Below, in pieces: positions 1-29,910 of a stretch of 29,910 nucleotides of DNA. The notes under the pieces were generated by a model. It was not told the origin of the DNA. It made no database searches and saw nothing but the letters and a program-made list of their open reading frames with translations. The translations under genes were made by a program, and so were the position numbers. How positions within the stretch are numbered: the stretch's first letter is position 1; every line of letters starts with the position of its first letter. Source of the stretch: a virus (lineage: Duplodnaviria; Heunggongvirae; Uroviricota; Caudoviricetes); IMG/VR virus record IMGVR_UViG_3300045988_123188. The stretch is one strand, 5' to 3'.

Positions 1-94
1 CGCGGTTAATGGCCATTGCTGACGCACTAGGCACCGCCGTTTTGCTGATACGGCTGAGGTTTTCAACGGCCTGCTCAAGACCTTTTATGGCCAT
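1..94 (-). CDS. Z: tail protein Z, N-terminal fragment (gene continues beyond window start)
   Basis: Reverse complement of ~71-94 translates MAIKGLEQAVENLSRISK, lambda-Z-like N-terminus by recall; G-rich SD between Z start and FII stop; lambda gene order FII-Z. Confidence 0.6.
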   Translation of the reverse strand, partial: MAIKGLEQAVENLSRISKTAVPSASAMAINR

Positions 95-105
95 ACACCC
101 CCCTT

Positions 106-459
106 TCAGCGACGACGGTTAACGGCAGGCGGTACGCCCCGTCCAAGCCAGAGATGACAGCTTCCGCCATCATCCGGCGTAACCCGATCTACCCAGAAGT
201 TTTCCTCACCGATGGTCAGCGTGTCTCCGCGCCGCAGCTGCCGCACATCATCAGTCCGGACAAACAGGGACGGGCTGGAGCCTTCAACGCGCACGCCCTG
301 TCCGGCATAGCTGATATTTTCAGGGTCATCAAAAACACCACGTATCACAGCACCGGACTGCTCACCGGATGTCATGGTGGCTGACGTTCCCATGTACCCG
401 CGTATCGTTTCATCGGCGCGGGCAATAGCAGCATCGAACAGGTTATCGAAATCAGCCAC
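106..459 (-). CDS. FII: head-tail joining protein FII
   Basis: 117-aa ORF from track; length and position (after FI) match lambda gpFII. Confidence 0.85.
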   Translation of the reverse strand: MADFDNLFDAAIARADETIRGYMGTSATMTSGEQSGAVIRGVFDDPENISYAGQGVRVEGSSPSLFVRTDDVRQLRRGDTLTIGEENFWVDRVTPDDGGSCHLWLGRGVPPAVNRRR

Positions 460-470
460 AGCGCCTCCCG

Positions 471-857
471 TTATTGCATTCTGGCCAGGCCACGCTCTGT
501 CATTTCAGCTGCCACACCGGCAGAGACACGAAACGCCGTTCCCGGCAGCACAAATGCCACAGGTTCATCCCGCGTGGCGTGAAGTGCATCAGTATGCAGC
601 GTCACCAGTGCCACAACCGTGACCAGATCAGCCGTATCAGTCACGGTATCCGGCTGCGCTGATACCACCTCATTTTCATGTCCGGTCAGCGCATTTTCCG
701 GGCTGATAGGGGTATCCTGATCGGCAGTGTCATCAAGCTCCTCTTCCAGCTCTGCCACACGGAGCGCCAGTTCTTCTTTCGTTCCCGTCAAACTGACATC
801 GCGGTTCAGTTGCTCACCCAGCTCCTGAAGACGGGCAATCAGTTCATCTTTCGTCAT
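471..857 (-). CDS. FI: DNA packaging/head assembly protein FI
   Basis: Internal start MTKDELIARLQELGEQLNRDVSLTGTKEELALRVAEL, C-terminus VAFVLPGTAFRVSAGVAAEMTERGLARMQ match lambda gpFI by recall; GGAGG SD upstream of ATG at 857. Confidence 0.85.
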   Translation of the reverse strand: MTKDELIARLQELGEQLNRDVSLTGTKEELALRVAELEEELDDTADQDTPISPENALTGHENEVVSAQPDTVTDTADLVTVVALVTLHTDALHATRDEPVAFVLPGTAFRVSAGVAAEMTERGLARMQ

Positions 858-898
858 GGACTCCTCCACAGAGAAACAATGGCCCCGAAGGGCCATGA

Positions 899-1921
899 TT
901 ACGCCAGTTGTACAGACACGAACTCATCAGGGTCAGCCAGCAGCATCAGCGGTGCTGACTGAATCATGGTGAACTCACGCGCCGGATCGCCGGATGTCTT
1001 CCAGTTTTTCGGATAACGGGGAGACGCATTAATACCCTCACTCAATGCATCCGCATCCTGAATGCAGCCATAGGTGCGCAGACCGCGTGCATGAGTGTTA
1101 CCCAGCACCATCGTGTTGTCCGGCAGGAAGTTCTTTTTGACGCCGTTTTCCACGTACTGTCCGGAATACACGACGATGGCCACATCGCCATACATTCCCT
1201 TATAAGACACCGCTTTGCCCAGGTCTTTCACCGCTGTCTCCAGCTCGGAATGAGAGCCGCGACGGGTATCCAGCTTATCCTTGACGGCCTTGAAGGAACG
1301 GAACAGCGCCCAGCCTTTCGGATCAAACACGATGATATTCACCACACCGCTGGCGTTCAGCGCGTAGGCTTCGATATCGTCGGTCGGGTCATACGTGGAC
1401 TTGTCACGCTTGCTCCACGCCGTGCCGCCGGACTGCGTGATGTTGTTGGCCGCACTGCGGCCCATATCCACCTCAACCGGATCGAAGGCTTCACCGGTCA
1501 TGGTGTATTTGCCCTTGAGCACGGCAGAAACTGCCTGCATCTCTTCCACCTGGGCAATGGCCAGCTCTTCGTCACGCATGTTCTGCATGATGATGCGACG
1601 GCGACGGTAAGCCGGGTCCGCCAGATTCTGCGGATCTTCATCCGGCAGGCGACGCAGGGTCATCTGCGGATTCACTTCATGCTTCGGCTTGACATATCCC
1701 GGCGTAAATTCAGAGGAGCCGCCACGGGAACGGATAACCTCACCGGAAACAATCGGCGAAACGTACAGCGCCATGTTTACCAGTCCAGGAATTTGTGAGA
1801 GATAGACTTTCTCTGTAGTGAAGGGATAGCTCTCACGGAAAAAGAGACGCAGAAACAGCGGATCAAACTTAAATTTCTGCTCATTTGCCGCCAGCAGCTG
1901 GGCGGTTGTGTACATCGACAT
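899..1921 (-). CDS. E: major capsid protein E
   Basis: From MSMYTTAQLLAANEQKFKFDPLFLRLFFRESYPFTTEKVYLSQIPGLVNMALYVSPIVSGEVIRSRGG to DPDEFVSVQLA, near-identical to lambda gpE as recalled (340 aa); track ORF has a 9-codon upstream extension I trimmed. Confidence 0.92.
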   Translation of the reverse strand: MSMYTTAQLLAANEQKFKFDPLFLRLFFRESYPFTTEKVYLSQIPGLVNMALYVSPIVSGEVIRSRGGSSEFTPGYVKPKHEVNPQMTLRRLPDEDPQNLADPAYRRRRIIMQNMRDEELAIAQVEEMQAVSAVLKGKYTMTGEAFDPVEVDMGRSAANNITQSGGTAWSKRDKSTYDPTDDIEAYALNASGVVNIIVFDPKGWALFRSFKAVKDKLDTRRGSHSELETAVKDLGKAVSYKGMYGDVAIVVYSGQYVENGVKKNFLPDNTMVLGNTHARGLRTYGCIQDADALSEGINASPRYPKNWKTSGDPAREFTMIQSAPLMLLADPDEFVSVQLA

Positions 1922-1976
1922 AAAAAAATCCCGTAAAAAAAGCCGCACAGGCGGCCTTTAGTGATGAAGGGTAAGC

Positions 1977-2309
1977 TTAAACGATGCTGATTGCCGTTCC
2001 GGCAAACGCGGTCCGTTTTTTCGTCTCGTCGCTGGCAGCCTCCGGCCAGAGCACATCCTCATAACGGAACGTGCCGGACTTGTAGAACGTCAGCGTGGTG
2101 CTGGTCTGGTCAGCATCAACCGCCAGAATGCCAACGGCAGTACCGTCGGTGGTGCCATCCCACGCAACCAGCTTACGGGTGGAGGTGTCCAGCATCAGCG
2201 GGGTCATTGCAGGCGCTTTCGCACTCAATCCGCCGGGCGCGGTTGCCGTATGTGCCGGGTCACTGTTGCCCAGCGGCTGGTAATGGGTAAAGGTTTCTTT
2301 GCTCGTCAT
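1977..2309 (-). CDS. D: head decoration protein D
   Basis: [12 protein letters not shown]...[11 protein letters not shown], 110 aa, matches lambda gpD by recall. Confidence 0.9.
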
Positions 2310-2318
2310 AAACATCCC

Positions 2319-2924
2319 TTACACTGGTGTGTTCAGCAAATCGTTAACGGCATCAGATGCCGGGTTACCTGCAGCCAGCGGTGCCGGTGCCCCCTGCATC
2401 AGACGATCCAGCGCAGTGTCACTGCGCGCCTGTGCACTCTGTGGTGCAACTGCCAGAATGCGGCGGGCCGTTTCCACGGTCATACCGGGGGTTTCGGCCA
2501 GCACGCGAGCCTGTTCTTCGCGTCCGTGAGCCTCCTCACAGTTGAGGATCCCCATAATGCGGCTGTTTTCTGCCGCAACCGCAGCGGTGATCTGCGCGTT
2601 CACGTCCGGCTGCGCCGCGCTGGCGTTTTCGCCCTCCGTCGCTGGCACCACGTCAGTAACGTCAGCCTGCGAAGCAGTGGCTGAAACAGTTGTTGATTGA
2701 GTCTCTTTGGTCATTCGCCCTCCTGAGAGACGGGATTTACGTGCATCCAGTGCATCACGCATAACGGTGATCGCATCGGTGCTGTTGACAAGTTCATCAG
2801 CCAGTCCGGCATCAATGGCCTCCTGACCGCTGTACACTGCAGCCTCGGTATCCAGCACAGCCTGCACGGACAGGCCGGTATATGCCGACACCTTCTGCGC
2901 AAACATCCGGCGGGTTGCATCCAT
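2319..2924 (-). CDS. Nu3: scaffolding protein Nu3 (in-frame internal start within C)
   Basis: Internal ATG giving MDATRRMFAQKV..., same frame and stop as C, as in lambda Nu3. Confidence 0.55.
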   Translation of the reverse strand: MDATRRMFAQKVSAYTGLSVQAVLDTEAAVYSGQEAIDAGLADELVNSTDAITVMRDALDARKSRLSGGRMTKETQSTTVSATASQADVTDVVPATEGENASAAQPDVNAQITAAVAAENSRIMGILNCEEAHGREEQARVLAETPGMTVETARRILAVAPQSAQARSDTALDRLMQGAPAPLAAGNPASDAVNDLLNTPV

Positions 2925-3618
2925 CCGGGACTGCAGTGTCTCCCGGACGTCATCCGGAAGATGGCTGTAGGGATTGCCATCCACCTTATGGCTGCCGCTG
3001 TAAATCAGCGTGATTTCCACGCCCTGTTTCTCCAGCGCAGCACCGTAATTACTGTGAGCCATCATGACGCCGATGGAGCCTGTCCGGGCGGTCTGCGTGA
3101 CCAGACGCCGGGAGGCGGCACTGGCAAGCAGCTGACCTGCACTGCAGTTCATGTCGTTGGCCAGCGCCCATACCGGTTTTATGTCACGCACACGGGCGAT
3201 GATGTCAGCGCAGTCAAATGCCCCCGCCACCATCCCGCCGGGCGTGTCCATATCGAGCAGAATGCCGTCCACCATCGGATCGCTGGCAGCCTGTTGCAGA
3301 CGGGCGATAATGCCGTTGTAACCGGTCATCCCCGAATACGGCTGCAGCGCCCGCGTCCGGCTGACCAGCGTGCCGGACACCGGCAGCACGGCGATGCCGT
3401 TCATGACCTGATAACTGCGGGCCTGTCGTGGTCCGTTATCATCACCGGATAACGCCAGCGTCGCGGGTGCCTCCGGGGCAGTCAGGCTGTCACCGGACAC
3501 CGCATCTGTCAGGCGGCTGATCCCAAGCTGGCCTGCAAGCGCACAAAAGAAAACCCGCGCATAGGCGGGTTCAAGCATCAGCGGCTCATTAAAGGCCATG
3601 CTGGCAATATGCGGGAGA

Positions 3619-3638
<20 letters not shown>
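2319..3638 (-). CDS. C: head maturation protease / scaffold protein C
   Basis: 439-aa product (V)TAELRNLPHIASMAFNEPLMLEPAYARVFF...NDLLNTPV matches lambda gpC; lambda-equivalent start codon is GTG here (plus-strand cac at 3636-3638) with AGGAGGAGAA SD upstream; overlaps B by 20 nt as in lambda. Confidence 0.82.
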
Positions 3639-7319
<3,681 letters not shown>

Positions 7320-7345
<26 letters not shown>

Positions 7346-7865
7346 TCAGCAACCCCGGTATCAGTTCATCCAGCGCGGCTGCTTTGTTCATGGCTTTGAT
7401 AATATCCCGTTTCAGGAAATCAATATGCCGGTTATCCAGCTCAGGAAAACGTCGCTGCACCGACAGAGGAATACCGTCGAGAATACTGGATATTTCCCTT
7501 GCTATACGCGACAGCACGAAAGTACAGAATGCGGTTTCCACCACTTCAGCCGATTCTTTGGCATTTTTCAGTTCCTGCGCCGTCGCCTGAGCACGAGTCA
7601 GGCGATGGCGCTCAAATTCAAGTGTTCCGGGGTGAAGATCTGCCTCGCTGGCCAGCCGCAGTTCTTCAACCTCCCGGCGCAGCTTTTCGTTCTCAATTTC
7701 AGCATCCCTTTCGGCATACCATTTTATGACGGCGGCAGAATCATAAAGCACCTCATTACCCTTACCACCACCCCGCAGAACGGGCATTCCCTGCTCCTGC
7801 CAGTTCTGAATGGTACGGATACTCGCGCCGAAAATGTCAGCCAGCTGCTTTTTGTTGACTTCCAT
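7320..7865 (-). CDS. Nu1: terminase small subunit Nu1
   Basis: 181 aa, MEVNKKQLADIFGASIRTIQNWQEQGMPVLRGGGKGNEVLYDSAAVIKWYAERD..., lambda Nu1 with N-terminal wHTH. Confidence 0.92.
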
Positions 7866-8075
7866 TGTTCATTCCACGGACAAAAACAGAGAAAGGAAAC
7901 GACAGGGGCCAAAAAGCCCGTTTTCAGCACCTGTCGTTTCCTTTCTTTTCAGGGGGTATTTTAAATAAAAACATTAAGTTACGGCGAAGAAGAACGGAAA
8001 CGCCTTAAACCGGAAAATTTTCATAAATAGCGAAAACCCGCGAGGTCGCCGCCCCGTAACGGCCCGGATCGCCGG
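7866..8075. other. closed cos site (cosB next to Nu1, cosN cohesive-end sequence at ~8043-8054, cosQ side toward 8075)
   Basis: Plus strand carries AGGTCGCCGCCC, the reverse complement of the lambda 12-nt cohesive end GGGCGGCGACCT, flanked by sequence recalled from lambda left end (CGCGGGTTTTCGCTATTTATGAAAATTTTCCGG as reverse complement) and right end (CGTAACGG...CCGGAAAGGACCCGTAAA). Confidence 0.85.
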
Positions 8076-8127
8076 AAAGGACCCGTAAAAATGATAATGG
8101 TTATCATTTTCAATGTAGTCCGGTTTC

Positions 8128-8300
8128 TTCCACCATCGCACCGGACAGGCGACTATGAGGGGACAACGCCGCGCTCCGTTAACGCGGTAAACCCCGGTGT
8201 GTATCGTTTTTGATTATCCCCGCACACTCGCGCAGAGGAGTCTCCCTGTCGGGCTGCGGTCTCTGTTAATGAGGGAATACAGCGACGATACGGCGCATGA
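8128..8300. repeat. direct repeat copy A (~170 bp, ~80% identical to copy B at 9913-10090)
   Basis: Shared blocks CCGGTGTG(T/C)ATCGTTTTTGATTAT, CCGCACACTCGCGCAGAGGAGT, CGTCGGGCT, GGTTAATG, ACGGCGACGAT in the same order and orientation. Confidence 0.7.
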
Positions 8301-8412
8301 TGTGTCAGGCTTGAATACATTTATCCGTTAAAAGGGATATCAGTTAAGTTATCCCGTGTAGGGTATAAGCCATTATCAAAGCCACTCAGTAGCGAATGGC
8401 TTTTGTAATGGA

Positions 8413-8862
8413 CTATTTAATTAGTGATGCTGCGTATTCGATTAGATATAACTTAGGTGCCAACCAGATTTTTAACCATGTCATATTGGTTACTACAGCA
8501 ATAATAAAACTTACCCACAGAACAAAAACTGCTGCTAATGGTAAGATAAGAAAACTAATCTCACCGTTACTTTCCCAAATCATGGTCGGTTTGTATTTAG
8601 GCTTCCCTTTTTCCCATGACCATCCTTCATTATCGAACTTACCAATTTCAACTTTTTGGTACTGTTTCTTCATAAACCAAATAACCAGCGGGATTGTTGA
8701 AATGGCTATTAATGTTTTAATCAGGCTATCAACCATATTCCATACCAGCAACTGATGAACAACATCCGGAATCTGAGCCTGACTGAATGCAATGGCGGAA
8801 TCAATTCCATCGCTGGCCTTCTTCAATAAATCAACAAGAATTTTATTTGCTTCTTCTTGCAT
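8413..8862 (-). CDS. small membrane protein, two predicted TM helices, unknown function (cassette gene 2)
   Basis: Start moved to internal ATG (MQEEANKILVDLL...) because the track start is a TTG; AGGA SD upstream; hydrophobic segments IKTLIAISTIPLVIWFM and ISFLILPLAAVFVLWVSFIIAVV. Confidence 0.5.
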   Translation of the reverse strand: MQEEANKILVDLLKKASDGIDSAIAFSQAQIPDVVHQLLVWNMVDSLIKTLIAISTIPLVIWFMKKQYQKVEIGKFDNEGWSWEKGKPKYKPTMIWESNGEISFLILPLAAVFVLWVSFIIAVVTNMTWLKIWLAPKLYLIEYAASLIK

Positions 8863-8986
8863 GTTTATATCCTGTAAGTTGTAAGCCTGTTCGAGAAAAA
8901 TAAACAACTACGAGAGACAGAAAAAAATATCTCAGGCTCTCTTTCTATAAGCTTTTAGTTGAGGATGTTCTGCAAAACAAAACTGG

Positions 8987-9847
8987 TTAGTTATGTAACT
9001 GCTTCCGGAATACAACAGCCGACGAGCTACAACGTAAAATTCGTTTGATTGTGGCAGTTGAGGAAACAGACTTGCATTTCTCAACATCATCAATAATGAC
9101 CACATCCGGTACAGGAATGACGCGGGTATGCAATGTTTTTGCACTAATAACATCACAGCCATTCAGTGGTCGAATATCTGCATCTTCAGGCACTACCAGA
9201 AGCACACGTTTTTCCGGTGCAGAAAAGCCAGCAGCAAGAGTGCGTGACAATAAAGTCATTCCGCTGCGTGGCTTCATACAAATTTCAGAAATATGATTCT
9301 TTTCGTCCAAATGATGCTGGACATCATTTTTATCATCACTCAACAACTCTGCTGTTAATACAATCCCTGCTGTCTCAGATTTCCAGGAAATGCTGATATC
9401 CTGATCATCTGCATCAACATCATATTTCATCGAGTAAGGACTAAAGCTACGTCCAACGAACGCATCATTTACCAGTACACGCCCACCCTGTCTGACCTGA
9501 AAGTCAACGCGCCCGGAAAGCTGATTTGCTGTTACAAGCAATGCCTTTTTTCTTTTTGTTTTATTGCTCATTGCCACCAACTGTTCAGCCATCTCTCTTG
9601 TCACACTACCAGAAACTCTTCCTTGCATTTTCACAGAAAATTTTCTGGATGTAGTAGCATCGACATTAAAAAATCTGGATGTAATCAGGCAGTTATTAAC
9701 AATTGGCATCAGCTCACTTACGATTGTAAAAAATTCCCGGTAAAGCTCATTTTGCTTTTCAACACACAGCTTTCCACAATCGTCCAGCTTACGCTCAAGA
9801 GCACTTAACCTTTCCATTATTGAATTAATTTTTTGCAACTCTTTCAT
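8987..9847 (-). CDS. hypothetical 286-aa cytoplasmic protein, N-terminal coiled-coil-like region, no domain recognised (cassette gene 1)
   Basis: ATG at 9847 (MKELQKINSIMERLSALERKL...) preceded by AGGAGG; the 373-aa track ORF is an artefactual extension through repeat B and a palindrome; C-terminal VLLVVPEDADIRP...VIPVPDVVIIDDVEKCK is beta-rich and acidic. Confidence 0.55.
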   Translation of the reverse strand: MKELQKINSIMERLSALERKLDDCGKLCVEKQNELYREFFTIVSELMPIVNNCLITSRFFNVDATTSRKFSVKMQGRVSGSVTREMAEQLVAMSNKTKRKKALLVTANQLSGRVDFQVRQGGRVLVNDAFVGRSFSPYSMKYDVDADDQDISISWKSETAGIVLTAELLSDDKNDVQHHLDEKNHISEICMKPRSGMTLLSRTLAAGFSAPEKRVLLVVPEDADIRPLNGCDVISAKTLHTRVIPVPDVVIIDDVEKCKSVSSTATIKRILRCSSSAVVFRKQLHN

Positions 9848-9870
9848 CAAAACCTCCTGACAAAGATACC

Positions 9871-9888
9871 GTGCGACCACGGTCGCAC
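9871..9888. promoter_or_regulatory. sopC-like palindrome GTGCGACCACGGTCGCAC (putative SopB/ParB centromere site), ~25 bp upstream of the 286-aa gene start
   Basis: 8-bp inverted repeats around a 2-bp AC core; one of five near-identical copies; resembles the F sopC motif TGGGACCACGGTCCCA as I recall it. Confidence 0.6.
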
Positions 9889-9912
9889 GCTCCTGAATAC
9901 ATGCCCTGTTTC

Positions 9913-10090
9913 TTCCACCCTCGCACAGGACTGGCGAGCATGAGGGACAAACCCGCGAATCATTAGTGCGGTAAAAACCCGGTGTGCATCGTTTTTGATT
10001 ATTTCCGCACACTCGCGCAGAGGAGTTCCCCGTCGGGCTACGGTCATGGTTAATGCGGAAATACGGCGACGATGCAGCGCGGTATTTAAT
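9913..10090. repeat. direct repeat copy B (partner of 8128-8300)
   Basis: See copy A; copy B carries a perfect 9-bp inverted repeat TATTTCCGC...GCGGAAATA that is imperfect in copy A, with one compensatory pair. Confidence 0.7.
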
Positions 10091-10108
10091 GTGCGACCAC
10101 GGTCGCAA
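10091..10108. promoter_or_regulatory. sopC-like palindrome GTGCGACCACGGTCGCAA
   Basis: Second copy, directly abutting repeat B. Confidence 0.6.
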
Positions 10109-10127
10109 ACGAGAAACAAAGAGATTT

Positions 10128-10439
10128 TTATGCTACAGAGGAACAAGCTGGCGGGTAATTCAGCGTAGTGAATACCGGCATCTCCATCTTGTATGCGTAA
10201 TGATACTCAGCAGTTGCTCCAGCAGACGCTTTCCAGCCAGGAAGCATCAAAATAGCATCAGCACAACGAAGCATTGCAAAGCAAATATCCATGTATTCAC
10301 GTTGTGTCAAACCATTAGGCAAAGTGGCTGGATTCAAGACAGAGTGACCATGTCGTGACAAACGATCTGCCTCTTTATTAAAGGCGTCACGATTAAAGTT
10401 CTCATATCCCGTCATTGGCCCGGCAATATAAATTTTCAT
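10128..10439 (-). CDS. DUF4406-like / nucleoside 2-deoxyribosyltransferase-like small protein
   Basis: MKIYIAGPMTGYENFNRDAFNKEADRLSRHGHSVLNPATLP... pattern typical of this family by recall; ATG confirmed. Confidence 0.55.
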   Translation of the reverse strand: MKIYIAGPMTGYENFNRDAFNKEADRLSRHGHSVLNPATLPNGLTQREYMDICFAMLRCADAILMLPGWKASAGATAEYHYAYKMEMPVFTTLNYPPACSSVA

Positions 10440-10480
10440 TCACTATCCAACAAATTGAGCTCGTTTTTGATACAGAGGGA

Positions 10481-10918
10481 TTAATTCAGGCATTGCGTCT
10501 TGATGTATTCCTGCAAGTAGTTAACCTGCGCAGTTATCCTGTCGATCCCACTTCGGAGACGGTAATAATTGAGTTCAGCATCTGCTGTAAGTCTTGGGCT
10601 TTCTCCATCGCCCATGCTGCTGGCTCCGGTCGTTGACTTTGCACAGGTGGCGGCGACTTGCAGGCGCTTACGCCCAGCAGAAACATCAGCACGGAGGCTT
10701 TCGATAGTCGCGTTAGCATCAGCAAGCTCCTTTGTATATCTGGCATCGAGTTCTGCTACGTCACGTTGACGCTTCTGCATATCAGCGATTGTGGATGTGG
10801 CTTTATCGCGCTGCTCTTTGTAGGAGATGGCGTTATCACGGTAATGATTAACCGCCCATGACAGGCAGACGATGATGCAGATAACCAGAGCGGAGATAAT
10901 CGCGGTTAACCGACTCAT
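10481..10918 (-). CDS. Rz: spanin inner-membrane subunit Rz (i-spanin)
   Basis: [39 protein letters not shown]... nearly identical N-terminus to lambda Rz by recall; ATG at 10918. Confidence 0.85.
10534..10719 (-). CDS. Rz1: spanin outer-membrane lipoprotein Rz1 (o-spanin), embedded in Rz in the +1 frame
   Basis: [36 protein letters not shown]: signal peptide, lipobox Cys, proline-rich; nested-in-Rz architecture. Confidence 0.6.
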
Positions 10919-11006
10919 GACATCAACACCCCAACGGCCAGAAACCACGGCCACGCATCGTTGCCATTAAATGCGAGCAACGCTGCCATGAAAAAGAAAA
11001 TCATGC

Positions 11007-11507
11007 TCATTGCTGCCCCCACAAACAGACTTCACGCTCAATCTCACGACGAGTCATCAGGCCTTTCCATTGCTTACCGCCAGCAGATATCCAGCGACGT
11101 AGCTGATCACATGCGCCTTTGATATCGCCCTGGTTTATTTTGCGAAGAAGCGTCGATGTTCTGAAATTGCCAGCACCCACGTTGTAAACGAATGAGTAAA
11201 GAGCGCCGCGCGTTGTTTCCGGTATATCGACTTTGATGTACGGGTTAATTTGTCTGGCGACAGTGGCAAGGTCTTTATTCAGGAGAGCTTTGCATTCTGC
11301 TTCGGTATACGTTTTACCTAGCATGATGTCTTTTCCAGTGTGTCCGTAACATACAGTCCATACGCCAACAATATCTTTGTATGGTATGTAACTGACACCT
11401 TCCAGACCATCGTTACCACTTGGGCCAGTGATGAGCATAGACGCTATGGCAATAGCCCCGCCACCAATAGCAGCTGTGACAGCTTTGCGTAATGATGACT
11501 GCATCAT
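11007..11507 (-). CDS. R: SAR endolysin (phage lysozyme, P21 R-type)
   Basis: N-terminal SAR segment [20 protein letters not shown] followed by [25 protein letters not shown]... resembling P21 R as recalled. Confidence 0.85.
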
Positions 11508-11776
11508 ATTTCCTTCGGTGCTCTCTTCCCCAGCTCTCCAATAACCATCGCTGTAGCAGAAAGATTATTGGTATTAGTTTTATCCAATATGTCCTGCAAT
11601 ATCTTCGTGCGCTTCATCTGCTCGCGTTTATTGAGCCGGTATGTAAGCACACCGAGGATAATGCTGAACGCGACACCGATAATGAAGCTCCAATCCTGCA
11701 ATGACAGGCTGGCAAAGAACGCAGCAAGACCAGCGCTACCATAAGGTGCACTTCTGTATAGTTCATCCATCTTCAT
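11504..11776 (-). CDS. S: class II holin / pinholin with MKM dual-start motif
   Basis: Begins MKMDELY (two starts separated by a Lys, as in holin/antiholin pairs), two hydrophobic helices, 4-nt overlap with the endolysin. Confidence 0.65.
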
Positions 11777-11871
11777 ATCTCTTACCTCGCAATAGTTGCT
11801 GAGGTTTCGGCTTGGAAACTATATGGCGAAAATAACCCCTACCAAAAACGGCAGGGGAATATATTCTCCAG

Positions 11872-12948
11872 TTACTCAAATAACTTTTTCACTTCATCAA
11901 CTGTCTGAAGATAACGTTCGCCCTCAATCTCAATACCTATTGCCTGACGTCCTAACTTCAGCGCAGCTTTAATAGTTGAGCCTGATCCCATAAAGAAATC
12001 GGCAACGATATCTCCGGGGCGTGAACTACTCTTTATAATATGTTCCATCATCGCTGCAGGTTTTTCACATGGGTGCTTGCCAGGATAATATTGCACAGGA
12101 GGAAACTCCCATACATCGGTATAAGGTACATCAGCAGTAACATGAAATGGACGGCGTAAATTTTCATACTGAGCCTTCAAATCATCATACTGCTTCTTTA
12201 CTTCCTCATAATGCAATTTCAGATCGCTATAACGCTTTTCATGTTCTGAATAATCAACATTAAAAGGATATGGACACGGGACACCGAGTGAATCTGCCTT
12301 CCTGCGAAATAATTCGCATAGTTTATTAAAATCAATTAATGATGGAAGCCGCCACTGCGAATAAGAAAACCAGTGTGAACACATCTGCTTTCCTGTCGCT
12401 GAATTAATGTCTGCGGCTGATATATCTAACTGACGGCGAGCCAGCGAAAAAGCATCAATTAGTGGAGAAAAAATATTTTTTCTTAAATCTGCACATTTTG
12501 AAGCATAACCTGACTGACCTTTAGCATAACCTGACGCGCCGTAATGCTCTGCAAATAATATTCTTTCAGTAGCAGGAAAATAAGCCCTTAAACTTTCTTT
12601 ATGACAACCGCGCCACATACCACTTGGTTTAGCCCAAATGATATGGTTCAGAACATTGAAACGGTCGCGAGTTAATAATTCAATTTTTGACGCAAGGCGA
12701 GAGCCGGTAAACATATACAGGCTGCCATTAGGGGCCAATATCCGCCAAAATTCTGCCAAAAATTCGTCAATCCACCCCAAAAAGTCAGCATCGCTATCCC
12801 ACTGGTTATCCCATGCGTTAGCCTTTACGCCGAAGTATGGTGGGTCTGTTGCAATCAAATTGACCGAGTTATCAGGGATGGTTTTGATAAATTGCAGAGA
12901 ATCTGCGCAAACGAGTTGTGCGCCATGAATATTAGTGGTTTTGAACAT
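11872..12948 (-). CDS. DNA N6-adenine/N4-cytosine methyltransferase, no partner endonuclease evident
   Basis: DPPY motif (LIATDPPYFG) near the N-terminus and FMGSGST S-adenosylmethionine-binding motif near the C-terminus; ATG at 12948 (MFKTTNIHGAQL...). Confidence 0.8.
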   Translation of the reverse strand: MFKTTNIHGAQLVCADSLQFIKTIPDNSVNLIATDPPYFGVKANAWDNQWDSDADFLGWIDEFLAEFWRILAPNGSLYMFTGSRLASKIELLTRDRFNVLNHIIWAKPSGMWRGCHKESLRAYFPATERILFAEHYGASGYAKGQSGYASKCADLRKNIFSPLIDAFSLARRQLDISAADINSATGKQMCSHWFSYSQWRLPSLIDFNKLCELFRRKADSLGVPCPYPFNVDYSEHEKRYSDLKLHYEEVKKQYDDLKAQYENLRRPFHVTADVPYTDVWEFPPVQYYPGKHPCEKPAAMMEHIIKSSSRPGDIVADFFMGSGSTIKAALKLGRQAIGIEIEGERYLQTVDEVKKLFE

Positions 12949-13083
12949 AGCTATTATTTTTTTGCCTGGGTAAGCTAACCCGGCGATGCGCATCGCGGGT
13001 GGGCTTTAGGTTCAGCCTATAGCTCTGGCATGGGTTGACCGCAGGACAAGCTGCAACTTGTCCTGCGCCCACTTTTCAGGCAC

Positions 13084-13110
13084 AAAAAAACCGCCATAAA
13101 GGCGGCTTGT
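13084..13110 (-). terminator. rho-independent terminator (minus strand) in the late-operon leader, tR'-like
   Basis: Minus strand reads CAAGCCGCCTTTATGGCGGTTTTTTTGTG: GC stem, 6-nt loop, T7 tract. Confidence 0.55.
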
Positions 13111-13144
13111 TGGCTGTTGGGTACAAAAAACCCAACTTAACAAA

Positions 13145-13173
13145 ACAATAACTAAAAACCGTCATTTTGCCAA
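13145..13173 (-). promoter_or_regulatory. candidate sigma70 late promoter (PR'-like): TTGGCA -35, 17-bp spacer, TATTGT -10
   Basis: Read on the minus strand; lies ~40-60 bp upstream of the terminator hairpin, the geometry of lambda PR'/qut/tR'. Confidence 0.35.
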
Positions 13174-13192
13174 GCTTTTTCGTTTTTGTGCT

Positions 13193-13210
13193 GTGCGACC
13201 GTGGTCGCAC
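13193..13210. promoter_or_regulatory. sopC-like palindrome GTGCGACCGTGGTCGCAC (inverted core GT)
   Basis: Third copy, between the small-gene cluster and the late promoter. Confidence 0.6.
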
Positions 13211-13215
13211 AGCTT

Positions 13216-13443
13216 TTAGAAAGTTGCCTGCTTATATTCATCGGTCAAAGAATATCGACCAGATCCGCTACGCTTTGCAACCCCAAAACAGATCATCTGT
13301 TCGATGATAAATTCAACGGCAGCTTGACTCAAAAAACAGGCTTCGCTTAACTCTTTCAGGGAAATGCGTGGGTATCCACGCATAACACATTCCACACTCA
13401 GGGCCGCTTCAGTCATATTTCCACGAATTTCATTAATATTCAT
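13216..13443 (-). CDS. hypothetical small protein (75 aa)
   Basis: Track ORF MNINEIRGNMTEAALSVECVMRGYPRISLKELSEA...; immediately upstream of the late promoter; no recognisable domain. Confidence 0.4.
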   Translation of the reverse strand: MNINEIRGNMTEAALSVECVMRGYPRISLKELSEACFLSQAAVEFIIEQMICFGVAKRSGSGRYSLTDEYKQATF

Positions 13444-13456
13444 AACGCCTCTCTAA

Positions 13457-13696
13457 TCAATCTTGAAACTGGAAATCAACATCAGCCATAAAGCGGTTCA
13501 ACTCAGCCAGTTTTGGCCCCATAGTCCCAACTAAGCGACCAGCCAGTCGGTCTGTTAGGTTGGTACTGTTGAAACCATATTCCTTTTCGAAACGTTCAAC
13601 CTTCTGCCACAACTCATACAGTTCGTTAGCTATCTCCGCAACATCGTCGCGCATTTTTTCGTTACCTTGATAATTCATAATATCCTCCAAATTCAT
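13457..13696 (-). CDS. hypothetical small protein (79 aa)
   Basis: Track ORF MNLEDIMNYQGNEKMRDDVAEIANELYELWQK... Confidence 0.4.
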   Translation of the reverse strand: MNLEDIMNYQGNEKMRDDVAEIANELYELWQKVERFEKEYGFNSTNLTDRLAGRLVGTMGPKLAELNRFMADVDFQFQD

Positions 13697-13843
13697 ATAG
13701 TTAGTGGGTTATTGCCTCTCAATGACACGAACTGTAACTCTGCCAAACGAACACATCCAGTGTTATTTTTCGCTTTTTAGTGAAATTTTTAATTTGCGTT
13801 GTTTTCTTGTTTTGGTGTATTTTATGGATATGGAGGCTATAAT

Positions 13844-14155
13844 ATGTTTAACGTGATAACCCACCCTGCAGCACTGGATGAACTGCTTGAACTACCAGAT
13901 GATTTGCGAGGTCGCATGACCAGATTAATTGAGCGACTGGAGAAAGAAGGCAACAAACTGAAGATGCCCCATAGCCGTGTAATAGGTGGAGGGCTTTTTG
14001 AACTACGAGTAGGGGATAAAAACATCGCAAGAACGCTGTACGCCTACGCGACTGGTAACGAAATTTATCTATTGCATGCATTTGTAAAAAAGACACAGAA
14101 AACACCGGTGAAGGCTATCGAAATCGCCAGAACTCGCCTGAAGGAGATGAACTGA
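13844..14155 (+). CDS. type II toxin, RelE/ParE superfamily, Gp49-like/HigB-like
   Basis: ATG at 13844 with GGAGG SD (MFNVITHPAALDELLELPDDLRGRMTRLIERLEKEG...); ~100 aa; stop overlaps the start of the downstream HTH gene (TGATG). Confidence 0.7.
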   Translation: MFNVITHPAALDELLELPDDLRGRMTRLIERLEKEGNKLKMPHSRVIGGGLFELRVGDKNIARTLYAYATGNEIYLLHAFVKKTQKTPVKAIEIARTRLKEMN

Positions 14156-14442
14156 TGAAAGCGAAAGGCATCCCGTTTAACGAAGTAAAAGAAAAACTCC
14201 TCAACACTCCAGAAGCCGTCAAAGGATATGAAGAGGCCGACAAAGAGCTGGAGATGGTCGAAATGCTATACGAAATGAGGGAAAGAGCAGGTTTAACGAA
14301 ATCAGCTCTGGCTGAACGAATGGGGTTGCGACCGTCAGCCATCAGCCGCCTGGAAAGCAATCCTTTAGGGGCAAGTATGAAAACTTTGGCTAAATATGCT
14401 CATGCCTGCGGCGCAACCATCGATATTCGCGCTGTTTATTAA
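14155..14442 (+). CDS. HTH (XRE-family) antitoxin, HigA-like
   Basis: 95 aa with HTH signature TKSALAERMGLRPSAISRLE; translationally coupled to the toxin; toxin-first order typical of HigBA. Confidence 0.7.
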   Translation: MKAKGIPFNEVKEKLLNTPEAVKGYEEADKELEMVEMLYEMRERAGLTKSALAERMGLRPSAISRLESNPLGASMKTLAKYAHACGATIDIRAVY

Positions 14443-14457
14443 TTAGACTCTTTTACT

Positions 14458-14478
14458 ACCCCGTCCAGAAGGGCGGGG
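14458..14478. terminator. GC-rich hairpin CCCCGTCC-AGAA-GGGCGGGG between converging units (weak T tract)
   Basis: Perfect stem seen in sequence immediately after the antitoxin stop. Confidence 0.35.
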
Positions 14479-14484
14479 TGTGCA

Positions 14485-14688
14485 TCAATGATGTGAACGC
14501 TCAACAGCGATAGTTTTCTGACAATGCTGGGCAATCTCTCGCGACATGTTGATGAGTCGTGAAACCTCACCAATATGTAGGCTGGCTTCTGGAGAAGCCA
14601 GGGTGACGCTAACCAGATCCAGAACGGCGTCAATATCTCTTAAATTTGAATCGAGTTGTTCAAGAGTTGATACGGCTGCTTCAGACAT
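14485..14688 (-). CDS. hypothetical small protein (67 aa)
   Basis: Track ORF with ATG confirmed; weak SD. Confidence 0.35.
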   Translation of the reverse strand: MSEAAVSTLEQLDSNLRDIDAVLDLVSVTLASPEASLHIGEVSRLINMSREIAQHCQKTIAVERSHH

Positions 14689-14770
14689 TAGATCTCATAC
14701 CATTTAACTAAAAAAGGTTATTTATACTGTATAAAATTACAGGTTAAAACTCAAACTTGACGGTCAATTT

Positions 14771-15013
14771 TCAATGAATTAACTGCGTAAACTGCTGTGT
14801 GGCCCGATACTTATGCTCTCTCCCTATGCCACGATCAACTTTCTCAAGAAGTCCAGTACGGACAGCAGAATCAAGCATCCTTTTAACAATTCTGCTATTT
14901 AACCCAACATCAAAAGCAAGCATCGAAGCGAAAACAAACCCATCACCACCATCAGAAAAGCTCTTTTCGCTCCGTTTTCGTATCATTTCAAAAAGCAATG
15001 CCTTTTTATCCAT
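14771..15013 (-). CDS. hypothetical small protein (80 aa), possible winged-helix DNA-binding fold
   Basis: ATG with GGAGGG SD. Confidence 0.45.
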   Translation of the reverse strand: MDKKALLFEMIRKRSEKSFSDGGDGFVFASMLAFDVGLNSRIVKRMLDSAVRTGLLEKVDRGIGREHKYRATQQFTQLIH

Positions 15014-15031
15014 TTATCCCTCCGTGACCAG

Positions 15032-15358
15032 TCACGCTTTGAGCGCAAGTTTCAGCCTCGTGGTTGTAAGGTGGCATGACCCTTCGCCATCAAAAATGCA
15101 TTCTGAAACAGGCATTTTTTGACCACATCGCGGGCAAGTAGTAGATAGCTGCTTCTGCAGCTCCTTATAGTTTTTCCTGATCAGCAAACCAATGACTTCG
15201 TTCTCCGAATATGGAACTCGCCCTGGTCTACGCAATACACAAATTTCCCCCAACATACGTAACTCGTCAGGTTCTAGAATCCACTCCCGTCTTGATGTGC
15301 CTTCCTTCTTCAACCGTTCCCTGCGTCTCCTTTGCCGTTCTGCCGGTGTCAGCGCCAT
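15032..15358 (-). CDS. hypothetical protein (108 aa), Arg-rich N-terminus, CPRCG motif
   Basis: ATG with AGGAGG SD. Confidence 0.5.
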   Translation of the reverse strand: MALTPAERQRRRRERLKKEGTSRREWILEPDELRMLGEICVLRRPGRVPYSENEVIGLLIRKNYKELQKQLSTTCPRCGQKMPVSECIFDGEGSCHLTTTRLKLALKA

Positions 15359-15373
15359 AAATCCTCCTGAAAA

Positions 15374-15826
15374 TTACTTAACCCAATTAACTACACCGCC
15401 AGCGACCACAACCGCCCTTTCACAGTCACGCTCATATCTCAAAGGTTGAAATACACCATCAATAAAATATTTATCTCCACCAAACGCTGCAGGAAGTGAA
15501 ACAGAAAACTGAACATGACCATCCGGAGTTACCGGAGAGTTGCCAGCCTCATACGCCACACGCATCCAGTGCAGAAGCGTTTCAGTGCTCACACAGCCGC
15601 AATCAACATCAATTTTGCCGTGCTGCCGTTCCAGCCATTGCTCAAAAGTTAACTTGTAAGTTTGGCTTACAGGTTCTGCACTATCAGCTTCGCGCCGCTT
15701 CTGTAGCTCTGCTGCCATCGCTCTCACGACTTCAACTGGTGCCCTTGCAGCAAACTCTATGTTGGTGATCAGCTCATTAAGATATTGCTCGCCTGGATAC
15801 TGTTTCTTATCGGTTATAGTGGTCAT
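15374..15826 (-). CDS. hypothetical protein (150 aa)
   Basis: Start at internal ATG (MTTITDKKQYPGEQY...) with AAGGAGAGTGAT SD. Confidence 0.5.
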   Translation of the reverse strand: MTTITDKKQYPGEQYLNELITNIEFAARAPVEVVRAMAAELQKRREADSAEPVSQTYKLTFEQWLERQHGKIDVDCGCVSTETLLHWMRVAYEAGNSPVTPDGHVQFSVSLPAAFGGDKYFIDGVFQPLRYERDCERAVVVAGGVVNWVK

Positions 15827-15827
15827 A

Positions 15828-16214
15828 TCACTCTCCTTTTCCCTGAAGCATAGCAGCGCGGCAGGCATTCCAGCCTCTCACCTCTGCAATAGCGGCAACA
15901 GCATCAACCGCGTACATGCTAAGAGGATTAGGCATTGGTTTTTCTTCCGGTACTACTGGAACGGGTGGAGCGGCGTAGACCTCAATAATTCCATTATCAA
16001 TAGGCCATTCTCCATCCTTGAGGTAGTCACTTGTGCCGTCAACTTGCTGTTCTGCAATGTGGAATGCACCTATTGGTTTTGCTTCCAGCGATGCCAGAGC
16101 AATTCGTGCCAGTTCTTCCGCTTCTTCTGCTGGCAGTACAACGTTGCTACCAGGTCCGTATGTTTCGCGCCACTGTTTGATTGTCAGTAGTCGCTCTTTG
16201 GTAATAGTGGTCAT
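15828..16214 (-). CDS. hypothetical protein (128 aa)
   Basis: MTTITKERLLTIKQW...; ATG with AGGAG SD; 1-nt spacing to the downstream gene. Confidence 0.5.
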   Translation of the reverse strand: MTTITKERLLTIKQWRETYGPGSNVVLPAEEAEELARIALASLEAKPIGAFHIAEQQVDGTSDYLKDGEWPIDNGIIEVYAAPPVPVVPEEKPMPNPLSMYAVDAVAAIAEVRGWNACRAAMLQGKGE

Positions 16215-16224
16215 GTGTTACTCC

Positions 16225-16488
16225 TTAACCCGCAGTGCTTTCAACTGATGAGGGGAACAAAATCCTTTCATCAAATCCGGCATTCATATCATGGACAGCA
16301 ACACACCAATCCATCGACGAACGATTATCAAGAGCCTCCATGATTTCATCCATGCGGCGCAGGTCATACAGGTAAATGCTTTTATCGCCAATGGTGTAAA
16401 AACCAATTTTTTTCGGTGATGGGCAGCGATCAAGAACGTCCTGTAATTCGTTCAACCATGCCCGTTCTTTTTTTGTTAAAGTTGCCAT
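16225..16488 (-). CDS. hypothetical small protein (87 aa)
   Basis: Start at internal ATG (MATLTKKERAW...) preceded by the same AAGGAGAGTGAT SD block as the gene at 15826. Confidence 0.5.
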   Translation of the reverse strand: MATLTKKERAWLNELQDVLDRCPSPKKIGFYTIGDKSIYLYDLRRMDEIMEALDNRSSMDWCVAVHDMNAGFDERILFPSSVESTAG

Positions 16489-16489
16489 A

Positions 16490-17038
16490 TCACTCTCCTT
16501 TGATGCGAATGCCTGTTGCAATGCTGTTTATGATGCTGTCAGTGCATGGGGTAGAAAGCTGGGCATCTCCAGCAATTTTCATGACCTCAACATCTGCATA
16601 TCGAATACCGAGGTGTATCAGACCGGCTATGCCTGACTTAAGCCGAGCATTTTCCATAAATAGAACTTTTGCCCGCTGTTTTTCTGCTTCAAGCTCAACG
16701 CGCAGCTTCCCTACCGTTAGCGCAATATCCTCGTTCTCCTTGTCGCGGGATTTTATGTATTGCTGGTTTCTTTCCCGTTCATCCAGTAGTGCCAGCGCAA
16801 CATTTGGATTAAAGGCAGCAATAAATTCAGCGTTTGCGTAAGCCTGAGCATCTGTTTCAACCAGGCAGTTAACATGACATTCTGCAATCACGCCACCGGG
16901 TTCTCCTTTCCATTTTTGGCAAACAAAAACTCCTGTTAAATTGCCGTGCTGGTTAACAGATGTATGCCCTACGATGTAGCTCCCTTTCGTTGCCTTTTCT
17001 GCCGCATCACGCAGTGCCTGATAATTAATTTCGCTCAC
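16490..17038 (-). CDS. Ead/Ea22-like family protein
   Basis: Contains AEFIAAFNPNVALALLDE plus a coiled-coil, the Ea22-like signature by recall; GTG start with GGAGG SD. Confidence 0.55.
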   Translation of the reverse strand: MSEINYQALRDAAEKATKGSYIVGHTSVNQHGNLTGVFVCQKWKGEPGGVIAECHVNCLVETDAQAYANAEFIAAFNPNVALALLDERERNQQYIKSRDKENEDIALTVGKLRVELEAEKQRAKVLFMENARLKSGIAGLIHLGIRYADVEVMKIAGDAQLSTPCTDSIINSIATGIRIKGE

Positions 17039-17259
17039 TCTTCATCCTCCAAGTCGGCAACGGCGTCCATCACATCAGAACCGCGAATAACCTCAAAAGC
17101 ACGGCAGGCCATTTGAAATACCAGTTGCTCTTGCGGGTGAGGAGACTCCCAATATTTGAAGCCTGGGCGATGCGTGTACCCCATCATTGAATAAAAATCA
17201 CCAGCAAGCTTAATCGCGGCATCGACAAGCTCTCTGTTAGTCATTCTTTTTCCGCTCAC
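17035..17259 (-). CDS. hypothetical small protein (74 aa)
   Basis: GTG start with AGGAGG SD; 4-nt overlap with the downstream gene. Confidence 0.45.
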   Translation of the reverse strand: MSGKRMTNRELVDAAIKLAGDFYSMMGYTHRPGFKYWESPHPQEQLVFQMACRAFEVIRGSDVMDAVADLEDEE

Positions 17260-17551
17260 TGGCTGCCTCCTTTACTGGGCTTTCGAATGTATCAAACTCA
17301 AACAACTTAACTACGTCATCAAACAGGACATAATCGCCATCAGAATCTTCAGTCATGTCAGCGCCACAATCCTGACCGAACGAGTCACAACCATCCATAT
17401 CAAGCTCGTATCGCTTGAGTTTTGCGATATTTGATAAATTCAGCGCCAGTACAGCAAGGTCATAAACCTCATCAGCGGTATACCCGGCACCATGCCCATA
17501 CATTTCAATACGGGATATGATTTCTTCTACACGTTGTTTTGTGATCGTCAT
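17237..17551 (-). CDS. hypothetical acidic protein (104 aa)
   Basis: ATG confirmed; GGAAGGTGAG SD. Confidence 0.45.
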   Translation of the reverse strand: MTITKQRVEEIISRIEMYGHGAGYTADEVYDLAVLALNLSNIAKLKRYELDMDGCDSFGQDCGADMTEDSDGDYVLFDDVVKLFEFDTFESPVKEAASERKKND

Positions 17552-18180
17552 TTTTGCTCACCTTCCTGTTCTTCCAGAAAAATACGCATAGCCTCAAGCA
17601 TCTCTTCGGTATCATACGGAGACAGCTTGTCACGCAGGATGTGTTCAATGCTGTTAATGAACTTGCGGATTGCTTTGCGTTCAATTTCAGCCAGGAAAGC
17701 GTCGGTGGCTGGGGTTTCCGTGAAGTTGTCCTCCCAACCGTAGTACTCCTGACGACAGAAGTTATTAAATTCCTTCTCCGACTGTTTAAGCCCCGCATTC
17801 TCCGCCGCCAGCGCCGTGCGATTACCCTCCAGCTCTGCAATGCGCTGTTTTGCGGCATCCAGTTCAATCGACAATTTTTCCAACTGCTCTTTATGCTTCT
17901 TATATTCCTGATATGCGTGCCAAGACTGACCTTTGCGCACACTATCAGTGATATCAGCAACCTGCTCTGGTGTTAGCGTGGTCAGTGGCTGTGATGGAAA
18001 AATCAGCACTTTCCCGGAATCCCAATCAAAACCAGCGTGAATTGACTGAACCTCAACTGAGGGTGTTGAACCAATGCTGCCAGGCGAATGAATAACGATT
18101 GTTACATCCATATCGCGACGATGGCTGTGGTTGTTGGACAAAATACGATTCACCAACTCAGAAAATTTGGAAAATTTCAT
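17548..18180 (-). CDS. hypothetical protein (210 aa) with central coiled-coil, possibly Ea22-like
   Basis: ATG confirmed; coiled-coil segment LEKLSIELDAAKQRIAELEGNRTALAAENAGLKQSEKE. Confidence 0.45.
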   Translation of the reverse strand: MKFSKFSELVNRILSNNHSHRRDMDVTIVIHSPGSIGSTPSVEVQSIHAGFDWDSGKVLIFPSQPLTTLTPEQVADITDSVRKGQSWHAYQEYKKHKEQLEKLSIELDAAKQRIAELEGNRTALAAENAGLKQSEKEFNNFCRQEYYGWEDNFTETPATDAFLAEIERKAIRKFINSIEHILRDKLSPYDTEEMLEAMRIFLEEQEGEQK

Positions 18181-18467
18181 GCTGATTCCCCTTTCTCTGC
18201 TCTCTCCTGTCGGAACATCACTATCATCAGGTCGCCTTTTGTCGCTATCTTGGCTGTTGTGCCTGGCTCAATGCGGCTAAGTTCAAATGCGTCATAGAAC
18301 GCCTCTAACACTTTCTGGCGTCTTTCCTGTTTGCGGTGCTTTCCCCACTGCTTTAGAAAAACAGAGGCCGCCCACTTCCCCGCACTGAACATGATGTAAA
18401 ACCAACCGAGAAGTGCCAGACCGATATTTAGGGCCGTATCGATCGTTATCGTGGTGTCGATATTCAC
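18177..18467 (-). CDS. small membrane protein (96 aa)
   Basis: GTG start with AGGAGG SD; hydrophobic segment ALNIGLALLGWFYIMFSAGKWAASVFL. Confidence 0.45.
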   Translation of the reverse strand: MNIDTTITIDTALNIGLALLGWFYIMFSAGKWAASVFLKQWGKHRKQERRQKVLEAFYDAFELSRIEPGTTAKIATKGDLMIVMFRQERAEKGESA

Positions 18468-18886
18468 TACGCCACCTCCTGTAAATTTCCCTGATAAAAA
18501 GCCAGCACACGCTGCATAACTTCACTTTTCCGGCAATCGTGACAAATCATGTTCAAGCGCCTGTCGTAACGACGTATTTCTCCGTCAGGTAATGACCAGA
18601 TAAGGTCTGGATCAACCACTACCGATTTCTTCGGCTTTACTCTTGATAGTTTTTTACGGGCGTTTTGCCAGTCCTTGCGTGCTTGTGCAGACAGAAATAT
18701 CCCGGAGCCAGAGATATACAAATCACCACTGGCAGCAAGCTCTCTTGATAAACGACTAACAGCACACCGGCTAATACCAGTTTCATCCGCAAGTTGCCTA
18801 ACCGTTCCTCGTCCATTCAGGCGCACGAGTTCCACAATTTGTTTATTCAGTTCTTCCCTCTGTTCTGGTGTAAAAGCCTTTGCCAT
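18467..18886 (-). CDS. HTH-containing putative DNA-binding protein (139 aa)
   Basis: HTH-like segment TVRQLADETGISRCAVSRLSREL; AGGAG SD; start overlaps the upstream gene stop. Confidence 0.5.
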   Translation of the reverse strand: MAKAFTPEQREELNKQIVELVRLNGRGTVRQLADETGISRCAVSRLSRELAASGDLYISGSGIFLSAQARKDWQNARKKLSRVKPKKSVVVDPDLIWSLPDGEIRRYDRRLNMICHDCRKSEVMQRVLAFYQGNLQEVA

Positions 18887-19485
18887 TACGATTCTCCTTG
18901 CCCTTTTACAAGACGGGAGAAAATTGCGGATACATATTTAGCCTGATGAATAGCATCAGCCAAGGCATTGTGTCGTTCGCCATCAAATGGCATATCTTTT
19001 TTAGGATTAAAACCAATAAACTGACCAAGATTAACGATTGTTCGAACATCCTGATCATTAAAATATTCCCACGGACAGGCTAAGCCAACGCGCTCATAAG
19101 CACCGCGTAAAATTACATTATCGAACGTTGCTCCATTTCCCCATACTTTCAACTTTTTTAAATTACATGCATGGCAAGTAATAAAGTGTGATAATTCAAA
19201 AAGTGCATCCTTAATATCAAGGGCATCATTAGTACAAATAGCGGCTCTGGCTTCCTTGCTCTGTTTCAACCACCATAAAATGGTATCACCATCGGCGATA
19301 CCTCCATTCAACATCGAGCTTCTGAGATTCACTGGCACATAAAAAGTAGGACCTAATTCCTCACTTTCTGGAGAAAAAAACACTGCCCCGATAGAAACAA
19401 TTGGAGCACATGTGTTAGTACCCATTGTTTCAAGATCAATCATTACATCAGACCGTTTCCTGTCGTAAATAATCTGATTAGTCAC
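18886..19485 (-). CDS. DEDDh-type 3'-5' exonuclease (DnaQ/RNase T-like)
   Basis: Exo I motif MIDLETMG, Exo II FDNVIL, Exo III ERHNALADA; GTG start with GAGGAG SD. Confidence 0.7.
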   Translation of the reverse strand: MTNQIIYDRKRSDVMIDLETMGTNTCAPIVSIGAVFFSPESEELGPTFYVPVNLRSSMLNGGIADGDTILWWLKQSKEARAAICTNDALDIKDALFELSHFITCHACNLKKLKVWGNGATFDNVILRGAYERVGLACPWEYFNDQDVRTIVNLGQFIGFNPKKDMPFDGERHNALADAIHQAKYVSAIFSRLVKGQGES

Positions 19486-19508
19486 GAATAATTCTCCTCA
19501 ACGTTTAT

Positions 19509-19712
19509 CTATACCCAAATTTTCTGTTGATATGTTCTGGATGGTTTTGGCGTTCTTTCTGATTCAGGTAAATGAACATAAACGCAATATCCATCACCTA
19601 AAAAATCAGAACGAACAACCAGAACTTTCTTACCACGCCGCCGATAAGTATCTGAAAGACGCTCTGCTTCATCATGCGTCATCGGCCCCTGCTTAAATGG
19701 CGTTATTTTCAT
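19509..19712 (-). CDS. hypothetical small protein (67 aa)
   Basis: Start at internal ATG (MKITPFKQGPMTHDEAERL...); the track ORF N-terminal extension MRPWSH is translation of the palindrome. Confidence 0.4.
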   Translation of the reverse strand: MKITPFKQGPMTHDEAERLSDTYRRRGKKVLVVRSDFLGDGYCVYVHLPESERTPKPSRTYQQKIWV

Positions 19713-19938
19713 TTTCTTGTGCGACCACGGTCGCACCCTCTCTGATTTCCAAGTAACGCTTAATCCAAAGATTTTCTATATGCTTATTACCTGGCTGATT
19801 TGATAAATACCAATCGGCAATTACAGACTGCTTATTACTATCTGGTCGTGTCCTGTAACCACAAGTTGGACACCAGATAACATATTCATTTCTTACCCCC
19901 GAATACCTTAATTCTGGCTTCGACGGTTTCCTGAACAT
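19693..19938 (-). CDS. hypothetical zinc-ribbon-like small protein (81 aa, CLCK...CPTCG)
   Basis: Start at internal ATG (MFRKPSKPELRY...). Confidence 0.4.
   Translation of the reverse strand: MFRKPSKPELRYSGVRNEYVIWCPTCGYRTRPDSNKQSVIADWYLSNQPGNKHIENLWIKRYLEIREGATVVAQENENNAI
19719..19736. promoter_or_regulatory. sopC-like palindrome GTGCGACCACGGTCGCAC overlapping the RBS region of the gene at 19712 and the 3' end of the upstream gene
   Basis: Fourth copy. Confidence 0.6.
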
Positions 19939-19945
19939 AACTTGT

Positions 19946-20656
19946 TTACAAAGGCAGAATGGCACTTCCTGCCCGATGGCGTTTGATGATTTCACTGCGC
20001 TTCTCCGCCGCATTTAATAATGCAGTTCGATTTAAGCTCAGACATCGCGACTTAATTAAAAGCCAGCGTTCTTTATAATCTTGTCTCCAGCTATCAATAG
20101 ATATATTCAGTAGAAAACTCAGATGCCTGTCCTGTTCTCTCTCATCAACTGCCTCAGCACACGTAAGTTCTGATTTAACCTGCTGTGCCGCGTAATAAAT
20201 CAATTTCCGCATGGCTTTTTTCGTGGAGGCCTTCATTTTTTTAAAGCCGCCCCCCGAATGAGCAACCAGAAAATCAAGCCATAACCACTGACAAACAATC
20301 ACATCATTGTTGTAATCAGGCTTGCATCCGTAGCAATAATAAAGCCAGGCTGATTCCTCGTTATTCAACTGACCAATAGCCCTGCGCCAGCTGGCGCTCT
20401 GAAAATCAATATCAGTGAGCAACATTGATGATTGTTTAAATGTTTTCCCCTGGTGGAATCTAACCGGCTCAGCAGGAACGGACACTTCGTATGAGTTATC
20501 ATCCCCCACACTGATTGACCGGACTGGTTTATTGTTAAACCGTCCTGACCTACCGAGACGCATCTGCTCAAGCTGGACCTCCAGAATGCCACGCTGGCGA
20601 TAATGAACATCAGCCAATGCCGTAGAGACGCAGCTGCGTATATACTCAAGCTCCAC
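19946..20656 (-). CDS. hypothetical 236-aa protein first downstream of cro; possible Q-like late antiterminator by position only
   Basis: Track ORF; the Q assignment rests only on my recollection that N15 immB is cB-cro-Q and on the PR'-like leader at ~13.1 kb; no sequence motif recognised. Confidence 0.3.
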   Translation of the reverse strand: MELEYIRSCVSTALADVHYRQRGILEVQLEQMRLGRSGRFNNKPVRSISVGDDNSYEVSVPAEPVRFHQGKTFKQSSMLLTDIDFQSASWRRAIGQLNNEESAWLYYCYGCKPDYNNDVIVCQWLWLDFLVAHSGGGFKKMKASTKKAMRKLIYYAAQQVKSELTCAEAVDEREQDRHLSFLLNISIDSWRQDYKERWLLIKSRCLSLNRTALLNAAEKRSEIIKRHRAGSAILPL

Positions 20657-20867
20657 GCTTACGACTCTCCTTAATCGACTGCTTTACCCGCCGAGTTGTA
20701 AAGTCACTCTTCAGCTTATAAGCAGTACGAACTTCAATATCGCTTTGCCGCAATGAAGGAATCTCTCCAGCGGTTAACCATTGGTAAACAGCTCCGGGTG
20801 TTACACCTACCCCTGCCGCTGCTTTTTCTACACTGCCAAAGTGGCGAATAAGTTCTTCTGGTTTCAT
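20646..20867 (-). CDS. Cro-like HTH repressor
   Basis: Internal ATG (MKPEELIRHFGSVEKAAAGVGVTPGAVYQWLTAGEIP...), 73 aa, HTH; divergent from the repressor gene across an operator-bearing AT-rich region. Confidence 0.65.
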   Translation of the reverse strand: MKPEELIRHFGSVEKAAAGVGVTPGAVYQWLTAGEIPSLRQSDIEVRTAYKLKSDFTTRRVKQSIKESRKRGA

Positions 20868-20897
20868 GTTGTTATTATAAACAATAAACAACAATTA

Positions 20898-20936
20898 AAG
20901 CCAGCTATAATAAATAAATTTTATAGCCAGCTATAA
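20898..20936. promoter_or_regulatory. operator region: palindrome TTATAGC-CA-GCTATAA (~20921-20936) plus half-site copy AGCCAGCTATAA (~20898-20912) between cro and repressor genes
   Basis: Inverted 7-bp half-sites seen directly; position is that of OR/PR/PRM in lambdoid switches. Confidence 0.5.
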
Positions 20937-20958
20937 GAAGATCATTTATGATTACAGT

Positions 20959-21555
20959 ATGAAAACACGAGGCGAACGACTGAAAGCACGCCGTTTAGAG
21001 ATGAAGCTGACGTTGCGAGAAGTTGCTGAGGCTGTCGATATCTCTATAGCAGGCGTCCAAAACTTAGAACGTGGCGACGTAATGCCGTCACTGGAGATAG
21101 GTATTGCCCTGGCTAAGTGCTTACGCAAGCCAGTGCATTGGGTGCTATATGGGACAGAATATGACCCTGACCGCATTCCTGTTATTGGCACAACTGAAAG
21201 TGGGCCGGATGAAGAGTGGAAGCCGGGACAGGTTCCAAATACTGAGCGATTCCTGCCATTCATCAGCCAGCGCAATACTGTGTATGCGTTAACTATCAGC
21301 AATCTTACGCAGGGAAACTATCAGCCAGGCGATTTTCTCCTGGTCGATTCTGCGCTGGAACTGGTCCCCGGCGAGGATGTTCTGGTTCGTGATACTGCAG
21401 GAAATATCACTATCCAGCGCCTGGCCCGTTTTGATGATGAAAATTACTATCTGGATGGAACAAACTCACAACGCGCCATCTTCAGGAAAAGCGATCTTGA
21501 ATTTGTTCACCAAATAGTCGGAACGATCAAATCATTCATGGTTGAGGGTAGATGA
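20959..21555 (+). CDS. prophage repressor, CI/CB-like (N-terminal XRE HTH plus C-terminal S24/LexA-like fold)
   Basis: HTH LTLREVAEAVDISIAGVQNLERG; C-terminal region GDFLLVDSALELVPGEDVLVRD resembles the lambda CI C-terminal domain; ATG has no SD, suggesting a leaderless mRNA as for lambda cI from PRM. Confidence 0.7.
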   Translation: MKTRGERLKARRLEMKLTLREVAEAVDISIAGVQNLERGDVMPSLEIGIALAKCLRKPVHWVLYGTEYDPDRIPVIGTTESGPDEEWKPGQVPNTERFLPFISQRNTVYALTISNLTQGNYQPGDFLLVDSALELVPGEDVLVRDTAGNITIQRLARFDDENYYLDGTNSQRAIFRKSDLEFVHQIVGTIKSFMVEGR

Positions 21556-21656
21556 CTTAATACGGGGTTTATTGTTTGCTGTAAATCTGGTTTAATGCAG
21601 GGCATATGTTCTGTGGGTTGACTCAGGTTACAGCAGCAGAAAAAAGACGAAAAAAA

Positions 21657-21686
21657 ACCCGAGTCGGCAAACTCGGGTCCTTTTCA
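21657..21686. terminator. bidirectional rho-independent terminator ACCCGAGT-CGGCAA-ACTCGGGT flanked by A8 and TTTT
   Basis: Perfect 8-bp stem with T/A tracts on both sides; lies between the repressor gene and repA. Confidence 0.55.
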
Positions 21687-21800
21687 GGAAGCAGCCACAA
21701 CAACGCGACGGATTCCGTCAATTCAAGATGTGTTTATTGTGGCTGCTCCTGCGGATTTTTTCAACCCGAAAAAACATAATTCGCATGGAATGGCTAAAAA

Positions 21801-24800
21801 ATGACATTAAACGATTTCTATGCGGATCGCTTTGGCAGCGATCCGTTCTCGCTAATTGAAGCAGCACGGGATGAACTAACCGAGCTGGCACAGATGGCTG
21901 GTATCAACTGGCCTGCCTGTTCCGACAACATCCAACTCAACCCTCGCGGGGGGGTTGAGCGTTACTCTTCATACAATAAAACATCTCCAGAAGCTCTCGA
22001 AAAGAGCCTGAAAGGACGCGTAGAAATTTACTCCCGGCTGGAACACAGCAAAGGGATTGATTACCCGTTCATTAACTTCGTCCATAAAGGCAGCGATGCT
22101 GGCTCATGGAGCGGTTTCTCCTTCCTGTTTTCTGAATATCGCCGTGAGCAACAACGGAATAATGCGACCGTGGTCGCACAACCGGAAGAAGAACGGGAAA
22201 GAATAGAACGTCAGGCCGAAGCACGTCGTCGCCGTGAAGAACAAAAACGAATTAATGACCTGAAAAACAACCAAATGGACCATGAACGTTTGCTGGGATG
22301 GCTGGCATTCCACAGCGCGTGGGAACATGCTCCGGCTGAAGACGGCTCATGGCCATATGCGATTAAAAAAGGTATTCGTGACGTTTTTAGTTCATGTGAT
22401 GTGCGTCGCGTGACCAGTCACGACAGTGCGAAATGGAGTCGGGGACCAACCACATATATGGCTATCCCTCTGGCTCACCTGGACGGTCGTTACGATGGTC
22501 GTATTGTGGGTTGGCAGCGAATCGACAAACAAGGTGGGAAATACCAGACCAGCGCAGTAACCAGCGGCGATTTCGTCGGTGCCTGCTTTGTTATCGGTGA
22601 GCTGAAAGGGGCGCAAAACATCGCTGTTACAGAAGGTTTTGCTACTGGTGCATCCATCTGGCTTGCCACGAAAAAAGATAAACGCTTTGACGCTGTGGTT
22701 GTCGCTGTATCCGCTAACAACATGGTTCATGTTGTGGAACAACTGGTAAACATGTACCCGGCGGTAAAAATCACCTGCGCACTGGATAATGACCGGAAAT
22801 CTGCCACAGAAGGAAAAGGGAATACCGGCCTGCGGACTGGCTATGAAATCTTATCGAAATTCAACGATGTCCGCTGCGTCTATCCAACTTTTGAAGACGA
22901 TCCGCAAATGGAGTGCAGTGACTTCAACGACCTGCACAAACTACGTGGACTTCGTGAAACAGCACGTCAACTATTTGCAACAGCAAACCGCCTGAAAACC
23001 GGTACTGATTTGCTATCTCTGACGCTCAACCGCCTGAAGACAATTAAGCGGGATAACCGTCGTACTTTTGCCAAAGAGCTGCTGAGAGCGGTGGATATTG
23101 GCATGCTAACCTGCCCGGTTCCTAACAGTCCGTCAGATTTATTTAACATGTTCTGCATCGTTCTGCGTGAAATGGGACTGGAAAATATCTATCGCGCTAC
23201 GGTAAAAGACCACATTGCCCGTCGCCTGAATAAAAAGTGCCGTATTGCCCAGGCTCCGCGCTCTTTCAGCGAACGCATAACTGATCCCAATAAACGCCCT
23301 CAACATATCACCTATAAGCGTTTTGAAACTTCGGTAATGACCGATGATCTCCTGAAGTACGTGCAATCACTACAGGGGATAGTCATCGTCCGTGCTGGTA
23401 TGGGTTCCGGCAAATCTACTGGATTGTTACGACCGTTAATGCATAGCTCAGAACGTGGTATCTCTGTTGCTCACCGTGTCTCCCTTATTGGTGGCCTGTG
23501 GGAAATGATGACAGAAGGAAAAGGTGTAAAAGCCGATATCCTGCACTATCAGGACCCTGGCTATCAGGAAATGGCTCCATACGCCAGTAAACTGACCATC
23601 TGCATAAACTCGATTGTTAAAAACTGCTGGCAACCGTTGATGCGCCAGCACGACTATTTTGGCTTTGACGAGGCCACACAAGGGCTACGTGCCGTTCTTT
23701 CCGGTCGGGCTATGGAAAACCCAGTGGCTGTATTCAATACGCTAATTGACGCGCTGGCCAGAACGGAACAACACCCAATAATGGTGGATGCTGATGCGAA
23801 CGATCTGCTGGTTGACCTGGCTGAACTGGCTATGAAACGCCGTGAAGAACTAGGTTTACCGGCATGGCTGCAGATCCACGTAATTGAATTACCTGTTGAT
23901 GTTCGCAACCGCGAAACAGGTGAGCCAATCCGGGTTTTTTATACAGAAAAAGATCGCATCATGACCGAGGTGGTGAAAGCTGTATCGGATGGCGAAAAAA
24001 TCATGTTGGCCACCGACAGCTCCACCTTTGCAGAAGATGTGACAGCCACCCTGAGAATGCATTTTCCTGGTAAGAAATTTCTGTGTGTAAACCAGAAAAA
24101 CAAACCAGAGCCAGAAGTTGAAGCATTTACCAATCAACCGAAAAAGATGGTCAAAAAATACGACGGCCTGATTTATAGCCCGTCTATTTCATCCGGCGTG
24201 TCGATTGAGCAAAAACATTTTGACCGTCATTTCGGCATGTTCTGTGGTGAAGTTGTACCCAGCGACGCAGTGCAAATGCTACGCCGCGACCGTACAGCAA
24301 AAGAATTTATTATCGGCTTTGATAAAGCTCGTGCAAAACGTGAAACTGACCCGCAAAAAATAGAACGAGCATTCGCCCAGGCATTGCTTGCTACCGCAGG
24401 TATGAACGGTGAACTTACGGATGTCGTTTTCGATGGCGACCGTATATCAATGGGGGTGGCCAATACCGACTTTACCAGGATGAAAATTAAAGCAGCCGCA
24501 ATTGAAGCGACTGCGCGTAACGACTACGCCAGCAACATGATCTGCATCATGCACAGCGACGGTTATAAGGTATCACCGCTGGCCACCGATTATGCTGCGA
24601 ATGATATCGGTAAAGATCTGCGTAAAGAAGCGCGGGATATTGTGTGGGAACAGACACTGGATCTGCACCTCAATACAGAAACTCCACAAGAATCAGAGCG
24701 TGAAAAACTGCTAAAAAAACGCGCGCTGACGCTTGAAGAACAGGCAAAACTTGTCCGCTGGGATATTGAAAACGAACTGAAACTACCGGTTGAAGAAGGC

Positions 24801-25796
24801 ACGCTGAAATTCTATTTCGATGGTGCTCGAGACAAAGTTCGCCGCTATGAAACAATGCTTTTAGATGAGGTAACAGCTCGTCGTTACGACCGGGAAGAAG
24901 CAGCCATCAATTTTACCTACGCATACCGTCAGGCGGGACAGTGGCAATATTTTGTAGTGACCGCGATGACTCGCGAGCAGGCTGATGATGTCTTTAAAAC
25001 TAAATTCCCTGGAATAATCGATCACAAGGTAAAAGCTACTCCTACTGTTGAAGTCGGGGCGCGCGGTTTCTATGCGCTTAAATCAGCAACTCTCCGGCAG
25101 TACTTTATCGACTGCGGTATCAACCCTGAGACTATGACCGGCGAGGCGACTCAGGAGCGTCTCAAATTCGCTCGAGATAACCTCATGACAGCCGAACGCC
25201 GTGACCTGTTGAATAACGTTCTGCACATTGGTGGTTTTATGACGCCAAAAGGGAAGCCTAAAGTGCCGGAAGCGTTGTTTAAAAACATTTGCGACTCTCT
25301 TGGCCTTAAAACAGGTAAACGTCGCGGCAGAGACGGCGATAAGCGTCCAACCTTGCGTTTTGTTGAGCCTGAATCAGCGGCATTTATGCTGGATATTCTT
25401 GTTCAGCGTCAGAAAGATGGCCTAACCCTAAAAACGCGTAAAGCCGAGAAGACAGCCATCGAAATGGATCGCGATTTGGATCTCAATATATATATGGATG
25501 ATAAAACGCGATCCACAAACGAGCAGGTTCAAAACGCCCCTCATTCAGTAATTTCTGAGGCTTTGGCCGTGTTGCCAGTGGCTGTACCTGAGTCCTGGGC
25601 GATGAGTGCGCTTTCCAGTGAGGAGTTGGCCACTATGTCATCATGGTCATCAGCCAGCATAGCTATGACGTTTGCATCTCTGTACCTCACAGAGTTCATG
25701 GATCACCTTTCCAGCAATGAGCTGCGGCGGTTACGTGAATACATTACGGGGAATAGCTCATGCAGCTACGAAGAGCAGGGCGCTTTCTTTGGGTAA
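21801..25796 (+). CDS. repA: replication protein RepA, multidomain primase-helicase (N15 RepA-like)
   Basis: 1331 aa; Toprim/primase-like segment (NIAVTEGFATGASIW...TCALDNDRKSATEGKGNTG), Walker A GMGSGKST, Walker B-like FGFDEA; size and architecture match my recollection of N15 RepA (~1320 aa). Confidence 0.8.
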   Translation: MTLNDFYADRFGSDPFSLIEAARDELTELAQMAGINWPACSDNIQLNPRGGVERYSSYNKTSPEALEKSLKGRVEIYSRLEHSKGIDYPFINFVHKGSDAGSWSGFSFLFSEYRREQQRNNATVVAQPEEERERIERQAEARRRREEQKRINDLKNNQMDHERLLGWLAFHSAWEHAPAEDGSWPYAIKKGIRDVFSSCDVRRVTSHDSAKWSRGPTTYMAIPLAHLDGRYDGRIVGWQRIDKQGGKYQTSAVTSGDFVGACFVIGELKGAQNIAVTEGFATGASIWLATKKDKRFDAVVVAVSANNMVHVVEQLVNMYPAVKITCALDNDRKSATEGKGNTGLRTGYEILSKFNDVRCVYPTFEDDPQMECSDFNDLHKLRGLRETARQLFATANRLKTGTDLLSLTLNRLKTIKRDNRRTFAKELLRAVDIGMLTCPVPNSPSDLFNMFCIVLREMGLENIYRATVKDHIARRLNKKCRIAQAPRSFSERITDPNKRPQHITYKRFETSVMTDDLLKYVQSLQGIVIVRAGMGSGKSTGLLRPLMHSSERGISVAHRVSLIGGLWEMMTEGKGVKADILHYQDPGYQEMAPYASKLTICINSIVKNCWQPLMRQHDYFGFDEATQGLRAVLSGRAMENPVAVFNTLIDALARTEQHPIMVDADANDLLVDLAELAMKRREELGLPAWLQIHVIELPVDVRNRETGEPIRVFYTEKDRIMTEVVKAVSDGEKIMLATDSSTFAEDVTATLRMHFPGKKFLCVNQKNKPEPEVEAFTNQPKKMVKKYDGLIYSPSISSGVSIEQKHFDRHFGMFCGEVVPSDAVQMLRRDRTAKEFIIGFDKARAKRETDPQKIERAFAQALLATAGMNGELTDVVFDGDRISMGVANTDFTRMKIKAAAIEATARNDYASNMICIMHSDGYKVSPLATDYAANDIGKDLRKEARDIVWEQTLDLHLNTETPQESEREKLLKKRALTLEEQAKLVRWDIENELKLPVEEGTLKFYFDGARDKVRRYETMLLDEVTARRYDREEAAINFTYAYRQAGQWQYFVVTAMTREQADDVFKTKFPGIIDHKVKATPTVEVGARGFYALKSATLRQYFIDCGINPETMTGEATQERLKFARDNLMTAERRDLLNNVLHIGGFMTPKGKPKVPEALFKNICDSLGLKTGKRRGRDGDKRPTLRFVEPESAAFMLDILVQRQKDGLTLKTRKAEKTAIEMDRDLDLNIYMDDKTRSTNEQVQNAPHSVISEALAVLPVAVPESWAMSALSSEELATMSSWSSASIAMTFASLYLTEFMDHLSSNELRRLREYITGNSSCSYEEQGAFFG
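22163..22178. promoter_or_regulatory. sopC-like palindrome TGCGACCGTGGTCGCA embedded in repA coding sequence (encodes NATVVAQ)
   Basis: Fifth copy; the only one inside a gene. Confidence 0.55.
25466..25514. other. candidate replication origin inside the 3' part of repA: inverted repeats GGATCGCG/CGCGATCC flanking (AT)5, with three GATC sites
   Basis: Seen in sequence; N15 ori is reported to lie within the 3' region of repA (recall). Confidence 0.35.
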
Positions 25797-25854
25797 TCAG
25801 TGGATATTATCGTATGTGGAAATCGTGATTTTTCGGTGAACGGGGAGTAAGAAT

Positions 25855-26184
25855 ATGTCGACGACTGCATTTTTAGACAAACTTGATTACCGTCAGCTGC
25901 AGTTCTGCCGGGATGAATGCGATCGACGCATTAAGGCTATTCAGGAAGAAGAGAAGAAAGTAGCTTGGGCGATCACTGATGGTGGGATTAATTTGGGTTG
26001 GTTCAGGACAGAAAACTACGTGAAAGCGGCTGAGCGTTTAGCTTCTTTAGCTTCTGAATTGTGGGAGGAGGAGCCAGATAAGGAACACCCATCTACCCGT
26101 TTGGGGCTTAATCTGGCAATTGAGGGGCATCATTTACCATTATCAGAGTATAACGCTTTGTTTGCTGATGGTGAGTGGGGTTAA
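25855..26184 (+). CDS. hypothetical protein (109 aa)
   Basis: ATG with GGGGAG SD directly downstream of repA. Confidence 0.45.
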   Translation: MSTTAFLDKLDYRQLQFCRDECDRRIKAIQEEEKKVAWAITDGGINLGWFRTENYVKAAERLASLASELWEEEPDKEHPSTRLGLNLAIEGHHLPLSEYNALFADGEWG

Positions 26185-26186
26185 AA

Positions 26187-26582
26187 ATGGCTGTTCAATC
26201 ATACAAATACGAATCCCCTTTGGATAAGGGATACATTCGTATCAAGTTAAGTCGTTCTCAGCATAAGGCTATTTTTAAGGTAAGGAAAATTCGCATATTG
26301 GATGCGTATGCGTATTACTACAACGGTGAAAATGTTGTTGTTGAACACTTTATTGCACGATGGTTTGTAGCTCTGATTTTTGTCCCTCTCCTGTTAATTG
26401 GTACTTTTGTGGATGGTTTTCCTAGTACATGGCGGGAGATAAAGAAAGGCCTATTCCCGCGTAAGTACGGCAGATTTTCGCAAGATAGCTGGCGAGTTAT
26501 ACCTGGTAAACATTCTGTAGATGAGCAACCGATTGTTGATTTCTGGTTGAATCGTATGGCTGATGCTAAAAAAGTTGATTGA
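26187..26582 (+). CDS. hypothetical single-pass membrane protein (~132 aa)
   Basis: ATG 2 nt after the upstream stop; TM segment WFVALIFVPLLLIGTFV. Confidence 0.45.
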   Translation: MAVQSYKYESPLDKGYIRIKLSRSQHKAIFKVRKIRILDAYAYYYNGENVVVEHFIARWFVALIFVPLLLIGTFVDGFPSTWREIKKGLFPRKYGRFSQDSWRVIPGKHSVDEQPIVDFWLNRMADAKKVD

Positions 26583-26609
26583 ATTGTGATGACTGTTACA
26601 GGAGATAAA

Positions 26610-26897
26610 GTGAAGAGTTTTATTTTTGTTTTATGTTTTGCCTTTTCTGCTGCGGTTTATGCCCAGGAAGATAGCATTTCTGTTATTAACTCATCAGCGG
26701 ACCTTGCATGTAAAAATAATCCCGATGCTGCATCAAAAGAGTCATGCAAAGAGCTGCTCCTTTCGACGGCTGCTTTTGCTTCTGAAAATGCAAAATTTTA
26801 TTCAGCCTTTTGTCGCGGCTATGTTAAGGACGAAGATAAAGAAAAATGTGATGATGCCGGTAAGTTAGTTAGGTATTTCCAATCTCTTAATCAATAA
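26610..26897 (+). CDS. small secreted cysteine-rich protein (~95 aa)
   Basis: GTG start 5 nt after AGGAG; signal peptide KSFIFVLCFAFSAAVYA then QEDS; 6 Cys in the mature part. Confidence 0.5.
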   Translation: MKSFIFVLCFAFSAAVYAQEDSISVINSSADLACKNNPDAASKESCKELLLSTAAFASENAKFYSAFCRGYVKDEDKEKCDDAGKLVRYFQSLNQ

Positions 26898-26999
26898 TGG
26901 CCTTTGATTAACGATCAACTTCTGATCACTCGTTCAAGCAAACTATAAAAACACCTGTCCCCGTGACTGGTCACGGGGTAAAATGTCTTTGCAAATTAT

Positions 27000-27110
27000 T
27001 GACGTGCGCGTCGTTTTGACGGTAAAGTTTACTCCGCTACGGTAAATCCCGTAGCCGGGCGTAGGAACCCGAGTAAATGAAGCGCACAACACGCGCCAGC
27101 GTGTTTTTTT
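27000..27110 (+). ncRNA. candidate small antisense regulatory RNA (c4/CA-like) of the anti-repressor locus, ending at an intrinsic terminator
   Basis: Hairpin GCTACGG-TAAATC-CCGTAGC (~27036-27055), terminator AACACGC-GCCA-GCGTGTT + T7 (~27088-27110); 7-nt blocks CGGTAAA and GTAGGAA are complementary to TTTACCG and TTCCTAC ~130 bp downstream in the icd leader (~27181-27200). Confidence 0.3.
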
Positions 27111-27273
27111 GTGTGTAAAATCTGCGTACACCAAATTTATGGTGGCTCAGATGGGGCAGCTTTTAGCTGGCCGGTTTCTTCGTTTACCGGTATTCCTACC
27201 CCCGTCTGGGCTACCGCCATATAGAGCGTAGGAACTCTGGTGGTAGCACGACCAATTAAACGGAGTGCATACC

Positions 27274-27438
27274 ATGTTCAAATTCAAATTTGCGGCAATC
27301 GTTCGCACAGACAAAAAGTCACACATCCATCATCTTTCCACCATCGCGTCATCTGAACGGGAAGCTCGTCGCCAGTTCGCCAGCCGGTTTGTCCTGGTAT
27401 TGTCTGCCCGTATTCCGGTGCGCGAGGTGGCTGCATGA
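27274..27438 (+). CDS. Icd-like small protein (54 aa), putative cell-division inhibitor
   Basis: MFKFKFAAIVRTDKKSHIHHLSTIASSEREARRQFASRFVLVLSARIPVREVAA; SD GGAG 8 nt upstream; ATGA overlap with the next gene; not in the ORF track (<60 aa); family assignment from recall of Icd-like proteins. Confidence 0.4.
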   Translation: MFKFKFAAIVRTDKKSHIHHLSTIASSEREARRQFASRFVLVLSARIPVREVAA

Positions 27439-27668
27439 ATCAGGTAAAAATGAACACTGTTGGCCTGCTGGAATCGTTGGATGAACGTCTGGCTCAGGTC
27501 TATGCGCTCGTATCATCAGCCCATCGGACAATCTCCAGTTGTGAGGCGTCGATTTATCTCTCAGAAGCAGGGAAACTCCTTCAAATTGCGTGTGAGCTAA
27601 CACACGAAGCACAGGGTTATTCAGCATCGCTCTCGTCGCAATTGCTGCACGATAAGGAGGCTGAATGA
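27435..27668 (+). CDS. hypothetical protein (77 aa), AntA-position gene of the anti-repressor operon
   Basis: Track ORF; translationally coupled on both sides. Confidence 0.4.
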   Translation: MNQVKMNTVGLLESLDERLAQVYALVSSAHRTISSCEASIYLSEAGKLLQIACELTHEAQGYSASLSSQLLHDKEAE

Positions 27669-27829
27669 GCGCGTTAGCAGTCTTTTCCTTTCAGGAAGAG
27701 CATCAGGTTCGTGTAGTGATGATTAACGGCGAACCGTGGTTTGTTGCATCTGATGTGTGTATGGCGGCGGGTATTGATTCTACGGCCATCAGAAAGTTGG
27801 ATGAGGACGAAAAGGGGCAGGCGAGGTAG
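27665..27829 (+). pseudogene. truncated Bro-N/AntA-type antirepressor N-terminal domain (54 codons)
   Basis: MSALAVFSFQEEHQVRVVMINGEPWFVASDVCMAAGIDSTAIRKLDEDEKGQAR resembles Bro-N domains but stops after ~54 aa, whereas Bro-N proteins are usually over 100 aa. Confidence 0.4.
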
Positions 27830-27839
27830 ACCACACAAC

Positions 27840-27865
27840 AAGGCACCGATAATTCGGTGCCTTTA
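27840..27865. terminator. hairpin AAGGCACCG-ATAATT-CGGTGCCTT between converging ant operon and telN
   Basis: Perfect 9-bp stem seen in sequence; T-rich flank is modest. Confidence 0.4.
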
Positions 27866-27874
27866 CCGTATGCT

Positions 27875-29788
27875 TTATCCGAAATATGTCAGCCATGCTA
27901 ACTGCATTGCTGATATAGGGCTGTTTGCACTGCCGGACCAAGCATAATTCTGGCCATTATAATGAAACTCAACAACGTATGAGCCATCACCAATATTTCT
28001 CACAGGCTTAAATACCGGCTTAGATACAGGTGAAGAAGGCGCGGGCGGTTGCTGTTCTTCTACGCTCTCTTCCTCTTCCTCTTCCTCTTCCTCTTCCTCT
28101 TCCTCTATCTCAATTTCGTCGTCATCCAGATCGTCATCCTCTGATAATTCATCCGTCTGTTCAGGTATTGCTTCCAGCTCTTCTTCGTCAGGCATAACGA
28201 TTTCTGGAGAATCTATTTTCAGCTGCCATTGTCCATTTTCGCCAACAAATTGCCCCAGAGCATCAGCAGCAAATTCCAGGTATCGACTAATCATTGTAGG
28301 GCTAAATTTGAATGCTCTTAGAGTGCTGTTCGTGATTTTTATAGAGGGGTCATGCTCTACCAGCTGCTTAACTGTGTTATGCAGACGAACCCCGGCATCT
28401 CCTCTGGCGAATCCTGGCATTTCGTCATCAAGCTGCTGCAATGCTTCCAGCCTGGTATTTTCGTTTCCAGTATTTGGCCTCCATGTCTTTGAGAAGTTGG
28501 CCAGCTTGAATTGCTTATAGTGTAATTGAGTGTTTTCATCGTCATGGCCTAAAATTTCCATAAAGAAAACATCCTCATCTACGTTTTTCCAACGAGGATC
28601 TACGCGGAAAAACATTTCATACGCAATACGGGCATAAATAGCACGACTATCTTTATAAACACGGCGGTCATCTTTGAAAAATGATTTAACCCACGGGTTA
28701 AAAGCCTTTGCTAATATGGCATTAATCCGTCCGTTTTCAGAGCGTGTGTCGTTATCTCCATAACCTTTAACGACATCATCAAAATCAGATGCTGCTGGGC
28801 ATGAGCGAAGTACATTTATTAAATAAACAAATGTTTTTGCTTCGCATAATGTATATATTTTTCTGGTTATATCATCAGAAGTTCTTTTTTTTGCTTGGCC
28901 TAAAAAATCAACGGTATACTTACCAGAAACAGTAAATGTACCTTGATACATAATCTCAATCATTCGTCTTCCTGACAATGCAGCAAGTGCAAATGCCAAA
29001 GGAGCCATACCTGAACGAGTGTTTAGATTATTTAATGTAGCAGGGCTATTTATAATATCGTAAATAGCTTGCATATATTTAGGGTAATCAATGACCACCA
29101 CGTTACGTTTCTTATTGTGCAGAACGTCCGCCCATCGTTGCTGGATAGATGCGCGTTCGGCAGGGCTTAGTTGAAGATGATAGAGAATCTCATGGTTAAC
29201 TTTTAGCTGATTCAACTCCTCAAGTAAGGCAGATCCTTGCTGTAGTAATTTATATAAATAATCGCGCTTATCTTTCCAGTTATCGCTAGTTAAATCAGAT
29301 ATGGCGAATTGCCACTCTTTATATTTATTTGATAATTTTAATAACTTATTATGACTTTTGTTATCACCAATTCTGATATTAGATAAATCTTCTGATAAAG
29401 GGAGAATTAATTTTAATTTTGCCTGTAAAGCTGACATTCTCTGGCGAATATCGGCAGCAGGTAGAGAAAGCCATGACAATAGCTCCTCATTATATAAAGG
29501 ATACTTTTCAGATAGGCGATGTATATTTTTTTCAAAGCTATGATGAAGTTTATCATCAAACCGTTTTCTGGCCCTGCTCATATAGGCATTGAAGGTGTTG
29601 GCTGTAATTCTTTTTTCTAATCCTTTCCCCCTAAACTTTCGCTTATCATTAAATAATGCATTTTTAAATTTTAATGCAACAGCCTTTATTTTTTTTGTTT
29701 TTTCCCCTTGAGGACGGTCAGAGTTATCTATTGACTCAACATCGCTAACAAGTGAGTTTATTAATTCACCGATTTTTACTTTGCTCAT
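27875..29788 (-). CDS. telN: protelomerase TelN (telomere resolvase)
   Basis: 637 aa; MSKVKIGELINSLV...KRITANTFNAYMSRARKRFDDKLHHSF..., YLYKLLQQGSALLEELNQLKVNHEILYHLQLSPAERASIQQRWADVL, NTRSGMAPLAFALAALSGRRMIEIM, RINAILAKAFNPWVKSF...RVYKDSRAIYARIAYEMFF (catalytic Tyr region) match N15 TelN as recalled; SD GGAGAGGAAA. Confidence 0.9.
   Translation of the reverse strand: MSKVKIGELINSLVSDVESIDNSDRPQGEKTKKIKAVALKFKNALFNDKRKFRGKGLEKRITANTFNAYMSRARKRFDDKLHHSFEKNIHRLSEKYPLYNEELLSWLSLPAADIRQRMSALQAKLKLILPLSEDLSNIRIGDNKSHNKLLKLSNKYKEWQFAISDLTSDNWKDKRDYLYKLLQQGSALLEELNQLKVNHEILYHLQLSPAERASIQQRWADVLHNKKRNVVVIDYPKYMQAIYDIINSPATLNNLNTRSGMAPLAFALAALSGRRMIEIMYQGTFTVSGKYTVDFLGQAKKRTSDDITRKIYTLCEAKTFVYLINVLRSCPAASDFDDVVKGYGDNDTRSENGRINAILAKAFNPWVKSFFKDDRRVYKDSRAIYARIAYEMFFRVDPRWKNVDEDVFFMEILGHDDENTQLHYKQFKLANFSKTWRPNTGNENTRLEALQQLDDEMPGFARGDAGVRLHNTVKQLVEHDPSIKITNSTLRAFKFSPTMISRYLEFAADALGQFVGENGQWQLKIDSPEIVMPDEEELEAIPEQTDELSEDDDLDDDEIEIEEEEEEEEEEEEESVEEQQPPAPSSPVSKPVFKPVRNIGDGSYVVEFHYNGQNYAWSGSANSPISAMQLAWLTYFG
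28067..28102. repeat. perfect hexanucleotide microsatellite (CTCTTC)6 inside telN, encoding a poly-Glu run
   Basis: Six tandem perfect units on the plus strand, equal to (GAAGAG)6 on the coding strand, giving EIEEEEEEEEEEEEESVEE. Confidence 0.85.
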
Positions 29789-29799
29789 CTTTCCTCTCC

Positions 29800-29835
29800 T
29801 GATTATCAGCTCTGATTATCGTAACACAATTTGAG
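29800..29835. promoter_or_regulatory. direct repeats TGATTATC x2 and TATCAGC...ACACAATT, resembling the arm of the N15 telRL/tos site; putative TelN-binding/telN promoter region
   Basis: CCTGATTATCAGCTCTGATTATCGTAACACAATTTGAG; the N15 telRL arm is recalled as TATCAGCACACAATTG. Confidence 0.3.
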
Positions 29836-29910
29836 AATAAGATAACTAATAACGCGTTAACTTAGCTTCAAACTAACAGAACATAATGACGGATAATAAA
29901 CAAAAACACA

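Follow-up and report, generated by a model that had tools for sequence, protein, structure and literature searches.

A probable orthologue of the phage N15 immA operon, with a C4-family antisense RNA and a shortened antB gene, in an N15-like linear plasmid prophage

An N15-like linear plasmid prophage has, flanked by the repA-side genes and by telN, a locus that is very probably orthologous to immA of phage N15, the operon for secondary immunity or anti-immunity. The locus lies in a 29,910-nt stretch of viral DNA, referred to here as the window, and comprises, in order and all on the plus strand, a promoter-like site, an isrK/seqA-type leader, a terminator, a C4/CA RNA, icd, antA and a remnant of antB. 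The operon is on the repA strand and convergent with telN, as is N15 immA, and it provides the plasmid prophage with a complete switch for secondary immunity that is RNA-based and of the N15/P1/P4 type. Loci of the immA type are already described, and this one, which differs in the specificity of its RNA and in its shortened last gene, is ordinary and well explained; it leaves current understanding unchanged, being a known type of RNA-controlled switch with a different specificity and with antB lost by deletion. Here, we describe the identities of its parts, the folds of its RNAs, the complementarity and covariation between the antisense RNA and its targets, the deletion in antB and, elsewhere in the window, an antC gene with a LexA box.

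The immA operon of N15 and its CA-RNA mechanism were reportedly described by Ravin, Svarchevsky and Deho (1999), and details of N15 antC by Mardanov and Ravin (2007). The c4-icd-ant1/2 arrangement of P1/P7 immI is said to be the subject of Citron and Schuster (1990), Biere, Citron and Schuster (1992) and Riedel et al. (1993), and the immunity of satellite phage P4, with seqA, cI (seqB) and seqC, that of work by Deho, Ghisotti and co-workers. The locus in the window shares with P1/P7 immI a C4-family RNA (RF01695) whose a'/b' segments have downstream a2/b2 and putative upstream a1/b1 copies of their targets, the placing of a2/b2 over the icd ribosome-binding site, the translational coupling of icd to an antirepressor gene, and a heteroimmune specificity set by the a/b sequences. 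It differs from P1 in its antirepressor, the 77-aa AntA, which is not known to be related to P1 Ant, in the isrK-type promoter-proximal terminator that precedes the RNA, and in belonging to a linear plasmid prophage of lambdoid type. With P4, whose immunity RNA system is mentioned in PMC4825925, it shares the design of one small RNA, presumably processed here too, with a single-stranded block complementary to one upstream and one downstream leader site; what follows downstream is icd, antA and the antB remnant here, in contrast to the replication operon (kil, eta, alpha) of P4.

Position, promoter and leader

The assignment to immA is supported by synteny and a megablast match to N15 genes 32-31-30, which likewise separate the repA side from telN, and by 79% DNA identity to N15 from the leader through icd into the start of antA. 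N15 immA has the same position, the same Rfam pair of isrK and C4, the same terminator and upstream palindrome, icd and antA (63% identical). A reading made from the sequence alone had proposed an anti-repressor locus with a c4/CA-type antisense RNA at this place; the C4 match and the orthologous N15 locus bear this out, and the hairpins, terminator, ORFs, complementary blocks and palindrome that it listed are all present where it had put them. The leader, which it had estimated at about 370 bp with stacked hairpins and a strong terminator, is a 376-bp non-coding interval from the stop of an upstream 103-aa ORF (26897) to the icd ATG (27274), and it folds far more stably than shuffled sequences (-105.3 kcal/mol for the whole leader, z -6.4).

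The sole promoter-like match within 26500-28100 is a sigma-70 promoter-like site at 26999-27028 (TTGACG, 18 nt, TAAAGT), the equivalent of Pa, the -35 TTGAC of which is kept in 23 of 23 related leaders. Transcription is predicted to start at ~27035/27036, and the Rfam isrK model begins at 27036. The 74-77-nt isrK/seqA-type leader RNA (~27036-27110) scores 62.5 bits against isrK (RF01394; gathering 50), and a match to c4-a1b1 (RF03163) at 27023-27075 reaches 34.3 bits, under the gathering score of 46.7. In the predicted fold the leader consists of hairpin 1 (27036-27055), hairpin 2 with b1 in its loop, a single-stranded a1 and the hairpin of the intrinsic terminator (27088-27110; the Ta equivalent). 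The terminator has the stem AACACGC/GCGTGTT (27088-27105) with a GCCA loop and a run of seven T residues (27104-27110), and it matches a putative rho-independent terminator annotated in N15; the terminator scan returned five terminator-like sites against 1.6 expected. It is this transcript, ending at ~27110, that the sequence-only reading had taken for the antisense RNA. That element is instead the isrK/seqA-type leader carrying the a1/b1 targets. The C4/CA character of the regulatory RNA was correctly recognized, but its location before the terminator was not, and the C4 RNA sits 3' of the terminator.

The C4 antisense RNA and its targets

The C4/CA antisense RNA gene (27135-27221) matches the full RF01695 model (positions 1-87) at 73.6 bits, with a gathering score of 45. 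Its fold is a long closing stem with two hairpins, and the minimum free energy structure is that of the model (-44.4 kcal/mol, z -5.6). The a' segment (CUUCGUUUAC, 27178-27187) occupies the loop of hairpin 2, and b' (UUCCUAC, 27193-27199) lies in the junction. Across 17 relatives, pairing is 100% in helices 1 and 3, and five pairs in helices 1-2 are changed on both sides. In N15 the C4 match falls at the start of the annotated 'cA secondary immunity repressor' feature, the genetically defined cA locus. In P1 and P4, C4-type RNA is excised from a longer transcript by RNase P; the RNA in the window has a 3' tail of GCCA, and this tRNA-like sequence after the closing stem (27216-27219) is the sole hint of such excision here.

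RefSeq labels the RNA gene of relatives as an 'ash family protein' or covers the equivalent of 27109-27231 with an over-long Icd-like CDS, and this interval does contain ORFs of 37-40 codons that begin with GTG or TTG; orf45 of the Salmonella prophage Gifsy-1 is, moreover, reported to be translated (PMC4825925). That 27109-27231 encodes a small protein of the ash or orf45-like kind rather than an RNA regulator is nevertheless extremely improbable, given that neither of the two ORFs in the window has an NCBIfam match, that relatives carry single-base indels breaking any reading frame within the interval, and that substitutions are compensatory in the RNA helices of an element with a strong covariance-model score. 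The C4 stretch was accordingly set aside as a protein-coding ORF.

As an antisense RNA, the C4 element has two sets of targets. The upstream set, b1 (GTAGGAA, 27061-27067) and a1 (GTAAATGAAG, 27073-27082), is complementary to b' and a'; the downstream set, b2 (GTAGGAA, 27228-27234) and a2 (UAAACGGAG, 27257-27265), was identified by complementarity and covariation, b2 lying in a hairpin loop and a2 containing the icd Shine-Dalgarno sequence GGAG (27262-27265). The resemblance to the P1 a/b arrangement suspected beforehand holds, with b'/b2 and a'/a2 pairing and a2 over the Shine-Dalgarno sequence. Two 7-nt blocks had been offered in its support, as segments of the pre-terminator RNA complementary to blocks just upstream of icd. 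Both perfect complementarities exist (GTAGGAA at 27061-27067 with TTCCTAC at 27193-27199; CGGTAAA at 27040-27046 with TTTACCG at 27183-27189), but the partners lie inside the C4 gene, 75-90 nt upstream of icd, and not directly at icd. Only GTAGGAA/TTCCTAC covaries in relatives. CGGTAAA/TTTACCG is not conserved in N15 or YDC107_1 and was therefore not taken as a functional pairing. The conserved second block is shifted, such that CUUCGUUUAC (27178-27187) pairs with GUAAAUGAAG (27073-27082) and with UAAACGGAG (27257-27265). TTCCTAC is complementary to GTAGGAA at 27228 as well as at 27061, the seqA/seqB/seqC pattern of P4.

The three-way covariation was recognized by eye in the alignment and counted separately for each target. 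For the upstream target, 11 pairs are changed on both sides and the score was reached by none of 500 shuffles; for the downstream target, pairing is 87.1%, eight pairs are changed on both sides and again none of 500 shuffles did as well. The C4 segment 27174-27205 is predicted to form a duplex of -34.5 kcal/mol with leader positions 27055-27086. Changes matched at all three sites divide 17 distinct relatives into at least six specificity classes, found among N15-like plasmids of E. coli, Shigella and Klebsiella. The element in the window belongs to class TTCCTAC and N15 to class TTGAGAA; N15 has TTGAGAA as b' in place of TTCCTAC and CTTCTTGTAC as a' in place of CTTCGTTTAC, and its targets differ to match. 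Cognate duplexes are predicted to be more stable than non-cognate ones both upstream (-32.8 versus -20.7 kcal/mol) and downstream (-24.2 versus -18.3 kcal/mol). Judged from these sequences, a'/b' and the two target sets define immunity specificity. Chromosomal P4-like elements of E. coli have identical b' and b2 (TTCCTAC/GTAGGAA) and different a' loops, and since some classes share b' with these satellites, cross-talk between co-resident elements is possible. A further predicted hairpin (27240-27275; helix 5), presumably functional, joins an invariant block, GGUGGUAGCAC, to the icd start region, GUGCAUACCAU; it is 91% paired in relatives with little covariation, and a possible alternative partner of GGUGGUAGCAC is the 3' strand of the closing stem of C4.

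By analogy with its relatives, the RNA processing, the block of translation and termination, and the antirepressor activity of the locus may be pictured as follows. The promoter at 26999-27028 would start the leader at ~27036, and most transcripts would stop at the 27088-27110 terminator, yielding the short isrK/seqA-type RNA of 74-77 nt with b1 and a1. Read-through transcripts would carry the C4/CA RNA, which, as for P1 c4, P4 CI and N15 CA, would be cut out of the leader. In free C4 RNA, a' and b' would be single-stranded and could pair with a2, over the icd Shine-Dalgarno sequence, and with b2. This pairing would block the translation of icd and, because of the ATGA overlaps with icd, also that of antA and the antB remnant, to which Rho-dependent polarity would probably be added; in a lysogen the AntA antirepressor and the Icd division inhibitor would therefore stay off. 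The a'/b' segments are predicted to pair more strongly with a1/b1 than downstream, which would sequester them in cis in the unprocessed transcript, and C4 RNA may be drawn away from the mRNA by the short terminated leader. If the leader is abundant, its ratio to C4 RNA could in this way set a threshold switch for antA and icd, joining the repression logic of P1/P4 to the activation logic of Gifsy-1 IsrK. The terminator is predicted to form with or without C4 pairing to a1/b1, so that RNA control of termination at this site in the style of P4 or N15 is not evident from the structure.

The isrK-orf45 (STnc1160)-anrP locus of Gifsy-1 shares with this one an isrK-family leader that has a terminator of its own, read-through into C4-like sequence complementary to the leader's central part, a downstream antirepressor gene, and alternative long-range and local RNA structures (PMC4825925). 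It differs in having no icd, in its other antirepressor, AnrP, and in the activation of translation by its short RNA: IsrK targets the read-through transcript in trans and turns on antirepressor translation and prophage induction (PMC4825925). Because the short leader RNA of Gifsy-1 is an activator and not a passive by-product, the net logic here could be more complex. Taken to its limit, the precedent would make the short RNA ending at ~27110 the main regulator, acting in trans as an activator or a sponge for C4; the segment 27036-27109 is over the isrK threshold, has its own promoter-like site and strong terminator, and could form the -34.5 kcal/mol duplex with the a'/b' region, a cis-paired structure being likewise predicted. 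We regard this as improbable. The partner of the short leader is the C4 RNA and not the icd ribosome-binding site, only C4 a' covers the Shine-Dalgarno sequence, cA, the immunity determinant of N15, falls where C4 is and not in the leader, and the downstream genes are icd-antA as opposed to orf45-anrP. A regulatory role of the short RNA would in any case complement the C4 model rather than replace it.

A conserved palindrome upstream of the promoter

The sequence-only reading had also marked a 20-bp palindrome as a possible regulator site. The perfect palindrome CCCCGTGACTGGTCACGGGG (CCCCGTGAC-TG-GTCACGGGG), of the GTGAC-NN-GTCAC type, lies exactly at 26959-26978, centred ~67 bp ahead of the predicted start of the leader, and the suggestion is plausible and has been strengthened by finding three conserved copies. 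The 12-nt core GTGAC-NN-GTCAC occurs exactly three times in the window and in N15, where 0.00-0.04 copies are expected. One precedes the immA promoter, one is within repA and one falls on the ribosome-binding site of the gene 47 homologue, and the triad is found at the same positions in N15 and N15-like contigs.

The palindrome is situated 62 nt past the stop of the 103-aa gene and as RNA forms an 8-bp GC-rich hairpin (-15.5 kcal/mol, z -2.6), as would be expected of a mere transcription terminator for that gene. This is an unlikely explanation, however, since no U-tract follows the hairpin, the terminator scan did not report it, and the core recurs exactly three times per genome, with one copy inside the repA coding sequence and another at a ribosome-binding site. 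Furthermore, its arms are invariant in relatives and the central dinucleotide is variable, which favours a dimeric DNA-binding protein over an RNA stem. Two known N15 sites were considered and rejected as identities for the palindrome. The SopB centromere motif (IR1-4, GTGCGACC-NN-GGTCGCAC; PMC7205306) is absent from immA and has five copies elsewhere in the window, and the annotated N15 operators of the CB repressor are of the AT-rich TATAG/CTATA type.

The palindrome is thus a plausible candidate regulator site. A broader and more tentative proposal, which we think possible but doubtful, takes together two ideas: that the triad comprises operators of an undescribed regulator of N15-like phage-plasmids, and that the terminated leader is a decoy for C4. 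The small products of genes 46 and 47, adjoining one of the palindromes, are candidates for such a regulator. Searches of Pfam, NCBIfam and PDB returned nothing significant for the gene 46/47 homologues, and a single-sequence AlphaFold model of the gene 47 homologue (pLDDT 60.9) was too poor for structure search. A regulator of the triad would, if the proposal is true, link replication with anti-immunity and with the gene 46/47 module.

The coding genes, antC and the antB deletion

The immA operon of N15 comprises icd, antA and antB (PMC4488713). In the window the corresponding ORFs of 54 aa, 77 aa and 54 codons are joined by ATGA overlaps at both junctions (icd/antA at 27435-27438 and antA/antB remnant at 27665-27668), consistent with the translational coupling first proposed. 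The Icd-like ORF, absent from the initial list of reading frames, is genuine and conserved. Encoding a 54-aa Icd-like cell-division inhibitor (27274-27438), it matches all of NF033153 (phage_ICD_like; positions 1-48 of 48, E 1.3e-18, 66.8 bits versus a cut-off of 25), an identical ORF is annotated by RefSeq in NZ_CP061364.1, and 20 synonymous against four non-synonymous codon differences from N15 indicate purifying selection.

The antA orthologue (27435-27668) encodes a small antirepressor of 77 aa that is 63% identical to N15 gp31 and 94-96% identical to the counterparts in close relatives. Its profile matches are phrog_6301 (E 1.7e-36) and phrog_10889, an 'anti-repressor' family; sequence searches of Pfam and PDB gave no match for AntA. 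In the literature AntA is named the active immA product in N15 and PY54, and the function of AntB is called unelucidated (PMC4488713, PMC10612081). In the window a CB-type repressor, the presumed target of AntA, is encoded at 20959-21555.

A second gene of this family lies on the minus strand at 14488-14688. It encodes a 67-aa AntC orthologue that is 56% identical (E 6e-25) to an unannotated ORF behind the LexA box of N15 (CTGTGTTTATATACAG) and matches phrog_6301 at E 1.8e-35. Before it, also on the minus strand, is a perfect LexA box, CTGTATAAAATTACAG (14727-14742), the only LexA-box match in the window; none is present at the immA promoter. AntA and AntC are paralogous by shared PHROG membership and profile comparison, although BLASTP found no match between the two. 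Induction of N15 runs via antC (PMC4488713), and AntC is LexA-controlled (PMC3121763). By analogy, induction by DNA damage should proceed via antC, the paralogue under LexA control, and not via the immA locus. The short Bro-N gene had earlier been read as a sign that the real antirepressor was deleted or lay elsewhere. The first part does not hold, as antA, the antirepressor named in the literature, is intact in the locus; the second does, insofar as an SOS-controlled AntC is found at 14488-14742.

The Bro-N gene itself is truncated, as had been noticed. The antB remnant (27665-27829; Pfam Bro-N, PF02498) retains 50 codons from the 5' end of the Bro-N gene, followed by four foreign codons and a stop, and its Bro-N match (30.7 bits versus a cut-off of 25.6) covers profile positions 1-41 of 96 only. 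Full-length AntB has 264 aa in N15, with Bro-N at residues 15-108, and 258 aa in YDC107_1. The 264 codons of N15 antB compare with 54 here after a deletion of 738 bp, measured relative to YDC107_1, with its junction at a GGG(G) run from 27814 and GGG microhomology. A sequencing frameshift that concealed an intact Bro-N gene is ruled out by this clean deletion, which is common to many independent assemblies. Between the remnant and the convergent telN stop (27875) lies a hairpin, GGCACCGA-TAAT-TCGGTGCC (27842-27861), that is also conserved in YDC107_1, rightward of the segment deleted here; from its sequence it is probably a shared terminator that the deletion spared on its right-hand side.

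With AntB reduced to 50 of ~260 codons and under half of its Bro-N domain, and with Bro-N proteins of the AntB type called 'anti-repressor' by RefSeq and PHROGs, the operon might be viewed as a decaying, non-functional remnant in which the loss of antB ended anti-immunity and the rest is drifting. This is very unlikely in view of the purifying selection on icd, the intact antA with close counterparts, and the perfectly matched specificity that the C4 RNA and both target sets keep. Additionally, PY54-type phages are naturally without antB, and their antA alone prevents lysogenization (PMC10612081). The deleted form is found in two sequence clades (at least 99% and ~93% identity), in 13 of the 17 complete E. 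coli genomes that could be compared, and also in PhiR46_1 and many plasmids. It is the common form among the E. coli genomes examined, which suggests that these elements can do without the Bro-N protein AntB. A Shigella sonnei plasmid is identical to the window over the 1-kb locus, antB deletion included.

An orthologue of N15 immA on a linear plasmid prophage

The window carries genes for a RepA protein (21801-25796, + strand, 1331 aa) and, convergent with the locus described here, for a protelomerase (telN; 27875-29788, - strand, 637 aa). Over 26586-27900, identity is 93.8% to Escherichia phage PhiR46_1 and 89.7% to YDC107_1, a phage assigned to the genus Ravinvirus; 26909-27547 is 78.8% identical to phage N15, and 26900-27900 matches Shigella sonnei plasmid NZ_CP061364.1 at 100% identity and several E. 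coli plasmids at 99% or more. Together, these genes and identities show that the window comes from an N15-like linear plasmid prophage, of which it forms the right arm. The sequence-only reading, which placed an anti-repressor locus of the c4/CA type ahead of telN, was right in outline: judged by its sequence, the locus is an orthologue of N15 immA, the secondary immunity and anti-immunity operon, from which it differs by belonging to another RNA specificity class and by having lost antB. Every part of it is a catalogued family, and the system has already been described by experiment in N15; the points left of interest are a triad of palindromes and a possible decoy role of the leader.

As that reading had recognized, three small ORFs (54, 77 and 54 codons) are coupled by ATGA overlaps (27435-38 and 27665-68). 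The first is a full-length member of the NCBIfam family phage_ICD_like (E 1.3e-18) and has a counterpart in N15 icd, from which it differs by 20 synonymous and 4 non-synonymous codons, a ratio that marks icd as a real gene under constraint. The 77-aa product shares 63% identity with N15 gp31 (AntA), of which it is the orthologue, and belongs to phrog_6301 and phrog_10889, the latter labelled "anti-repressor". The third ORF is indeed a truncated Bro-N gene, matching positions 1-41 of the 96-position profile and no more. Full-length AntB, whose Bro-N domain occupies residues ~15-108, is 264 aa long in N15 and 258 aa long in YDC107_1. Alignment with YDC107_1, which is collinear with the window up to its position 3408 and again from 4144, the two segments sharing GGG at window 27814-16, reveals a 738-bp deletion that removed AntB from codon 51 onward, together with most of a small ORF downstream; a hairpin at 27842-61, ahead of the convergent telN stop, survives. 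The possibility that a sequencing frameshift had shortened the ORF, so that its correction would restore a full-length Bro-N gene, is ruled out because the junction is shared by PhiR46_1, by 13 complete E. coli genomes, from two sequence clades, out of the 17 with a query coverage of 80% or more, and by about 17 plasmid records; the deletion is inherited.

Two observations concern the flanking genes. The 103-aa ORF upstream (26586-26897) has a signal-peptide-like N-terminal segment and a counterpart in PhiR46_1 annotated 'Spackle exclusion protein', its sole family match being phrog_26765, of unknown function. Within telN, a (CTCTTC)n-type repeat at ~28056-28106 (- strand) encodes a run of ~13 glutamates near the protelomerase C-terminus.

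The C4 RNA and its covarying targets

The non-coding leader, estimated earlier at ~370 bp, measures 376 bp from the stop of the 103-aa ORF (26897) to the icd ATG (27274). Its sole promoter-like site, TTGACG-18-TAAAGT at 26999-27028, predicts a start at the first base of an Rfam isrK match (27036-27109; 62.5 bits, above the curated threshold) that coincides with the terminated leader, making the latter a member of the family studied in Gifsy-1. The strong intrinsic terminator noted before is present (stem 27088-27105, then T7). Downstream of it lies an Rfam C4 antisense RNA (27135-27221; 73.6 bits, above the curated threshold). Rfam likewise matches the isrK and C4 pair at homologous positions in N15, where the old GenBank feature "cA, secondary immunity repressor" starts where C4 does. 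A c4/CA-like antisense RNA had thus been correctly anticipated, but not its placement as a transcript ending at ~27110: sequence homology identifies the regulator as the element 3' of the terminator. Folding of the C4 RNA reproduces the family structure (-44.4 kcal/mol, z -5.6), and across 17 distinct relatives, where compensatory changes occur, pairing in its helices stays at 100%. The Rfam c4-a1b1 family matches 27023-75 at 34.3 bits, below its threshold of 46.7.

In RefSeq relatives, the equivalent of 27109-27231 is annotated as an 'ash family protein' or as an over-long 'Icd-like' CDS (183-196 aa) spanning the C4 RNA gene; these are probably protein calls placed over an RNA gene. One related viral contig that shares this leader shows duplications (3787-3933 and 5136-5282): the sok antitoxin RNA is present in two copies, and the isrK and C4 elements are duplicated in inverted orientation. 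Two GATC sites 11 nt apart (GATCAACTTCTGATCA, 26913-26927), ~110 bp upstream of the leader start, are kept in N15-like relatives, the N15 equivalent being CTGATCAGGTTCTGATCAG.

The tripartite target design is known from P1 c4 (a1b1 / a'b' / a2b2) and P4 (seqA / seqB / seqC). In the window, the exposed a' block (CUUCGUUUAC, 27178-87) lies within the loop of C4 hairpin 2 and b' (UUCCUAC, 27193-99), likewise exposed, in the C4 junction. The complements of b' are b1 (27061-67), in the hairpin 2 loop of the leader, and b2 (27228-34), in a hairpin loop; those of a' are a1 (27073-82), in the leader, and a2 (27257-65). The a':a2 duplex, CUUCGUUUA with UAAACGGAG, spans the icd Shine-Dalgarno sequence GGAG (27262-65), 8 nt before the ATG. 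The two 7-nt complementarities reported earlier are both perfect (CGGTAAA/TTTACCG and GTAGGAA/TTCCTAC), but they join the leader ahead of the terminator to sequence beyond it.

An exact search with the terminator sequence gathered 23 distinct homologous leaders from viral contigs, of which 17 non-identical ones were aligned. At least six b classes occur among these 17, and all three sites change in concert; b' variants are TTCCTAC, TTGAGAA (N15), TTGCGAA (PhiR46_1), GTTCCAA, TTGTCAC and TTCTCAC. The a blocks covary too, N15 having CTTCTTGT with ACAAGAAG and ACAAGA. Between C4 and the upstream targets, 81.5% of cells are paired and 11 pairs changed on both sides; for the downstream targets the values are 87.1% and 8. 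No shuffle of 500 reached the score in either case, and sliding the partners lowered pairing to 37-58% and 42-55%, respectively. Cognate duplexes are more stable than non-cognate ones, at -32.8 versus -20.7 kcal/mol upstream and -24.2 versus -18.3 kcal/mol downstream. In a scan of one genome per species, the tripartite arrangement recurs, with further classes, in prophages of many Enterobacterales.

Megablast of the 1-kb locus against 5426 complete E. coli genomes found 464 with any match and 443 chromosomal matches; among the chromosomal matches listed, the C4 segment alone was covered, at ~82-87% identity. Two chromosomal elements (both at 1390-1680 of their extracts, L066 and L067) have b'/b2 as in the window (TTCCTAC/GTAGGAA) and different a' loops, and one of them adjoins a P2-family capsid gene. 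Elements residing together could conceivably show partial RNA cross-talk.

Proposed regulation and alternative RNA structures

The promoter-like site, the a1/b1 leader, the terminator, C4, the a2/b2 targets spanning the icd ribosome-binding site, the three coupled ORFs and the covariation of specificity can all be read from sequence and comparison; the working proposed for them is that of P1 immI, P4 immunity and N15. By this analogy, the C4 RNA, whose closing stem is followed by a tRNA-like GCCA, would be cut out of read-through transcripts and would pair with b2/a2, blocking translation of icd and, with it, of the coupled antA. The block would probably bring about Rho-dependent polarity, leaving the operon silent in lysogens. 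For a1/b1 and the terminated leader three roles are possible: a partner sequestering in cis, a site at which the RNA promotes termination, as has been proposed for N15 and P4, or an IsrK-like decoy or activator in trans.

Folding bears on these roles. The minimum free energy structure of the full read-through leader (27036-27290; -105.3 kcal/mol, z -6.4) lacks the C4 fold; a1/b1 are instead joined in cis to a'/b' by a nearly continuous helix of 26 bp. This predicted helix resembles the long-range helix of structure A at the Gifsy-1 isrK locus (PMC4825925). The terminator hairpin is predicted to form with or without C4 pairing, so RNA-controlled termination is not evident from modelled structure alone. 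An invariant block, GGTGGTAGC (27241-49), has two predicted partners: in the consensus fold of the relatives it is bound to the 3' strand of the stem that closes C4, and when C4 is folded or excised it would pair instead with the icd start region (27265-75). This alternative could act as a conformational switch, although it lacks covariation support because the block never varies.

A likely second antirepressor and the palindrome triad

One account of N15 lists immA as icd, antA and antB, states that AntB function "has not been elucidated" and has induction begin with antC (PMC4488713). AntC is under LexA control (PMC3121763), and in PY54-type phages, which are without antB, antA alone abolishes lysogenisation (PMC10612081). 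The sole perfect LexA box in the window (CTGTATAAAATTACAG, 14727-42) sits between a TTGACC -35 element and a 67-aa ORF (14488-14688, - strand) that is 56% identical to an unannotated N15 ORF; the latter likewise follows a LexA box, in the gap separating genes 47 and 48. This antC orthologue is likely the SOS-inducible antirepressor of the prophage. BLASTP found no similarity between AntA (27435-27668) and AntC; both fall in PHROG family 6301, and their profiles align with hhalign (probability 93%, E 3.5e-7). These relationships identify the two as paralogues and point to an element with two small antirepressors, one RNA-controlled and one SOS-controlled. The suggestion that the real antirepressor was deleted or lies elsewhere is not supported in its first part, antA being an intact orthologue, and holds in its second through antC, yet N15, with an intact antB, has that gene too.

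The perfect 20-bp palindrome previously noticed, CCCCGTGACTGGTCACGGGG, lies exactly at 26959-26978. Exactly three copies of its core, GTGAC-NN-GTCAC, are present in the window, against 0.00 expected. One lies upstream of the immA promoter (26963-74) and one within repA (22410-21); the third (15024-35) is located at the ribosome-binding site of the homologue of N15 gene 47 and also overlaps the gene 46 homologue at its end. N15 also has exactly three copies (28550, 33237 and 39269; 0.04 expected) in the same three places, as do other N15-like contigs. Among the leaders compared, the two central bases differ between palindromes whose arms are invariant, and the palindrome is missing from non-N15-type phages with the same leader. 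It is not the N15 SopB centromere repeat, which has the form GTGCGACC-NN-GGTCGCAC and is found elsewhere in the window, and it is not an operator for CB either. Given the conserved triad, its invariant arms and the exclusion of both sites, the best reading is a putative regulator-binding site. Searches with the gene 47 homologue gave no informative match, and its single-sequence structure model was poor; the gene 46 homologue, which adjoins a palindrome copy, belongs to a PHROG family labelled "transcriptional regulator". The SopB-type inverted repeats themselves, with 0-1 mismatch, number five (9871-9888, 10091-10108, 13193-13210, 19719-19736 and 22162-22179) against 0.13 expected by chance, and are spread over the right arm much as the IR sites of N15 are dispersed.

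Follow-up and report, generated by a model that had tools for sequence, protein, structure and literature searches.

The window, i.e., the whole stretch of 29,910 nucleotides that was analyzed, ends with 122 bases (29789–29910) that directly precede the ATG of telN at 29788 on the minus strand, and these bases had thus been correctly described as the telN upstream region. A Pfam analysis revealed that the telN product contains all four protelomerase domains (TelK_N, muzzle, ResT/TelK catalytic, and stirrup; E-values from 1e-25 to 1e-50), and the protein is about 82% identical to the TelN of N15 over the first 540 amino acids. The repA gene (21801–25796, plus strand) is convergent with telN, an arrangement that is a hallmark of linear plasmid-like phages (PMC10432266). 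Because the set of TelN domains is complete and repA and telN converge, the replicon was identified as a linear plasmid-like phage. The protelomerase gene adjoins the telomere arm, and its transcription is directed away from the telomere. Over its last 25 kb, the window was collinear with positions 81–22989 of PhiR46_1 (PV340565) at 97% identity, and the PhiR46_1 record annotates a "telL site" at 1–22 and a "telR site" at the other end. The telN region matched 31 plasmid and 2 phage records, all except two of them at 95–99.5% identity, and for many of them the end is no more than some tens of bases away from the place where the window stops. The 122 bases very probably represent the outer two-thirds of the telN-side (telL) arm of tos in an N15-like (Ravinvirus-type) linear plasmid prophage of E. 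coli. Such a tos arm is already known, since its architecture is as described for N15 and close relatives have been deposited and annotated. The features at the locus are as follows.

27875–29788, minus strand: telN, protelomerase (telomere resolvase), 637 aa (open reading frame list and Pfam)
29793–29800, minus strand: ribosome-binding site AGGAGAGG, 4 nt before the telN ATG (sequence reading)
29799–29807 and 29812–29820, plus strand: two copies of the exact 9-mer CTGATTATC with a period of 13 (GATAATCAG on the telN strand; repeat search)
29800–29807 and 29813–29820, plus strand: two copies of the direct repeat TGATTATC (read from the sequence)
29804–29810: TATCAGC (sequence reading)
29818–29826, minus strand: candidate telN core promoter, extended -10 TGT-TACGAT with the hexamer from 29823 to 29818 (scoring and conservation)
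29818–29830, minus strand: outermost tos box ATTGTGTTACGAT, +150 to +162 from the inferred tip, TRTGTT core starting at +152
29824–29831: ACACAATT (sequence reading)
29834–29837, minus strand: invariant TTCT in the promoter spacer, -26 to -23
29877–29887, minus strand: middle tos box ATTATGTTCTG, core starting at +95
29903–29910, minus strand: innermost box in the window, (AT)TGTGTTTTT, core starting at +70, cut by the window end

Additional observations were made within and behind telN. The C-terminal part of the protein contains a poly-Glu run, which is encoded by an in-frame (CTCTTC) tandem array of 6.7 copies at 28067–28106. The array looks length-variable, because the TelN proteins of relatives with 98–99.5% identity differ in size (633, 635, 637, and 639 aa). 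A hairpin with a perfect 9-bp stem, AAGGCACCG-ATAATT-CGGTGCCTT, is located at 27830–27853 between the stops of a 54-aa open reading frame and of telN (27875), and at the equivalent site a "putative bidirectional terminator" is annotated in the record of phiKO2. The terminator scanner reported only a smaller overlapping stem (27855–27868). The 54-aa open reading frame (27665–27829, plus strand, 165 nt) is a BRO-family gene beside telN that is equally short in many plasmid relatives, whereas phage YDC107_1 has 777 nt. The short gene seems to be a truncated form of a BRO-N/antirepressor-like gene.

A telO-like palindrome was not found anywhere in the window when up to three mismatches were allowed. 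For a comparison, relatives were retrieved from viral and genome collections with TelN residues 1–540, which yielded 47 loci. In each of the 30 loci that reach the palindrome (TelN 60–100% identical) the dyad centre was located 189–194 bp upstream of the telN ATG, and in plasmid pAMSC3 it was found 69 bp past the point that matches the window end. Because of these two distances, the hairpin tip is predicted at coordinate 29979, 69 bp past 29910. The telO core (centre TACGCGCGTA) and the inner arm boxes are therefore not within the window, which stops at +70 from the predicted centre. PhiR46_1 and YDC107_1, which are 98% identical to the window in this region, run on past the last base of the window with ATATCGGAAC(A/G)TTAAAATTTGTTCCTTGACTTTGTTCTGAAAATCAGCACATAATTTCCCATTATACGC and then GCGTATAATGG, and their 22-bp core CCATTATACGCGCGTATAATGG is the telO sequence of N15. 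Based on pAMSC3, which is identical at 120 of the 122 bases, the missing plus strand past 29910 is predicted to read ATATCGGAACATTAAAATTTGTTCCTTGACTTTGTTCTAAAAATCAGCACATAATTCCCCATTATACGC, the expected continuation being ...ATATCGGAACATTAAAATTTGTTCC...ATCAGCACATAATT(C/T)CCCATTATACGC, and the inner 28-bp telL arm and the tip would lie 42–69 bp past 29910. The preliminary description had placed the telomere probably just beyond the window, with reference to N15, in which telL lies within a few hundred bp of telN, and this placement is supported by the homology to replicons with 98–99.5% identity. In addition, 21 of the 43 related viral contigs end 13–281 bp upstream of telN, as would be produced by a physical DNA end. 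The identity as an N15-like tos arm and, by homology, the position of the telomere can be regarded as very highly probable. If the DNA stems from a linear prophage, nothing would follow past the tip, and the 56-bp palindrome would exist only in the mature or circular form, at a replicated junction, or in a read-through assembly.

The possibility that the end of the window is itself the physical end of the DNA, or that the telomere is located elsewhere, far beyond the window or inside it, was also considered. In favor of this possibility, many assemblies of such plasmids break off close to the end, at points that vary. However, a hairpin end cannot sit at +70, inside a conserved box, a telO-like palindrome is present nowhere in the window, and every relative that extends far enough has its dyad centre 189–194 bp from the ATG. 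This alternative is thus extremely improbable.

Several records cross the centre and continue into a perfect inverted copy of telN, with arms from 127 to more than 190 bp. These are the loci L054 (NZ_CP031108, pAMSC3), L055 (CP088810), L001 (CP025712, YDC107_1), L016, L029, L030, L042, and L049, and some of them are labelled as circular plasmids of 27–81 kb. They are hairpin read-through assemblies or telLL (dimer) junctions, and not genuine circles. Two further elements were observed past the point that corresponds to the window end. At 3605–3654 of locus L002 (which would correspond to 29916–29965 of the window) relatives contain a GGAACA-N8-TGTTCC hairpin with a terminator-like score in both directions as well as a promoter-like site, TTGACT-18-CATAAT, that points to the hairpin tip. 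Both are specific for the clade of the window.

The preliminary description had stressed direct repeats and sequence blocks upstream of telN, and every one of these strings was located in 29789–29910. The exact 9-mer CTGATTATC has two copies in the 29.9-kb window, both upstream of telN, while 0.16 were expected, and two or more copies did not occur in any of 100 shuffles. The distal copy overlaps the end of the -10 element, and the proximal copy is located in the predicted 5′-UTR beside the ribosome-binding site. The second TGATTATC copy and TATCAGC are shared only with pAMSC3, which has both exact copies. The other relatives with 98% identity contain CGGATTATC (in one case CGGACAATC) in place of the second copy and TATCCGC in place of TATCAGC, and in an alignment both the TGATTATC repeat and TATCAGC were absent from N15. 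The TGATTATC repeat was rejected as a conserved operator, because its conservation fails among relatives with 98% identity and in N15. As judged from these comparisons, the TGATTATC duplication is probably a local 13-bp event (GATAATCAGAGCT/GATAATCAGGAGA) of little consequence and not a tos repeat.

One could imagine that the CTGATTATC direct repeat, half of which is the near-palindrome CTGATTATCAG, is the operator for a dedicated regulator of telN, and its position between the -10 element and the ribosome-binding site as well as its uniqueness in the window would fit to this idea. Nevertheless, the second copy differs in relatives with 98% identity, the repeat is missing in N15, phiKO2, and other clades, and it resembles a 13-bp tandem duplication, so that a dedicated operator is very improbable. 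The preliminary interpretation is supported, with a correction as to which repeats matter. The region indeed contains tos-type repeats that are homologous to N15, but the stressed pair of TGATTATC copies is poorly conserved, and according to the alignments the conserved tos element is the ACACAAT-containing box rather than the TGATTATC repeat. The proposed likeness of the TATCAGC...block to the N15 telRL arm is better represented by TATCGTAACACAAT (29817–29830), which matches TATCAGCACACAAT, the L3 sequence of N15, at 11 of 14 positions; TATCAGC lacks conservation.

The 122 bases contain three copies of TRTGTT on the telN strand, while 0.06 were expected (P about 4e-5 for a pattern that was picked post hoc), and none on the opposite strand. 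For the longer pattern TTRTGTTMY, the complete window has only two matches, both of them in 29789–29910. In relatives with TelN proteins of about 80–100% identity the start positions of the boxes on the telN arm, as counted from the dyad centre, are +70/71, +95, and +152, and all of these boxes face outward. The +95 box was present in all clades compared, with a (nearly) invariant TGTT, and the +70 or +71 box was found in most of the compared loci, with every clade represented. The arm at the sop side has three to six outward-facing boxes and no inward-facing box. The box positions were fixed although the sequences between the boxes are largely unrelated. In the relatives, the +95 box is the distal arm of an internal inverted repeat, CAGAACA...TGTTCTG, the partner arm of which lies past the window end. 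In every clade the +95 box has a pairing partner at about +30 to +38, which is an inverted box copy (AGAACA or GTAACACA).

An alignment of 27 distinct sequences from the dyad centre to the telN ATG revealed strong conservation at three kinds of sites, namely the telomere core with the inner arm, short TGTT blocks, and the motif TTCT-N7-TTGTGTTAYGAT. The latter corresponds to 29837 to 29818 of the window (minus strand) and is the most prominent of the conserved blocks. The +152 box holds most of the best-conserved columns outside of the telomere core. TTCT at 29834–29837 was invariant in all 27 distinct sequences, and N15 reads TTGTTCT at this place. This TTCT can be read as what is left of a box of the TGTTCT type that was placed 11 bp upstream of the +152 box.

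For a single sequence, the statistics for a likeness between the boxes and the inner arm are weak. The arm pattern with up to three mismatches had 18 matches in the window versus 17.5 expected, which is the chance level, and shuffle tests of the inner arm box against the respective flank yielded P values from 0.01 to 0.7 for individual sequences. The argument that the box array is real is therefore carried by location, orientation, and conservation, and not by the similarity within one sequence. The array has the form of degenerate, oriented copies of the arm box that flank telRL, as in the L1/L2 and R1/R2 type. The tos site comprises about 310 bp, L1/L2 and R1/R2 are degenerate copies of L3/R3 that possibly recruit several TelN molecules, and looping or a protective nucleoprotein assembly has been proposed (PMC12624138). 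In contrast to the main reading given below, end protection does not require CTD1 (the stirrup domain), to which the reading of the boxes is ascribed (PMC12624138). A reading of TCTCAAATTGTGT as an IHF site was rejected, because the match to the consensus was poor as judged by eye.

The outermost box coincides with a candidate telN promoter. Its extended -10 element is placed 35 nt before the telN ATG, inside the +152 box, and the transcription start is predicted at about 29811, which would result in a 5′-UTR of about 23 nt. The site, TGn followed by a TAnnnT hexamer, is suitably located upstream of the ribosome-binding site and is conserved among the relatives; a purine-rich block was found at the position of the ribosome-binding site in all relatives aligned. 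With a simple sigma-70 scoring, a site at -34 to -36 from the ATG ranked among the top three for 22 of the 27 distinct sequences; for one further sequence the site was at -41. The hexamer variants TACGAT, TATGAT, TATCAT, and TATTAT retain T1, A2, A5, and T6 together with the upstream TG, while positions 3 and 4 vary. The candidate -35 element (TTATCT or GTTATC) is poor, and therefore the promoter call depends on the extended -10 element and its conservation. A generic promoter and terminator scan of 29500–29910, which required a -35 element, yielded no promoter on the minus strand, and a search against Rfam, for which a permissive threshold was used, resulted in nothing but a snoRNA match inside telN that is attributable to chance. 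An alternative -10 element, GATAAT at -19 with a -35 element TTGTGT, was rejected, because the start would fall inside the ribosome-binding site; this GATAAT is also missing in N15 and phiKO2. A second, weaker -10-like sequence, CATTAT (plus strand 29883–29888), overlaps the +95 box and is a candidate at about -100 from the ATG. In the clades of N15 and of the window the boxes are of the TGTTCT type, with the exception of the +152 box of the telN arm, which alone has retained the -10-like form TGTTACGAT, and this suggests a double constraint on this copy. In contrast, phiKO2-type clades repeat the 12-mer TTGTGTTATGAT on both arms, and thus the conservation at +152 could, in these clades, reflect box identity alone and not a promoter. 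Weighing scoring and conservation, the TGTTACGAT-type extended -10 element at 29818–29826 is somewhat more probably the telN core promoter than not.

Alternatively, the region could be a promoter with a leader and nothing else. The TRTGTT boxes would then be promoter-like or AT-rich spacer, with a sigma-70 extended -10 element and perhaps a second promoter at about -100, and neither TelN binding nor autoregulation would occur. It fits to this explanation that exactly the promoter-critical bases are kept in the extended -10 element, that PY54 keeps GTTACGAT though its repeats otherwise differ, and that TelN binding outside of the 56-bp telRL was not found in the literature search. Yet the spacer, in which sigma-70 does not contact specific bases, contains the invariant TTCT and TTGTG (29825–29829), and outward-facing boxes also fill the sop-side arm, which needs no telN promoter. 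Moreover, the N15 box that is equivalent to +152 pairs with a mirror copy across telRL, as one arm of a 29-nt inverted repeat with 86% complementarity. A promoter and leader without TelN binding is therefore an unlikely explanation.

Conversely, the boxes could be purely architectural, without any part in telN transcription, and the protein on them could be TelN or another one of phage or host origin. The promoter would then be located elsewhere in the arm, e.g., at the +95 box, or else in the 69 bp that follow the window. The boxes are symmetrical on both arms, looping or a protective nucleoprotein assembly has been proposed (PMC12624138), and several clades have alternative promoter-like sites at about -100 and about -115. 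This explanation does not account for the observation that the -10-like form is restricted to the +152 box in the clades of N15 and of the window, nor for the distance between the +152 box and the ATG, which is fixed at 34–36 nt in nearly all clades compared. A purely architectural role was thus judged to be improbable.

The main reading may extend to box occupancy by TelN and a control of telN. It is known from the family literature that TelN cuts and rejoins telRL, telLL, and telRR into hairpins, stays bound, and protects the ends from SbcCD, and that the 56-bp telRL suffices for processing. It is likewise established for the family that, after replication, a TelN dimer cleaves and rejoins the duplicated telLL palindrome, by which the hairpin is regenerated, and that the dimer remains on the hairpin and shields the end. 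The boxes are degenerate copies of the inner-arm box that TelN recognizes in telRL, and further TelN molecules on the outer boxes would then form a telomere nucleoprotein complex. The +152 box, which matches the inner arm box at 11 of 14 positions, contains the -10 element, and because of this overlap its occupancy would repress telN, so that TelN would exert negative autoregulation. The full-text literature search yielded no statement on TelN autoregulation or on TelN binding at the outer boxes; a paper of Dorokhov et al. (2004) reportedly deals with the regulation of telN expression. The preliminary description had ascribed to TelN an autoregulation from promoters within tos, and the sequence evidence is compatible with this notion without proving it. 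The chance that TelN autoregulation operates via the boxes is put at slightly less than even. In its full form, the proposal that the outermost tos box doubles as the telN -10 element, that arm-bound TelN throttles its own gene, and that telN expression reads out the occupancy of the array is put forward only tentatively. If this were true, newly replicated or injected DNA with free boxes would de-repress telN, and the near-invariant distance of 189–194 bp from tip to ATG together with the fixed boxes at +70, +95, and +152 would be the consequence of a phased nucleoprotein structure, of which the promoter is a part.

The main value of the result is annotation. Owing to this stretch, the window can be annotated as the telL-proximal 30 kb of a linear plasmid prophage, the assembly of which ends about 69 bp before the covalently closed hairpin. 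In addition, it is a warning with regard to several near-identical public records of "circular plasmids", which are artefacts caused by read-through of the same hairpin. The biology repeats the knowledge about N15, and the remaining interest lies in the strictly conserved geometry and the promoter-in-box arrangement. The fixed box geometry and the embedded promoter make a control of TelN over its own synthesis easy and cheap to test.

A comparison with the sites of N15, phiKO2, and PY54, an alignment of which had been suggested as a check, revealed collinearity with the N15 arm, shared box positions with phiKO2, and a different site in PY54. A base-for-base alignment was obtained between the region and the telN-side arm of N15 (AF064539; telRL 24775–24830, telN from 24995), and gene order and orientation are the same. 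The distance from tip to ATG is 192 bp in N15 (cut at 24802/3, ATG 24995) and 191 bp in the window, the telO core is identical to that of the relatives from the window clade, and the N15 boxes are located at +71, +95, and +152, with an outer box GATTGTGTTACGATA that is identical to that of the window. In contrast, the inner arm reads ATTGTGTG in N15 and ATTATGTG in the window clade, the stretches between the boxes have diverged, and N15 lacks the 13-bp duplication that is present between the -10 element and the ribosome-binding site of the window. The N15 tos primers tosLOC and tosROC-2 (0.4-kb fragment) span 24609–24975, and tosROC-2 ends in GGATATCGTAACAC (PMC2847241). The amplicon includes the homologue of 29818–29830 and reaches within 20 bp of the telN ATG, and thus the arm of the window is collinear with an experimentally delimited tos.

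The telN regions of PhiR46_1 (PV340565), YDC107_1 (CP025712), and plasmid pAMSC3 (NZ_CP031108) are 98–99.5% identical to that of the window. These records reach or cross the telomere, while the window stops 69 bp short of it, and their TelN proteins differ from that of the window in the length of the poly-Glu tract. pAMSC3 shares 120 of the 122 upstream bases and has the exact repeat variant of the window. In the Klebsiella phage phiKO2 (TelK) the distance from the telRL centre to the ATG is 190 bp, boxes are located at +95 and +152 and a third one at +71 in a part of the clade, and an extended -10-like sequence, TGTTATGAT, is present at -34. The phiKO2 boxes are near-perfect ATTGTGTTATGAT copies on both arms, with an inverted copy that abuts the inner arm, whereas the boxes of the window clade (TGTTCT type) are far more degenerate. 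The Tel protein of the Yersinia phage PY54 has an identity of only 43%. As in the window, its protelomerase gene adjoins the palindrome, here called pal, and is transcribed away from it, and GTTACGAT is found about 40 nt before the ATG. However, pal is a 42-bp perfect palindrome with another arm sequence and a flanking inverted repeat, and it is located 140 bp from the annotated ATG.
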